Below, piece after piece: positions 1-64,000 of a DNA stretch of 64,000 nt (position 1 is its first letter; each line of letters opens with the position of its first letter). Position numbers and translations under genes: made by a program. Source of the DNA: Alphaproteobacteria bacterium (lineage in GTDB: Bacteria; Pseudomonadota; Alphaproteobacteria; SHVV01); the NCBI GenBank assembly GCA_965261735.1, contig OZ253470.1, forward strand, positions 576,001 to 640,000, read 5' to 3'. The notes beneath the pieces are model-generated. The model did not search any database. It was given only the letters and a program-made list of their open reading frames with translations, and had not been told where the DNA came from.

Positions 1-112
1 CGAAGCACGCGAGCCGGATGACACCACGAGGCACTGAAATCCCGGCTAGATGCGTCGACGCTACCCAGCCCCCTTACAACGGGCGAGCCACGAGGCCACC
101 ATCAGCACCTTG

Positions 113-1000
113 CTAGTTTGGACCTCGCATCATGCAAATGAAATGTCCCGATGGAACGTTCAAAAGCCCGAAGTCAAGGTGATTGTAGTACCACTCAAGC
201 CTTAGCTTCTTTGGCACCGGATGTTCCGTGAAGAGCGTCTCCACGTACTTCGCGTCACTGAGTTTTGGATCGATCTCTCGAATCAGCCCTATCTGGCGCA
301 TCGCATTCATCGTCAACACTGTCGGCGTGCCTGCCGTGGTAATTCCTAACCCCCCATATCCATCGAGCAAGACCGCACCGGGGGACGCTTCCTCCGCCCT
401 GTATTCATCGTGGAATGACCACAGCCTCTCGCGTTCGGGCGCCATTGCGTCATCAACTGACCAGTCGAAGACCGAATGGTCGAACAGGCCTAAAATTTCG
501 AATGTCTCACGCGTTACAGACGCGAACAGGACCTCATCCGTTCGAGCCATCAATCCGCTAACCTCTTTGTGAAGACCGAGATGAAAGTGATGGCGCCCCA
601 GAGCATTGAGCAAAAAGTCCTTGTCTTCCCACGTCCTGGAATCAGCTACCTCAGGATCCGCCGCCAAGACATAACCGTGACGATGCGCTTTGGTCGAAAG
701 GTACGGATTCAGGTCGGCGCCAGCCTCCACCGCTCGAATGAACGCCTCGATGTTCAGTTTCACGGCGGTGGCACGGCAATCGGCCTGAAGAGCAGACTGC
801 CCAGTCACTCTTCGAGGCCGAATGGCCACTTGGCGCAATTTCCAGCACATGTAGATCCTGAGCAACTCGGAATTGCCCTTTGACTGAAGAGCAGCGAGAG
901 ATGCTCTGTCGTTCGGAATTCGAGGGATGTCCCGAATGAGGCAATTTCGGAACTTCTGAAAACGCTTCGAGTTGCTCAGCGTTGAATCAACGTCTGCCAT
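113..1000 (-). CDS. Hypothetical protein (295 aa, HHFHLG motif)
   Basis: Long ORF with normal amino-acid composition in lower-GC DNA; GGGAGA RBS-like sequence upstream. Confidence 0.75.
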   Translation of the reverse strand: MADVDSTLSNSKRFQKFRNCLIRDIPRIPNDRASLAALQSKGNSELLRIYMCWKLRQVAIRPRRVTGQSALQADCRATAVKLNIEAFIRAVEAGADLNPYLSTKAHRHGYVLAADPEVADSRTWEDKDFLLNALGRHHFHLGLHKEVSGLMARTDEVLFASVTRETFEILGLFDHSVFDWSVDDAMAPERERLWSFHDEYRAEEASPGAVLLDGYGGLGITTAGTPTVLTMNAMRQIGLIREIDPKLSDAKYVETLFTEHPVPKKLRLEWYYNHLDFGLLNVPSGHFICMMRGPN

Positions 1001-1139
1001 AGGTTCTCCCGCCTCGTCTACGCTCTACAGCGATAGGCCGACTCCTCCGCCGGATTGGCCAATGCCTACGGGACTGCCATTTCGAATCCAAATCCGTCTC
1101 ACTCGCCCTGCTGCGCAGCCGGCCCGGCGTCGGCTGCGT

Positions 1140-1532
1140 TCACCCCCGCCGCGCCAGCCAGTACCACGCGATCCACACCGGCACGCTGAGCACCACCGCA
1201 TAGACCGCGATTGCGACCGGACCGAGCAGCCCGGCCACCAGCGACGCCGCCGCCGTCACCGCACCCAGTCCGATCCCCGCCATCCACGCGCCGCGGCGGT
1301 ATCCCAGCCGCCACAGCCTCCCGCATCCGAGGGCGAGCGGCAGCCCGCACGGCGCTACCGGCACCAACGAGCCCACCATCATCGGCACCGCCGCGAGCCA
1401 CATCGCGGGCTCCGCCGCCGGCCCGCCGTCCGCCCCGAATCGGAAGACCGTCGTCGCGACCACCCCGGCCGGCAGCCACAGCAGCGCCAGGGTCCAGAAC
1501 CGCCACCGTCTCGTCGATTCCCGTGCCGCCAT
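1140..1532 (-). CDS. Small multi-pass membrane protein
   Basis: 130 aa with about 4 hydrophobic segments; GAGG upstream of the ATG. Confidence 0.65.
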   Translation of the reverse strand: MAARESTRRWRFWTLALLWLPAGVVATTVFRFGADGGPAAEPAMWLAAVPMMVGSLVPVAPCGLPLALGCGRLWRLGYRRGAWMAGIGLGAVTAAASLVAGLLGPVAIAVYAVVLSVPVWIAWYWLARRG

Positions 1533-1694
1533 GCCTCACCCGCGCCGCAACAGAGCTGCGCCTGAATCCTACCGGGGGACACCGGCGCCTGACGACTCCC
1601 GTCCGAGAGGTCGAGCGGAGCGTCCGCGGGCGCGCGGTCCGGGGCGATGGAGAGCCTCCGGGCCGCTCCCCCCGCTGCCGAGGATGGACAAGTC

Positions 1695-2402
1695 ATGCCA
1701 ACCGATACCCCGCTTGCCCCCGCCGTCTGCTCCGAGACCGCCGCACCCTATGCGGCCTGCGCCGGAGCGCCGCCGCCGTCCGCCGAAACGCTGCTCACGC
1801 GCATCGAACGCGCGGGACCCGCCGCGCTCGACGACCACGAGCTCCTCAGGCTCGTCGGCATCCACATCGACGCCGCGACCCTCGCCGCCGCGGGCGGCCT
1901 GCGCGAGCTGCTCGACGATCCGGACGACATGCTGCGCCTGTTCCTCCTGCCTGCCGAGGACCGCGCGCGCGTGCGTGCCGTCCTTGAGCTGCACGCCCGA
2001 TGGTTGGAAGCGCGGCTTCGCCGGGACGGCGCTCTCACCTCGCCGGACCTGACCCGGCGCTACCTCGAATCCCGCCTTCACGGGCGGCGCAACGAGGTCT
2101 TCGTCGCGGTCTTCCTCGACTCCCACCACCGGCCCATCGCCTACGAGGAAATCTTCAATGGAACGGTGGACGGCGCCACCGTCCATCCGCGCGTCGTGGT
2201 GCGCAGGGCGCTGATGCACAACGCCGCCGCCCTCGTGGTCGCACACGGACATCCGTCGGGCGTTGCCGAGCCAAGTGTCGCCGACCGCGCCATCACCAAG
2301 CGGCTCGCCGAAGCACTCGCGCTCGTCGACGTGCGCCTCATCGACCACTTCGTCGTCGGCGACGGGGAATCCGTCTCCTTCGCCGAAAGAGGACTTCTCT
2401 GA
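1695..2402 (+). CDS. radC: RadC-like JAB domain protein
   Basis: E-VFVAVFLD, VHPRVV, HGHPSG..PSVAD and LIDHFVVG motifs. Start moved to ATG 1695, which follows AGGATGGA. Confidence 0.92.
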   Translation: MPTDTPLAPAVCSETAAPYAACAGAPPPSAETLLTRIERAGPAALDDHELLRLVGIHIDAATLAAAGGLRELLDDPDDMLRLFLLPAEDRARVRAVLELHARWLEARLRRDGALTSPDLTRRYLESRLHGRRNEVFVAVFLDSHHRPIAYEEIFNGTVDGATVHPRVVVRRALMHNAAALVVAHGHPSGVAEPSVADRAITKRLAEALALVDVRLIDHFVVGDGESVSFAERGLL

Positions 2403-2578
2403 CCGCCCCGATACGCCGTCCGCCCCCCGCGCCCATCGCATTCGCTCCGCCGCCGGCCCGTCGACTTCTCCCGCTCCCGGCACCCTCCGCCATCCCGGTG
2501 TTCGAGGACAGCCGGACGAGGGCGAAAGCCGCGACCCGAGAGAGGGGCGGGGCGCCATCGTCACCGGGGAAACACGAC

Positions 2579-3106
2579 ATGAAGACTCTCATCTATGCCG
2601 GCATCGGATCGCGCGCCACGCCCGAATCCATTCTCGCAGACATGACGAAGATGGCCACTTGGCTCGCGCGCACCGGCTGGCATCTCGCGAGCGGCGGCGC
2701 ACACGGGGCCGACACTGCGTTTGCCGGGGGCGCGCCGGCCGGCCAGCGGACCCTCTACCTGCCGTGGCCGGGCTATAACGGGCATGCGGGGCCGGAATGC
2801 CACGCGCTGTCCCGGTCCGCGCTCTCGGGCAGCATGGAGATTGCCGCGCGCCTGCATCCCGCCTGGCACCGCTGCTCACCCGCCGCCCGGAAGCTTCACG
2901 CTCGGAACGCAGCCATCCTCCTCTCGTCTGAGCTGGACCGTCCCGTCGATGCGGTAGTGGCATGGACGCGCGATTCCGCTGTCACGGGAGGCACCGGGAT
3001 GGGGCTGCGCATCGCGGTGGAGCACGGGATTCCGGTGATGAACCTCGGCGCCATGTCTCCCCGCGAAGCCTGCGAGCGACTGCTGGCCATCCGCCGGTCT
3101 TCCTGA
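2579..3106 (+). CDS. SLOG-superfamily (DprA/Smf-like) protein
   Basis: YAGIGSRATP, SGGAHGADTAF, HARN and GGTG motifs; starts at MKTLIY inside the longer listed ORF. Confidence 0.75.
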   Translation: MKTLIYAGIGSRATPESILADMTKMATWLARTGWHLASGGAHGADTAFAGGAPAGQRTLYLPWPGYNGHAGPECHALSRSALSGSMEIAARLHPAWHRCSPAARKLHARNAAILLSSELDRPVDAVVAWTRDSAVTGGTGMGLRIAVEHGIPVMNLGAMSPREACERLLAIRRSS

Positions 3107-3228
3107 CCCTCCGTCTCCGTTCTTCGAGCCAGAGCGCTGCTGCGCGCCGGGCGAACGCCCGGCAGGGAAGAGGGAGAAGGGCTCCCGTCCCGATGCCGGA
3201 CGCGGCAACCGGCAGAGGAGACTGTCCC

Positions 3229-3360
3229 ATGTTCGATTTCGACGTTGAAGTGCATTCCGGCTCGGACTTGCTCGCACAACTCGGCCTCGATGGCCGTGCC
3301 ATCCGCACCATCCTCGAAGAACCGGCTCCCTTCGACCCCCGGGGCGACGACGGGGAGTAG
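3229..3360 (+). CDS. Small acidic protein (43 aa)
   Basis: GAGGAG RBS shortly before the ATG; MFDFDVEVHSGSDLL...GDDGE. Confidence 0.5.
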   Translation: MFDFDVEVHSGSDLLAQLGLDGRAIRTILEEPAPFDPRGDDGE

Positions 3361-3468
3361 GAGTGAAGCGAGGGGAAGGTGAACGGGAAGGGGCTGGGGA
3401 GAGTGACCCCCGGCCCCCGACCGCTTCGCAACCCATCGTCATCATCCAGACCATGAAGGAGATATCCC

Positions 3469-3939
3469 ATGGCGTTCGGACTCAATCGCGTGGAACTCAT
3501 CGGCCGCCTCGGCGCCGACGTCACCGTCAACCACCTCGCCTCCGGCGGGCGCGTGGCGAACCTGTCGGTCGCGACCGACGAGTCCTACCTCAACAAGCAG
3601 ACCGGCGAGCGGGTCGACAAGACCGAGTGGCACCGCATCGTCACCTTCCAGGACGGGCTCATCACGATGTTCGAGAAGCATGCCCGGAAGGGCCGGCTGG
3701 TCTACATCGACGGCAAGCTCCAGACGCGCCGCTGGTCGAAGCCCGACGAGGACGGCGACCGGTTCTCGACCGAGATCCTGCTCGTCCCCGGCGGACGCGT
3801 CCAGTTCCTCGACCGGCCCAACGGCGCGAACGGCAACGGCGCCGCGATGGCGGACGGCCAGGAGCCCGCGAACGGCTCGGCCATGCCGGCCGGCGGCACC
3901 CCGGCCCCCTCGGACCTGGACGACGATATCCCGTTTTGA
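3469..3939 (+). CDS. ssb: Single-stranded DNA-binding protein
   Basis: LNRVELIGRLG, TEWHRIV, GKLQTRRW motifs and C-terminal DDDIPF; AAGGAG RBS. Confidence 0.97.
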   Translation: MAFGLNRVELIGRLGADVTVNHLASGGRVANLSVATDESYLNKQTGERVDKTEWHRIVTFQDGLITMFEKHARKGRLVYIDGKLQTRRWSKPDEDGDRFSTEILLVPGGRVQFLDRPNGANGNGAAMADGQEPANGSAMPAGGTPAPSDLDDDIPF

Positions 3940-3973
3940 GTCGGGCCTCTCCGCTTCTCCTCCCTCCCAACTC

Positions 3974-4007
3974 GGGGACCGGCGCTTCGGCGTCGGTCCC
4001 CTTTTTT
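3974..4007 (+). terminator. Intrinsic terminator after ssb
   Basis: GGGGACCGGCGC-TTCG-GCGTCGGTCCCC followed by T6. Confidence 0.85.
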
Positions 4008-4124
4008 GTCCGCCGCTTCGAGCACGGCCTCGCGTCGCTCGTCCGTCTCCACGCCCGCCGGCCCCGCCGCCGGAGTCCGAGCCGCGCGCCGATACGGACG
4101 CCCGTATCGGACAGGAGAGAGAGC

Positions 4125-4694
4125 ATGCCGCGCGACACCGACAGCATCTTCGCCCACGGGGCCCTCATCGTCCCCGACGTCATCACCCCCGCGGAGGAGG
4201 CACGCATCCTCCTTCGCATCGCCGAGGCGCCCTGGCTCGCCGAGCTCCGCCGCCGCGTGCAGCACTACGGCTTTCGCTACGACTACGCCGCCGGCGGCTC
4301 GCGGGTTCCGGCGCCGGCTTTCCCGCGGTGGACCGCGGCCATGGCCGAGCGCGTTCGCGCCCACTTCGGCGGCACGCTCCCGGTGCAGTGCATCGTGAAC
4401 GAATACCGCCCGGGCCAGGGCATCGGGATGCACGCCGACCACCGCGACTTCGGCCCCGCAGTCGCCTCCCTTTCGCTCGGCGCCTCGTGGCCGATGCGCT
4501 TCCGCCGCCGCGACACGCGACCCTACGCGCGCGACGGCCTGCCCGGCGACGAGGTCGCGCTGCTCCCCCGCCGCTCGGTCCTCGTCCTCGCCGGTGCCGC
4601 CCGCGATCGCTTCATGCACGGCATCGACCGCGCCGACACCGCGCGCGAGACCGTGACCCGCGTCTCCGCGACCTTCCGCACCCTCGCGCCGTAG
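4125..4694 (+). CDS. AlkB-like 2OG-Fe(II) dioxygenase
   Basis: RRVQHYG, NEYRPGQGIGMHAD (HxD), SLSLG, distal H in FMHGI, RVSATFR; AGGAG RBS. Confidence 0.9.
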   Translation: MPRDTDSIFAHGALIVPDVITPAEEARILLRIAEAPWLAELRRRVQHYGFRYDYAAGGSRVPAPAFPRWTAAMAERVRAHFGGTLPVQCIVNEYRPGQGIGMHADHRDFGPAVASLSLGASWPMRFRRRDTRPYARDGLPGDEVALLPRRSVLVLAGAARDRFMHGIDRADTARETVTRVSATFRTLAP

Positions 4695-4857
4695 CGCTCC
4701 GGAGTCCGCCGCCATTCGGGCCTCGCGGCCGCGCTTCGCGCGCCGCGTCCCCCTCCGGCGCCAGCAGGAGTCGAGTCTGGCCGGTATCGGGGCATCCCAG
4801 TCAAAGCCCGAGGAGTCCCGTCATGCCGAACCCGTGCATTCCCCCAGGAGACGCGCC

Positions 4858-5898
4858 GTGAACGCGTCCGCCATCGCCGCCGCCCTCGGAGAGCGCGCCG
4901 AGGCCGTCTGCCGGCAGTACCTGCCGCACGGCCGGCGCCAGGGCCGCTACTGGGTCGCGGGCGACCTCGACGGCGCCCGCGGGCGCTCGCTCTTCGTCCG
5001 GCTCGCACCGCCCGGTACGCCGGGCAAATGGACGGATGCGGCCGAGGGGCAGCATGGCGACCTGCTCGACATCATCCGCCACCGCGCGGGCGCGCCGACG
5101 CTGCGCGCGGCGCTCGAAGAGGCCCGCGCCTTCCTCGCCCTGCCGGCTGCGCCGGCCGCGGGCGAGGGCGGCTCATACGATGCCACCGAGGCGGCGCGCC
5201 GCCTCTGGCGGCGTTGCCGCGCCATCGACGGCACTCACGCGGAGCGCTATCTCCAGGCGCGGGGTCTCGCGCGCTGCCGCTTCCCAGCGCTGCGCTTCCA
5301 CCCCGAGCTTCGCTACCGCGAAGGCCCGTCCGTGCGCCGCCTGCCGGCGCTGGTCGCCACCGTAACCGGCGACGATGGCTCCGTGCTCGGCGTGCAGCGC
5401 ACCTGGCTCGACCCGCGCTCGCCCGCCAAGGCGGACGTCGCGTCCCCTCGCAAGGCGCTCGGGCGCATCTACGGTCACGCCGTCCGTTTCGGACGCCCCG
5501 CCGACGGCGCTTCGCTCCTCGTCGGCGAGGGCATCGAGACCGTGCTCTCGCTCGTCACCGCCGTGCCGGAGATCGACGCGGCGGCCGCGCTCTCCGCCGG
5601 GAGCCTCGGCGCATTCGCGCCTCCGTCCGGCGTCGCGCGGCTCGTCATCGCGCGCGACAACGACATGGAAGGGGACCAGGCGGCCGAACGCCTCGCCCGG
5701 CGCTGCGCGCGGGCGGGCGTCGCCGCCGCCATCCTTGTCCCGAAGGGCGAGGACTTCAACGACGACCTCCTCGCCCTCGGCGCTCCCGCGCTCGCCGCGC
5801 GCTTCGCGCCGCTCTTCCGCTTCGCGGGAGGAAGAGAGGAGCAGGGCGGAGGGCAGGCCCACAGGGAGAGGGGAGGGAGGCGATGGTCGCCATCGTGA
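4858..5898 (+). CDS. Toprim-domain (primase-like) protein
   Basis: GKWTDAA..HGDLLD, VGEGIET, IARDND and DFNDDL motifs; GTG start after AGGAG. Confidence 0.85.
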   Translation: MNASAIAAALGERAEAVCRQYLPHGRRQGRYWVAGDLDGARGRSLFVRLAPPGTPGKWTDAAEGQHGDLLDIIRHRAGAPTLRAALEEARAFLALPAAPAAGEGGSYDATEAARRLWRRCRAIDGTHAERYLQARGLARCRFPALRFHPELRYREGPSVRRLPALVATVTGDDGSVLGVQRTWLDPRSPAKADVASPRKALGRIYGHAVRFGRPADGASLLVGEGIETVLSLVTAVPEIDAAAALSAGSLGAFAPPSGVARLVIARDNDMEGDQAAERLARRCARAGVAAAILVPKGEDFNDDLLALGAPALAARFAPLFRFAGGREEQGGGQAHRERGGRRWSPS

Positions 5899-6188
5899 AC
5901 CTGAAGCACGAGCCGGACGCCGTCGCGAACGGCGCCGTGCTCATCGACCGCCGAACGAGGTGGGGAAATCCGTTCGTCATAGGACCCGACGGAACAAGGC
6001 CGCAGGTCATCGCGCGCTACCGCGCCGACCTGTGGCGGCGCATCCGCGCGGGCGAGGTCCCGCTCGCCGAGCTCGCGGCCCTCAATTCCAGGCGCTTGGC
6101 TTGTCACTGCCATCCGAAGCCGTGTCACGGGCTGGTGCTCGCCCGCGCTGCGGCTTGGGCCGCCGCCGAGATTGCCTCCGGCCGCTGA
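5883..6188 (+). CDS. DUF4326-like protein
   Basis: IDRRTRWGNPF and LACHCHPKPCHG motifs; GGAGG RBS. Confidence 0.85.
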   Translation: MVAIVNLKHEPDAVANGAVLIDRRTRWGNPFVIGPDGTRPQVIARYRADLWRRIRAGEVPLAELAALNSRRLACHCHPKPCHGLVLARAAAWAAAEIASGR

Positions 6189-6275
6189 CCGCAAAGCGCG
6201 CGGGCAGCGCTCTTTCCCGCGACCGGGTGATGACAGGCCCTTGCACGGCAAGACGACAATCCTAGGAGAACCCCG

Positions 6276-6704
6276 ATGGCCCCCCGCTACATCATCCGCA
6301 CGATCGACGAAGACTGGATAGACGTCTTCGACCCGCCGTCGCGCATCGACGACAAGCGCACGGCCTGGGAAGAGGCGAAGCGCCGCGTCCGCGTTCATCC
6401 GGATTGCAAGACCGTCATCATCGACCGCTACACCGGCGTCACTCTCTGGCAGAGCGACCCCGACATCCCGGCGCGCTACGAGGTCGTCGCCGTCGACGCC
6501 ACCGTCTTCCACGCCCTGGAGACGGACCTTCACCTTCCGGTCGACGTCCTGTCCTCCCACAAGGAGAAGGACGACGCCTGGACCGCGTTCTACGCGGCGG
6601 TCAAGGAACCGACCAAGGACATCATCCTGCTGCGCGACACCACGCCTGCGCAAACCGTCATCGCGTCGTCCGACGAGGACACCTACAACACCGACGCGGC
6701 GTAA
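6276..6704 (+). CDS. Hypothetical acidic protein (142 aa)
   Basis: AGGAG RBS; strong GC3 codon bias. Confidence 0.8.
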   Translation: MAPRYIIRTIDEDWIDVFDPPSRIDDKRTAWEEAKRRVRVHPDCKTVIIDRYTGVTLWQSDPDIPARYEVVAVDATVFHALETDLHLPVDVLSSHKEKDDAWTAFYAAVKEPTKDIILLRDTTPAQTVIASSDEDTYNTDAA

Positions 6705-6766
6705 GCGCGGTGACTTCCGTTCCCCTTCGCAGGCGCGGTCGTCGCAGCAGCAGTCAAAGGGAAGGT

Positions 6767-6881
6767 TGGGCGCGTCGCTTCGCGACCGGGCTACCCTGCC
6801 GAGCCCGCTGCGCGGTCTCGACCCTGCGGGCGGGTATCCCTCGCGCCTCCGCTCGCAAACTCGCTGCGCGCTCCGCTTGCC
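6767..6881. repeat. ~115-bp hairpin-rich direct repeat, copy 1
   Basis: TGGGCGCGTCGCTTCGCGACCGGGCTACCCTG...GCTCCGCTTGCC, nearly identical to 8508-8623. Confidence 0.92.
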
Positions 6882-7242
6882 AAGAAGGCAGGTCCGTCAA
6901 TGGGGGAATGGGTACTCCTCCCGACGTATGCCCATTGTCCCACACGTGCTCACTGCGCCAACCCTGCCTACGGCAGGGTCCTCCACTCCGCTGACGCTCC
7001 GTTCCGGCCGGGACTCGCAAGGCAACGGCGCCAGAGGCGCCTAGACCCGTCGCGGCGCGCGACCGTGGCTCGGTCGCTGCGCTCCCTGCGCCCGCACCAC
7101 TCGCGCACCACGACGGGTCATGCCTTGCGGCCCCGGTGGCTCCGCTGCGCGCGCGTGAATCAATAGACATACGTCGGAAGGCGAACGCCCCGGCGCTCCG
7201 GGCCAGAAGGCTCATCTCTCACTCTCGAATCAGGAGAACATC

Positions 7243-8160
7243 ATGTTCGATATCGACAACACTCAGGCTCAGTCCGTCACCGCCACGGTTTGCGAGAACG
7301 CGCAGCTCTACGGCGCGACCCCCGAGCGCGACGAGTTCGACCCCCGCGAGGTCTGGGACGCAGACGACACGATGGACGCGGTGAGCGAAGCGTTCCGCAT
7401 CATCGCACAGGGCGTCGGGCCCGACGGCACACAGCTCGCAGACGAGCGCGAGAGCCTGCTCTGGGGCTTCGTCAACACCTTCGACGCACAGGTCCGGAGA
7501 CTCGACCGCAGCGTCGATAGGCTCAGCCCCGAGCTGCGCGACCTCCAGCGCGAGCAGGACGGCACCGAAATCAAGTCCCGCGAGCTGGAGCTGGTGACCG
7601 ACCGCGCGCAGAACTTCGGCGACCGGCGCGACGCGTTCGAGAAGATGCGCGACGCAGCCGCCGACGCCTACCGCGCAGAGACCGGCGACACCTGGCGCCC
7701 GCGACGCGGCAGCAACGTCTCGCAGACCGGGAAGCTCACCTCGGCGGCCATCGACGCACGCGACTTCATGCGGGCGAGGAAGGACCGCCAGATGAAGGCC
7801 CACCTGCCCGAGGGCACGCTGGTCGCCATCGCGGGTGGCAAGACCGTCTCCGACCCCGGCGCCGTCTTCGACCGCCTCGACAAGGCGAAGGCGAAGTACG
7901 ACGACATCATCCTCGCGCACGGCGGTGGACCCGGCGTCGAGCGCATCGCCGCGCAGTGGGCAGAACGGAACGGGGTGCACCAGGTGGTGTGCAAGCCGGA
8001 CTGGAACGCACACGGACGGGCCGCTCCGTTCCGGCGCAATGACGAGCTGCTGAACCTCCTGCCGAAGGGCGTCATCGCGTTCCCCGGCTCCGGCATCACC
8101 GAGAACCTCGTCGACAAAGCCCGCCAGCTCGGAATCCCGGTTCAGCGCGTCGCCGCGTAG
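7243..8160 (+). CDS. DUF2493 / YspA-like SLOG domain protein
   Basis: C-terminal VAIAGG, LAHGGGPGVERIAAQWA, APFRRNDELL, AFPGSGIT; N-terminal coiled region; AGGAG RBS. Confidence 0.85.
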   Translation: MFDIDNTQAQSVTATVCENAQLYGATPERDEFDPREVWDADDTMDAVSEAFRIIAQGVGPDGTQLADERESLLWGFVNTFDAQVRRLDRSVDRLSPELRDLQREQDGTEIKSRELELVTDRAQNFGDRRDAFEKMRDAAADAYRAETGDTWRPRRGSNVSQTGKLTSAAIDARDFMRARKDRQMKAHLPEGTLVAIAGGKTVSDPGAVFDRLDKAKAKYDDIILAHGGGPGVERIAAQWAERNGVHQVVCKPDWNAHGRAAPFRRNDELLNLLPKGVIAFPGSGITENLVDKARQLGIPVQRVAA

Positions 8161-8174
8161 CGCGCATCGTCACC

Positions 8175-8214
8175 ACGGGCCGCGTCGCTTCGGCGGCGTG
8201 GCCCGTTTCTTTTT
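8175..8214 (+). terminator. Intrinsic terminator after the DUF2493 gene
   Basis: ACGGGCCGCGTCGC-TTCG-GCGGCGTGGCCCGT followed by TTCTTTTT. Confidence 0.85.
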
Positions 8215-8507
8215 GGTCGGACCCGTCGACGACGCCACCGAACGGCCCGCCTTCGCTTCGCGCGGCGGCTCCGCCGCTCTTCCTCCGCACGACCTCGCGC
8301 ACACGCCGCTTCACCAGCGACAGCGCGAGCGTCTTCACCGTCTCGCCACGCTCTACGACAATGTCCCGCGCGCGCCGATGACGTCGCTGATGTTGGTGGC
8401 GCTGCCGATGCCGATCCCGGTTATTCCGATGCTGACGACGGTGCAGACAGTGAGGCTGATGGCGGTGCCGAGGATGGATACCAGTGCGGTGAGCCATACG
8501 ATGAGTC

Positions 8508-8623
8508 TGGGCGCGTCGCTTCGCGACCGGGCTACCCTGTCGAGCCCGCTGCGCGGTCTCGCCCCTTCGGGCGGGTATCCCTCGCGCCTCCGCTCCCTTC
8601 GGTCGCTGCGCGCTCCGCTTGCC
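8508..8623. repeat. ~115-bp hairpin-rich direct repeat, copy 2
   Basis: Matches 6767-6881 with a few substitutions, some of them in hairpin loops. Confidence 0.92.
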
Positions 8624-9224
8624 CGGCGGCTCGCTTCGCTCACCGCCGCGTGCCGGACCGCGTCGCCAGCGCAGCGTTCGACGAACTCGTTGGGACCACC
8701 GCCGCGTTCTCCTCGCGCCTGCGCTTCGCACAGCGCTCGTCGCAGACCTCGCCTCGCTCGCCCTGGCAGGCTACGCCGGCTGCGGGCATCGCCACGGCTC
8801 GCCCCGGTGCACCCCGTGCGCCGCCGGGTGCCGGCTTCGCCGCGCACCGCTCGCTGCACTCGTGCGGACGCTCCTGCGGAGCGCGCCCGCACTTCGCTCC
8901 GCACCGTGCCGTGCAGTAGTGCCCGCACCAGTGCGAGCACCACCGCCCGGGCCTCCGGCAGCGTGCTGCGCACGACTGCCTGCGGCTCCGTCCGCACCGT
9001 CCGCCACTCAATCGCCGTGACGGCTCCTCTCCGCCGGGTTCCCCGGCGCCGATTTCCCCATCGCTCATACCGCAGATTCGGCCGTCCTGACCGCCCGGGG
9101 CGGCCTTGGGTTCCACACCCGACGCACCTCTGGTGCAGCGCGCGCAGGGCTGCATATGCGCCGCCTCCGGTGCCCATGAGCATGATCTTGCGCACCCTTG
9201 TCGCCGCTTGGCGTGCCGGAAACA

Positions 9225-9397
9225 GAGCTACCAATCTGGTAGCTCCCTGAATCGAGACCCAAGCTGCTGATATTGCGTGGTTTATCGGCGCCGCGACCCA
9301 ATGCGTGTTTGCCGTGTAACACGCCCCGAACACGGAGCTACCAAATTGGTGGCGCTTAGACCTGCGCACAGCTATGACAGCTACCAATCTGGTAGCT
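9225..9397. promoter_or_regulatory. Three palindromic boxes AGCTACCA-N3-TGGTAGCT; candidate oriT / RHH operator region
   Basis: Perfect copies at 9226-9244 and 9379-9397, imperfect copy at 9336-9354; lies directly upstream of the RHH gene. Confidence 0.65.
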
Positions 9398-9462
9398 TTC
9401 AATCTGCCACGATTCGACACCGATTCCGCCCCTAAACGGGCCAGACACTCGAAAAGACGACC

Positions 9463-9771
9463 ATGGTTCAGACCGTCCAGAAGAACATCCGCGTCACCCC
9501 CGAGCAGTGGGAGCGCATCGAAAAGGCCGCCGACGAGCGCCGAGTCTCGGCCAATCAGCTCCTCGTCGAGCTGGCCATGGAGGCGCTCGACGGCCGCCAG
9601 TGGCCCCGCACCGAGGCGGAAATCCATCTTCTGCGCTCCGCAATGTTCACCGCACAGGCCATGGCGCGCGACATGGCCGCAGCCGGGCGCGGCGACGAGA
9701 TCGCCGAAATCGCCCGCAACATCTCCAAAGTCGCGCCGGAATTGCCCGAAGAGCCGGGCGAGAATGCCTGA
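9463..9771 (+). CDS. Ribbon-helix-helix protein, putative relaxosome accessory factor
   Basis: KNIRVTPEQWERIEKAADERRVSANQLLVELAMEAL has the beta-helix-helix pattern. Confidence 0.75.
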   Translation: MVQTVQKNIRVTPEQWERIEKAADERRVSANQLLVELAMEALDGRQWPRTEAEIHLLRSAMFTAQAMARDMAAAGRGDEIAEIARNISKVAPELPEEPGENA

Positions 9772-9895
9772 ATGGACGACTCCGTAGCGCCGATACTGTT
9801 GCACGAACCGGAACTTTCGGACTGCATTCCGATGTGCCGACTACCGCGCCCACGCGCTTCGGACGTCGCTTTCGGACAGTAGATGTGGTGGAGAC

Positions 9896-10687
9896 ATGGT
9901 TGAACAAACATCGTTGAACCAGGCTTGGGGCCCACTTCGCGTCATCCTCGAGGACAACTATTCGTTCAACAGCATTAAACAAGTCGTGTCATTGGCCGGT
10001 GTCGACGTCACAAGTCTCGCCCACCTGGAGCAGAAATCCGGCGGTGGCGGCGCGACGAAGGGTCAACTCATGACCGCATTGGATCGCGAGATCGCCCAGC
10101 TCGACCATGCAGAAAAGTCTCGGGTGCTGAACCATCTTGCGGAAGAGATCGTTCGCCAGCGCCCTTGGGAGATCGAACGGCTGGACGGCTATCTTGAACG
10201 GTTGGGTTGGCAGTTTGCGGACGGAACGCTGGTTCCGATCGAGCTGTTCGACGTCGCCGAGCTTGTCGATCTGCCGGATGCCGCGAAAACCGACTTGCTC
10301 AAAGCGGCAGCCCGGCTTCGCGACGGCGACTTGAGCGGTGCGCTCGCCGCAGCCTGTGCGGCCGTGGACTCGGCCACCAACGCCGTCTATGCAGAGCACG
10401 GCCTGGGATCGCCGTCAAACGACAGTTTCCAGACCCGCTGCGCGAACGCACTCAAGGCGAAGCGCACGATATCGGGACTGACCGGCGAGCTGAGTGCGCT
10501 CGGCTGGAAAGAGGCCGATGCCGACAAACTGTCGAAGAATCTGCAGGGTGCCCTGAACCAGGGCGCCTATGTCATGCAAACGCTCCGTTCCAGAATGAGC
10601 GACGTCCACGGTTCCAAACGCGTGCTGAACCCCCTGGTCTTCGATTCACTCAAGTGGGCAGCGCTCATCGTGCGCATGTTGAAATAG
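9896..10687 (+). CDS. Hypothetical protein with Abi_C-like C-terminal domain
   Basis: GDLSGALAAACAAVDS and LRSRMSDVHG resemble abortive-infection C-terminal motifs; GGAG RBS. Confidence 0.6.
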   Translation: MVEQTSLNQAWGPLRVILEDNYSFNSIKQVVSLAGVDVTSLAHLEQKSGGGGATKGQLMTALDREIAQLDHAEKSRVLNHLAEEIVRQRPWEIERLDGYLERLGWQFADGTLVPIELFDVAELVDLPDAAKTDLLKAAARLRDGDLSGALAAACAAVDSATNAVYAEHGLGSPSNDSFQTRCANALKAKRTISGLTGELSALGWKEADADKLSKNLQGALNQGAYVMQTLRSRMSDVHGSKRVLNPLVFDSLKWAALIVRMLK

Positions 10688-10760
10688 GTCCCAGGGCGCC
10701 GCGCCGTCACGCCGGTCGACTACCGTTAGACGGTATCTGTTCCATCAAGGAGAGTGCTTC

Positions 10761-11144
10761 ATGCCCGAAACTGCGAACCCCGACCAGCAGTTGGCGTCCC
10801 TCCTCGTCAGGACGATGGCGGTTACGTGCGTCCGAAACACCATGATCGAAGACATCCACGCCGGCCTCGTGCCGGTCACGAAGACCGGCGATTACTCCGA
10901 CGTCACGGTAATCGACGCGGACGGCCGGCGGATTCCGTGGCCGGAAGTCTCGCATTTCGACGACGATGCGATGCGCGCCCTGATGCGCCAGGTCGTCGAC
11001 CGCTTGCACACCTTTCAGGTCAGGGCAGAAGAACCAGGCTTCCTGGATCGGATTGGCCGCTGGATGGACGTCGCGAGCCGCTGGGACGAACCGAAGCTCG
11101 ACGAATCCTTCCTGCCCCCGAACGCCGCAAGGAGCGACCCATGA
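10761..11144 (+). CDS. Hypothetical protein (127 aa)
   Basis: AAGGAG RBS; ATGA overlap with the next gene. Confidence 0.75.
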   Translation: MPETANPDQQLASLLVRTMAVTCVRNTMIEDIHAGLVPVTKTGDYSDVTVIDADGRRIPWPEVSHFDDDAMRALMRQVVDRLHTFQVRAEEPGFLDRIGRWMDVASRWDEPKLDESFLPPNAARSDP

Positions 11145-11434
11145 CGGTCCCCACCACCACCGATGCCGGGCGCCGCTATGCCTTCGCCCCGCACCCCGAA
11201 CCGATCGAGGACATCCTCTATCGGATGCATATCATCTTCGAGGAGCCCGACGGGCGCCTGTGGTCGTCGGGGACCGATGTCATGGCGCCCTCCATGGACA
11301 GCGCGGAGGAATTCGCGGAGGACCTGAACAGCAGCCTGGGTCTCGACCACGCGGCGTGGACGGCGTTCGCCCGGCGGGTTTTCGCGGCGCGCCGGGAACT
11401 CGACAAGGACACCGACAGCGAGCCTTCGGGCTGA
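11141..11434 (+). CDS. Hypothetical acidic protein (97 aa)
   Basis: AAGGAG RBS; translational coupling; begins MTVPTTTDAGRRY. Confidence 0.7.
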   Translation: MTVPTTTDAGRRYAFAPHPEPIEDILYRMHIIFEEPDGRLWSSGTDVMAPSMDSAEEFAEDLNSSLGLDHAAWTAFARRVFAARRELDKDTDSEPSG

Positions 11435-11662
11435 TGCCCAACAAACCGAGAGCGCGGTCGACGGATTTCGGCTTGGGCGTCTTAACCGGCTCCGCCGTCC
11501 AACTCGTACCATGATTTCCGGCGATCATCGCATCGACTGGCGAGCGGCGTGGGCTGACTACACCACTCGCATCTTCTCCTACGCTATCGATATTGCACTC
11601 CGACCCGCCGAATATCCCCGCCCCTTGACACCACGTACGCGCTCATCCCTCAGTACCGCGAC

Positions 11663-14212
11663 ATGACAAACGCAATGGAACAGTCACCTCTCTGGCGACG
11701 GACTTACGGGGAATCGCTGTCAGACCCCATCGTCTCCCGACTGGTTACGTCCCTCCGCGGCGCACGGGAGCGCGCCTCCCTCCTAACGTCAAGGATAGTT
11801 GACAGCCTTCCCGGTCTCACGCTGCACGACATCTCGCACCTTGATGCTCTGTGGGGCGTGGCGAGCACGATCGCCGGAGACGACTACACCCTGAACCCGC
11901 TCGACTGCTACCTCTTCGGGACAGCGGTCCTTCTCCACGATGCCGCACTCTGCCACGAAGCGTACTCGGGAGGGCGGGACGCTGTAAGGGCGACCACCCA
12001 ATGGAGAGATGCCTACAACCGGCGACTCACCAACCAAGGCACGGTCGATCCCAATGATGTCGACTTCGAGGCTCTAAGGAGCCTCCATGCAACCCAAGCG
12101 GCCACACTCGCTACCGAGCCTTGGCATATCGACGAAGGAGACCCTTGGTACATCATCGACGATGCCGATCTCCGCAACCAATACGGGCCACTGATCGGAC
12201 AAATCGCGTCATCACATCACTGGGACATTGAGGACGTCGCAAACACCTTCGCGATTCCCCGCCCGGCCGCCGCCTTCCTTCATCCCGATTGGTCCGCAGA
12301 CCCACTCACCGTGGCCTGCCTGCTACGGGCAGCCGACGCTGGCCACATGAACTCCGCTAGGGCGCCGACCTTTCTCCTCAAGATCCTCCAGATGAACTCT
12401 GTGTCCAAAGCCCACTGGACGGCTCAGAACCATCTCGGTCACTTGTCCTACAACCACGACCACCCGACACAATTGGTCGTCGCGTCCACAGCTCCGTTTC
12501 CTAAAGCCGAAGCATCAGCATGGTGGGTGGCATTCGATCTCGCCGACCAACTGAACAGGGAACTCAAGCAGTGCGATGCAGTTCTCCGTACTGCCCGAGG
12601 AGCGCCTCGCCGACTCTTCGCCCGCACGGCCGTCGCCGGCGCAGGCAACCCGGTAGAACTCGCCAAGTATATCGAGACCCAAGGTTGGGAGCCGACTGAT
12701 TCCACGGTACACGTCTCGGATGTAGCGTCCTTGGTCGGGAGACTCGGCGGCGAGCAACTCTACGGCACCGGTGCCGACAGGCTCGCCATTGCGCTTCGTG
12801 AACTGATCCAAAACGCGGCCGACGCCATATCCGCAAGACGCCTCATCGGTGAAGCTGCATTCGAAGGTCACATCCGTGTTCGGCTCTTCAAAGACCCCTC
12901 GAATGGCCGTCAAGTACTCCAGGTAGACGACGACGGCGTCGGTATGTCACCGAGAACCTTATCCAGAGACCTTCTCGATTTCGGCAAGAGTTTTTGGGCA
13001 AGTGAACGCGCGTCCAGCGAATTCCCCGGAATACATGCCGCTAAACACTCGCCGATAGGTCGCTTCGGGATCGGTTTCTTTTCAATCTTCATGGCTGCAG
13101 AGAAGGTAGAGGTATTTTCCAGGCGTTTTGACGCCGCCCTACATGACGTTCGATGCCTCTCATTCGACAACGGTCTTTCCTTACGGCCCGTTCTCAGTGC
13201 CCGGAAACCCGAAGAATTCGCGATGAATGTCTCCACCAGGGTGAAGTTGGAACTCAAGCCCAATGTCCTCTTGGATCAGAACCGTATCACGATCCCTTGC
13301 AATATTTCGGGTCAGAAGCCTTTCTCCGTGTCTTTCAATCACTATCTTGCTGCCTTGGTGTCCGGTGTAGACGTCTCAATCTCCGTGGATACGGATGGCG
13401 TCGAAGCCCAGGTTCACAATGGGTTTCCCCCCGCGCCAGACCACCGAGCCCAGTGGATTCGTTCGCTTTCGTACGTGCCCGCAGGAGTCAATGCGCCGGC
13501 ACATCAGCTCGCCGATTCCGTATCCTCAAGGCTCAGTGAGATCCGTGATGGCGAAACTTGCTATGGTCTCGCAGCGCTAAGGATCGAATACACTGCGCCA
13601 CACGATTTTCTCACCGCCAAGGCGGTAGGCGGATTCGTTACCCACGATTCGCAGGGCGCGTTTGTCGGCCTGATCGACCACCTTCCGAATAGCGCAAAGC
13701 GAGAACCTGGAAAGATTTCCGCGCCTAAGCAAGCAATGGACTCCTGGTTGTCCGAGCAAGTCTCGTTGCTACCCAAGAGCTTCTCCCCGACACAAAACAT
13801 TTTGGCGTGTTACTCGCTTTGTCACTTCGATTGCGACCCCATCGATGTCCTTGTCGGAATACTCGTTATCACGCCAAACGCCGTTGCCTTCTGGCGCCTC
13901 GCGGAGCTCTCCGCGTTGCTTCGCGGTGGCAATAAGTTGGCTTTTCGTGTCGCCAGCTACGGTGATGCAAGGCACCTCGAACGCCACGGCGAGCAACACA
14001 CAGTCCCCGGAGTTTCCACCTGTTACGTGGTGTCTGGTGGCGAATTCAACAGCGCCGAAATCTCACAGAACGTCCCAGAAAAGCCAAACTCCCTGGTGGG
14101 AATAATCCACCGAACGTTGATCAACCAGGGAGCCGAGCCCGAGTGGATCGTCCGTCCAAACGTATACCGCGGTCTTTTCGATCGCTGCGACTGCCTCGAG
14201 GTGCGCATCTGA
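11663..14212 (+). CDS. HD-domain / HSP90-like GHKL ATPase fusion protein
   Basis: TLHDISH, LLHDAA, SHH and LRAADAGH (HD domain); LRELIQNAADA, DDDGVGM and IGRFGIGFFS (GHKL). Confidence 0.88.
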   Translation: MTNAMEQSPLWRRTYGESLSDPIVSRLVTSLRGARERASLLTSRIVDSLPGLTLHDISHLDALWGVASTIAGDDYTLNPLDCYLFGTAVLLHDAALCHEAYSGGRDAVRATTQWRDAYNRRLTNQGTVDPNDVDFEALRSLHATQAATLATEPWHIDEGDPWYIIDDADLRNQYGPLIGQIASSHHWDIEDVANTFAIPRPAAAFLHPDWSADPLTVACLLRAADAGHMNSARAPTFLLKILQMNSVSKAHWTAQNHLGHLSYNHDHPTQLVVASTAPFPKAEASAWWVAFDLADQLNRELKQCDAVLRTARGAPRRLFARTAVAGAGNPVELAKYIETQGWEPTDSTVHVSDVASLVGRLGGEQLYGTGADRLAIALRELIQNAADAISARRLIGEAAFEGHIRVRLFKDPSNGRQVLQVDDDGVGMSPRTLSRDLLDFGKSFWASERASSEFPGIHAAKHSPIGRFGIGFFSIFMAAEKVEVFSRRFDAALHDVRCLSFDNGLSLRPVLSARKPEEFAMNVSTRVKLELKPNVLLDQNRITIPCNISGQKPFSVSFNHYLAALVSGVDVSISVDTDGVEAQVHNGFPPAPDHRAQWIRSLSYVPAGVNAPAHQLADSVSSRLSEIRDGETCYGLAALRIEYTAPHDFLTAKAVGGFVTHDSQGAFVGLIDHLPNSAKREPGKISAPKQAMDSWLSEQVSLLPKSFSPTQNILACYSLCHFDCDPIDVLVGILVITPNAVAFWRLAELSALLRGGNKLAFRVASYGDARHLERHGEQHTVPGVSTCYVVSGGEFNSAEISQNVPEKPNSLVGIIHRTLINQGAEPEWIVRPNVYRGLFDRCDCLEVRI

Positions 14213-14246
14213 ACCGCTCTTGCACAACCTCTAGATCGGGAATTCC

Positions 14247-14420
14247 GTGGCTGACCGCCTGATCGCGGCGGGCTATGCGGGCATGCGGGGTCAGAGCTTC
14301 GCCGCAGGGACCGGCTCCGACGATCTCAACCTCGTGCTGTGGCGATGGGGCTCACACCGGCCTGACCGCGTCGTCGTCGACGACGATGAAGGCCGACTCT
14401 CCGGTGTACCGACACATTGA
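14247..14420 (+). pseudogene. C-terminal remnant of a RES-domain protein
   Basis: Translates as VADRLIAAGYAGMRGQSFAAG..DDLNLVLWRW..DDEGRL; 5' part absent. Confidence 0.65.
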
Positions 14421-14539
14421 TCGTGTATCCCACCATCCCCCTTGTCCCCGCCATAGGACGCTTTCGTCAACAAGCATCAGTCCCGCGCATTCATCTCGGC
14501 ACCCTTGATGTGCGTCGACCACTTCAGGAGTAAGACAAG

Positions 14540-15028
14540 ATGAGTTCCGTGATTTGGGACGGAGACAACCTGATCCAGAAGGTCGGGCAAGACGTCGAGC
14601 AATTGGGGCATGTCAAACTCGACGAGAACGCCGGCGTGTGCGTGCTGTGGCTGAAGGACACGCGCGGCGTCTTCGGCCCCGGCAACACCTACATACGAGG
14701 CGACACCTTCCCGTCGATGAAGGACGCCAAGCAGCGCGCGGCCTCGTCCGTATCCGCTGGTGTTTTCCACTACATGTGGCTGGTGGGCCTTCGTGACAGC
14801 CAAGAGCGGTCCGACAGCGGCATTGCCCAAGCCATCGCGGATGCCGAAGACGGGAAGCCCCTGAAGGAATCCACATTCAAGGAGGAAATGGAAAGGCTCA
14901 CCGAACAGCTGAACAGGGCGGAGGCCAACGCAAACGAGAGCGTGACAAATGCCCGAAAGCGGGAGAGGTGGTATTTCCTTGCGGCATTGGCTGTGGCCTT
15001 GGTCGGAATACTTATGTCCGTCATCTGA
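14540..15028 (+). CDS. Hypothetical protein with coiled coil and C-terminal transmembrane anchor
   Basis: AGGAG RBS; ends WYFLAALAVALVGILMSVI. Confidence 0.75.
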   Translation: MSSVIWDGDNLIQKVGQDVEQLGHVKLDENAGVCVLWLKDTRGVFGPGNTYIRGDTFPSMKDAKQRAASSVSAGVFHYMWLVGLRDSQERSDSGIAQAIADAEDGKPLKESTFKEEMERLTEQLNRAEANANESVTNARKRERWYFLAALAVALVGILMSVI

Positions 15029-15072
15029 CCCGCCCGACGCAGCCGACCCCTTCGAATTCACCAACCAAACGA

Positions 15073-18048
15073 CTACAACCCGAGATCGCGGTCCACGGAC
15101 TTCGGCGCGGGCGTCTTCTCCGCCTCCGCCGTGCGGCCCGAGCTCCGTTCTCCGCCAATCTCCGCATCCATGCCCCGGGCCTTCCCGGCCTCGGGCGCCT
15201 TCGCCTTCGCTTTCCCGACCACTTCCAGCGCCGCGATGCGCTCGCCGGTGAGCGCCTGGAGCTGCTCCCTGAGCGCCGCCTTGTCGTCGGTGACGAGCTC
15301 GGCGCGGTCGCGCGCGCGGCTGATTTCAACATAGAGCATCTTCTGCGTGGTCAGGTTGGGATGGTTGGCCTCGATCGCGGCGATCACTGTATCGACCGTG
15401 CGCCCCTGGAACGCATGCACGGTCGAGGCCCAGGCGCGGTCGATGTGGCGGAGTTGCGGGTCGCCGGCGTTCATGTCGAGCATGCGCCCGTCCTCGAGGC
15501 GGAAGCCGACCCGGCCGTCCCGGACCGCCGTCACCTCGGCGGTCTGGCTGTTGACGAGCCCGAGCCCGGCATCGTTGCGGGTCCAGCGGATGCGGTCGCC
15601 GGCCCGGAGCTCCATCGTCTCCTTCTTGTAGACCTCGACGCCGCCCGCCCGGGCCGCGATCCGGCCCGGCTCCCAGCCGACCGGCCCGCCGTCCTTGCCC
15701 GCGAGCGTCACCGTCCCGGCCGCCCGGTCGACGCCCGCGACACGGAGCTCGTCGCCCTTCTCGACGCCAAGGCGCTTGTAGGGGCGGTGGAACCCCACGA
15801 CGTCGCCGGCCATGTAGTTCCGCGCGAGCGCCTTCTCGGCGTTGGTATAGCCCCGCGAGACCAGCCGTTCGGTCTCCATCGCGGGGCCGTGGACGACGCC
15901 ATCGCGGGTCAGGCGCTCGCGGACGATCCCGTTGATCCCCTCGCGCAGCGCATGGCTGGGCGCCATCAGCCCGGTGCGCTCGCGCGCCTCGGGAGCGAGC
16001 GCGAGCCAGCGCGCGGCGGCGGCGCCCGCGAGATTGTCGGGATTCACCTCGGCCACGTTGTCGCCCAGCTTCTCGAAGGCGCGGGCGATATCGCCCGCGA
16101 GGCTCGCCTCGACGGCTTCCTTCAGGGCCGGGTCGCGCTGGCGCATGATCTGGTCCATCAGGGCGGTCTTCATGCCGGCGGCCTGGAGCTGCGCGAAGGG
16201 CTTGCCGGCATCGACCGCGTCGAGCTGTTTCTCGTCGCCCACCAGCACCACGCGGGGGATGCGCAAGCTGTCGGCGATCCTGAGCAGATCCCGAGCCTGG
16301 ACGGTGGAGGCGAGCGAGCCCTCGTCGACCACCAGCACCGTCTTCGCGAACGCCGCGCGCATTTCCTTTTCGCCCTTCGCGGTCATCCGTCCCGCCGCGA
16401 CCCCGCCGTATCGGGCGAGGAAGCGCTGCAGGGTCTCGGCGCCGATCCCGGCCTCGCCTTCGAGCGTGCGCGCGGCCGAGGCCGAGGGCGCGAGCCCCCT
16501 GACCTCGTAGCCGCGCTTCTCCAGGAGCGCGCGGGCGCGGTTCAACATCGTGGTCTTGCCGCTGCCGGCATAGCCCTGAACGCCAACCACGCGATCCCCT
16601 TCGGAGAGGATCAGCTTCACCGCCGCCTTCTGACCGTCCGTGAGCGGCCCCTTGCGCAGTGCCTTGTCGACGGCGCGGGCGCGCATGGGCGCCGCGCCGC
16701 GCTCCCGCCCGGCCTCCATCAGCGCGATCGTCTCCCTCTCGTCGCCGACCGCCCGGTCGGTGGTGAGCAGCCCCTCCATACCCGGAAGCCTGGCGGCATG
16801 CAGCGATCCCGCCCCCTCCAGCCGTGCCGCCGCGGCCTCCGCTTCGCCCACCGTCACCTTGCCGGGGTCCCAGGCGAGCGCGGCGGTGAGCAGATCGGTC
16901 CGGGAGAACACCGCCTCGCGTTCGGAGAGATGCGCGACGGCCCATTCGACGGCGCGTTCGGCGGGCGATACGGGAGTGCGCTCCGCCGCCCGGCCGCGCC
17001 CCGGTGAAGGCGTCTGCGGGGCGCCCTCGCGAACCGATTCCCGCTCCTCCGTCAGGCTCCCTGGCTCGGCGGCGCCTGCGGGAACCGCCCCGGACTCCCG
17101 GCCGGCGCCCTCCCGCTCCGCGCCCTTCGCCGCCTCGGCCGTGAGCGCGGGGGCGTCGAAGCCGAGATCGGCGGCCTGGCGCTGCCAGACGCCGGTGAGC
17201 TCGTCGCGGTCGATGTCGCGCTTCGCCGCACGGCTCACCAGCGCCGCCCGCTCGGCGAGGCGCGGATTGTCGGAGGGCGATCCCATGCCGCGTTCCGCCA
17301 TCCCCGCCTCGATCTCGGCGCGCCGGGTCGAGAACGCGTCGATCGCCTCGCGCGAGACGCCGGCGATCTCGAAGCGCCCGTCGGCATGGGTCTTCTCGAT
17401 CCCGTATCCCAGCCGTCCGAGGCCGCGCGCGAGCTCGCTGCGGTAGATGGCCCCGATCAGCATCTTGGATTCGTAGAGCTTCTCGTTGGCCATGGACCGC
17501 CATTTGCCGTCCTCGCCCTGCACCATGTTGGCGATCACGGCGTGGGTGTGGAGCTGCGGGTCGAGGTTGCGCGAGGTGTCGTGGCGGAACGTGGCGGCGA
17601 CCATCTTCTGCCCGCCCTCGCGGACCATCCGGCCCGTCGCGGGGTCCTTCACCCGGGTCTCGGCGGCGTTTCCCTCGATCCAGGCGAGCGTCGCCTCGAC
17701 CGCCCGGTCGTGGACGTCGACGACGCGCACGTCGCCGCCGACCAGGCCGACAAGCGAGACCGACTTCGGGGCCGAGAGGGTGACGTCGCGTCCGGGGCGG
17801 TGGAGCAGCTTGCCGTCGCGGTCGCGGCGCCCGAGCTCGCGTCCGGAGCCGTCGGGCACCTTGCCTTCGAGGACGGCGCGGAAGACGTCCGGATCGACCG
17901 GACCGGTGAGCCCGAGCGCGTCGGCGCCCTTGCCGGCCCACGCGCTCGCCTCCCGGTGCTCCGGATCGTCGCTGGCGTAGTAGCCGTCCTTCTCGTAGTA
18001 GGAGACGCCCTGGGCGGCCGAGGCGATGGCGCCGATCGAGGCCACCAT
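15073..18048 (-). CDS. traI: MobF (TrwC/TraI-type) relaxase-helicase
   Basis: YY..YY, SAPKSVS, HDTSRNLDPQLHTH (HUH); helicase GYAGSGKT, VGDEKQL and TVHAFQG. Confidence 0.95.
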   Translation of the reverse strand: MVASIGAIASAAQGVSYYEKDGYYASDDPEHREASAWAGKGADALGLTGPVDPDVFRAVLEGKVPDGSGRELGRRDRDGKLLHRPGRDVTLSAPKSVSLVGLVGGDVRVVDVHDRAVEATLAWIEGNAAETRVKDPATGRMVREGGQKMVAATFRHDTSRNLDPQLHTHAVIANMVQGEDGKWRSMANEKLYESKMLIGAIYRSELARGLGRLGYGIEKTHADGRFEIAGVSREAIDAFSTRRAEIEAGMAERGMGSPSDNPRLAERAALVSRAAKRDIDRDELTGVWQRQAADLGFDAPALTAEAAKGAEREGAGRESGAVPAGAAEPGSLTEERESVREGAPQTPSPGRGRAAERTPVSPAERAVEWAVAHLSEREAVFSRTDLLTAALAWDPGKVTVGEAEAAAARLEGAGSLHAARLPGMEGLLTTDRAVGDERETIALMEAGRERGAAPMRARAVDKALRKGPLTDGQKAAVKLILSEGDRVVGVQGYAGSGKTTMLNRARALLEKRGYEVRGLAPSASAARTLEGEAGIGAETLQRFLARYGGVAAGRMTAKGEKEMRAAFAKTVLVVDEGSLASTVQARDLLRIADSLRIPRVVLVGDEKQLDAVDAGKPFAQLQAAGMKTALMDQIMRQRDPALKEAVEASLAGDIARAFEKLGDNVAEVNPDNLAGAAAARWLALAPEARERTGLMAPSHALREGINGIVRERLTRDGVVHGPAMETERLVSRGYTNAEKALARNYMAGDVVGFHRPYKRLGVEKGDELRVAGVDRAAGTVTLAGKDGGPVGWEPGRIAARAGGVEVYKKETMELRAGDRIRWTRNDAGLGLVNSQTAEVTAVRDGRVGFRLEDGRMLDMNAGDPQLRHIDRAWASTVHAFQGRTVDTVIAAIEANHPNLTTQKMLYVEISRARDRAELVTDDKAALREQLQALTGERIAALEVVGKAKAKAPEAGKARGMDAEIGGERSSGRTAEAEKTPAPKSVDRDLGL

Positions 18049-18049
18049 G

Positions 18050-20167
18050 TCAGAAGCGCATCAGGCCGCCGGGGATTTCCGCATCCGGGCGCGCGGGGGC
18101 AGGATCCGGCGGCGGTGCGCTCTTCCCGTCCGCCGCCGGCTCGCCCGCGGGAGCCGCGCCGCCGGTCTCGCCGCCGCCCGTGGCGGGCGCGGCGTCCGAT
18201 CCCGAATCGGTCTTCTCACCTTCGCTGCCGGCGTCCGATGCCGGCGGCGGCCCGCTCCCGACGGCGCCCTCGCGGGCTCCGTCCGACTCGCCGAACAGGT
18301 CGAGCTCGCCCTGTCCGAACCGGCCCGCCGGCTCCTCGGGCAGGACCTCCGATGGCGGCGCCGCCTCGCCGGATACGTCGCCGCTTGCGTCGGCCTCGCC
18401 TGCATCGGCCCCGCGCGCCACGAAGCGCTCGGCCGAGGCGGGCCGGTTCACGTATTTCAGCTTGATCGAGGCGACCGGGAGCGGGCCGGGGAACTTGAGA
18501 TAGCCCTCGAGGTTCGGGAGCCGCATGATCTCGGACGGGAGCGCCAGCGAGCGCAGCTCGCGGCGCGGCGTGAGCGAGACGCCATCGCGGATGGTGTTGG
18601 CGCCGTAGGAATAGCCCTCGGCCACCTCCTCGACCTCGCTTCGCCCCAGGCTGTCGGCCGACCACTGCGCGGTGTCGCGATCCGGCGCCGCCAGCACCAC
18701 CCTTGTGCCGCAGAGCCCCGAGATGGTCTCCGCGCCGTTCCGCCCGTAGAGGTCGCGGAGCGCAGACGCCACCTGGACGCCGAGCACGAAACAGCCGCCG
18801 AACTGGCGGGATTCGGCGAGACCGGGCTGGAGCGAGGGCACCTGGTGGAGGGTGGGCAGCTCGTCGAGGATCACCCAGATGCGCCTGCCGTCGTCCTGGG
18901 CGAGCGTGAGCATCGCGTTGACCGCGATCTCGAGCCAGGTCGAGATCAGCCCGCGCAGGCTGGCATGCTGGTCGCCGCGCGAGGTCAGGAACAGGAAGCC
19001 GTCGCCGTCCTCCTTGCCGATCCAATCCCGGATCGAGAACGGCTTGCCGGTATCGGGCAGGAACTCAAGCGCGCTCAGGTGCGCGGTCAACATGGCGCGC
19101 ACCGAGAGCGCGGTCTTCGGGTTTTCCGGATCGACGATGGACTGCGCGACCGTGCCTTCCATCGCCTCGGCGAGCGCCGTCAGGTCGGTCTTCAGGAGAT
19201 GGTCGACCAGCACCTTGTTCTCGGTGACGCCCCGGTTCCAGAACACCCCGGCGCCGTTGGAGAAGAGCTGGCGCGCCGCGGTCACCCAGAACGGGTCGAC
19301 CGTGTCCTTCTGCTGCGGGATCAGCGCGGCCGCCATCATGTCGAAGTCGCGGGGGGTCCTCGCCTCCAGGAACGGCGACCAGCGCGGCGCGCGGGCGTCG
19401 AGCGGGTTCATCAGCACGTCGCGGGCGGGGTCGAGGAAGGCCGCCGTGTAGCTCCCCATCTTGTCGTAGATCACGCAGCGCTCGCCCTTGGCCCGGATCT
19501 GCGCGACCAGGTCGGAGATCAGCACCGTCTTGCCCGAGCCGGTGGTGCCCGAGACGATGGTGTGCTGGGTCTCGGTGCGCTCGGGGTACGGGACGCCGGC
19601 GATGCTGTAGGGCCCCGGACGCCCCGCCCCCGGCAGGGCGTTCCGCGCACGGCGGCGCAGCGGGGCCGTGGCGTTCGCCCGCCGCACCCGGCGGCGCAGC
19701 TCGCCCGCCGTCACCAGCTCGGCGCCCCGGATGCGGCGCCGCCGCGAGAGCCGCACGCCGCGGTACCAGAACCAGGCGAGGAAGAGCGCTATGACCCCGA
19801 GCCCGGCCTTCGCCCCGAGGACCGCGCTCGCGAACATCTCCGCCTTGATCCGCTCGCGCGCCTCCCAGGCCGGCGCCGAGGACGCGATCTCGCGGATCGT
19901 GAGCACCCGGCGCGTGCCGTCGGGAAAGCGGATCTCCTGGCCCGTTCCGGGCTCGTAGCCGAGGACGAGCTTGACCTCGGCCAGCGTATACATGCCGGCG
20001 GCGTACCATTCCGCCCCGCTGGTGGTGCGCCACAGGTTCCAGGCCGGCAGGGCGACGACCATGAAGGCCGACAGCATCATCGCCGCCTGCACGAGCTGCC
20101 CCCACATGCGCAGCCCATGGAAGACGGTCTGCCCGCCCCGCAGCGTGCTGCCGCCGAGGCCCCGCAT
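18050..20167 (-). CDS. traD: Type IV coupling protein TraD
   Basis: N-terminal TM segments, Walker A GTTGSGKT, ILDELPTL, acidic low-complexity tail. Confidence 0.95.
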   Translation of the reverse strand: MRGLGGSTLRGGQTVFHGLRMWGQLVQAAMMLSAFMVVALPAWNLWRTTSGAEWYAAGMYTLAEVKLVLGYEPGTGQEIRFPDGTRRVLTIREIASSAPAWEARERIKAEMFASAVLGAKAGLGVIALFLAWFWYRGVRLSRRRRIRGAELVTAGELRRRVRRANATAPLRRRARNALPGAGRPGPYSIAGVPYPERTETQHTIVSGTTGSGKTVLISDLVAQIRAKGERCVIYDKMGSYTAAFLDPARDVLMNPLDARAPRWSPFLEARTPRDFDMMAAALIPQQKDTVDPFWVTAARQLFSNGAGVFWNRGVTENKVLVDHLLKTDLTALAEAMEGTVAQSIVDPENPKTALSVRAMLTAHLSALEFLPDTGKPFSIRDWIGKEDGDGFLFLTSRGDQHASLRGLISTWLEIAVNAMLTLAQDDGRRIWVILDELPTLHQVPSLQPGLAESRQFGGCFVLGVQVASALRDLYGRNGAETISGLCGTRVVLAAPDRDTAQWSADSLGRSEVEEVAEGYSYGANTIRDGVSLTPRRELRSLALPSEIMRLPNLEGYLKFPGPLPVASIKLKYVNRPASAERFVARGADAGEADASGDVSGEAAPPSEVLPEEPAGRFGQGELDLFGESDGAREGAVGSGPPPASDAGSEGEKTDSGSDAAPATGGGETGGAAPAGEPAADGKSAPPPDPAPARPDAEIPGGLMRF

Positions 20168-20221
20168 CAGGCGGTCCCCGCGGCCGCGGACGGAGCCGCG
20201 GCCGCCGCACCGGCCGCGCGC

Positions 20222-20626
20222 TCACGCCTCCCCATCGCCGCCGCTCCCCTCGGGAGCGCCCGCACCCGGGCCACCGTCCTTCGGCCGCGGCGACAAGACG
20301 TTCACCATGCCCTGCGGCCCGGCGACGACGATCTCGGTGACCTTCTGCGCCTTGCCCTCCCGGTCCTGGTACTCGCGCCGGGCGATCCGCCCCTCGACCA
20401 GCACCGCCGCGCCCTTGGCGACCATCGCCTCCACCGCCTTGACCGCGCCGCCGAAGACCGCGATCCGGTGCCATTCCGTCGCCTCGGCCGGCTGGCCGTC
20501 CTTGCCCGTCCACTTCTGCGTCGTCGCAAGGGTGAAGGACGCCGCCCTCTCGCCGCTGCGCAGCTCGCGGATCTCGGGGTCGCGCCCCGCGCGGCCGAGC
20601 AGCGTCACCCGGTTGATGTCCAGCAT
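20222..20626 (-). CDS. ssb: Second single-stranded DNA-binding protein (no DDDIPF tail)
   Basis: INRVTLLGRAGRDPE, TEWHRIAVFG, VEGRI; GAGGAGG RBS. Confidence 0.9.
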   Translation of the reverse strand: MLDINRVTLLGRAGRDPEIRELRSGERAASFTLATTQKWTGKDGQPAEATEWHRIAVFGGAVKAVEAMVAKGAAVLVEGRIARREYQDREGKAQKVTEIVVAGPQGMVNVLSPRPKDGGPGAGAPEGSGGDGEA

Positions 20627-20787
20627 CGTCGTTTCCTCCTCATCGGTTGGCATCTGCGGCCGTCATGGCGGCCGGGACGGCCCCGCGCCGGGCGCCGCCG
20701 GGAGGCGGAGCCGGGCCGGGGCGGGGGCGAAGGGACGGGGGCCGGAGAGGGCCTCCGGTCCTGGCAATCCGCGCCGCGGCCGCTACC

Positions 20788-21147
20788 ATGGAGACCCTGA
20801 ACATGAGTGGAACATCCACGGACTCCCGCTCGCGCACGACCTGGCGCGAGCGCATCTTCGTGCTCGCCGGGCTCATGCTCGCGGCCCTCTACACGGCCGC
20901 GTCGCTCGCGCTCGGCGCCGGTGCGGAGGCGATCGGACCGCTCTGGATGGCGGCTATCGCCTGGACCGTGCCCGCGAGCCTCGCGGGCGCGCTCCGGCGC
21001 GGCTTCCGCCGCCGCGACTGGTCGGCCTTCCGCAGCTACGAGCTTGCCTGTGGGCGCGACGAGCGCATCGACTGGGCCACCCAGACGGGCCAGTACGCAT
21101 ACATGCCGATCGCCGAGGAGCACGAACGGCTGATGCGCGGGGACTGA
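20788..21147 (+). CDS. Small two-TM membrane protein, candidate entry-exclusion factor
   Basis: Two hydrophobic helices; convergent with the traG 3' end. Start is 20788 or 20803. Confidence 0.6.
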   Translation: METLNMSGTSTDSRSRTTWRERIFVLAGLMLAALYTAASLALGAGAEAIGPLWMAAIAWTVPASLAGALRRGFRRRDWSAFRSYELACGRDERIDWATQTGQYAYMPIAEEHERLMRGD

Positions 21148-21161
21148 GCGCGGGGTCCCTG

Positions 21162-24095
21162 TCACGGCGAGGAGTCCCCCCAGCCCGTCCGGTCCGGAGC
21201 CCGCCCGGTGTCTTCCCCGCCAACCCCGTCCCCGTCCGGGGCGGCATTCTTCGCCGTGCCGAACAGCTGGCCCGCGAGCCAGCCGCCGATGAAGGGGAGG
21301 TTCTCCGTGGCGTGCTCCTCGAAGGGCCTGCCCTCCTCGACGGCGACGCGTACACGTCCCTCGCGGGCCGTCTCCCGCGTGATCTCCGTCCTCGCCCCGC
21401 GGGCGGCGCCGCGCACGATCATGCCGGTCTCCGTCTCCGCGCGTTCGCCGCCCGCGGCCGCCGCGACCTCGCCCGGTATCGGCGCGCCCGCGACATAGGC
21501 GCGGTCGCGCACCCCTTCCGACCAGCCCCCGTAGGCCGCGGCGGTCTCGCCGGCATAGGCGCCGCGCAGCTCGCCTGCCGCACCTTCGTATTCCGCCGCG
21601 CCGCCGACCGTCGCCGGATCGGGCCCGGCCGGCCCACCAGGTCTCGGATGGGGGAACTTCTCGGCGATGAACGCCGCGGCATGCTCGCGCAGCGCCTCGG
21701 CGTCCTCCGGGGTCTGGGGCGAGGCGATCCGCATCGCGCCCGCGGCCCCGATGGCGCGTCCGTCCGCGCCGCTGCGCTCCGAGAGCCAGGCGAAGAAGGG
21801 CTGGCCGAGGTCGCGCTCGATGGCCTGCGCGTCGGAGCGCACCTGGGCCGCCTGCTCCGACCAGCTCTCCGATTCCTGGCGCGACAGCGAGGCGCGTTCC
21901 TGGAAGCTCCGCATGCGCGTCAGGTTGGCGGAAAGGCTCTCGTCCAGGCTCGCCATCTCGCTGTCGCCGGTCTGCGCGGAGTAGCGCCGCGAGGCCTCGG
22001 CGACCTTCGACCAGCTCTCCGTCACCCCGTGCTGGCGGTCGTATTCCCGCATCCGGTTCCAGGCGTCGGACTCGATGGTCTGTCCCCGCCACATGGCTGA
22101 GCCGTCGGCGCCGATCTTCGCGATCAGATTCCACCCGCCGCCGACCTTCGCCTCGCCGGTCAGGTTCATCGCCTGGCTCTTCGAGATGCCGCCGATCTCG
22201 GCCAGCTTGTCGACGTGGCTCTGCAATTCCTGCGCCTGCGTACTCTCGCTCTCCGAAACACCCCTCGAATGCGCCATGCCGGTCGAGACGTCGTGCGAAT
22301 AGCGCTCGACCAGGCCCGTCGCGTCGGTGACGGCGGCGTTGCGCGCCTGGCCCGCCTCCGCCGACCAGTGGCGCGAGACGCCGCGGGCCTCGGCCGCGCG
22401 CTGCTCGTGGCTCGTGGCAAGGGATTCCGAGAGCCGCACGCCGGCGGCGGGGATGCGGCTGGTGGCGGCGCCGGCGTCGGTGACCGCCGTGCCGTCGCCG
22501 GTCACCGTGAACCCCGCTCCGGCCGGCGCATAGCCCGTATAGCGGTCGGTATCGACATGGGCCGAGGTGCGGATCTGGCGGCCTTCGAGGCTCGCGAAGC
22601 GGTGGGTGTCGTAGCCGGTGTTGGCGAGCGAGAGGTTGCCCGTCGTGCCCTCATGGGCGGCCGAGGATGCCGCGTCCTGGCCGACGGCGAGCACCGAGGT
22701 CGCGAGGATCGTCGCCTTGGAGAGGCCGTAGGCCAGCGCCGCGGCGAGGAACGGCACCGACATCGAGAGATAGCCCGACATCACCGCCACGTCGGAGGCG
22801 ACCGCCTGGATCCCGGCTTGGGCGACCAGCGAGATGCCGATATCGCCGCCCGGCATCAGCGCCGCCGCGCTCATGCGCTCCGCCGCCTCGCCCATGGAGA
22901 TGCGGTGCAGCACCGCGTAGAGCGGGCCCCAGGACTGGAGCCAGACCAGCCCGGTCACGTAGGAGCGGAATATCGCCATCCCCGCGGGCGTCAGCATCAG
23001 CAGCACCGCCATCGGGAAGGCGCCGATATAGAGGCACTCGAAGACGATGCGCAGCAGCGGCACCCAGGTCTCGGCCTGGCGCCCGATGGCGCGGTAGGCC
23101 GAGACCGTCTGGGCCTCCGCCCTGGCCTCGGTATAGGCGCTGAGCGCGGCGGCGTTGCCGGCCTCGGCCGCCCATTGCTCGCCGGCGTCGTGGACGGCGT
23201 TCAGCACCATCTGCTGGCGCATGATCTCGCCCGCCGAGCGCGACGCGCCGATCAGGAAGTCGTGGGCGGCGGGCAGCGCCGCGAGCAGCTCGGCCCGGGC
23301 CAGCGCTTCCGTCCGGGCGTCCGGGAAGATGCGCCGCCCGAAGATGGTGCCCGCCCGCGCGATCTCCGCGTTCCACAGGGCGTTCAGCCGCCCGGCGCCC
23401 ACCGCGCAGGTGACGATCTCGCGCTCGATCGGCGTTGCCCCGGTGCCGACGGCGGCCTGGCGGGTCGCGAACTCGAACATGCGCGCGGGCGAGGCGCCCG
23501 CCGACGGCGTGCCCGTGGCGGTCACCAGAGACCAGATGTCGGTCGATTCGCGCAGATCGTCGGCCGAGATGTGGCCGAGCAGCAGCGCGTAGAAGACGCA
23601 TTGCCGGGCGTAGTTGCGCAGGTTGCGCGCGAACACCGCGTCGGTCACCTCGAGCCTGGTCGCGGACGCCGCGAGCCGCGCCCCGAATATGAGACCGTGG
23701 CGCTGGTAGGCCATGTCGTCCGGCAGGGTGAAGGCCTGCTCGGTGAGGCGCGTCAGCCCGTCGCCGACCTGGGACGTCAGCGAGGCGAACAGCGCGAGCC
23801 CCACCGGCACGTTGGCGACCACGGCGGGCGCCAGCGCCGGATCGAGGCGGTCGACGACGCGCACCGTCGCCTTGGGCACGATCATCGCGCCCCACACCGC
23901 CACGAACAGCAGGACCCACTTGGCGTTGTCCTTCCACGAGCCGCCGAAGGCGGTGCGGAACAGGACCCAGCCGAGCCCGGCGGCCCCCGCGAGCTGGGCC
24001 AGCGCCACATAGGCGCCGCCCGAGGTGATCGCGGCCACCGCGTTCAGGAGGTCGACGAGATAGGTCCCCCCGCCCATGGTGAAGAGCTCGTACAT
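21162..24095 (-). CDS. traG: Mating-pair stabilization protein TraG
   Basis: N-terminal TM region, VANVPVGLA, WLQSWGPLYAVLH, long Ser/Ala-rich C-terminus. Confidence 0.93.
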   Translation of the reverse strand: MYELFTMGGGTYLVDLLNAVAAITSGGAYVALAQLAGAAGLGWVLFRTAFGGSWKDNAKWVLLFVAVWGAMIVPKATVRVVDRLDPALAPAVVANVPVGLALFASLTSQVGDGLTRLTEQAFTLPDDMAYQRHGLIFGARLAASATRLEVTDAVFARNLRNYARQCVFYALLLGHISADDLRESTDIWSLVTATGTPSAGASPARMFEFATRQAAVGTGATPIEREIVTCAVGAGRLNALWNAEIARAGTIFGRRIFPDARTEALARAELLAALPAAHDFLIGASRSAGEIMRQQMVLNAVHDAGEQWAAEAGNAAALSAYTEARAEAQTVSAYRAIGRQAETWVPLLRIVFECLYIGAFPMAVLLMLTPAGMAIFRSYVTGLVWLQSWGPLYAVLHRISMGEAAERMSAAALMPGGDIGISLVAQAGIQAVASDVAVMSGYLSMSVPFLAAALAYGLSKATILATSVLAVGQDAASSAAHEGTTGNLSLANTGYDTHRFASLEGRQIRTSAHVDTDRYTGYAPAGAGFTVTGDGTAVTDAGAATSRIPAAGVRLSESLATSHEQRAAEARGVSRHWSAEAGQARNAAVTDATGLVERYSHDVSTGMAHSRGVSESESTQAQELQSHVDKLAEIGGISKSQAMNLTGEAKVGGGWNLIAKIGADGSAMWRGQTIESDAWNRMREYDRQHGVTESWSKVAEASRRYSAQTGDSEMASLDESLSANLTRMRSFQERASLSRQESESWSEQAAQVRSDAQAIERDLGQPFFAWLSERSGADGRAIGAAGAMRIASPQTPEDAEALREHAAAFIAEKFPHPRPGGPAGPDPATVGGAAEYEGAAGELRGAYAGETAAAYGGWSEGVRDRAYVAGAPIPGEVAAAAGGERAETETGMIVRGAARGARTEITRETAREGRVRVAVEEGRPFEEHATENLPFIGGWLAGQLFGTAKNAAPDGDGVGGEDTGRAPDRTGWGDSSP

Positions 24096-24187
24096 GGGCT
24101 ATCGCGGCCCGGCAGACCTTGCGGCGGGGAGGTCCGCGCGCCCCCCGACGTGCCTGCTCCCCAAGGCGGAATGCCGGTCCATCGGCC

Positions 24188-25666
24188 CTACCTGGACCCG
24201 GCGGCGGCGCCGCCGCGCGAGAAGGCGAGCGCGGCGCGCAGGTCCGCCGAGAGCGCGCCCGCGAGCTCGGTCTCGATCAGCCTGAGCTTCTCGACCACGG
24301 CGAGCGCGGTGTTGAAGCGCTCCAGCCCCTCGTTGCGATGGCGGGCGAGTGCGACCCGGTTGGCCCGCAAGCCCTCGCGCCAGCGCCGGAGCTGGTCGCC
24401 GTCGGCGATGTCGAGCGTGCCGGCGCGCTCCTCGACGGTGCGGTGGAGGTCCGTGATCCAGACCTGGAGCACGTCGAGCGCCACGGCTTCGGCGAGCGCG
24501 TCCATCTCCTGGTCGACCACCGCGCCCCGGTAGGCGGCGGCCACGTTGGCGACCCGGTAGACCGGGAGCGTGGTGAGGTTGACCAGCCCCAGCGCCTCGG
24601 TGGGCGGCGCGGTGTCGGTCCTGACCGCATCCACGAGGTCGCGCAGGAGCTCCGCCACCCGGGTCCGGAAGCCCCGGTCGGCGGGCACGCTCACCCGCCC
24701 GAGCGTGGGGTTCAGGCAGCGGTCCGTCGTGTCGCAGCGGTAGACCGGGAGATCGCCGCCGCCCTCCATCAGGATTTCCGTGACGCGCCGGTCGAGCGCC
24801 AGCGGCTCGAGGATGCGCACCCTGGGACCGGCGTCGTCGCCGTCGGAGACGGGCGCGGTGACGATCACCGTGCCGGAAATCGACATGGCGAACTCGGCAA
24901 GCCGGGTATCGCCCGAGAGGAAGGAGGACGCCCTGACCGCCTTCCAGGCATAGTTGACGTTGACCGGGACCTGGTCCGCCATTGCGCCCGAGGCCGACGC
25001 GAGGGTCGAGTTGCGTTTCCCTTCCGACCCGCAGCCGTGCTTCGCCGCCGCGTAGTCGGAGAAGATCCCCTGGGAGGTGCCGATCGCGGCGCAGATCGAG
25101 GCGGACGCCCGGTCGTTCTTCGACCAGGCGGCGCCGACCAGCGCCTGTGCGGTCTCGCAGCTGTTGAGGTTCTGGCTGTTGACCCACTGCGCCAGCGCGC
25201 GGAGCTTGGCCATGGTCTCGGCGATCACCGGCGAGATGGTCTCCAGCGCCAGCTCGAAGGCGAAGCCGGCGGCGTTCTGCGCCACCGCGCGGCCGAAGGC
25301 GATCAATTGGTCGGAGTTGATGAACGAGAAGGCGCCGGCGAAGGCGTCGATGCCGCCGCAGCCGGCCCGGAAGCTCGGCAGGCTGACCGTCGCGATGGTC
25401 TCCGAGCGCACCGGGGCGCGCAAATACAGGTTGCCGAGCGTCCAGTGGCCGGAGGCCTGGCCCGCGAAGGCGGTAGGGCCGGTGGTGTTGACCGCCGCGC
25501 CGCGCCAGAAATTGTTCATTTCCGAGAGCACATCGGCATCGGCGGGCGACGCCACAAGCAGGGCAGCGGTCAGTAGCGCACCGCACCTTCCGAGCTCCCG
25601 AGGGCTCCGGCGGCGGGTGGAGGCTGGGCAGGACCGAACCGTCCGGTATGCATGTTCAATAATCAC
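24188..25666 (-). CDS. traH: Pilus assembly protein TraH
   Basis: AGCGGIDAFAGAFSFIN and LNSCETAQ; GTG start after GGAG. Confidence 0.93.
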   Translation of the reverse strand: MIIEHAYRTVRSCPASTRRRSPRELGRCGALLTAALLVASPADADVLSEMNNFWRGAAVNTTGPTAFAGQASGHWTLGNLYLRAPVRSETIATVSLPSFRAGCGGIDAFAGAFSFINSDQLIAFGRAVAQNAAGFAFELALETISPVIAETMAKLRALAQWVNSQNLNSCETAQALVGAAWSKNDRASASICAAIGTSQGIFSDYAAAKHGCGSEGKRNSTLASASGAMADQVPVNVNYAWKAVRASSFLSGDTRLAEFAMSISGTVIVTAPVSDGDDAGPRVRILEPLALDRRVTEILMEGGGDLPVYRCDTTDRCLNPTLGRVSVPADRGFRTRVAELLRDLVDAVRTDTAPPTEALGLVNLTTLPVYRVANVAAAYRGAVVDQEMDALAEAVALDVLQVWITDLHRTVEERAGTLDIADGDQLRRWREGLRANRVALARHRNEGLERFNTALAVVEKLRLIETELAGALSADLRAALAFSRGGAAAGSR

Positions 25667-26462
25667 GGCCGGTCTCCAGGGCTGTAAGGACGAAGATGCG
25701 TTCGGCAAGCTGGTCCTCGGCCATCACCCCGAACCCCACCGGCAGCACGCGCTTCGTCTTCGTGTCGAACAGCACGACCGCCGGGACCGGGGCGCCGCCG
25801 AGCCCGAGCTTCGCCGCGCGCCCGTTGTCCGGCACCGCCTCGGGCCAGCCCTCCAGAGGCTCGCCGCTCAGCGACACGGCCAGCACGTCGAGGCCGTGGC
25901 GCATTGCAAAGGCGCGCAAGAGCGGGCCGAACACCCGGCAGCCGGTGCAGCCGGCATGGCCGAGATAGATGAGGCCGTAACGCTCGCCGAGATTCGCGAG
26001 CGCCCGGTCGCGGGCCTGGCGGCGCTCGTCGGACCAGAGCCGCTTGGCGAGCGCGCCCACGGGGCGCTTCAGCGTGTAGTCGACCTCCGGCGTCGCCCAG
26101 ACCGTGCGCCGGAAGGCGTCGGAGAAGGTCGCGGCGCGCTGCAACGTCTCCTGCTGAAGGCGCAGATACGCGGCCACGTTTGCCGTCGTCGGCTCCAGGA
26201 TCGCCGCGGCGCGCGCTTCCTCCAGCGCGCGGCGCATCTCGCGGATGCGCTCCGTCGCCGACCGCGTGTCCGGTGCCGCCGGCGCGGGCGCCGGGTGTGC
26301 CTCCGGCGGTTCCTCCGGCCGGTCGCAGTAGAAGTGCCAGCCGAGGGACGGACCCTCGCCCGGAGCCCCACACCAGGAGCGCCATTCCGCGGCGCCCGCC
26401 ACGGAGCTGGAGACCAGCAGCGCCGCCGCCGCCGCGATGGCGTAGTTTGCGGCGCGCGCCAT
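25656..26462 (-). CDS. traF: Thioredoxin-like TraF
   Basis: Signal peptide, GWHFY, CTGC, VPAVVLFD; TGATG overlap with traN. Confidence 0.9.
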   Translation of the reverse strand: MARAANYAIAAAAALLVSSSVAGAAEWRSWCGAPGEGPSLGWHFYCDRPEEPPEAHPAPAPAAPDTRSATERIREMRRALEEARAAAILEPTTANVAAYLRLQQETLQRAATFSDAFRRTVWATPEVDYTLKRPVGALAKRLWSDERRQARDRALANLGERYGLIYLGHAGCTGCRVFGPLLRAFAMRHGLDVLAVSLSGEPLEGWPEAVPDNGRAAKLGLGGAPVPAVVLFDTKTKRVLPVGFGVMAEDQLAERIFVLTALETGRDY

Positions 26463-27607
26463 CACTCGCCCCGGCTGTAGAAGTCGCGGATGCGCTCGCG
26501 CATGGCGGCGCCGGTGTCGCCCCCGTCCGGCAGCGAGATGGCGGGCTCTTTTCCCCCGTCCATCAGGTTTTCCGTGAACTCGGAGAGGTCGAGGCGCCCG
26601 AAGTCGATGCGCTCGACCTCGGCCACCGTCAGGCCGCGGCAGTCCGACCAGCCGACCCCGAGCTGGGAGCGGCCCTGCTCCTGCAGGATGCGCCCGAGCT
26701 TGGAGCCGAACACGCACCAGGCCCGCGCCCGGCGGATGCAGACCCCGAAGAAGGTGCGCTTGGCGCAGTACTTGCCGAGATAGCGGGTGTTGCCGCCGTG
26801 GCGCTCCTTGGCGAGCTCGATCTCCTCGGCGCTGCACCCCGCAAGCCCCACCAGCGCGCCCGAGTTGGTGCAGCAGTTGGCGAGCCCGAACCACCGAATC
26901 GTGCAGACGCGCCGCGCGCCCTTGAAGAAGCGCATGTCGTCCCGGTCGAACTCCTCGCCGCCCAGCTCGATCGCCATGTTGAGGCGCGACGTGGCCTCGA
27001 CGAACCCGGTGTTCGATTGCGACCGCACGGTCTCGCAGCCCGCGCCCACGCAATACCGGACCCCGCCGCAGGAGCCGCCGTCCTCCGCATCGTCGAGTGT
27101 CGCGTTGCAGTCCGCGACGCCGCCCGAGGCGAGGCCGTCCGCGCCATGGGCGGCCGACTGCGGGTTGGCGGCGATGCCGTCGCCGCGCGCCGCTTCGGGA
27201 CCGCTCGCCGACACCGGCCTCTCGGGCCTTGTCGCGGTGCCCTCGACCACCGTGCGCCCGGCCGCGCCGCCCGGATCGTCCGGACGGCTAAGCCGCTCCC
27301 GGGCCGCATCCGCCATGCCGCCCGCCGTCAGGCCGCGCTCCGGCACGTCGGTGCCCACATAGCCCGGCACCGTGCCGGTCTGCGATGCGTCCCTGGCGAT
27401 CGCGCCGGCCGCGGTCTGTCCGGCGCGGCCGATCTCCGCCGCCGCCGCCTTCGGATCCCCGGCCCGCGCCGCCTGGCCCCCCACCACCCACAGCATCAGG
27501 CAGCAGAGGACGAACATGGCGATCCAGGCGAGCAAGCGCACGACCCGGGTTGCGCGGTCGATGAGCACATCCGCCCGGCCCGGACCGGGTTCGCGTTCCA
27601 CGGTCAT
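26462..27607 (-). CDS. traN: Short TraN
   Basis: Cys-rich C-terminus: NCC, YLGKYC, CVFGSKLGRILQEQGR, CRGLT, IDFGRLDLSEF. Confidence 0.9.
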   Translation of the reverse strand: MTVEREPGPGRADVLIDRATRVVRLLAWIAMFVLCCLMLWVVGGQAARAGDPKAAAAEIGRAGQTAAGAIARDASQTGTVPGYVGTDVPERGLTAGGMADAARERLSRPDDPGGAAGRTVVEGTATRPERPVSASGPEAARGDGIAANPQSAAHGADGLASGGVADCNATLDDAEDGGSCGGVRYCVGAGCETVRSQSNTGFVEATSRLNMAIELGGEEFDRDDMRFFKGARRVCTIRWFGLANCCTNSGALVGLAGCSAEEIELAKERHGGNTRYLGKYCAKRTFFGVCIRRARAWCVFGSKLGRILQEQGRSQLGVGWSDCRGLTVAEVERIDFGRLDLSEFTENLMDGGKEPAISLPDGGDTGAAMRERIRDFYSRGE

Positions 27608-28380
27608 TCTTCACCCCTCAGCAATTCGAGATGGCGGCGGGCCACATCGCGCCCGGCGCCGCCCTCGGCGGCGATCGCCTCCAGCGCGGCCGCAAGCCCG
27701 ATGTTTCCGGTGACGCGGTCGTGGGGCGGGGCGGGGTCGTCCGAACAGCCCCGGCTCCGGCACGGCGGCACGCCCCCCGGCACCGCCACGACCGCGGGCA
27801 CGCGCGTCACGCCGAACAGGCGGAACAGGCGCGGATCGATGGCGACTCCGGCGTCGTACCCGCCGAGCCGGTCGCCGACCGCCTTCACGGTCGCGCGCAA
27901 CCCGCCTTCGCCGACGCCGCGCAGCACCAGCGGCGACCCGGTCCGGGCCGCGTCGCGCGCCCATTGCCGCCAGCTCGCCGCCGGTACCGAGAGGCTGGTG
28001 AACAGCAGGATCTCCGCCGTGCCGCCGCGCCCGGCGAGACCGCGCGCCGTGCGCGCCGCGTGGCGTTCGGCCGGAAGCGGCGCGGAGGACGGTCCCGGCG
28101 ATCCCGGAACGGTCTGCCTTGCAGCCTCGCCGGCGCGTTTCAGCGCGCGGTCGATGATCGAACGGGTCCAGTCCCCGAGCCCGCCGTCGCCCGCCTCGCG
28201 CAGGACCTCGGCGGCGAGGTCGCGCGCCGCGCGCGCTTCGGCCTCGCCCGACTTCGCCGTCGCCCGGAAATCGTCCGCCAGGGCGGGGCGGCAGCACGCG
28301 GCCAGCAACAGGGCGCAGGCGAGCCCGGCGAGGATGCGTGCCGTCGGCGCCGTTCCGCGTGGTTTCAGAGTAGGCAACAT
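27604..28380 (-). CDS. trbC: Pilin assembly protein TrbC
   Basis: FTSLSVP, LVLRG, IDPRLFRLFGVTRVPAVV, GNIGLAAALE. Confidence 0.9.
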   Translation of the reverse strand: MLPTLKPRGTAPTARILAGLACALLLAACCRPALADDFRATAKSGEAEARAARDLAAEVLREAGDGGLGDWTRSIIDRALKRAGEAARQTVPGSPGPSSAPLPAERHAARTARGLAGRGGTAEILLFTSLSVPAASWRQWARDAARTGSPLVLRGVGEGGLRATVKAVGDRLGGYDAGVAIDPRLFRLFGVTRVPAVVAVPGGVPPCRSRGCSDDPAPPHDRVTGNIGLAAALEAIAAEGGAGRDVARRHLELLRGEE

Positions 28381-29357
28381 GTCCGTTTTCTCCACAGCAG
28401 GTAGCCGAAGCTCTCGCCCGAGACGGGGATCTCGCGGAGCGTCTCCCACAGCACCGAGGAGCGGCCCGTCGGGTTGCAGCCGGTGCGCGGCGTCGTGGCC
28501 GGGACCGGCTGGGTCATCTGCCAGCGGTACTGCGACTTCTTCATCACCGGCATCGGGTAGCGCCCGCAGAGCGCGGCGGATCCGGAAGTGCCCCAGGCGA
28601 GCCCGGCCCGGTGCAGCCGGTAGACCAGGCGTTGCGCGGCCAGGAGCGAGGCCTGCACGCCACCGACATGGGCGGCGACGTTGCCGGTCAGCGGGTACAT
28701 CCCGCCCTGGCATCCCGCGCACCAGAACATCGGATCGAGCGGCAGCCCGGCCGAGGCCGCCGCGCAGTCGGCGGCGCACGCGGCCTGCGCCGGGAGGTTG
28801 GCGAACAGCGCCGCCTCCGGGTTCAGCAGGAACGAGAGCTCGTCGTCGAGCCAGGCCGGGTCGAGCTCCGAGGTCCAGGCGATGTCGAGCGAGCCGCCCT
28901 CGAGACACCCGAGATCGATCAGCGCCCCGATCCACGAGAGCAGCGGATAGACGTAGTAGTGCGCGTGCCAGACCGAGCCCGCCGCGCCGTCGCCGCCCGA
29001 GGATCCGGTGCGGCCCCTTGCAGCGGGAAGGCCGGGATCGATGGTGAGCCCGCCCAGGTTGGGGAAGCACCAGGGTGTGCGCGTCACGTCCATCAGCCGG
29101 GCCGGCTCCCACACCCCGAGCGAGAGCCCGATGCGCGGGATCGGCGAGCCGCAGAAGCAGATCGGCGAGGACGGGTTCGGCGTGTCCGGCGCGCCCGAGG
29201 CGCTGCCCATCCGGATCGGGCCGATCGAGATCGGGAACAGGCACTCCCAGCAGACGTCCGAGATCGGGTTGACGAACCGCCCGGTGCAGGACTGCGCCGA
29301 GACCGTCCCGGCCGGAAGCGCCGCGAACAGCATGAGCGCGAACAGGAGCCGGCTCAT
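28365..29357 (-). CDS. traU: TraU
   Basis: FVNPISDVCWECLFPI, WEP, WCAGCQG, WRKRTCC. Confidence 0.95.
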   Translation of the reverse strand: MSRLLFALMLFAALPAGTVSAQSCTGRFVNPISDVCWECLFPISIGPIRMGSASGAPDTPNPSSPICFCGSPIPRIGLSLGVWEPARLMDVTRTPWCFPNLGGLTIDPGLPAARGRTGSSGGDGAAGSVWHAHYYVYPLLSWIGALIDLGCLEGGSLDIAWTSELDPAWLDDELSFLLNPEAALFANLPAQAACAADCAAASAGLPLDPMFWCAGCQGGMYPLTGNVAAHVGGVQASLLAAQRLVYRLHRAGLAWGTSGSAALCGRYPMPVMKKSQYRWQMTQPVPATTPRTGCNPTGRSSVLWETLREIPVSGESFGYLLWRKRTCCLL

Positions 29358-29995
29358 GGCTCGCCGTCCCTGTTCGCGAGCGGGATCTCGGTGATGCGGA
29401 GCTTCGATCCCGCCTGCTCGACCAGGCTCGGCGTTGCAGTGAGCCCGAACCGGCCCGCGAGACGCCCGCCCTGGTCGAAGAAGAAGGGACGTCCTTCGGC
29501 GCGGGCGATGTCGAGCGGCCGCCCGGCGAGCAGGACGATCTTCGCGGGACCCGCGTGCGCGAGCGCCCAGGCGATTTCGACCTTGCGCCGTCCGTCGATG
29601 AACAGGAGATCGCGGGCGAGCGTCATGCCGGCCAGCGGGTCGATACGCGTGCCGGCCGCCGCGATGAGGGTGCCGTCCGGAGAGCGGATATCGCGGTCGA
29701 CGACGATCGCCGGATCGAACAGGCGCGAACGGCGTTCCCGCGCCGGCGCGATCCCCGCGACCGGGTCCGGCGCCTCCAGCCGCGACCGGACACGGGCGCG
29801 AGCCTCCGCCTCCAGGCGCGCCAGCTCGCCCGACTCCCGCATCTCCGACAACCGGCCCTCGATCTGTTCGAGCAGGTCCGGCTCTGCAACCGGCCAGGTC
29901 TGGCCGCGCACGCCGAGGTCCGCCGCCGGCACGGCGGCCGGAGCGGCCACGACCGTCAGGACCGCGGCCGCGAGGATGGCGGCGCAGCGCGTCAT
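29354..29995 (-). CDS. traW: TraW
   Basis: DLGVRGQTWPVAEPDLL, FDP, FFDQGG. Confidence 0.92.
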   Translation of the reverse strand: MTRCAAILAAAVLTVVAAPAAVPAADLGVRGQTWPVAEPDLLEQIEGRLSEMRESGELARLEAEARARVRSRLEAPDPVAGIAPARERRSRLFDPAIVVDRDIRSPDGTLIAAAGTRIDPLAGMTLARDLLFIDGRRKVEIAWALAHAGPAKIVLLAGRPLDIARAEGRPFFFDQGGRLAGRFGLTATPSLVEQAGSKLRITEIPLANRDGEP

Positions 29996-30513
29996 CGCCC
30001 GTCCTCCGGTCCGACCAGCGGCCCTTCGAGGCCGAGCCAGGGGAGGTCCGGCAGCGCCACGGCAAAGGCCGCGATGCGATTGCGCGGCACGAGCCCGATC
30101 TCCGCATAGCGGCTGTCGTGGCTGTCGACGTGACCGCCGTGCAGGTAGTAGTGGCCGGTCGGCACGGTGCCGGGCGCGATGGAGTCCAGCGCCCGCCCGT
30201 CGAGGGCGCGGGGTTTGGCGATACCGAGCCGGACGCCGCCGACCGTCACCAGACCGTCCGCATCGACTTCGACGGCCATGCCCGGCAGGCCGCGCACGGT
30301 CTTCAGATACGGCACCGTGGCGCCCAGCGCCTCCGGCGGCTCGAACACCACCGCGTCGCCGATCTCCGGCGGGCCGATCAGCGGCAGCGCGAGATAGCCC
30401 CAGGCCCCGTCCGACCAGCTTGCGTTGACATGCACGCGCGACGCGGCGAGCAGCCAGAACGCCGCCAGCGCGGCCATCGCCGCAAGCCCGGCATGCCGGC
30501 GCCGCGCGGTCAT
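29992..30513 (-). CDS. S26-family conjugative signal peptidase (TrhF-like)
   Basis: NASWS (Ser), LKTVRGLPG (Lys), DSHDSRY. Confidence 0.88.
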   Translation of the reverse strand: MTARRRHAGLAAMAALAAFWLLAASRVHVNASWSDGAWGYLALPLIGPPEIGDAVVFEPPEALGATVPYLKTVRGLPGMAVEVDADGLVTVGGVRLGIAKPRALDGRALDSIAPGTVPTGHYYLHGGHVDSHDSRYAEIGLVPRNRIAAFAVALPDLPWLGLEGPLVGPEDGR

Positions 30514-30944
30514 GGCCCTGCCTCATCCGCGCCATCCGCATCGCCCGGGCGGGATGCAGCCAGCGCCGCCTCCAGCGCCGCCTCGACATGCGCGCTCATG
30601 TCCGGCGCCCCGGCGGCGACGGCACGGGCGGGCAGCAGCACCACGCCCTCGCGTTCCGCCACCATGGCCAGCGCACTCTCCAGCGCCGCGGCCCAGGCGC
30701 GCGCATCCGCCGCCGCATCCGCCGCCGTCGACTCCGTCCCGGCCGCCTCGACGGCCCAGGCGGCGGCGATCTCGCCGAGCCGCACGCTCGCGATCGCCGG
30801 CGCCTCCGGGGCGGAGAAGCGGACCGTCGCGGCCGAGACCGCCGCCGCCACCGCGCCCGAGAGCAGCACGGCCGACAGCATCACCGGCCAGGCGCCCGCG
30901 TCACGACGGGCCTCGCCGGGGACGTTCCCCTCTCCGCGCGCCAT
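30510..30944 (-). CDS. trbI: TrbI (F-type)
   Basis: Single TM segment; VVLLPARAVAAGAPDMS; position between traC and traW. Confidence 0.8.
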   Translation of the reverse strand: MARGEGNVPGEARRDAGAWPVMLSAVLLSGAVAAAVSAATVRFSAPEAPAIASVRLGEIAAAWAVEAAGTESTAADAAADARAWAAALESALAMVAEREGVVLLPARAVAAGAPDMSAHVEAALEAALAASRPGDADGADEAGP

Positions 30945-30945
30945 C

Positions 30946-31617
30946 TCAGGCCCCCGCCGCATCCGGCGTGCCGGCCTCGCCGGCCTTCCCCGACGTCTTC
31001 CCGCCCGGGTCCCCAACCGGGGGGCGGTCCCCGGCGAGCGCCCGGAACCGGGCCAGCCAGGCCTGCGCCGCGCGCTCGGGCGCGATGCTGCGGATGCGGC
31101 GCTTCAGCGGCGGGAACGCGATCCCGGAATTGGCGGACGCCTCGTCCCCGAGCAGGTCGCGGCTCTCCGCCGCGGCCGCCATGCGGCCGACGAAGCGCAG
31201 CACCTCCGCCTGCTCCTCGTCGAGCGCCGCGCTTAAGCCCGCCGCCTCGCGCACCGCGGCCTCGATGCCGGCCGCGAGGCGCGCCGTGCGGTCGGCGGCC
31301 CGGGCCGAGACCGTCCATTCGCCGCGGAACCAGGCGGACGCGGCGCCCGAGACCAGCGCGTGCAGCGCCAGCGTGCGCCGGTCCTCCTCCGAAAGCCCGC
31401 CCAGCGCCCCGATCTCCTCGCTCACGATCACCGCATGCGCCGCCAGCGAGTGGTAGTGCCGCATCCGCCCGCCCCGGCGGCAGCAGTTGGCGAGCACGTG
31501 GGCCAGCGCCTCGAAGTCGATATCCGTGACCGTCACGGTCTCCGGGTCGTCGGGCCAGGCGAGCGCGGCCTCGCCGGTCGCGCCCGGCCCGCTGCGGTCT
31601 CCTCGTTTCGATGTCAT
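30946..31617 (-). CDS. Degenerate HD-fold (YfbR/YfdR-like) protein
   Basis: IDFEALAHVLANCCRRGG..HSLAAHAVIVS matches the family N-terminus, but the expected LLHD reads LVSG; ATGA overlap with traC. Confidence 0.7.
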   Translation of the reverse strand: MTSKRGDRSGPGATGEAALAWPDDPETVTVTDIDFEALAHVLANCCRRGGRMRHYHSLAAHAVIVSEEIGALGGLSEEDRRTLALHALVSGAASAWFRGEWTVSARAADRTARLAAGIEAAVREAAGLSAALDEEQAEVLRFVGRMAAAAESRDLLGDEASANSGIAFPPLKRRIRSIAPERAAQAWLARFRALAGDRPPVGDPGGKTSGKAGEAGTPDAAGA

Positions 31618-34157
31618 GCGCCGTCTCCCTTCCCGTGCGTGGTCGTTTCTTCGCGTTCCGGAGCCGTGCTCCCGGCGATCCGGTCGATGGCCTCCACCGT
31701 GGTGAGCCCCTCCGCCTTGAGGGTCTCGACGGCGGCGAAGGCGGGGCCGCGCGAGGAGAACAGCGCCGCCGACCATCGATCGAGCACGAGGCGCGCGACG
31801 CGCCAGCCGTCCGGGCCGTGCAGCACCAGCTCGGCATAGCGCCCGTCGGCGGTGGTGAGACTCTTCAAGGCCCGCTCCATGCCGGGATCGCAGTGGATGC
31901 GCTTCTCGGCCTTCAGCAGCTCGACGGACTCGTCCTTCTGCGCCAGGAAGATCACCCAGTCCGAGTTCTCCCAGGCCGCCCGCGCGGCGGGATTGGCGTA
32001 GTAGTCGTTGACGCTCTGGGTGCCGGTCACCAATGCGCCGCGGTATTTGCGGGCGCGCCGCGCCGCGCCTTCGAGGAACGCCTTGCTGTCCTCGCCCGAG
32101 AGCAGGTCCCAGGCCTCGTCGATGACGATCGCCTTCGCCCTGGTGCGGGGGCCGTGATACATGCGCTGGGTGGCGAGGAAGACCACCAGCATCAGCACCA
32201 CGCCCTGGACGTCGCCGCGCCCCTTGAGCTCGGCGAGCTCGAACACGGTGAGCGCGTTCTCCAGATCGGGCACATCGGTGCCGGCGAACAGCCGCCCCAT
32301 GGCGCCGCCGGGGCACCAGGGGCCGAGCGCGGTGCCCATGTCCTTCGCCCGGCGGTCGTCGCGGGCTTCGAGATGCGTGCGCACCGTGCCGAGATCGGCG
32401 CCGTTGCCGGCCTCGTCCCAAGCCGCCGCGATCGCGCCGTCGATCAGCGCCGCCTCGATATCGTCGATGGCGCCGCGGCGCCGGCACATGCGCCCGATCA
32501 CGCCGGCCAGCATGGCGAAGCATTCCTCGCGGTAGTCGCCGTCGCGATTGGCGGTCCCGGCGTCGATCATCGCGAAGGGGTTGAGTGTCGCCGGGTCCTT
32601 GCCGAAGGCGATGAAGGCGCCGCCGAGGGCTTCCGCCGTGTGCTGGAACGAACGCCCGTCGTCGATCACGACGGCCTCGCCGCCGGCGCCGATCAGCCCG
32701 GTCACCAGCTCCTGCATCAGCACCGACTTGCCGGAGCCCGACTTCCCCGTGACCGCGACGTTGTAGTTGCCGGCCTCGTTGGCGAAGGGCGACCAGCAGG
32801 CCGGCTGGCCGCGGCGCCCGATCAGGAAGAGGGCGGGCGGGTTGTCCGGGTTCATCGGCTGGCCGCGCCACTCGCCATGCACCGGCGCGAGGTTGACGGC
32901 CGACGCGGTGAGCAGCGTCTTCATGCGGCCCATGCGTTCGAGATCGGCGTCGAGGCCTCCGGCGGACGCCATCGGCAGGCAGGCGAGCCAGGAGGGGAGC
33001 TGGACGTAGCGCTCGGCGTTCACCCGCCAGCCCTGGCCGTGATAGATCGCGCGCACCGCCTGCTCGGCCTCGTCGAGCGCATCGAGCGGCGCATAGACCG
33101 CGACCGTGTAGCAGGCCCGGACCAGCCGCTCGCCGTCCTTCAGCCGCTCGGTCACCGTCTGCCAGTCGCGCGCCTTCTCGGGCAGGCCGGGGAGGTAGCG
33201 CGCGATACCGGTGCCGGCCTGCTGAATCGCGCGCGCCGACTTGAGGAAGGCCTTCTCGCCCGCCGCCTCGTCGCCGGTCGTCACGGTCAGGGTCGTCAGC
33301 ACCGGGCAGCCCGGCTGGAGGAAGTCGCGGTGGAAATCGCCGATCAGCGCGTTGCCGCGCCAGCCCGGCCAGACCTCCGGGAACGCGACGGCCGACAGGA
33401 TCCGCACGGCGACGTCTTCCCCATCCGCGCCGTGGAAGGTGAGGCCGGTCGGCGCCACGGTGAGCGCGCGGCCGGGAGCGATGCACTGCTCATGGATCGG
33501 ATCGCGCGGCGACCAGCGCCTCACCGGGCGCCGCGTCCCCCCGTCGCGTTCTCCATGGATGTCGGGGACGGTGAGCTCGGCCGCGAGCGACAGCAGCGCG
33601 TCCGGCTCCAGCCGCCGCGCATGGGCGCCGGCCGAGGCGAGCGTGCCTTCGAGCGCCCGGCGGAAGGCCCCGAGAGACGTCTCGGCGGCCGGGCCGGGAC
33701 CGCCCGCGAGGCAGGCAGTGACGAACACCCGGTAGTCGCTGAGCGTGAAGGGCGGCCCGCCGCCATGCAGCTTGCGCCAGCCGCCGCGGCTGAGAAGCTC
33801 GCCGCGCCGCGCGCCCATCCGCGCGAGCGCGCCGCCGGCGCCGGCGCGCGGCTCGGCCCAGGCGTCGCAGGCCGCGCCGAAGCGCGGGCTCGCCCAGTGG
33901 ATCACCTGCACCGTGCAGCGCTCGGGCGCGGCATCGGCGAGCGTGCCCGACAATGCCCCCAAGGTCTCGGCGTCGATGCCCGCGAAGGGCGGCAGTTCGA
34001 CGACGAAGCCGGTGCTGGCGGCGTTGACGTAGAGCTCGCTCGATTCGTCCCATGCGCGCCAGGGCAGCAGGGAATGGAGCGCCGCCGGCATCGCGGGCGG
34101 CATCCAGGGACCGGGCGCCTCCGGCCCCTCGAACAGCTCCAGCAGCCGGCCGATCAC
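31614..34157 (-). CDS. traC: VirB4-like ATPase TraC
   Basis: Walker A GKSGSGKS, IDEAWDLL, ARRARKY. Confidence 0.95.
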   Translation of the reverse strand: MIGRLLELFEGPEAPGPWMPPAMPAALHSLLPWRAWDESSELYVNAASTGFVVELPPFAGIDAETLGALSGTLADAAPERCTVQVIHWASPRFGAACDAWAEPRAGAGGALARMGARRGELLSRGGWRKLHGGGPPFTLSDYRVFVTACLAGGPGPAAETSLGAFRRALEGTLASAGAHARRLEPDALLSLAAELTVPDIHGERDGGTRRPVRRWSPRDPIHEQCIAPGRALTVAPTGLTFHGADGEDVAVRILSAVAFPEVWPGWRGNALIGDFHRDFLQPGCPVLTTLTVTTGDEAAGEKAFLKSARAIQQAGTGIARYLPGLPEKARDWQTVTERLKDGERLVRACYTVAVYAPLDALDEAEQAVRAIYHGQGWRVNAERYVQLPSWLACLPMASAGGLDADLERMGRMKTLLTASAVNLAPVHGEWRGQPMNPDNPPALFLIGRRGQPACWSPFANEAGNYNVAVTGKSGSGKSVLMQELVTGLIGAGGEAVVIDDGRSFQHTAEALGGAFIAFGKDPATLNPFAMIDAGTANRDGDYREECFAMLAGVIGRMCRRRGAIDDIEAALIDGAIAAAWDEAGNGADLGTVRTHLEARDDRRAKDMGTALGPWCPGGAMGRLFAGTDVPDLENALTVFELAELKGRGDVQGVVLMLVVFLATQRMYHGPRTRAKAIVIDEAWDLLSGEDSKAFLEGAARRARKYRGALVTGTQSVNDYYANPAARAAWENSDWVIFLAQKDESVELLKAEKRIHCDPGMERALKSLTTADGRYAELVLHGPDGWRVARLVLDRWSAALFSSRGPAFAAVETLKAEGLTTVEAIDRIAGSTAPEREETTTHGKGDGA

Positions 34158-34759
34158 CGGAGCCTCCAGCCGGCCGGCTCCAGCACCGCGCGGACATGGA
34201 AGGCCTCGCGGTAGACGCCGTCGGCATCGACGAAGGGCGCGATCCAGATGCGCCCCACGACCTCGCCGGTGCGCAGATCGTCGTCGGCGGAATCGGCAGA
34301 GGCCGGAAGCGTGTCCGGTTCGGGCGGCAGGACCGGGGTTTGGGCGACGGGCGTCGCGGCGGCGGTGTCCGGAACCGGCGCCGGGGTCTCCGGAGCGGGG
34401 CCGGCATCCTCGTGCCGCGCCCCGTCATCGCCGCCACCGAACAGCCGCGCGAGCCAGGCGAAGGGATCGAACCCGCCGCATCCGGCGTCGCAGCGCCGCG
34501 CCGGCGGTGCCTCGGGCCGTTCCGCGCCGCGCACCTCGTAGAGGGGTTTGCGGCGCACGGGTTTCCGTGCCGCCGCGTCCGGCACGGCCGGATCGGCGGC
34601 GGCGACGCTGTCGCAGGACCCGCCCTGCGCCAGCGGGCACTGCCAGGACTCGCCGACATGGGTCGCCGAGCAGCCCGCCAGCGCGAAGGCGCCGAGAACG
34701 ATCGCGACCGAAGCCGCCGGGACCGGCACGATCCGGTTACCCAAGATTGAATCCGTCAT
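34154..34759 (-). CDS. traV: Lipoprotein TraV
   Basis: Lipobox LAGC, paired Cys, RIWIAPFVDADG. Confidence 0.9.
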   Translation of the reverse strand: MTDSILGNRIVPVPAASVAIVLGAFALAGCSATHVGESWQCPLAQGGSCDSVAAADPAVPDAAARKPVRRKPLYEVRGAERPEAPPARRCDAGCGGFDPFAWLARLFGGGDDGARHEDAGPAPETPAPVPDTAAATPVAQTPVLPPEPDTLPASADSADDDLRTGEVVGRIWIAPFVDADGVYREAFHVRAVLEPAGWRLR

Positions 34760-34760
34760 G

Positions 34761-36083
34761 TCACTTGTCTCCCTGGGTGGGTTGGGCGGCGCCGCCGTCG
34801 GACCGGGGCGTTCCCCCGATGCGGGCGCCTTCGAGGAACACCAGCGTCACCCGGGTCCCGGCCCGGAGCTGGATCACCGGCTGGTACTGCTCGGCGCGGC
34901 GGATCATGTAGTCGGCGACCTTCTGCCCGGCCGAGGACGCTCCGGCGCCGAGCCCGGCCCGGCCGATATCCCCGAGCCCGGTATTGGCGGCCGACGCCGC
35001 GCCGCCGGTGGCGACGGCCTGCGGCTGGAAGGCGCTCGCGACGCCCTGGCCGATGCCCGACACCATGCCGGCGAGGAACGCCTTCTCGACCAGCGCCCCC
35101 TCGCGGCTCACCACCGGGCCGCGCACCCCGGTCTTGCCGGAGCCCGCCACGAACCCCGCCACCTCGGTCTCGATCACCGAGCCGGGACGCTCCCCCGAGC
35201 CGGGCGCGGCGCAGGTCATGGTCCTGAGCCTCGCGTAGATCTTCTCCGAGGAGAGGTCGCCGTGCGCCGCCCCGGTCACGGTGCAGCCGGCGATGTCGAC
35301 GCTGAGCGCCGTCCCGTCCGCCGAACCGGATGGCGCCGCGGTCCAGGCCGGGCCGGTGATGCGGAACAGCACCGGGCGCGGATCGCCCTGCGACGAGACC
35401 CCGGCCGAGGCGTCGACGCCGGCCAGCACGATCGCCTCGGCATGGGCGCCCGCCGGCAGCCACGCGGCCACGGATTTCTCGAGCGCACCGGCGACGGTCT
35501 CCGCCCCCGAGCGCGGCCCGGCCCCCGAACTCCCGGGACCGCCCTCCAGCTCGAAGGTCTCGATCAGCGGCGCCGGCGCAACCGGCGCCGGGGCGCGCGC
35601 CGCGCCCGAGGGCGAGGTGCCCGGCCCCCGGAAGTACGGATCCGCGCCCGGCGCGGCGCCCGTCGCCCCCTCCGGCGGCAGGACCGCCCGCAGCCGCCGT
35701 TCCAGCTCGTCCATCGCCGCTTTCTGCCGGTCGATCACGCCGCGCGCGTTCTCGGCATCGCCGACGAGACGCTCGCGCAGCCGCTCGTTCTCGGCCCCGA
35801 GCCGCCGCGCCTCGCCCTGCATCTCGCGCAGCCTGGTCTCGATGGCGCCGATCCGCGCCTCCGAGCGCCGGGTCCAGACCTTCTCGGCGGTGTCCGGCCC
35901 GGCGAGCTCGGCATCGATGCCGCCGGCCGGCGCCGGACCCTTGCCGCCGCCTGCGCTCAGCCAGACCGCCAGCACGATCAGCACCGCCGCGGCGATGACG
36001 GAGAACAGCACCAGCTGGCGCCGCCGCACCGCCTGCGCATCGCCGTCGGCCGCGCCCGCGCGGTTTCGGCCGGCGGCGCTCAT
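34761..36083 (-). CDS. traB: VirB10-like TraB
   Basis: TM segment, coiled coil, GDLSSEK, GVRGPVVSR, AEQYQPVI. Confidence 0.93.
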   Translation of the reverse strand: MSAAGRNRAGAADGDAQAVRRRQLVLFSVIAAAVLIVLAVWLSAGGGKGPAPAGGIDAELAGPDTAEKVWTRRSEARIGAIETRLREMQGEARRLGAENERLRERLVGDAENARGVIDRQKAAMDELERRLRAVLPPEGATGAAPGADPYFRGPGTSPSGAARAPAPVAPAPLIETFELEGGPGSSGAGPRSGAETVAGALEKSVAAWLPAGAHAEAIVLAGVDASAGVSSQGDPRPVLFRITGPAWTAAPSGSADGTALSVDIAGCTVTGAAHGDLSSEKIYARLRTMTCAAPGSGERPGSVIETEVAGFVAGSGKTGVRGPVVSREGALVEKAFLAGMVSGIGQGVASAFQPQAVATGGAASAANTGLGDIGRAGLGAGASSAGQKVADYMIRRAEQYQPVIQLRAGTRVTLVFLEGARIGGTPRSDGGAAQPTQGDK

Positions 36084-36916
36084 CGCGGCTCTCCCGCCGC
36101 CGCGGCCGCCGATACGGCCTCGGTGACCAGGACGGCGAGCCGCCCGCCCGAGGGGCCGGTGCCGCGCGGCGCCAGCCACACCGCCGCGACACGCGCACGG
36201 CCTTCGCCGCCGAACCTGGTCCCGGCGAGGGCCGCCAGGTCACGCGCATCGGTACCCGTGGCCGGGCCGGTGCCCGCGTTCGGGCCGGTGCCCGCGCTCG
36301 GGTCGCTGCCGGCCTCGACCACATGCGCCGCGAAGCGCGGCCCCCGCCAGGTCTCGATGACCGCGCGGCCATCCGAAGCCTCTCCGCCCCCCGGAACGAT
36401 CTCGTATCCGGGCAGCACCTCGCGCCGCGCCACGGCGCGCACCAGCCGCACCAGCGCCGCCACCCGGGGATCGCTCGCCCCGGCCGCCCCTGTCCAGGGC
36501 GCCGCCGCAACGTCGGCGTTGCGGATCAGGATCTGCGCCGAGTCCCGCACCGTGGGGGTAAGGGTCAGCCGGTAGGTGAAGCCCCGCTCGGTGCCGATGA
36601 AGAGCGTGACGGGGCCGTATGCCGCCCCCGGCCCACCCGCCGGCGCCAGCGGCCTCAGATAGAGATCGCCGCTCTCGGGGTCGTGCTCGACGGCGAAGCC
36701 GCCGGGGCTGCGGATCACCCGCTTGATGCGGTCGCCGCCGAGCGCGATGCGGCTCACGTCCCGCGCCGAGATCTCGCCCGCCAGCTCGCCGTGGTCGGTC
36801 GCCTCCAGGATCTGCATCGCCCGCGCCGGCGGCACGGTAGTGGCGAGCGCGGCCGCACAGACCAGCAGTGCCAGCAGCGCGGCCGTGCCGGTGCGCCCGA
36901 TCGTGTTCCGTGTCAT
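36080..36916 (-). CDS. traK: TraK
   Basis: Signal peptide, SRIALGGDRI, GDLYLRP, FIGTERGFTY. Confidence 0.88.
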   Translation of the reverse strand: MTRNTIGRTGTAALLALLVCAAALATTVPPARAMQILEATDHGELAGEISARDVSRIALGGDRIKRVIRSPGGFAVEHDPESGDLYLRPLAPAGGPGAAYGPVTLFIGTERGFTYRLTLTPTVRDSAQILIRNADVAAAPWTGAAGASDPRVAALVRLVRAVARREVLPGYEIVPGGGEASDGRAVIETWRGPRFAAHVVEAGSDPSAGTGPNAGTGPATGTDARDLAALAGTRFGGEGRARVAAVWLAPRGTGPSGGRLAVLVTEAVSAAAAAGEPR

Positions 36917-36918
36917 CG

Positions 36919-37470
36919 TCAGTCCTCCAGTTGTTCGAAGCGCAGCAGCCCGATGCGCCCGCCGTCGATGCGGAAGACGAGCCGGTAGCGCCGGTCCTGG
37001 CGCCCGGCCTCCTCGCGCCCGATCCAGGTCACGAGCTCGCCCGCGATCTCGACCGTGAGCCGCTCGGTGTCGGCCTCGATGCTCGCGGGATAGAAGGCGG
37101 TCGCCAGGTCGCGCCCCGCCATGCGGCTCGCTTCCGCCTCGACCCAGGCGCCGATCGCGCCGCGCGCCGAGGCGTGGCTCATGCGGGCGGCGGCCACGCG
37201 CACATGGCCCGCGTTCTCGGGCGTGAGCGTCAGCAGCGTCACCGCAGCGGTGCGCGCCATGTCCTCCAGATACCGGGCGCTTGCGCGGCCATCGCCCACT
37301 TCCCAGACCGGCCCCGACACCGCGGGCAGCAGCACCGTCGACGCCTCGCGAACGCTGAGCCCGACGCTGAGCGCCAGGTTGGCCGCCATCGAGAGCCCCA
37401 GCAGGGCCGACAGCGCGACCCGGATGTCGCGGGCGCGGCGGATGCCGGTCTCCATGAGCGCGCGTCTCAC
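36919..37470 (-). CDS. traE: TraE
   Basis: Single TM segment, YLEDMAR, LTLTPEN; position in operon. Confidence 0.87.
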   Translation of the reverse strand: MRRALMETGIRRARDIRVALSALLGLSMAANLALSVGLSVREASTVLLPAVSGPVWEVGDGRASARYLEDMARTAAVTLLTLTPENAGHVRVAAARMSHASARGAIGAWVEAEASRMAGRDLATAFYPASIEADTERLTVEIAGELVTWIGREEAGRQDRRYRLVFRIDGGRIGLLRFEQLED

Positions 37471-37480
37471 CGGTCCCGCC

Positions 37481-37774
37481 TCAGCCGACGAAGCGCCGGA
37501 GATGGCTCGCCGGCGTCGCCTTGAGACGCAGCACGAAGTCCGGCAGGAACCAGTAGAGCGCGTAGCGCGCGATGTTGGCGCCGCCGCCGCGCTTGACCCG
37601 GCGCAGCAGCAGCCAGCCGCCGACGCCGGCGATCAGCCCCGGCACGAACTGGTTGGCGGCAAGCCCGAGCAGGCCCGGGCCCATCAGCGCCGCCGCCTCG
37701 TCGACGGTCCAGAACAGCCAGCGTTCCGGATCGTCGAGGCGGCGGGGGATGGTGTGGCGCGCGGTGTCGTTCAC
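37481..37774 (-). CDS. traL: TraL
   Basis: IPRRLDDP..WTVDE, YWFLP, RRFVG. Confidence 0.92.
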   Translation of the reverse strand: MNDTARHTIPRRLDDPERWLFWTVDEAAALMGPGLLGLAANQFVPGLIAGVGGWLLLRRVKRGGGANIARYALYWFLPDFVLRLKATPASHLRRFVG

Positions 37775-37795
37775 GGTCCTGAATCCCCCGGGGCC

Positions 37796-38119
37796 TCAGA
37801 CGATCGCCGTGCCGACCAGGCCGGTGACGATGCCGGTGCCGGCGCCCGCCGCGATGCCCACCCCCACCGCGCCCATCAGCTGCATGGCGTTGAAACGCAG
37901 CACCGAGCCGACCAGCGCCGCGCCGACGGCGAGCGCCGCGGCGAGCTGCCCGCCGGTGCCGCCGACGATGTCCTGCACCGTATCCAGCGGATCGCCGAAG
38001 GTGTCGTCGGTGGTCGCGAGTGCCAGGTCCGCGCTGGCCAGCACGGCCGCGGCGGCCACCGCCGCGATCCGCACCGCGCCCGCGAGGCGGGCGCGCCGTT
38101 CCGTTGCCGCGCCCCTCAT
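37796..38119 (-). CDS. traA: Conjugative pilin TraA
   Basis: Leader peptide plus two hydrophobic helices, directly upstream of traL. Confidence 0.82.
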   Translation of the reverse strand: MRGAATERRARLAGAVRIAAVAAAAVLASADLALATTDDTFGDPLDTVQDIVGGTGGQLAAALAVGAALVGSVLRFNAMQLMGAVGVGIAAGAGTGIVTGLVGTAIV

Positions 38120-38397
38120 CGGGCCGCTCCCGGAGGGCGCGCCTGGCCGGGGCGCCTGCGCGCCGGCGGGGGCTCCCCCGGACCGGGGCAATCGCCGGTG
38201 CCGTCGTCCGAGGTGGACGCGCGGCGCCGCGTCAACGCCCAGGCGTCGAGGTCGGCCCGCAGGTACCGCACGCGGCCGCCGAAGCGGTGGAACACCGGCC
38301 CGCCGCCCCTCACCCGGTAGCGGTCCAGCGTGCGCGGCGAGACGCCGAGATAGTCGGCCGCCTCCCGCGTCGAGAAATAGGTCCGTTCTTCGTTCAT
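38116..38397 (-). CDS. HTH_17 / RdfS-like excisionase (recombination directionality factor)
   Basis: STREAADYLGVSPRTLDRYRVRGGGPVFHRFGGRVRYLRADLDAW..RRASTSD; GAGGAG RBS; first gene of the tra operon. Confidence 0.85.
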   Translation of the reverse strand: MNEERTYFSTREAADYLGVSPRTLDRYRVRGGGPVFHRFGGRVRYLRADLDAWALTRRRASTSDDGTGDCPGPGEPPPARRRPGQARPPGAAR

Positions 38398-38959
38398 GGT
38401 CGTCTCCTCAGGTCTCCTGCCCGTGGCCGCCGCCGGGCGGGCGCCCGGATCGCTCGGCGGTCCGGACGCGATTGAACCCAAGGAAGACGCCCGGGAGGGA
38501 GGACGAATCCGGCCTACCCCTGAATCCGTCCGCCTCTTTGCCGACAGACGGCGCCAGACGACGACACACATGCCCGGCGGACGCCGGCCCCCGGGCTTCG
38601 GAAACGCAGGAGAAGTGCGGCAATCGCCGCGCGGCCGCCCGCCCGGCGCCCCCGCCAACCCGAATCGCCCAATGCCGAATCGCCACGGCAGCCAGGCCAC
38701 GCCCCGGGCGCACCGTCCGGTCGGCGCGGGGCAAGGGGAACGGTGTCAATTGCGACTGAAAATTTCCCACTTTTGTCGATCGAAATATTTCTCACTTTGA
38801 GCGTTCGGTCGTACCCCCAGACGCGGTGTTTGGGGTGTCGGACTTGGTCGAGCTGTAGGTAACCGGGTTGGCGCAGCGACCGCCAAGAGTCTGGCGGCGA
38901 CAACCCGGTTATCCACAACGGGCGGGTGTCACCGCTCCTGTCTCCGTTTGAGCCGGCGA

Positions 38960-39757
38960 TCACGCGGCGGCTCTTTTCCTGCGTCGATCCGAGCCGGACT
39001 GCAGCAGGTTCTGATGCTCCTTCATCCGGTAGCTGTTGCCCCGGATGTTGACGATGTGGCAGTGGTGCACAAGGCGGTCGATGAGAGCCGCCGCCATGAC
39101 CTCGTCGCCGAGCACGCCACCCCAGTCCTCGAAACCCTTGTTCGACGTCAGCACAGTCGACGCCCTCTCGTGCCGGGCGTTGATGAGCTGGAAGAAGAGC
39201 ACGGCGCCGTCCTGGTTGACCGGCAGGTAGCCGATCTCGTCGACCACCAGCAGGGCCGGATGGGTGAGCACGCGCAGCCGCCGGGTCAGATTGCCGGCGG
39301 CCTTGGCCTCGGTGAGGGACTCGATCAGCGCCGCGAGCGTGCCGTAGTAGACGCGCCGGCCGGCCTCGGCCGCCGCGATCGCGAGGCTGATCGCCAAGTG
39401 CGTTTTCCCGACGCCTGGTGGGCCGAGCAGGATCACGTTCTCGCCGCGGTCCAGGAAGCCGAGCTCGTGCAAGCTCTCGATCTGCTCGCGCTTGATGCTG
39501 GGCTGGAAGGCGAAGTCGAACTGATCGAGCGTCTTCACAGCCGGCAGCCGCGAAGAGCGCATGGCGGTCTGGAGACGGCGGTTGTTGCGCAGCACGATCT
39601 GGGCGTTCAGCAACTGCTCGATGGCCTCGGCCGCCGAGATCGTGCCGCCGTCGGCGTCCGAGAGGATGCCGTCGACGGCCTCCAGCGCGCCCGGCATCTT
39701 GAGGTCCGCCAGCATTGCCCGCAGCCGGTCGCGCCGGGCCGGCGCCGGAGCGTTCAT
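38960..39757 (-). CDS. istB: IS21 helper ATPase IstB
   Basis: GPPGVGKTHLA, VDEIGY, LTSNK, DRLVHH. Confidence 0.96.
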   Translation of the reverse strand: MNAPAPARRDRLRAMLADLKMPGALEAVDGILSDADGGTISAAEAIEQLLNAQIVLRNNRRLQTAMRSSRLPAVKTLDQFDFAFQPSIKREQIESLHELGFLDRGENVILLGPPGVGKTHLAISLAIAAAEAGRRVYYGTLAALIESLTEAKAAGNLTRRLRVLTHPALLVVDEIGYLPVNQDGAVLFFQLINARHERASTVLTSNKGFEDWGGVLGDEVMAAALIDRLVHHCHIVNIRGNSYRMKEHQNLLQSGSDRRRKRAAA

Positions 39758-40776
39758 TGCAGCGCCTCCGCATAGACACTAAGCGGTCGCTGCTCGACCT
39801 TCACGGTTGCCGGCAGTCGCCGCGGCGCGGGCTCCGGAGCATGCCGGACGCCGAGACGTCGATAGGGATGGTTCGCCAAGGGGAGAAGCACCGCTCGCTC
39901 GTCGCGCTCGAAGCGGTCGACAGGACGCTCCCCGGTCGTGGCATGCCGGCGGACGTTGGCTGTGCCCTCCAGCCAGCGCACGGCCTGCTCGTTGAGATCG
40001 TTGTCATTCGCAAACGAGCGGCCGTAGAAGAAGCTCTCGCGGATGTAGCGGATCGGGCGCTCCACTTTGCCCTTGGTCTGGGCCCGATAGGGTCGGCACG
40101 AGCGCGGCATGAACCCCCAGTGCGCGGCGAACCGCAGAAACTCCTCGTTCAGCACCAGGCCGCCGCCGGCCCCGCGGTCGTCGGACAGCACCACGGCGCG
40201 CATCTGGTCGAACAGCAGCTCCTCCGGAACCCCGCCGAACCGGTCGAAGGCGCTCTCCAGACCTTCCATCAGGACCGGCATGGTCTGCCGAGTATAGAAG
40301 TGCAGCCACAGCAGCCGGGAGTAGCCGAGGACGATCACCAGGGCATGGCGCCGGCCCCAGGGCAGCGTGAACGTACCGAAGTCCACCTGGCCCTGACGCC
40401 CCGCCGGCGTCTCGAACCGGACCAGCGATTCAACCGGTTCGCGCGGTCGCGTCGCCCGCACGTAGTCGTTCACGCGAGAGTAGCAGCCCGGGTAGTCCGC
40501 AGCGCGGACCTCATCGAAAAGCCGCTTCGCCGACAGCTTCGGGAACGCCTCAAGACGGGCGTCGATGATCGCCTTGTAGGGGTCCAGCTTGTGGGCCACC
40601 GGCGGACGGGGCGAATACCCTCGCGCACCGGCCGCCAGATCCCGGTCCAGTTGGCCGGTATCGACCCAATTGTGGATCGTCCGACGGTTCACCCCGAACC
40701 GCCTCGACAGCTCCGCCTTCGAGACACCCCGGTCCAGATAGTGCTTCAACAACATCCTGGTCTCCCATTTGTACAT
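39754..40776 (-). CDS. istA: IS21 DDE transposase IstA
   Basis: RFETPAG, QVDFG, FDQMR, TKGKVER; ATGA overlap with istB. Confidence 0.96.
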   Translation of the reverse strand: MYKWETRMLLKHYLDRGVSKAELSRRFGVNRRTIHNWVDTGQLDRDLAAGARGYSPRPPVAHKLDPYKAIIDARLEAFPKLSAKRLFDEVRAADYPGCYSRVNDYVRATRPREPVESLVRFETPAGRQGQVDFGTFTLPWGRRHALVIVLGYSRLLWLHFYTRQTMPVLMEGLESAFDRFGGVPEELLFDQMRAVVLSDDRGAGGGLVLNEEFLRFAAHWGFMPRSCRPYRAQTKGKVERPIRYIRESFFYGRSFANDNDLNEQAVRWLEGTANVRRHATTGERPVDRFERDERAVLLPLANHPYRRLGVRHAPEPAPRRLPATVKVEQRPLSVYAEALQ

Positions 40777-41254
40777 CCGCGCACCGATCCCGCTCTGTTG
40801 GCAAAGCCAACAGAGCGGCCCGGGACGCCTTCAGCGACAAGCCCAAAGTGAGAAATTTTGGGTCGTTACAAATGGGAAATTTACGGTCGCTACCAACAAA
40901 CGGGCGCCAGGCGCGGCGCCGCCGCGTGAGAGGATGGGTGAATGGGTGCTATCCGGTGAGAACCGGTGACCGCGCCGGCCGGGAATCGCCGGCTGTATCG
41001 GCGAGACTCCGTTGGCGGGATCGCCCACGCATCCTCGCGCGCCGCCCCGGCGCCCGCCGGGGTCACGGCCCTGCGCACGCCGCAGGCCGGCCGGAACTCC
41101 CGGGCGGCGCACCGGATGCATCGGTCGCCGGTCTTCGACGAGCGGGATCTCGCGGGCCGTGCCGGGCCTGCCGGACGCGCCGGGGGGGTTGCAGGTAAGG
41201 GGGCCGCCGGGACGGATGCCGGCGACAGGGCGCCCTAGGACCGGGCGGCGCGCT

Positions 41255-41979
41255 CTACCATTGCGCGGCGAGCTTCAGATAGCCGCCCTCCATGAGATCG
41301 CGGGCGCGGTAGATGCGCCGGCGCACCGTGCCGCGCAGCGGACAGCCCCGGTACCACTCATCGGCGACCTTGTCGGCGCCCCAGATCTCCGCCGCGATCT
41401 CGCGCGCCTCCTTCCCGGCCTTGTCCCCGTCAAGCGCTATCAGAAGTTCCCTGTCCCCGTCCCCCGGCCCGCAAGAGGGGCCGGACCGCCGACCAGCCTC
41501 CACAGCTCGCGCGCACGGCCGTTGTGGCGCGGCCAGTCGGGCCCGAAGCTCAGGCTGGGAACGAAGCTCCCGCCATGCGGGTCGAACCCGTCGCCGTCGG
41601 CGAAGCGCAGCTGCCTCGCGCGCCCGGCGCGCTCGACCTTGAGGATCAGCGCGCCGTCGGCGAGCCTGAGCCCCGAGAGCGCCGCGCCGCTCGCGCGCGC
41701 CATCTCCGCCAGGCCGGGTCCGTCCGCCGGCGCCGGCGCCACCTCGATCATCGGCGCCACCGCCCAGATCGGCGAGCACGGCCCGTTTGCGGCGAGCGGG
41801 TCCTCCCAGCCCAGAAGCCCCCAGGGGCCCGCCTCGAGGTCGGCCCCGGTCTGCCGTCGGATCGGAAAGGGCGCGTCCAGGAACGCCGGCGCGGGGTCGC
41901 TCAGCGCCCGGCACGCCTCCGCGTAGGGGTCATTGCGCTTCAGGAACTGCCATCCGCGCGCACCGCCGCCCGTCGCCAT
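41255..41979 (-). pseudogene. FseA-like activator (DUF6499 + DUF2285-like) split by a -1 frame change near 41445-41470
   Basis: Frame A has GWQFLKRN and WGLLGWEDP. Frame B has ALDG..AREIAAEIWG..W..LRGTVRRRIYRARDLMEGGYLKL. Confidence 0.75.
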
Positions 41980-42027
41980 GCCGCCACCAAGACCCCCGCC
42001 CGGATGCCGCACCGCCGCCCGCCGCGG

Positions 42028-45000
42028 TTACCAGCGGATGACGCCGCGGAGCGCGATGCCGTGCTCGGCGTCGTCGTTGGCGGCCTCGCTGCGGGTGCCT
42101 TCGAGGTTGATCTCGAAGCCGGGATCGCCGCGCCGCGCCGAGGTCAGGCGCCAGCCGAGCCGGTAGTCGCGCCCGGTCTCCGTGAGCCCGACGCCGAGAT
42201 GCGGCGTGCCGGTGAAGCCGCCGTCGAACATCGCGATGCCGTAGCCCAGCTCCGCCTCCAGACGGCCCGCGCTTGCGGTCGTGTCGCCGTTGTCGTTGGC
42301 GGCGAGGCCGGCCAGGGTCTCGCGGCCCAGCAGCGCCTCCATGCCGCCGGTCGGCGAGCCGCCCCAGGACTGGCGCAGCGTCAGCGCGAGCCCCCGGTCG
42401 GTCGACGGCCGCGGGTCCCAGGCGAGGGAGGCGCTCGCGCCCCATTCGCGGAAGCCCGGCGCCTCGTGCGCAACCAGCCCGCGCGCCTTCAGGTCGAGCG
42501 CGATACCCTGCTTCGGCGCCGCGAAGGCGAGCCCGCCGCCGAGGTCGACACCAAGGCCGGTCTCGGCGTCGCCGCCGTCCAGCCGCACGCCGATCTCGAA
42601 TGACGGCGTCAGCACCATCCCCGCGCCATCGCCGCCGGGCGCAAAGCGCCGCGAGCCCTCGATCCCGGTGCGCACCAGCCACACGTCGGCGGTCGCCGCC
42701 GCGAGGTTGCCGCCCTTGGCGTCCTTCGTTGCCTCCGACGCGGTGCGGGTGAAGCGCGCATCGCCCTTCAGCGCCAGCGCCAGCCCGCCCTCCGGCGGTG
42801 GCGTCAGCACCTCGCCCCGCATCCCGGCCGCGCCCATGGCCATCGTGAGGTCGGCCGTGAAGGGACTCTCGCCCCCGGGCGTCAGCTTGAGCTCGCCCGC
42901 GCCATAGCCGGCCGCCGCCCAGGCCGAGAGCCGGTCGGTCAGCCTCAGCCCGGCATAGGGCCAGACACCGGTCAGCGTCGCCTCGACCTCGCCCGAGCAG
43001 CGGCTGGGCCCGCGGTAGCCGTCGGCGTTGGTGTCGGTGGCGGTTGGGTCGCAGTTTCCGCCCTCGCGGTAGCCGCCCGTGCCGCGGGCATGGCCGATCG
43101 CCAGCCCCGCCGTCCAGCGCTCTGCCGCCCAGTCCGCGCCCATCAGCCCCGTGGTGACCTCGCCGTCGAGCGTGAGGTCGCCCTCGCGGCCGTCGAAGCG
43201 CGAGATCGCGCCCCGGCCCCACAGCGCGGCATAGCCGCCGGCCTCGGCCGAGCCGCCGGTCAGCGCGAACGACGTCCCGGTCAGGAAGTCGCGCCCGGTC
43301 AGCGCCCGCGACTGCACGAGGTCCGCGCGTTCCGGACCCTCGCCCGGAGCACGCCATTCGCCATCGGCCCCGGCATGCGCCATCCAGTCCCGGATCGCCG
43401 TCATCGCCTCCCGGTCCGAAGCGTCGGCGTTGTCGTCGGCAGCCGCCTTCGCGGTGTCGTTGGCGCCGTCCCAGGACGGCAGCGCCTGGCCCGCCAGCGT
43501 CGCCCGCGCGCCCGCCGTGCGCGGTGCCGTGAGCCGCGCCTCCACCGCCTCCAGCACCTGGTCCGTCACCGTGCGCCCGAAGCGCGCCAGCCACGCCGCC
43601 GGTATCAGGTCCGTGTTCTCGATGGTGCCCGTCGCGACCCCGTCCGCGATCACCGCACCCGTCGCCGCCGAGAGCCGCAGCGTCAGCGTCTCCTCGCCCT
43701 CGTCATGGGCGTCGTCGAGCACCGGCACCGAGACCGTCTTCGCCGTCTCGCCCGCGGCGAAGGTCAGCGTCCCGCTCGTGGCCGTGTAGTCCGAGCCCGC
43801 CGTCGCGCTGCCGTCGGCCGTCGCATAGGCCACCGCCACCGGCGCGCGCGACGCCCGGCTCAAGGTCACCGCAAAGTCCAGCGTCGCGTCCGACGCCTCG
43901 CGCACCCGCGCATCCGCCACCGAGAGCGCCACCGGTCCCAGCACCGTCGTCGAGATCGTCGCCGACAGTGCCCGCCCGTCGCCGGTGCACACCGCCCCGG
44001 CGGTGCCGCAGGCGCGCCCGCCCGCGAGCGTCACCCTCACGTCGCCAAGCGAACCCGGCTTGACCGTCACCTCCCACAGGTCGTGGCGACCGTCCACCCG
44101 CTTCGCCTTCTTCACGCTCCCCCCGGACACCGACAACGCCTGGTCGCGGAACCTCCGGAAGCCGATCGAGATGTCCTCGCTGAACGCGATCCTGAGCTTG
44201 AACGCCGTCTTCCCGTCATGCTCATGGGGCGCCTCCACGAAGCTCGCCGTCAGCGGCACGACCACCGGTTCGACCGCGGGGCCGGCCACCGTCGCCGCCG
44301 GCGTGTTGGCGAGCTGCCGCCGGTCCCCGTCCCGGGTGCAGATCGCCCCGGAGACCGCGCACTCGCGCCCCGCCGCCAGCGTGACCGTCACATCGCCCTC
44401 GCCGTCGGGCTCGACCGTGATCCGCCACAGGTCGTGGCGCCGGTCCACCCGGCGCGCCCCGGTCACGGCGCCCCCGTCCACCGTGAACGCATCGTCGCGC
44501 ATCGACCGGAAGCCGATCCCGATCTCTTCGCTGAACGCCATCCGGAAGTGGAATTCTTCCTCGCCGTCATGCGCCTCAGGCAGGCCCTCGAATGCCGCCG
44601 TCAGCGGCACCGGGTCCGGACCCTCGACCGTCGTCGCGATCCCTTCCGACAGCGAACGCCCGTCCTCCGTGCAGATCGCCCCCGGCTCGTCGCACGGACG
44701 CCCCCCCTCGATCCGCATCGTCAGGTCGTCGTCCGAGCCCGGCTCGATCTCGAACTCCCACACGCGCTCGCCGTCTTCCTGTCCGCCACTCGAACGGCCC
44801 GCCGCACCTCCGCCCGGCCGGTTGTCCACCTGGCGCACCGACGTCACCCGGCCGCCCTCGACCTTCACTCCGTGCTCGCCGACATTCTCCGGGCTCTCCT
44901 CGATCGCCTCGCTGAACGCCACCCGAACCTTGACCCGGCCCGAGCCGTCGTGGTGCTCCGGCGGCGACACGAACCGCGCCTTCAGCGGATCGTCCGAGCG

Positions 45001-48000
45001 GCCGGCGCCGCTCTCCAGCACCAGCACCGTCGCCGTCGGCAGCGGGTAGGCCTCGAAGTCGTAGTTCGACTGCTCGTTGCCCTCCGAATCCGTCGTCGTG
45101 CCCGATGCGTCGTGGGCGAGCTCCGCCGTTCCGGACGCTGAGAACACGACGACCACCGTCACCGTCTGGCGCCGGAACCAGTTCTCCTTGGTAAACCGCA
45201 GCGCCGCCGGCGTCGCGACCACCCCGGCCGTGTCGGAACTCACCTCTATCGTCAACGGGTTGTCGGCGGTGATCCTGAAGTCTGGCGCCGCCATCAGGCG
45301 CACCGGATAGGTCACGCTGTCCCCCGCCGCGACCTCCAGGGTCACCTCGCCCTCGCCGCCCGCCACCTGGAGCTTATGGCGGCCCACCTGGTCTATTCGC
45401 AGATTCGTCAGATTCGGCAGCGCCTCGAACTCGTCGTAGGGCAACGAGCTCAGCGACGGGTTCTTCTGTAGTTCCAGTGTCTTCAGAGAGTGCAGGTCAG
45501 CGAACACCCCGGCCGGCAGCGAACGAAGCCGGTTCCTGTCCAGCTCCAGCGTTTCCAGCGCCGCCAGCCCGTCGAACACCCCGGCCGGCAGCGAGCGAAG
45601 CCTGGTGTCCCTCAAGGACAGCCGCTCGAGGTTCACCAGCCCCTCGAAGTCGCCGCTCCGCAGGCTGATCGTGAACGCCGAATCCGTGCTCGGGTTGCGG
45701 CCCAGGTCGAGCGACTTCAGTTGCGCCAGATGCGTCTCGTTCACGTCGCCGCAGCGGCCCTCGAAGCTATGCCGGTGCTTCAGCAGCTCCAGGATGCGGC
45801 CGCGGACGTACACCGTGCGGTTGCAGATGCTGCTGATGCTGACCAGGTCGTTGTCGAGAATGGTCAGGGTCACGTCGCCGGGGTCCGTCACGCCCTCGAT
45901 GGACGCCGAGCCGGACACCGTCACCACCTGGTTCGACTCGGGGTCGCCGTCGTCGACCGGCGCGATCGTCACCGTCCCGCTGCTCGCGGTCGCGTTCGCG
46001 GCGAAGCGCAGCGCCCGGTTCGTACTCAGCTCGAAGTCGTCGTCCGTCGCCGGGGCCACCGGACTCGCCGACACCGTCACCGTGAAGGCGGTCGCCGAGG
46101 CCGGCGACACCGTCGCCGTCACCGTGACGGCGCCCGCGTCCTCCTCGACCTCGCCGTCCGCGTCGCCCAGATGCAGCGTCACCTCCGGCGGCTCGTCCGG
46201 CTCGACCGCGGACAGCGAGCCGTCCACCTTGTGGCCGGACTGCTGGCCGAGCGCGGCATGGGTGAGGTCCGCCTCCACGTCCGTGGTCTCGCGCGTGATC
46301 GTGCCGTTCTGGGGGTCCCCGTTGCGGTTGCCGACCAGCGTCCGGTCCTGGTCCCCGATCCAGATGCCGTTGTCGTCCTCGTCGGCGGCCAGCACGGTGT
46401 AGCCGAACACCAGCGTCGCCGTGCCCGACCCGCGCACCAGCGGCGCGCGCTTGCGGCCGGCCACGGACAGCACGAAGTCCGTGCCGGTCGTGGCGGTCAC
46501 CGCCTCGCTGAACGTCACCGAGACCTCGATCGTCTCGCCCGCCCCGTAGGTGTCCGTCGCCGCCGCCGGGGTGGAGGTCACCGCCACATCGTCGATCGTC
46601 GGCGCCGTGGCCGCCGTGGCCCGCGTCACCGTCACCGTGTAGGTCTCGGTGGTGATGGTGTCCGCAGCCGTCACCTTCACCTTGATGACGTTCTCGCCCT
46701 CAGCCAGCGTCACCTGGTGGCCGTTCACCCCGGTGTCCGCATCGTCGAGCGTCGCGTCGTCCCCGTCCAGATAGTCGATCATCGCGCCGGTGTCGTTCTT
46801 CGTCGCCGTCACCGTCACCTCGGTGACGGTGCTCGCCACCATCGCCGTGTAGGTGGTGGTGCCCGACACGAAGGTCACCAGGTCCGACCCGCCGCCGGTC
46901 ACCGTCAGCCCGCTCAGCGTCGCGTCCGACGACTGGGTCCCGGTGACGGTGGCGTCGTCGGGGTCGGAGGGCTCCGACGTGCCCGCGGCGTTGATCGCCG
47001 ACACCCGGTAGTGCCGCGTGTCGCCGACCGCCAGCCCGGTATGCGAATAGCTCGTGTCGGCGGTGTCGGTGTCGGCGACGCGGTCGCTCCAGCTCCCCGC
47101 GCTGCCGTCCGTCGAGACCTCGATCCTGTAGCCGGTCACCGCGCGCCCGCCGTCCGATGCCGGCGCGGTCCAGGCGAGGTCGATCTGCGTGCCGCTCGCC
47201 GTCGCCCTCAGCCCGGTCGGCGTGCCCGGCGCGGTGGCCCGCACCAGGCGCACCTCGACCGTGTCGCCGTGCGACCAGCCGGGGTTATTGACGCCGTCGA
47301 GCCTCAGGGTAGGGAGCACGGGGTCGTCGATCTCGAAGGTAACCGGGCCGAGATGCAGGTTGAAAAACCCGGTGCCGAGACTGGTGTCTAGAAGGAACAC
47401 CATTGACGTGACGCTCCCCCGGTAATAGAGCCCATCAACCTTGACGGTGGTCCCGTCGCCGGGGTCGAAGGTGGTCGGGGTGAGCGCGCCGAATGGAGTG
47501 CCTTCAATCAGGGCACGGTAGCCAATTAAAGTGTTTAGCGCCTCCGCCGTCATCTCTGCGCTCCACAGGACGGTCCCGTGGATGGTGGCCGGCACGGCGT
47601 GGTGGGCGGCGGTCCCGGTGGTGGCGCTGTCGGGCGCCGAGGCGGGCGACGTGCCGTTCACGTTGATCGCCGAGACCCGGTAGTGCCGGGTGTCGCCGCT
47701 GGACAGCCCGGAGTGGCGGTAGTCGGTGTTCGTGGACTCGGTGTCGGCGACGCGGTTGCTCCAGCTCCCCGTGCTGCCGTCCGTCGAGACCTCGATCTTG
47801 TAGCCGGTGATGGCGGAGCCGCCATTGTTGTCGGGCGCGGTCCAGGCGAGGTCGATGGCGGTCGCGCCGAACGCGGTCGCCGTGAGCGCCGTGGGCGCGC
47901 CCGGGGCCGCCACCGCCGTGGAATTGTTCACCACCGCGGGAACGCCGTCCTCGCCGGTGGTGAAGGAGGCGGCGTCGTTTCCGGCGGCGTCCTGGATGGC

Positions 48001-51000
48001 GGACGCGTCGTCGCCGGAGGTCGGGTCGGTGTAGATAACGGTGACGGTCTGACCCTGGTATATGAGGCGATCCAAGCTTTGCAACTGGACCCGATCCGGA
48101 GTGGCGCTCGTGATCGCAACGCTGCCCACCACGATGGACGCGCCGTCGGCGCTGACCGAGAAGGCGCTCGCGGGTGGCCTCGCTGCCGCCGACGTGTCCA
48201 GGTTCTCGCTAAAATTCAGTACGATTTCGTCGCCGGCGATGGCCGCGGTCGCACTGCTGGGCGTCGGCGGGGTGATGTCCACCTCGGAGTTGTTGACGAC
48301 CGCCGCGACGCTCTTTTCTCCGGTGGTGAAGTTGGCGACCAGTTTATTGCTGGTGGACCCGATGGCTTCGCTGCCGGCGTCGGACCGGTCGTAGCTGACG
48401 ATGACCGCCAGATTTTCCACGATCGGGTCCGACATCGTGAGTGTCGCGGTAATCCCGGAAACGGCGAAGTCCGTGGTCTGGCTCTCCGTGCCGTCGACGG
48501 TCACGGTGAACGCGCCTCGAATCACGGACGAGAAGGCCGTCGGGAAATCAAGATCGGCGCTGAACGTCAGCACGACGGTGGCTCCGTCCGCCGGCACCGC
48601 CGCCGCGCTCAGCTTGGGCAGCGTGACCAGCGAGTTGTTAATAACGGAGACGTTGGAGAAGGAACTCGCGTCGACCCCGTCGATGTTCTGGATCGCGTTG
48701 ATGTCGTTGCCGGTGGTGGGGTCTCTGTACGCCAGCCTGACGGTCTCATTGTCCCCGATCAGGGGGGAGAGACCGCGCAGTTCTATGGAGTCGCTTGAGA
48801 CGTGGTGTACGCTGCCGACAGTCACGGGCGATCCGCCGGCGGTGACGGTAAACGCGCTGGTCGGCGGAAGCATGGTGCTGACGTCCTCGCTGAAAGACAT
48901 ATATAACCTGGCGCCGTCGTTGCGAACCTGAGCGGTCTCGCGCGTGGGCCGCGGCGTCGTCAGGCTGCCGTTCACCTTGTGGCCGGACTGCTCGCCGCGC
49001 TGGCTATGGGTGAGGTCCGCCGCCACGCCCGTGGCCACGCTCGTGATCGTGCCGTTCTGGGGATCCCCGTTGCGGTTGCCGACCAGCGTCCGGCTCTGGT
49101 CCCCGATCCAGATGCCGTCGTCGTCGCTGTCCCCGGCCAGCACGGTGTAGCCGAACACCAGCGTCGCCGTGCCCGACCCGCGCACCAGCGGCGCGCGCTT
49201 GGCCCCGGCGACGGACAGCACGAAGTCCGTGCCGGTCGTGGCGGTCACCGCCTCGCTGAAGGTCACCGTGACCTCGATCGTCTCGCCCTCCCCGTAGGTG
49301 TCCGTCGCCGCCCGCGGGGTGGAGGTCACCGCCACCTCGGTAATCGTGGCCTGCGCCACCGCCGAATTGTTGTCCACCGCGGGCACCCCGTCCTCGCCGG
49401 TGGTGAAGGAGGCGACGGGCAGGGCTTCCGCGTCGTTCGTTGTTAGGCCGACGCTGTCCACGGGCTTCGCGTAGCTGAGGACCACCGCCTGGCCCGTGGC
49501 GATCGGCGACGGGAGAAGGAACCCGATGCTCTGGTCGCCGCCCCCGAACTGGAGGTTGCCCACGCCGTGTCCGACCCCGTCGACCGTGAGCGAGAACAGA
49601 GCCGCGAACCCAAGCGGGTTGTTGATCTGCTTGTCGAACTCGATGTTGAGGACAGTGCCGGACGCGTTCACCGTCGCGCTCGTGACCGTGGCCGGCGCCA
49701 CCGTCGAATTGTTGTCGACCGCGGGCACCCCGCTCGCGCCGGTGGTGAAGTCGACGACCTCGTTGCCGTCGGCGTCGTCGAGGGCATTCGTGCCGGCGGC
49801 GGACCGGTCGTAGCTGACGACGACGGCCTGGTCCTTCGCGATCTTGGACGACAGGTTGATCTGCAGGCCGCTGCTGCCGTCCTTCGCGAGGCCCGAAATC
49901 TCCACCGTGTCGCCGTCGGCGGTGACCGAGAAGGCATCCTTGAGCGCCGCCGGGATGGTCGCCGGAAGGTCGAGGTCCTCGCCGAAAGCGAGTACGATGG
50001 CATCGCCGGACGACGTCACCGTCGCGCCGGTGAGCTCGGGCGGGCTGGTGTCCACCTCGGAGTTGTTGACGACCGCCGGGACGCTGTTTTCTCCGGTGGT
50101 GAAGTTGGCGACCAATATCTTCCTGCCGGTCCCGAGGGCTTCGCGGCCGGCGGCGGACCGGTCGTAGCTGACGATGACCGCCCGATTTTCCCCGATCGTG
50201 TCCGACATCGTGAGTGTCGCGGTGGCCCCGGAAACGGCGAAGTCCGTGGTCTGCCTCTCCGTGCCGCCGACGGTCACGGTTAACGCATTTCGAATCGCGG
50301 ACGAGTAGGCCGGCTGGAAAATAAGAAGAGTCCGGTCGAACGTCAGCGCGACGGTGGCTCCGTCCGCCGGCACCGCGGCCGCGCTCAGCGTGGGCACCGT
50401 GACCACCGAATCGTTAACAACGACGTTGGAGAAGGAACTCGCGTCGGTCCCGCCGGTGTCCTGGATCGCGTTGGTGTCATCGCCGGTGGTGGGGTCGGTG
50501 TACTCCAACGTGACGGTCTGACCCTGTGCGATCACGGGGGAGAAATCGGTCAGATCCAGGCCCCGGAGGTTTGTCTGCAAGCTTATGCTGCCGATAGTCA
50601 CGGGCGATCCGGCGGCGGTGAGGGTAAACGCGCTGGTCGGCGGCAAGATGTCGCTGAGATCCTCGTTGACAAATAACCAGAGCGTGTTGCCGTCTCCGCG
50701 AACATTAAAGGCCGTGGGCGTGGGCCGGCCGGTGATCGCCTTGAGGGAGAGGCTGACGTCGGTGCCGGCAGACCAGCTGAGGCCGGTATTGGCCCAACCA
50801 ACGGACCGGTCGGTCGACGAAACCGTCCCGTTCGCCCAAACGAACTCGTCGGTGCCTACGACCAGTGTGAGATCGCTCACGGCCTCCGGCGGGATTGTCT
50901 TGTTCAGGGCGATGTGAAGGTCGCGGGTGCTGCCGCCTCTTGGCTGGGTGAATATTTCGTCGATGGTGTAATCGATACCGTCATGGGTAAAGGTACGGTC

Positions 51001-51417
51001 GGACAACGAACCAGTCCCCGCGGGCTGGCTGTACCCTTGGAGATTGAGGCTAAAATTCTCCGTTGTCATGTCGGCCGACCAGATTTGGGTCGTGGTCTGG
51101 GCCTGCGCGGGCGGCGCGAGGGCGAGGCCGGCCACCAGCACGATTGCCGTGAGCCCGGCGGCGGCGAGGACGGCGCGCCGTCCTGAGCGGACAAGGCCGC
51201 GCAGCCGGCCGGCGGCGGAATAGGTCTCTGCGGAAGGACGGCCGCCCCGGCGGGGCGGCAGGCGGTCAGGCGGCGATGGCGGGTCGGCTTGCTCCCGCGC
51301 CCGAGGCGCAGTCATGCGCTCGGCGCTCGGCGCTCGGCGCTCGGCGCTCGGCGCTCGGCGCTCTATATTAAGGGTCGCACAGACAACTTCCAACCACTTC
51401 GCACAATTCGTACCCAT
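42028..51417 (-). CDS. Giant surface adhesin / autotransporter-like protein (3129 aa)
   Basis: Signal peptide ending AQAQ, SwmB-like repeats, two FN3, cadherin-like beta-sandwich, LRRs, Calx-beta, C-terminal beta-barrel-like region ending in W. Alternative start at 51315. Confidence 0.9.
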   Translation of the reverse strand: MGTNCAKWLEVVCATLNIERRAPSAERRAPSAERMTAPRAREQADPPSPPDRLPPRRGGRPSAETYSAAGRLRGLVRSGRRAVLAAAGLTAIVLVAGLALAPPAQAQTTTQIWSADMTTENFSLNLQGYSQPAGTGSLSDRTFTHDGIDYTIDEIFTQPRGGSTRDLHIALNKTIPPEAVSDLTLVVGTDEFVWANGTVSSTDRSVGWANTGLSWSAGTDVSLSLKAITGRPTPTAFNVRGDGNTLWLFVNEDLSDILPPTSAFTLTAAGSPVTIGSISLQTNLRGLDLTDFSPVIAQGQTVTLEYTDPTTGDDTNAIQDTGGTDASSFSNVVVNDSVVTVPTLSAAAVPADGATVALTFDRTLLIFQPAYSSAIRNALTVTVGGTERQTTDFAVSGATATLTMSDTIGENRAVIVSYDRSAAGREALGTGRKILVANFTTGENSVPAVVNNSEVDTSPPELTGATVTSSGDAIVLAFGEDLDLPATIPAALKDAFSVTADGDTVEISGLAKDGSSGLQINLSSKIAKDQAVVVSYDRSAAGTNALDDADGNEVVDFTTGASGVPAVDNNSTVAPATVTSATVNASGTVLNIEFDKQINNPLGFAALFSLTVDGVGHGVGNLQFGGGDQSIGFLLPSPIATGQAVVLSYAKPVDSVGLTTNDAEALPVASFTTGEDGVPAVDNNSAVAQATITEVAVTSTPRAATDTYGEGETIEVTVTFSEAVTATTGTDFVLSVAGAKRAPLVRGSGTATLVFGYTVLAGDSDDDGIWIGDQSRTLVGNRNGDPQNGTITSVATGVAADLTHSQRGEQSGHKVNGSLTTPRPTRETAQVRNDGARLYMSFSEDVSTMLPPTSAFTVTAGGSPVTVGSVHHVSSDSIELRGLSPLIGDNETVRLAYRDPTTGNDINAIQNIDGVDASSFSNVSVINNSLVTLPKLSAAAVPADGATVVLTFSADLDFPTAFSSVIRGAFTVTVDGTESQTTDFAVSGITATLTMSDPIVENLAVIVSYDRSDAGSEAIGSTSNKLVANFTTGEKSVAAVVNNSEVDITPPTPSSATAAIAGDEIVLNFSENLDTSAAARPPASAFSVSADGASIVVGSVAITSATPDRVQLQSLDRLIYQGQTVTVIYTDPTSGDDASAIQDAAGNDAASFTTGEDGVPAVVNNSTAVAAPGAPTALTATAFGATAIDLAWTAPDNNGGSAITGYKIEVSTDGSTGSWSNRVADTESTNTDYRHSGLSSGDTRHYRVSAINVNGTSPASAPDSATTGTAAHHAVPATIHGTVLWSAEMTAEALNTLIGYRALIEGTPFGALTPTTFDPGDGTTVKVDGLYYRGSVTSMVFLLDTSLGTGFFNLHLGPVTFEIDDPVLPTLRLDGVNNPGWSHGDTVEVRLVRATAPGTPTGLRATASGTQIDLAWTAPASDGGRAVTGYRIEVSTDGSAGSWSDRVADTDTADTSYSHTGLAVGDTRHYRVSAINAAGTSEPSDPDDATVTGTQSSDATLSGLTVTGGGSDLVTFVSGTTTYTAMVASTVTEVTVTATKNDTGAMIDYLDGDDATLDDADTGVNGHQVTLAEGENVIKVKVTAADTITTETYTVTVTRATAATAPTIDDVAVTSTPAAATDTYGAGETIEVSVTFSEAVTATTGTDFVLSVAGRKRAPLVRGSGTATLVFGYTVLAADEDDNGIWIGDQDRTLVGNRNGDPQNGTITRETTDVEADLTHAALGQQSGHKVDGSLSAVEPDEPPEVTLHLGDADGEVEEDAGAVTVTATVSPASATAFTVTVSASPVAPATDDDFELSTNRALRFAANATASSGTVTIAPVDDGDPESNQVVTVSGSASIEGVTDPGDVTLTILDNDLVSISSICNRTVYVRGRILELLKHRHSFEGRCGDVNETHLAQLKSLDLGRNPSTDSAFTISLRSGDFEGLVNLERLSLRDTRLRSLPAGVFDGLAALETLELDRNRLRSLPAGVFADLHSLKTLELQKNPSLSSLPYDEFEALPNLTNLRIDQVGRHKLQVAGGEGEVTLEVAAGDSVTYPVRLMAAPDFRITADNPLTIEVSSDTAGVVATPAALRFTKENWFRRQTVTVVVVFSASGTAELAHDASGTTTDSEGNEQSNYDFEAYPLPTATVLVLESGAGRSDDPLKARFVSPPEHHDGSGRVKVRVAFSEAIEESPENVGEHGVKVEGGRVTSVRQVDNRPGGGAAGRSSGGQEDGERVWEFEIEPGSDDDLTMRIEGGRPCDEPGAICTEDGRSLSEGIATTVEGPDPVPLTAAFEGLPEAHDGEEEFHFRMAFSEEIGIGFRSMRDDAFTVDGGAVTGARRVDRRHDLWRITVEPDGEGDVTVTLAAGRECAVSGAICTRDGDRRQLANTPAATVAGPAVEPVVVPLTASFVEAPHEHDGKTAFKLRIAFSEDISIGFRRFRDQALSVSGGSVKKAKRVDGRHDLWEVTVKPGSLGDVRVTLAGGRACGTAGAVCTGDGRALSATISTTVLGPVALSVADARVREASDATLDFAVTLSRASRAPVAVAYATADGSATAGSDYTATSGTLTFAAGETAKTVSVPVLDDAHDEGEETLTLRLSAATGAVIADGVATGTIENTDLIPAAWLARFGRTVTDQVLEAVEARLTAPRTAGARATLAGQALPSWDGANDTAKAAADDNADASDREAMTAIRDWMAHAGADGEWRAPGEGPERADLVQSRALTGRDFLTGTSFALTGGSAEAGGYAALWGRGAISRFDGREGDLTLDGEVTTGLMGADWAAERWTAGLAIGHARGTGGYREGGNCDPTATDTNADGYRGPSRCSGEVEATLTGVWPYAGLRLTDRLSAWAAAGYGAGELKLTPGGESPFTADLTMAMGAAGMRGEVLTPPPEGGLALALKGDARFTRTASEATKDAKGGNLAAATADVWLVRTGIEGSRRFAPGGDGAGMVLTPSFEIGVRLDGGDAETGLGVDLGGGLAFAAPKQGIALDLKARGLVAHEAPGFREWGASASLAWDPRPSTDRGLALTLRQSWGGSPTGGMEALLGRETLAGLAANDNGDTTASAGRLEAELGYGIAMFDGGFTGTPHLGVGLTETGRDYRLGWRLTSARRGDPGFEINLEGTRSEAANDDAEHGIALRGVIRW
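46220..49336. repeat. Internal near-identical domain duplications in the adhesin (about 46220-46587 vs 48968-49336; FN3 about 46985-47185 vs 47660-47855)
   Basis: Repeated DTYGxGETIEVxVTFSEAVTATTGTDFVLSVAG...IWIGDQ block, similar at the DNA level; coordinates approximate. Confidence 0.85.
51316..51363. repeat. Heptanucleotide tandem repeat (GCGCTCG) x6 plus 6 nt
   Basis: Perfect repeat at the 5' end of the adhesin ORF, encoding ERRAPSAERRAPSAER. Confidence 0.97.
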
Positions 51418-51479
51418 TGCCGCGCCGCTCCCGGTTCGCGCCTCGTAACGTCAGCCGGTTCCATGGCACACCGCTGACA

Positions 51480-51700
51480 GGAACGAATCATATCGGGCTT
51501 TCAAGCGATTGCAAGTATTGATGTTTTAGTCTATTGAATAAAAATATTTATATCAATGAACTCTCCCACTTTCCGCTTGGAAACCCCTTCGATCCTTACT
51601 CACAGGGGCAAACCGGCACTTCGGCGTCACTGTCCCGGAGGTCTTTTGAGAAAATTGTATTTGTGCAATTACGAAGTATCTGTTTGTCTGCCTCCAGTCC
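51480..51700. promoter_or_regulatory. AT-rich divergent promoter region between adhesin and LysR genes
   Basis: Sharp GC drop; dyad ATTGA-N15-TCAAT at 51533-51557. Confidence 0.55.
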
Positions 51701-51723
51701 CACCGTTTCCCGCGCCCGAATCC

Positions 51724-52011
51724 GTGATATCCCTGCCGCCCCTCGACTGCCTGCGCTTCTTCGAAGCCGCCGCCCGGCACCGGAGCTTCGTCCGCGCCGC
51801 CGAGGAGCTCGGCGTCACCCCGCCCGCCGTCGCCCACCGCATCCGCATGCTGGAGAGCCATCTCGGCGCCGAGCTCTTCGGACGGAGGCGCCGCGGCGTG
51901 TACATCAACCGCAGGGGTCGCGCGTATTACGAGGAGGTCCGGCGCATCCTCCTCGACATCCACGAGACCACCGAGCTTCACGGCGACGGCAGGCGGTTCC
52001 GCGGCCGTTAG
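51724..52011 (+). CDS. Stand-alone LysR-type HTH protein (95 aa)
   Basis: LPPLDCLRFFEAAARHRSFVRAAEELGVTPPAVAHRIRMLE; stops after the linker helix. Confidence 0.75.
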   Translation: MISLPPLDCLRFFEAAARHRSFVRAAEELGVTPPAVAHRIRMLESHLGAELFGRRRRGVYINRRGRAYYEEVRRILLDIHETTELHGDGRRFRGR

Positions 52012-52117
52012 GGCCGGGGTTTCGCCGCTCCGCCGCGGCGCCCCGGCTTGCCTGCGACGCGCGGATGTGAGATGACATAATCACGTTTTACCAACGGGCT
52101 CCCTCCGGACCGTCGCC

Positions 52118-53059
52118 GTGCTCCACCTGCCCCCGCTCGACAGCCTGCGCTTCTTCGAAGCCGCCGCCCGGCACCAGAGCTTCGTGATGGCCGGCAAGGA
52201 GCTCGGGGTCACCGCCGCCGCCGTCGCCCACCGCATCCGCACCCTGGAGAAGCATCTGGACGCCGAGCTGTTCGAGAGACGGCGCCGGAGCGTGCGCCTC
52301 AACGCCAAGGGCCGGGCCTATCTCAAGGAAGTGCAGCGCATCCTGGCCGAGGTCCACGGCGTCTCCGAGCAACAGCGCTCGACCCCCCGGCGCGTGCGCA
52401 TCGTCTCGGTCGAAGCGGTGGCCGAGAAGTGGCTGCTGCCGCGGCTCGCCTCGTTCAAGGCGGCCCATCCCGACATCGCCATCGAGCTCGAGACCAACCA
52501 CCGGAGCGTCGACCCGGCGCTGCGCGACTTCGACGCCTGGCTCGCCTATTCGGGCGAGACCTCCGCACCGCGCCCGCTGACCCGGCGCGAGGAGACGCTG
52601 CTGGAGGAGACCCTCTACGAGGAGGCGCTGCTGCCGGTGTGCAGCCCGGCACTGCTGGCCGCCCGCGGCCGGCCCCGCAGCCCGGCCCAGCTGCGCCACT
52701 GGCCGCTGCTTTACGATCTCGGCTGGAACGCCGACTGGTCCTACTGGTTCGCCCGCCAGGGCCAGCCCACCCCGGACCTCTCGCGGGCCTCGGGCTTCCG
52801 CCTCTACTCGATGCTGATCCAGGCGGCGGCGAGCGGGCTCGGCGCCGCCATCGGGCGCCCGATGCTGATCGCCCACGAGCTCGAACGCCGGATCCTGGTG
52901 CCGCTCTTCGAGCGCCAGCAGGAGGCGCCCGAGCGCTGCTGCCTGATCACCACCGCCGCCTCGCGGCAGCGGCCCGAGCTGCGGGCGTTCCGGAACTGGA
53001 TCCTGCAAGAGGCGCGGGCAGCACCGCCCGCCGCCCCGGGCGTTCTGCGCTACCCCTGA
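52118..53059 (+). CDS. LysR-family regulator (GcvA-like)
   Basis: N-terminal HTH plus effector domain (WLLPRLASF, PVCSP, AASGLGAA). Confidence 0.93.
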   Translation: MLHLPPLDSLRFFEAAARHQSFVMAGKELGVTAAAVAHRIRTLEKHLDAELFERRRRSVRLNAKGRAYLKEVQRILAEVHGVSEQQRSTPRRVRIVSVEAVAEKWLLPRLASFKAAHPDIAIELETNHRSVDPALRDFDAWLAYSGETSAPRPLTRREETLLEETLYEEALLPVCSPALLAARGRPRSPAQLRHWPLLYDLGWNADWSYWFARQGQPTPDLSRASGFRLYSMLIQAAASGLGAAIGRPMLIAHELERRILVPLFERQQEAPERCCLITTAASRQRPELRAFRNWILQEARAAPPAAPGVLRYP

Positions 53060-53083
53060 CCCGGCGCCGGGCGCCGCGTCCCC

Positions 53084-54133
53084 TCAGCGCGCGGGTCCGT
53101 CCGGCGCTTCCGAGAGCCAGGACCCGAGGCTGTCGGCATAGGCGAAGAGCGCCGGCTGGCCGCCGGTGTGGACGAACAGCACCCGGCTGCCCGGAGCGAT
53201 CCGCCCCGAGCGCACATGGGCGATCAGACCCGCCATCGCCTTGCCCGTGTAGACCGGGTCCAGCAGCAGCCCCTCGTGCCGCGCCGCCATCTCCATCGCC
53301 TCGCGCACCGCCTCGTTGAGCCGCCCGTAGCCCGGCGCCAGCACCGCGTCGGAGACGTCGACGCCGCCCGCGTCGAACGTGTCCGGGCGCTCGATCATCG
53401 CGGCCAGCGCCGCCGCCACCCGCGCCACCCTGGCGCCCTGGCGGTCCGCATCGCGGCGCACGCAGATGCCGAGGACCGGCACTTGCTCGCCGAGCGCCCG
53501 CAGGCCCACCAGCATCCCGGCATGGGTGAGCGCGCTCCCCGAGGCGCAGACCGCGGCGTCGAAGCGCATGCCGGGTGTCTGCTCCACGATCTCTTCGGCG
53601 GCAAGCACGTAGCCAAGCCCGCCGAGCGGCGGATGGCCGGGGGCGGAGTGGATGACGTAGGGCCTGCGGCCCTCGGCTGCCAGCATCTCCGCGCGCCGCT
53701 CCATTGCCGCATCCGCCGCCGCCTCGTCCTCGCCCTCCGGGAACGGGTGCAGGGTTGCGCCCAGCACCCGGTCGAGCAACAGGTTGCCGGAGGTGCGGTA
53801 GAGCGCGCCCATGCCGTCCACCCGATCTTCGAGCTGGATGTGGACTGCCATCCCGAGTTTGCGCGCGGCCGCGGCGGCGATGCGCACCAGGTTCGACTGC
53901 ACCGCGCCGGTGACCAGCACCGTGTCGGCGCCCCTGGCGCGGGCCTCGCCGAAGTGGAACTCGAGCTGGCGCACCTTGTTGCCGCCGAAGGCGAGCCCGG
54001 TGCAGTCCTCGCGCTTGATCCGGAGATCGATGCCGAGCGCCGCGCCGAGATTCGGGGCGGGATCGAGCGGCGTCGGCGCATGGCCGAGCCGGACCCGCGG
54101 GAAGCGGGCTATGCCGGCAAGGGGGCTGGGCAT
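53084..54133 (-). CDS. PLP-dependent D-cysteine desulfhydrase-family enzyme
   Basis: KREDCTG, GGNKVRQLE, QSN, LDPVYTGKA, FVHTGG. Confidence 0.88.
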   Translation of the reverse strand: MPSPLAGIARFPRVRLGHAPTPLDPAPNLGAALGIDLRIKREDCTGLAFGGNKVRQLEFHFGEARARGADTVLVTGAVQSNLVRIAAAAARKLGMAVHIQLEDRVDGMGALYRTSGNLLLDRVLGATLHPFPEGEDEAAADAAMERRAEMLAAEGRRPYVIHSAPGHPPLGGLGYVLAAEEIVEQTPGMRFDAAVCASGSALTHAGMLVGLRALGEQVPVLGICVRRDADRQGARVARVAAALAAMIERPDTFDAGGVDVSDAVLAPGYGRLNEAVREAMEMAARHEGLLLDPVYTGKAMAGLIAHVRSGRIAPGSRVLFVHTGGQPALFAYADSLGSWLSEAPDGPAR

Positions 54134-54309
54134 GACGGGGGTGGGCCTGGCTGATCTGGTTTGTCGATCGGGTCGAGTGTCTCTCGCTGCGCCGGGAGGG
54201 GTGCCGTCCAATGCCAGGGATTGCAAGCGGATTTTACCCTCGGCCGCGACAGCACGTTGTCGGTCCCCGGTATTGCCGGCACCGGTGGTCCCCCGATCGG
54301 CGCCGCCCC

Positions 54310-55611
54310 TCAGGCGGCGCGGGTCGGCCGCCCCCGAAACTGCGCCGGGAACGCGAGAACCGATCTCGCCGCCCCGCTGTCCGCCGCCCCGCCGCGGACG
54401 TCCTCCGGCGCCGTGCCCGGCCGCCCCGGATACCCCGTCAGGATATCGGCCGCGAGGCTCTCCGAGATGCGTATCGCACCCTCCCGGACCCAGTCCCGGT
54501 CGAGATGCGCATAGCGCTCCGTCGTCTGCTCCTCCGAATGTCCGAGCAGGCGCCCGATCATCGGCAGGTTCTCGCCAAGCGCCAGCGCACGGGACGCAAA
54601 ACTGTGGCGGCAGTCATGGATGCGCGCGTCCTCGATCCCGGCAAGCTCGCAGACCACCCCCCACGCCTCGTCGATATTGCGCATCGGCCGTCCCTCGACC
54701 ATGCCCGGAATCACCCATGGACTGTCCGGCAGACGCGGGATGCTCTCCAGCACCCTTACCGCTCGCGGGGAAAGCGAGACCGTCCGCGGGCCCGTCTTGG
54801 TCTCCGGCAGCCGCAACTCGGCCGCCTCGAGATCCACCTGCTCCCAGCGCAGGTGCAGGATCTCGCGCTTCCGGCATCCAGTCAGGATCAGCAACCGGAT
54901 CGCCGCCACCGAGTAGGGCGACACGCGCCTGCAACCCGTCACTTCCCTCAGCGCCCGCCCGAGGCGCTGGAACTCGTCCGGCGTCAGGAACCGCTCGCGC
55001 TTGCGCTCGCGGTTCTTGACCACCAGTCCGCACGGATTGCTCGCCTCCGGGATCAGCCCCTTGTCCTCGGCCGCGTTGTAGATCCGCGACAGGGTCTCGA
55101 CCACCTTGTTCGCCATCACCGGCTTGTCCCGCAGCGCATGATGCAGTTCCGTCACCCGGGCATGGTCGACCGCCAGCGCCGGCAGCTTGCCGAGCCTCGG
55201 GATGAGATACTTGTCGACCACCGTGCGGTAGAGCCCGGCGGTCGCCGGCCGGCAGCGCACCGCGACGTGGTCCTCGAGATAGCGCCGGGCGATGTCCGCC
55301 ACCGTCGGCCCTTTCGCGAGCGTCGCCGACAGGGGCTCCGGCACCGGCTCCTCGCCCGCTTTGATCCGAGAGACGATGAGCGCCGCGCGCCGCCGCGCCT
55401 CCTCGGGCGAGATCACCCCGTGCGGCGCGACCGTCACCCGCTGCGCCGCCTTGCCCTTCGCGCGGGCCTGCGCGATGTAGACCTTGCGCCCCGACGGATA
55501 CACCCGCACCCCGAACCCGGGGAGCTCCCGGTCCCAGAACACCGTGTCCTTCTCGACCTTCAGCGCCTCCACCGTGCGCCGCGAGATCGTCTTCGTCCTG
55601 AACCTCGCCAT
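54310..55611 (-). CDS. Tyrosine integrase with arm-binding domain (copy A)
   Basis: WDRELPGFGVRV, TGCRKRE, KTG, HDCRH, LLGH, RYAH. Confidence 0.95.
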   Translation of the reverse strand: MARFRTKTISRRTVEALKVEKDTVFWDRELPGFGVRVYPSGRKVYIAQARAKGKAAQRVTVAPHGVISPEEARRRAALIVSRIKAGEEPVPEPLSATLAKGPTVADIARRYLEDHVAVRCRPATAGLYRTVVDKYLIPRLGKLPALAVDHARVTELHHALRDKPVMANKVVETLSRIYNAAEDKGLIPEASNPCGLVVKNRERKRERFLTPDEFQRLGRALREVTGCRRVSPYSVAAIRLLILTGCRKREILHLRWEQVDLEAAELRLPETKTGPRTVSLSPRAVRVLESIPRLPDSPWVIPGMVEGRPMRNIDEAWGVVCELAGIEDARIHDCRHSFASRALALGENLPMIGRLLGHSEEQTTERYAHLDRDWVREGAIRISESLAADILTGYPGRPGTAPEDVRGGAADSGAARSVLAFPAQFRGRPTRAA

Positions 55612-55624
55612 TCCCGAATCGCTC

Positions 55625-56815
55625 CTATGCCGCCTCGCCCTCGTCCCATGCGAAGATGTCGTCACCGATGCTGTCGCCCACCTTCGCCGCCGACGCCCTC
55701 TCGCCGTCCCGCGCGAGGTGTGCATACCGCGCGGTCGTCGAGAACTTCCTGTGCCCGAGGACCTCGCTGATCAGCGGGATTGCTTCGCCGATCGCCAGCG
55801 CGCGGGACGCATACGAATGTCTGCAATCGTGAATCCGCACATCGTCGAGACCCGCCCGCTTTCGCAGCCGCAGCCAGATGGCGTCGAGGTTCTTGAGATG
55901 GTCTCCGGGATTCTTGCCGGCGATGACCCAGGGGTTGCCCTCGATGCGCGGTATGCGCTCCAGCAGCCATTCCATCGCCGGCGTCAATATCACCCGCCGC
56001 GCGCCGGTCTTCCCGTCCCGGAGCAGCAGCTCGCCCGCGGTGCGGTCGATGTCGTCCCACCAGAGCGTGACGACCTCGTTCTTGCGGCAGCCGGTCAGGA
56101 TCAGCAGGCGAATCGCCGGGATCGCCGTCGGGAACACCGACCCGTCGGCTTCCGCCTCGTCCAGCACGCGAGCCAGCCGCCGGTACTCGTCCGCGGAGAG
56201 GAACCGCTCGCGCCGATACTCCTTATATCTGCGAATCGAGAGCGCCGGATTGCGCCTGGGCGGCGTCATCCCCCACGCCGCCGCGAGCTTGAACATCTTC
56301 GCCAGCACGTCCCGCGTCTGGTTCGCCTGGTAGGGCTTGTCGCGCATCTTGTGATGCAGCGCCGCGACGTGGCCCCGCTCGACCGCCGAGAGCGGCATGT
56401 GGCCGAACTCGGGCAGAATGTAGAGCCGGAGGATTCGCCCGAAGGTCTCGACCGTCCCCGGCCGGCAGTTCACCTCCAGATGCGCCTCGACATAGCGCTC
56501 CGCCAGGTCGGCCACCGTCGGCTCGGGCGCGGGCGGCTCCGGAAACGCCTCCTCGCCCTTCTTCAGGCGGTCGATGACCTCCGCGGCCACACGCCGTGCA
56601 TCCTCGACGGTGATATCGACCTTCCGGCCGATCGCCGCGCGCTTCAGCGCGCCGCCCGGCGCCCGCGCGTGAACCACATAGACCTTGCGCCCGCTGGCAT
56701 GGACCCGCACACCGAACCCGGTGAGGTCGCGGTCGTAGAACACCCGGTCGCCCCGTTCGACCGCGAGCGCCTCGACCACGCGCCTGCTCAGCTTGAGAGT
56801 GCTCTTTCGAGGCAT
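55625..56815 (-). CDS. Tyrosine integrase with arm-binding domain (copy B)
   Basis: YDRDLTGFGVRV, TGCRKNE, KTG, HDCRH, VLGH, RYAH. Confidence 0.95.
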   Translation of the reverse strand: MPRKSTLKLSRRVVEALAVERGDRVFYDRDLTGFGVRVHASGRKVYVVHARAPGGALKRAAIGRKVDITVEDARRVAAEVIDRLKKGEEAFPEPPAPEPTVADLAERYVEAHLEVNCRPGTVETFGRILRLYILPEFGHMPLSAVERGHVAALHHKMRDKPYQANQTRDVLAKMFKLAAAWGMTPPRRNPALSIRRYKEYRRERFLSADEYRRLARVLDEAEADGSVFPTAIPAIRLLILTGCRKNEVVTLWWDDIDRTAGELLLRDGKTGARRVILTPAMEWLLERIPRIEGNPWVIAGKNPGDHLKNLDAIWLRLRKRAGLDDVRIHDCRHSYASRALAIGEAIPLISEVLGHRKFSTTARYAHLARDGERASAAKVGDSIGDDIFAWDEGEAA

Positions 56816-57068
56816 GCGCCGCTCTCCCATCCCCCCGTGACCGAACGGACCGCCGCCCGGGTTTTCCGTCCCGCCCGTCCGGGCGCTGGGAATTCCGTGA
56901 ACACCCAGATACCAAACGGTGTGCAATGCCAGTGTATGAGAGTCCATCCGTGACGCAAATGCAAGCCCTAAGTAGGCTTTCTCAACCTCCGTAACCTATT
57001 GTGAATGATAGTATTAGACTACCCGATGTAGCACGGAAGCATCCGAACCTATCACCCTTTCAGAGTGC

Positions 57069-57260
57069 CATGATCTACGCCACTCGTTCGCTTCCCGCGC
57101 GCTGGCGCTCGGCGAGGGCTTGCCGATGATCGGCAAATTGCTCGGACACACGCAGGTCCAGACGACCGCTCGGTACGCCCATCTTGCCCGTGACACCGTC
57201 AAGGCATCCGCCGCGCGCATCGGAGACAGCATCGACCGAGATCTCGATGCCGCGGAATAG
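57069..57260 (+). pseudogene. 3' remnant of a third, related tyrosine integrase
   Basis: HDLRHSFASRALALGEGLPMIGKLLGHTQVQTTARYAHLARD...; homology starts abruptly at the His codon. Confidence 0.9.
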
Positions 57261-57724
57261 CGCAGCATCCGAGACCCCACAGATCGGAATGGCCTTTATC
57301 CACCGACCCGAAAATCCAAGAAACCCGCCGGCGTCAAAATCGGAATATCGTTAAACGGAGACATCTCCAGGAGGTCCCGATCGCCCGTAACCAGACAATC
57401 CGCTTCTCCCATCAGCGCCGTCTCGAGCAGCTTGTCATCATCCGGATCGCGACATCCGAGCTTCGCGCCAGCGATCGAAACCCATTCCGAGACCGCTTCG
57501 AGTTGAGCCAGATAAACCGCTCTGACTTCCCGGCCAACGTATCGGTCGAACTTCGGGCGATGGAAACGGCTTCGAAGCTCCTCGAACGTCTCGTCGGAAA
57601 ACAGCAGCACACCGTTCGCCGACCGCACCGCATCCACAACCGATGGGGTGGACGCCCCTCCCGACGGCATCGCGATGTGCCAGGTTGGCGGTGTTGTTAA
57701 CGCCAAGCGAGGAAGGGGGCGTCC

Positions 57725-58747
57725 ATGGAACAGGTTCACATGATCGGGATCGATCTGGCGAAGAACAGCTTTCAGCTGCACGGTGCGCGGGCGGATGGGT
57801 CGGTTGCGTTCCGCAAGAAGCTGAGCCGGGCGAAGCTGTTGGACTTTGTGGCTGCGCAGCCACGCTGCACGGTGGCGATGGAGGCGTGCGGCGGCGCGCA
57901 CCATTGGGGCCGGGAGATCGGCAGTCTCGGCCATGCGGTGCGACTGGTCCCACCGATCTACGTCAAAGCGTACGTCAAGCGGCAAAAGAACGACGCGTCG
58001 GATGCGGAGGCGATCTGCGAGGCGTCGTCGCGGCCGACCATGCGCTTTGTGGCTGTGAAGACGGAGGAACAGCAGGCTCGGGGCATGCTGTTCCGGACGC
58101 GCGATCTTCTGGTGCGCCAGCGCACCCAGACGATTAATGCGCTGCGCGGCCATCTAGCGGAGTTCGGTGTCATTGCCCCGCAGGGGCCGGCTCATGTCGG
58201 CCGGCTGGCCTCGGCGCTTGGGGGACCGGCTTCGAGGTTGCCGGAAGCGGTCCGCGAGCTGGCCGGCCTTCTGCTTGAGCAGATCGCCGGCCTCGATGCG
58301 AAGATTGCGGGCCTGGAGAGGGAGGTCCACGTGAGAGCACGGCAGGATGAGGAGGCGAGGCGCCTGATGAGCGTGCCGGGGATCGGGCCGATCAGCGCGA
58401 TGGCAATCCAGGCCTTCGCACCGCCGATGGAGAGTTTCCGGCGCGGCCGCGACTTCTCCGCTTGGCTCGGCCTCGTGCCGCGCCAGCACACGACCGGCGG
58501 CAAGCCGAAGCTGGGCAAGATATCGAAGATGGGCCAGCGCGATCTGAGACGGCTGCTGATCACAGGCGCGATGACTGTGGTCCGCTGGGCGGTTCGGCGC
58601 GGCGTGACGACGGACCCCTGGCTGGCCGGGATGCTGGCGCGCAAGCCGAGGATGCTCGTCGCGGTGGCGCTGGCCAACAGGATGGCGCGCATCGTCTGGG
58701 TGCTACTGACGAAGAAGAAGAGCTACCGGGCTCCCGCCACCGCCTGA
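57725..58747 (+). CDS. IS110-family DEDD transposase/recombinase
   Basis: IGIDLAK, MEAC, KNDASDAEA, PGIG, WLGLVP, VALANRMAR. Confidence 0.96.
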   Translation: MEQVHMIGIDLAKNSFQLHGARADGSVAFRKKLSRAKLLDFVAAQPRCTVAMEACGGAHHWGREIGSLGHAVRLVPPIYVKAYVKRQKNDASDAEAICEASSRPTMRFVAVKTEEQQARGMLFRTRDLLVRQRTQTINALRGHLAEFGVIAPQGPAHVGRLASALGGPASRLPEAVRELAGLLLEQIAGLDAKIAGLEREVHVRARQDEEARRLMSVPGIGPISAMAIQAFAPPMESFRRGRDFSAWLGLVPRQHTTGGKPKLGKISKMGQRDLRRLLITGAMTVVRWAVRRGVTTDPWLAGMLARKPRMLVAVALANRMARIVWVLLTKKKSYRAPATA

Positions 58748-58759
58748 GAGAACGGCGAA

Positions 58760-58980
58760 GTGCGGGAAGCCGTCGGGGATGTGGGCAGGACGGAGGACAG
58801 GTAAGGGCAAAGGTCAACGAGACCGGGTTGGGAAAACCAGCATCCGAACGGAGAGCTTTCAAGCTCGCGTAACCGATTTGGACCCAATCCGCGTATCTCC
58901 ATACGGGCCCGCGGCGTGTCATCTGCCGCATAGAGAGGCCGGACACACGACAGCACCTGACCGCATGCACCGAGCCGACC
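58760..58980 (+). ncRNA. Putative bridge/seek RNA of the IS1111-type element
   Basis: Stem-loops carrying segments that match the target (CCGAACG, AACCG) and the donor junction (ACACACG, CCAT(A)CG); ends approximate. Confidence 0.75.
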
Positions 58981-59081
58981 AAAAACTGCTTGCATCAACG
59001 GGGGCGTCCACACACGTTCGGGGCGGCCCGTCCAGGCGAAACACCGCGCTGATCAGGACATTGGTGTCAAGAACAACGCGC

Positions 59082-59333
59082 TCAGCTTTCATCCGCCAGA
59101 AGCGTCTCCAGCCCAGCCGCCGTCAAGCCGTTCGCAGAGGCTTCCTCACCCAAGGCGTCCATCGTCATTGTCAGACGCTCCCAGGCGGCGCCGCGAAGCC
59201 GCTCATAGTGTTGCATCGACATCATCACGCCGACCGCCCTGCCATTCTTGGTCACGTGCACGGGCGCGCTCTGCGCTGCATCGAGCAAGTAGCCGAAGCG
59301 GTTCTTGGCGTCCCTGGCGGCAATCTTTCTCAT
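59082..59333 (-). CDS. Phd/YefM-family antitoxin
   Basis: MRKIAARDAKNRFGYLLDAAQSAPVHVTKNGRAVGVMMS; overlaps the PIN start. Confidence 0.9.
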   Translation of the reverse strand: MRKIAARDAKNRFGYLLDAAQSAPVHVTKNGRAVGVMMSMQHYERLRGAAWERLTMTMDALGEEASANGLTAAGLETLLADES

Positions 59334-59610
59334 AAGAGCCATAATAGCTAACATGGCTTCATTTTACAATTGCACCTACATCCCAGCTTCGCGCCGGATA
59401 TCCTCGGTAGCAACGTTGTCAGAGTAAATCGGCCTGAAACACATGGCGAGGTCTCTTAGCCTTCAAGAAAGCATTATCAAGTAAACTGATTGTGGGCGGT
59501 TTTCGGCATTTCTCCATGAGGCTAAGCCATTGAAATTGCATAGAGCAGCCATCGAAAATCACCGAGATTTCGGAGTGAACCCGGTTAACTTGACAAAGCC
59601 GTATTTCTAT

Positions 59611-60027
59611 TTAGCCCTCGCCGCCTCCACCGCCTCCGAAGCCGCCAGCCGCGTCGCTGCCGATCCCGTCGTAGCTGCCGCCCACGCCCCCGCCATGCGC
59701 GATCAGCGCGTAATCGCTCGCCGCGGCCCCTAGGACAAAGCCGCTCAACAGGGTCATGTCGGCGGCGTGCACCATGCGGCGCTGGCGCAAGATTCGTTCG
59801 GCGCGTTCGACCTCTTTCGGATCGTCGGACAGTTTCGCCGCTTCCGCCGCCGCCAACTCATGGAGCAACCGCTGGTACTTTCGCCATAGCCGATGAATGC
59901 GCCAGCCAGTGAAGACAATGACAGCCGCAATAGCCAGCCCGAGCGCCAACTGACCGGCGTCGAGCCGCACGATAAAAAACCAAGCCAGAATTGTTAACAC
60001 TGCCCCATCGATCAAACGACGTAGCAT
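59611..60027 (-). CDS. Hypothetical membrane protein with Gly-rich tail
   Basis: GAGGAGG RBS; two N-terminal TM segments. Confidence 0.75.
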   Translation of the reverse strand: MLRRLIDGAVLTILAWFFIVRLDAGQLALGLAIAAVIVFTGWRIHRLWRKYQRLLHELAAAEAAKLSDDPKEVERAERILRQRRMVHAADMTLLSGFVLGAAASDYALIAHGGGVGGSYDGIGSDAAGGFGGGGGGEG

Positions 60028-60157
60028 GCATCCCTCCTCGCGTTGGTTGCTCTATCCAACATTTTCCAGACAGCCTCCAATTTGCAGCCAATCGTAGGTA
60101 AATCCTGCCACCGATGGAAAAGTTTTTCCCTTCGGCCCTCCGGCAGTGGTGTTAACC

Positions 60158-60340
60158 GATCTTGTCCAGGCGCACGTGTGGCTGAGCCTCGCCGCGGAAC
60201 GGGCCAGCAACGATACGAAACCGCTCGCCAAGCAGGCGATCGATGGCATCGAGCCGCTGTTGACGCCCGAGCAGCTCGACCAGGCGCGCCGCCGCGCGAG
60301 CCCCAATCCGTGGTTGAAGGTGCCGAGCTCTGGGGACTGA
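60158..60340 (+). pseudogene. C-terminal fragment of a Sel1-repeat-type protein
   Basis: DLVQAHVWLSLAA...LTPEQLDQARRRA; no 5' part. Confidence 0.55.
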
Positions 60341-60387
60341 AGCACTTCGACGGCAGGCGTCGTCCGCCGCGTGTTCGCCCGGCGCTC

Positions 60388-61223
60388 CTACTCCAGCCGC
60401 TCGCGTTCCAGAATCCGCCACCTCGAGAGCCTGGTCTCGGCGAACTGCACGAGCTGCGTCATCAACACGCCGACGAGGCCGATCACGAGAATCGGCACGA
60501 ACAGCTTGGCGGTAGCGAAGACGTTCGCGTACTTGATAATCAGGCCGCCGAGCCCGGTGATGGCGGTGAAGAACTCGGCCACGACCATGCCAATAATGGC
60601 AAGGCCGACCGACAGCCGGACTCCGGCCATGATGAAAGGCACCGCCGCCGGTAGCGTGATCTTGAAGAAGATCTCTCGTTCGGAGGCGCCGAAGGCCTTG
60701 CCGATCTCTAGGAAGGATCCGCGGACGTCTTTAATGCCGGCGTAGGTATTGATCATAACCGGGAAGATGGCGATCGAGACGAGGATCGTTACTTTTCCCG
60801 TCGTCTCCAGCCCCGCCCACAGGATCACAAGCGGAACGAGAGCGATACGCGGGATGGCATACAGCGCATTGATGAACGGATCGAGCGTGTACTCGAAAAA
60901 CCACCATTGACCGATCATCACGCCGATGATGATGCCGCCGACGATAGAGATGAACATGCCGAGGAAGAACGGAAACATGCTGGCGGCGAAGCCCTCGACG
61001 AGGTCGCCGTTGAGCAGAATCTCCCAAAACGCCGCGAAAATGGCGCTGGGGGGGGCCATGAACAGCGGGTTCGCCTGCCGGCCCGCGTACTCCCAGAAGA
61101 TGAAGAAGATGGCGACCGAGACCGTTCGGATCAGATTCGGCCTATCGCGCAAGTAAGCGATGATAGCTGAGGCCGTGCTCCGCCCTTGTTTGGCGGGGGT
61201 GACGAGCTTGGTCGTCTCGAGGC

Positions 61224-61227
<4 letters not shown>
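60388..61227 (-). CDS. ABC transporter permease (NitT/TauT/SsuC type)
   Basis: PPSAI, IPRIALVP, EAA-like loop, VVAEFF..GLGG. Confidence 0.93.
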
Positions 61228-62057
<830 letters not shown>

Positions 62058-62147
62058 CGCTTCCCGCCGTTCAGGGCTGTACTGGCAATAGGATCGGGCA
62101 AACGCCCGAGTCCCCCCTTTTGACCCGGCTGCGTTACTGCAGCGTCT

Positions 62148-63174
62148 TCATGTGGCTCCATATATCATCGTACATGAGTAACGCCCATGACCGCTACATG
62201 TAGGGTGCCGCCACTCTCCCGAGTAAAGCTCGGCATAGGTTGGAGCAGAGGTGTCGCCCGCGATGCCGAGCAATGAGCGGAAGGCGTTGAACGGGTAGAA
62301 CCGCCTGTTGAAGCGGAAGGTGAACTCGTTGAGGTAGGCTTGTAGGTGCTGGTGGCTAACGCCGTGGTGGATACCGATCAGCCACGTCTTCAGGTTGGCG
62401 AAAACCAGATGGATGATCGGCAGGTATTGCTCGGCAACCTCTGGATCACCACACTCGGCAACAGCGAAGTGCTCATAGCCGCGCTTACCGAGGCCAGCAT
62501 AGCCGCTCCAATCGTCAGTAACGATCAGCGATCCCGGCGCGACGGTGCTCTCGACGAACCCACAGAGCGACTCGGCGCTACGGTCGAGCACGACGGCGAG
62601 CCGAACGCGTCCGGCATAGCGTCCGTCTTTCCGGTTGTCGAGCTTGGTGCCCGGCTTTCGATGACGCACCTCGATGGCACAGGAGACGGGAACCTTGTGG
62701 TGAACACCACGGCCTTCCCCACGCGTTCGCCCGCCAACCCAGGTTTCGTCCATCTCAACATGGTTCTTGGGCTGTCCACCGATCCTGTCTTGGTTGGGCC
62801 GCACCATGCCCGAGCGGAGCTTGTGGAGAATTTGAAAGGCCGTCTCGTAGCGCGAAAGACCAAGTTGCCGCTGAAACTGCACGGCGGACATGCCGGGCGT
62901 CTGACTGGCGACCAGATAAGCGGCCCAGAACCAGACGTTCAGCGGAGTGTGGCTACGCTCCATCACTGTTCCCACCGTCAGCCCGGTGTTCTGGCGGCAC
63001 TTGCGGCAGCGCAGGACGCCAGGGCGGTTTTCAAAGTGGAACGGCTCTCCCGCCGTGCCGCAGTGCGGGCAGGCAAAGCCGTCTCCCCCAGCGGGCTTTC
63101 TCCAGGTAGGCGGCGCAGGCCGCATCATCGGGGAAAAGTCGCTGGAACTCGGGTAGCGAATGCGGGAATGGGAA
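62148..63174 (-). pseudogene. IS1595-family (ISXO2-like) transposase, frameshifted, with the start missing
   Basis: CPHC..CRKC zinc ribbon, EMDETWVGG, VTDDWSGY, YLNEFTFRFNRR. FQRLFPDDAACAAYLE lies in another frame across the C5 run at 63085-63089. Confidence 0.85.
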
Positions 63175-63175
63175 C

Positions 63176-63322
63176 CACAACTACCATGGCCGGCTCTACA
63201 TCTCCTGTCCCGACCCGAAGTGGCGGGCCCGCATCGCGGAGGTGTGTTACGAGGAAGGCACCGGCCGCCTCCACGCGGGCGGCATCTCGCACAACGAGCT
63301 CTATCTGCGCTACGGCGAGGCT
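63176..63322 (+). pseudogene. Internal fragment of a PqqC/TenA (heme-oxygenase-like) protein
   Basis: HNYHGRLYISCPDPKWRARIAEVCYEEGTG...SHNELYLRYGEA. Confidence 0.55.
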
Positions 63323-63323
63323 C

Positions 63324-64000
63324 GGTGTAGTTGCGAAAGTCGGCACCCTCGTCGACGAAACGCCGGCCTTCGGCGTTGACCATGATGCCGAAGGGATAGC
63401 TGTGTTTCTGAAAGCCGTCGCCGACCGCAAGATCGCCGAATTCCGGGGCGTTCATGTCCCACCCTACCGAATGGCAGCCCGACCAGTTGCCGTAGGGCAT
63501 GGCCCCGGCCTCGAGCGCCATGCGCAGGCCGTCTCCGGTGTTGAACCGCGTCCCGCGTACCCGGGCGAGCTCCCAGCCGGGGCCGAGATAGCGTGTGCGC
63601 CATTCGGTGTTGGCCTCGAAGCCGCCGCACGACAGAACCACCGCCTTGGCCTCGAGGTCCTGGGTCGTGCTCTCGCTGCGCAGGCGCACGCCGTGGACGC
63701 CGCCATCGTTGCACAGCAGGGCCTGCGCCCGTCCTTCATACAAGATGCGAATGCCGCGCTTTTCAGCCTGCGCGTAGAGGGCCTCGATGAGCCCCGGGCC
63801 GCCACCCCACGCCTCGACGGTGAGGCCGCCCCAGAACTTGAAGCGACCGTCCACCTTGAACGCCTGGCGCCCATACATCGGCGCGAATCGCACGCCGTTT
63901 GCGCGCATCCATTTCAGGGTCGAGAGACTTCGCGTGACCAGCAGTTCGGTGAGATCGGGATCGCACCGGAATTGCGTCACCCTCGACATGTCGTCGTAAT
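63324..64000 (-). pseudogene. tcuA: TcuA-like FAD-dependent oxidoreductase, 3'-truncated (5' end outside the window)
   Basis: GRQAFKVDG..FWGG, GGFEAN, RGTRFNTGDG, GNWSGCH, RFVDEGADFRNYT, then homology stops. Confidence 0.75.

Follow-up and report, generated by a model that had tools for sequence, protein, structure and literature searches.

In the tested members of the IS1111 group of insertion sequences, the non-coding region yields an RNA that purifies together with the transposase and that transposition requires (PMC11187229). The IS1111 transposases are described there as proteins of 330-350 aa with a GL-P----S(t)G motif, and subterminal repeats of 7-17 bp are reported for the group (PMC11208160). 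A bridge RNA with loops complementary to target and donor was predicted in the right end of 93.0% of the IS1111 elements in ISfinder (PMC11208160). IS621 likewise employs a single RNA with a target and a donor loop, a 2-nt common core, and DEDD plus Ser-type chemistry (PMC11208160, PMC11208158). Residues D11, E60, D102, and D105 of IS621 act with S241 of another subunit, and the top strands are cut beside the core and exchanged, leading to a Holliday junction (PMC11208158).

The insertion sequence analyzed here occupies positions 57643-59016 of the window, the whole 64,000-nt stretch of DNA under analysis. With a probability of roughly 0.9, we read it as a recently mobile IS1111-group element whose bridge/seek RNA has one loop for the target and a second region for the donor. 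This reading is built on the anatomy of the element, its exact ends, empty sites, a conserved fold, and covariation between guides and DNA. The element belongs to a kind already described in 2024, the IS1111 group with a bridge/seek RNA. It shares the 3' non-coding region, the subterminal repeats, and the transposase size of 330-350 aa with the seekRNA elements ISEc11, ISKpn4, ISPa11, and ISPst6 (PMC11187229), and its RNA lies in the right end as predicted for ISCARN28, ISAzs32, and ISPa11 (PMC11208160). In the IS1111 seekRNAs as in this RNA, the top-strand match lies 5' of the bottom-strand match and the two overlap in the target (PMC11187229). This order is reversed relative to IS621, of which handshake guides are a described feature (PMC11208158). 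IS621 further differs by an RNA 5' of the gene, a CT core, and repeats of 2-3 bp (PMC11208160), against a 3' RNA, a CG core, and repeats of 11 bp here. The target, approximately GTAAC-CG-TTCGG, is not a repeat element, unlike the targets described for ISEc11, ISKpn4, ISPa11, and ISPst6 (PMC11187229), and the "short seekRNA" of 82-96 nt (PMC11187229) would be equivalent here to the target domain alone, 58825-58890 plus flanks. Standard annotation calls this protein an RNA-guided transposase already, so the knowledge of the family is unchanged, and the element or a near relative may already be catalogued, for example in Supplementary Table 5 of PMC11208160. What sets this member apart is a matter of detail, not of kind: its target, its CG core, its 14 natural sites, and its doubtful right-donor guide. 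Their value lies in a natural IS1111 example with exact ends, a CG core, a target of about 10 bp, one guide with 14 sites, and 44 guide variants, a data set useful for studying the tolerance of right-target mismatches and the recognition of the donor's left side.

Anatomy, empty sites and copies of the element

All features described below lie on the forward strand of the window, apart from the interrupted toxin gene and its antitoxin gene on the reverse strand. The element is a complete IS110-family insertion sequence of the IS1111 group, 1374 bp long when the right-hand CG is included; the second CG, at 57641-57642, is the core copy that belongs to the target. Its transposase/recombinase gene (57725-58747, 340 aa) matches PF01548 (1.9e-15) over residues 7-146, PF02371 (3.7e-22) over residues 212-289, and NF033542, "IS110 family RNA-guided transposase", with 318 bits against a cut-off of 140. 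The translation contains GLVPRQHTTG, which fits the IS1111-type GL-P----S(t)G. Among the solved structures, the transposase matches by sequence only ISCro4 (9t56) and IS621 (8wt6). The ISCro4 transposase is the best match (E 7.3e-13), with low identity over two stretches, and the IS621 protein is a distant relative aligned by its C-terminal domain only (E 5.7e-10). The aligned motifs of ISCro4 are IGID, ME(A), K-DA-DA, and GL-PR----G, and the DEDD catalytic residues of the present protein would reside, as judged from the aligned motifs, in IGID, ME, K-D-SD, and the TG of GLVPRQHTTG.

The gene is flanked by 82 nt of non-coding DNA on its 5' side (57643-57724) and by 269 nt on its 3' side (58748-59016). 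The left end of the element reads ATGGGG and then GTGGACGCCCC (57648-57658), and the right end reads GGGGCGTCCAC (59001-59011) and then ACACG. The two 11-bp repeats are reverse complements of each other and are subterminal, each lying 5 nt from its end; comparable subterminal repeats of 9-14 nt are present in most of 80 relatives. The left junction (57635-57648) is CACAAC-CG|ATGGGG and the right junction (59008-59022) is CCACACA-CG|TTCGGG, and the 2-nt core CG is found at both, at 57641-57642 and as the last two bases of the right end. Site-specific insertion at a short core common to the donor junction and the target, without target duplication, is the pattern of the IS110 family, and the repeat length within 7-17 bp, the longer non-coding region 3' of the gene, the GL-P----S(t)G motif, and the protein length within 330-350 aa place the element in the IS1111 group.

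The insertion splits a PIN-domain toxin gene on the reverse strand, of which the C-terminal part lies at 57296-57642 (PF13470, 1.9e-12) and the N-terminal part at 59017-59092, downstream of a Phd/YefM antitoxin gene (59082-59354, reverse strand). Frame arithmetic assigns both parts: excision of 57643-59016 with one CG kept joins 76 nt and 347 nt into an in-frame PIN ORF of 423 nt and 140 codons. The empty PIN site is also seen in public data, as contigs from three of the four public runs examined (X15, X17, and X1) join 57640 to 59015 and omit exactly 1374 nt, with a 2-nt ambiguity that corresponds to an empty site with a single CG. Furthermore, three other copies of the element occupy one point of a repeat, an IS1595-family element that occurs uninterrupted 58 times in this genome and reads ...GAGC-CG-TTCGATC... 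at the insertion point. A sequence-only reading of this region had reconstructed the target as CACAAC-CG-TTCGGG and the circle junction as CCACACA-CG-ATGGGG. The frame arithmetic, the empty-site contigs, and the 58 empty repeats prove both reconstructions right, confirm both element ends, and set the core at exactly CG. No joint between right end and left end was listed in the contigs of the public runs; contigs drop rare forms, so the missing circle joint does not argue against a circle.

The genome holds 14 copies of the element, 1373-1374 bp long and 99.2-100% identical, with the same guide arms in every copy. Together with the occupied and empty PIN sites in public samples, these near-identical copies argue that the element moved recently. 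The left flank ends in CCG in all 14 copies, as AACCG in 11 and as GAGCCG in three, and the full string GTAACCG of the RNA (58869-58875) equals the left flank in five of the 14. On the right side, TTCG begins at position 1 in six copies and at position 2, after an extra G, in two; one copy has GTTGAT only, and the remaining five have flanks unrelated to the guide (ATAAGC, GGCGGT, ACAGGC, ATGTGA, and ATGGCC). The chance of TTCG per site in this genome is 0.0032, so that simple arithmetic puts the order of the probability of 6/14 at about 1e-12. The ATGGCC flank is another part of the IS1595 repeat, present in 60 copies, and that copy of the element is accordingly rearranged; the other four unmatched right flanks are unique sequence and unexplained. 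The prediction that other insertion sites would resemble AAC-CG-TTCGG is borne out on the left side throughout and on the right side in the majority (8/14), and it fails on the right side of the rest. Unoccupied AACCGTTCGG sites number 9, against about 11 expected from composition. TTCG follows the core in one of five copies with a left match of at least 7 nt and in seven of nine copies with a left match of at most 5 nt (Fisher p = 0.09), which is only suggestive of a trade-off between left and right matches among the 14 copies.

Sibling families, about 80% identical to the element and resident in the same genome, have different flanks and different guides at the same RNA positions. One family with the flanks GCAAAAATG on the left and TACCACG on the right carries GCAAAAATG and CGTGGTACA in its RNA; its right end is CCACAGATG, and its RNA has ACAGATG in place of the ACACACG of the window. 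Another family with the flanks CAAAATTG and ACCCC carries CAAAATTG and GGGTCA. The sibling-family core is TG, not CG: the guides and both junctions change together.

Conserved fold and target guides of the predicted RNA

A conserved structured non-coding RNA of about 220 nt, the predicted bridge/seek RNA, would span 58778-58996 as bounded by the outer helix P1 (58778-58786 / 58988-58996). Its fold was derived with RNAalifold from an alignment of 47 sequences, the window and 46 relatives, and comprises eight helices. The alignment fold was used in place of the single-sequence fold of 58748-59017, which gave a long-range minimum free energy structure with a z of only -2.1. Across the consensus of 39 pairs, 97.5% of the cells are paired and 15 pairs show a compensatory change. 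None of 500 shuffles equalled it by any measure, and when the partners were slid by 1-3 columns, pairing fell to 29-39%. Helix P2 (58801-58806 / 58899-58904) belongs to this consensus and is 98.3% paired. A competing long-range helix between GGUCA (58812-58816) and UGACC (58958-58962) is 94.9% paired, with compensation mainly in one relative (L110); if it formed, CCAU would be single-stranded, in a loop laid out like the target loop. The compensatory helices, together with the experiments on relatives (PMC11187229, PMC11208160), suggest that the region acts as an RNA.

A scan of 56500-60000 against Rfam 15 with E up to 10 returned no relevant match, a result to be read in light of the fact that Rfam 15 may hold no bridge RNA model; its chance-level matches, PreQ1 (E 6.6) and sR45 (E 7.7), both lie outside the non-coding region of the element. 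A promoter and terminator scan of 57500-59150 found no sigma-70-like promoter, and no terminator-like site near the RNA. Contigs from the RNA libraries of two studies cover 58675-58962; they give no strand, ends, or level, and may stem from DNA carry-over. In X15 and X16 these contigs stop at 58962, which was considered as an RNA end and rejected, as X1 also stops there and the position is read as an assembly branch point.

The target-binding domain (58825-58890) consists of a stem (58825-58832 / 58883-58890 and 58837-58838 / 58880-58881), an internal loop, and a cap hairpin, GAGC/GCTC (58853-58856 / 58863-58866), which belongs to the conserved fold. The sequence-only reading had proposed a stem of CGGGTTGGG (58824-58832) with CCCAATCCG (58883-58891), nine pairs including one G-U, and had placed the guides CCGAACG (58844-58850) and AACCG (58871-58875) on either side of the hairpin. 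All strings that it quoted were located where it had put them, its stem and hairpin are real and conserved, and both target guides sit in the internal loop between them. Changes on both sides were observed for five of the eight pairs of helix 58825-58832 / 58883-58890 and for two of the four hairpin pairs, and one pair of the cap hairpin changed in 24 sequences. The 5' arm guide CCGAACGG (58844-58851) is complementary to the top strand of C-CG-TTCGG, that is, the last left-target base, the core, and the right target; in the window's own site this match is one base longer than the CCGAACG proposed earlier. The 3' arm guide GUAACCG (58869-58875) corresponds in sense to the left target and core and would pair with the bottom strand, and the window's own site matches only its AACCG. 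The two arms together specify approximately GTAAC-CG-TTCGG.

The relatives allow the guides to be compared with the flanks of other insertions. They were collected by a protein-seeded scan with one genome per species, from MAGs labelled Alphaproteobacteria, Binatia, Longimicrobiales, and others; 80 loci of at least 537 confirmed were kept, with 66-98% amino acid identity. End patterns located both ends in 70 of the 80 loci, and the other 10 were dropped. Adding the window and two siblings from its own genome gave 73 elements, which represent 60 distinct insertions and 44 guide classes. Over the 44 classes, the longest left-flank suffix present in the 3' arm has a mean length of 6.52 nt for cognate arms and 2.34 nt for non-cognate ones, and the longest right-flank prefix with its reverse complement in the 5' arm a mean of 4.64 nt for cognate and 1.75 nt for non-cognate arms. 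In 10,000 permutations of the flanks among classes, no run reached the cognate scores, the maxima being 3.34 (left) and 2.45 (right). An initial scoring of the right guide that required the full core complement was discarded, with 22 of the 60 insertions scoring 0; many relatives pair the second core base only, and the right guide was therefore rescored without this requirement.

A column scan of 47 sequences that assumed no guide position led to the same arms. Left-target positions -7 to -3 agree in the same sense with RNA 58869-58873 in 0.72-0.98 of the rows (null maxima at most 0.62), and right-target positions 1, 2, 4, 5, and 6 are complementary to the 5' arm in 0.53-0.64 of the rows. The arms on either side of the GAGC/GCTC hairpin covary with the flanks across relatives, as expected of target guides. 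The first core base at the left junction, C or T, agrees with the guides of both the target loop and the donor loop in 47/47 rows. The CG core proposed from the window alone is supported in the same way, as both junctions carry CG and the C/T changes in the relatives are tracked in every row.

Recognition of the donor and competing readings

The donor region is capped by a stem-loop (58906-58940) composed of GGCC/GGCC (58906-58909 / 58937-58940) and GCGGC/GCCGC (58911-58915 / 58925-58929), which is nearly invariant and shows five compensatory changes at one pair. On the 3' side of this cap lies the left-donor guide ACACACG (58943-58949), the same sequence as that with which the element ends (its final 7 nt, 59010-59016). 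Its assignment holds across the relatives: right-end positions -6, -4, and -2 agree with this RNA segment in 47/47 rows (agreement 1.00 each in the column scan), and, of 21 distinct combinations of arm and end, 17 have a left-donor segment that reproduces the terminal 7 nt of the element. In the remaining four the match covers 3-5 nt; three of these have CA instead of CG at the right junction, and the fourth differs at one internal base. The left-donor guide is followed by AC in 44/47 rows, irrespective of the target. Of the three deviating rows (L061, L064, and L110), L064 (TC) matches the first two right-target bases and L061 (GA) the first only, and three rows are too few to judge handshake-like pairing.

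The right-donor guide is less clear. Its candidate, CUCCAU (58897-58902), faces ATGGGG (57643-57648) with one G-U pair. The sequence-only reading had assigned the right-donor guide to CCATACG (58899-58905), allowing for one extra base, a match that does not exceed chance: only CCAT faces ATGG, which is partly supported, and the ACG, read as the core part, does not track the core. The triplet after CCAT is ACG in 24, ACA in 10, GAG in three, ACT in two, and ATG in one of the sequences with a CG core, and ACG in three, ACA in two, ACC in one, and GAC in one of those with a TG core. The ATGG of the left end is the same in 46/47 rows, so covariation cannot test CCAT, and in the 47-row scan no RNA column was found as a partner of left-end position 5 (0.67 against a null maximum of 0.71).

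These observations raise the question of whether the RNA reads the donor on both sides. CCAUAC (58899-58904) may have an alternative role as the 3' strand of helix P2, where it is predicted to pair with GUAAGG (58801-58806). In the corresponding reading, the donor is only half read by the RNA: the RNA specifies the right end (ACACA-CG), the protein recognizes ATGG and the subterminal repeat, and CCAUAC is a helix strand rather than a guide. The 98.3% pairing of P2 points this way, as do a U-A to C-G change in four sequences and one further pair changed on both sides, an almost invariant GUAAGG partner that is fully compensated in L110, and the near-invariance of ATGG (46/47 rows) combined with a triplet 3' of CCAU that ignores the core. 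In addition, the ACA found 5' of CCAU in sequences of the Longimicrobiales type cannot pair with left-end positions 5-6. The layout of the region nevertheless mirrors that of the target loop, the 5' arm being complementary to the top strand and the 3' arm of the same sense, and CUCCAU makes six pairs with ATGGAG in many relatives. P2 itself contains an A-A mismatch and shows two independent compensatory events only, and the competing GGUCA/UGACC helix, 94.9% paired, would put CCAU in a loop. On balance, a half-read donor may be correct, at odds that we place somewhat below even.

A different reading takes the target-like and end-like stretches to act as DNA, either as binding sites of the recombinase or through DNA-DNA pairing in the synapse. 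The covariation between guides and flanks alone cannot tell RNA from DNA. The compensatory helices include G-U pairs, which would be mismatches on the other strand, and so favor a folded single strand of this polarity; in the IS1111 members tested in PMC11187229, moreover, it is an RNA that accompanies the transposase and that transposition needs. We consider the DNA reading very improbable. By itself, AACCG is found in 23% of 270-nt windows drawn at random from this genome, yet the idea that the guide matches are chance, or that the ends are mis-set and the AACCG flank belongs to the element, is refuted by the PIN frame, the empty-site contigs and empty repeats that fix the ends to the base, the flank permutations, and the siblings in which other flanks go with other guides. 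Of 200,000 random 270-nt windows of the genome, 67 combine CCGAACG followed by AACCG within 5-40 nt with ACACACG, an upper bound since these windows include copies of the element.

In the bridge/seek RNA reading that we prefer, the 5' arm (58844-58851) would pair with the core and right target on the top strand, and the 3' arm (58869-58875) with the left target and core on the bottom strand. In the donor region with its GGCC stem-loop cap, 58943-58949 would read the right end and core, and the left end ATGG... would be faced by CUCCAU (58897-58902) at most. By analogy with IS621, ISEc11, and their relatives, a DEDD/Ser-Thr recombinase would excise the element as a circle with the junction CCACACA-CG-ATGGGG, and this junction would recombine with the target at the common CG core, leaving the target unduplicated. 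Binding of the RNA by the recombinase and the chemistry of recombination would be expected to follow those of the relatives. The proposal that the locus is a complete programmable system with a CG core is supported by its sequence features and by the covariation of the target guides and the left-donor guide, and expression and reprogramming would be expected from the experiments on relatives (PMC11187229, PMC11208160). It is qualified on two points: a right-donor guide that includes the core is not supported, and the right flanks of five of the 14 copies are unrelated to the guide.

Insertions of relatives into sibling elements

Among the relatives, three classes of guides point to conserved stretches of sibling elements, and insertions were found there. 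One relative (L032), with a transposase 96% identical to that of the window, is inserted in the RNA gene of a sibling at the site GCAAA-CG-GTCAA. Three others (L071, L095, and L097) have a common reconstructed site where the donor-loop stem of a sibling meets its left-donor guide, with the host element confirmed for L071 and L095, and another two (L064 and L101) are inserted in the right subterminal repeat of a sibling. After removal of the inner element, the host sequence in L032, L071, L095, L064, and L101 aligns through the junction with the window's element. A limited literature search, covering titles and the beginnings of abstracts, found nothing relevant on insertion sequences that target the bridge RNA gene of a sibling. 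It is conceivable, if rather doubtful, that in this clade the target loop was re-programmed more than once to hit conserved functional parts of siblings, which could reflect competition among RNA-guided insertion sequences with one-base "immunity" alleles; the pattern may equally be a by-product of targeting any conserved repeat. The reconstructed 12-mers are present in 15-19 of 71 element bodies and never in the targeting element itself, and the window's element, L032, and L033 are without the C that forms the CG core of the L032 site.

Insertions of relatives within sibling elements

The target guides of several relatives of the window's element spell the very sites at which these relatives interrupt siblings of the same family. 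In L032, one of the loci holding such relatives, the insertion (L032:2419-3795) lies within the sibling's RNA gene, at a point equivalent to about window 58811. The point where a sibling's donor-loop stem meets its left-donor guide (about window 58940) is occupied in two further loci (L071:3741-5128 and L095:2398-3832), and the right subterminal repeat of a sibling is interrupted in L064 and L101 (2420-3800 in both). Target 12-mers of these inserted relatives are contained in 15-19 of 71 element bodies; in this set of 71, the 12-mer was absent from the targeting element itself in every case. The target 12-mer of L064 matches within the window.

The site equivalent to that interrupted in L032 differs among relatives. 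Window 58807-58817 reads GGGCAAA-GGTCAA in the window, L032, and L033 (a further relative), and GGGCAAACGGTCAA in most relatives. The C absent from these three removes the CG core of L032's target site, which may reflect either protection or shared ancestry.

The left subterminal repeat of the window's element, GTGGACGCCCC (57648-57658), possesses a further inverted partner, GGGGCGTCCA, at 57716-57725, which overlaps the start codon of the transposase at 57725. GTGGACGCCCC and GGGGCGTCCA could pair in a read-through transcript and mask the transposase start.

Target matching and a repeated IS1595-family site

The left and right target matches were compared among the 14 copies in G000, the genome of the window. 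TTCG is found on the right in one of the five copies with a left match of 7-9 nt, and in seven of the nine with a left match of 3-5 nt (Fisher p = 0.09 for left-match length against TTCG presence). This inverse pattern may correspond to a threshold on total pairing.

This 5.03-Mb genome carries about 60 copies of an IS1595-family element with zinc-ribbon and ISXO2-like DDE domains, for example on the minus strand at G000:C1, 166353 (L111:1560-3074), and one position in the IS1595-family transposase gene is occupied by three copies of the IS110-family element. By eye, IS1595-transposase-like sequence is also contained in a 613-aa ORF at the window end (62148-63989, minus strand).

Rearrangements and transposase-less fragments

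Four copies of the window's element are held within 34 kb (G000:C1:3602205-3635949). The copy at 3635946 retains the left flank of the IS1595 site and has another part of the same repeat as its right flank, a mismatch that indicates a deletion or inversion adjoining the element. The right flank of the relative in L102 is internal element sequence, which indicates that this locus is rearranged as well. L102 and three other loci with relatives (L043, L044, and L099) carry CA at the right junction, versus CG at the left junction and in the left-donor guide of the RNA; the two core copies therefore differ by one base.

Two 3' fragments with 99% identity, L020 (G000:C1:3363440-3364077) and L022 (G000:C1:4279542-4279948), keep the entire non-coding RNA region but contain little or none of the transposase gene. 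These fragments could serve as additional RNA gene copies acting in trans. Stand-alone copies of the IS-linked small RNA of ISPpu9 are mentioned in a passage of PMC12288879.

Integrase neighborhood of the toxin-antitoxin pair

A tyrosine integrase gene with Phage_integrase and Arm-DNA-binding domains lies just upstream on the minus strand (window 55625-56947), and the adjoining ORF at 57014-57280 resembles, by eye, the C-terminal fragment of a second integrase. With an integrase gene and an integrase-like fragment alongside, the toxin-antitoxin pair may sit in an integrated element.
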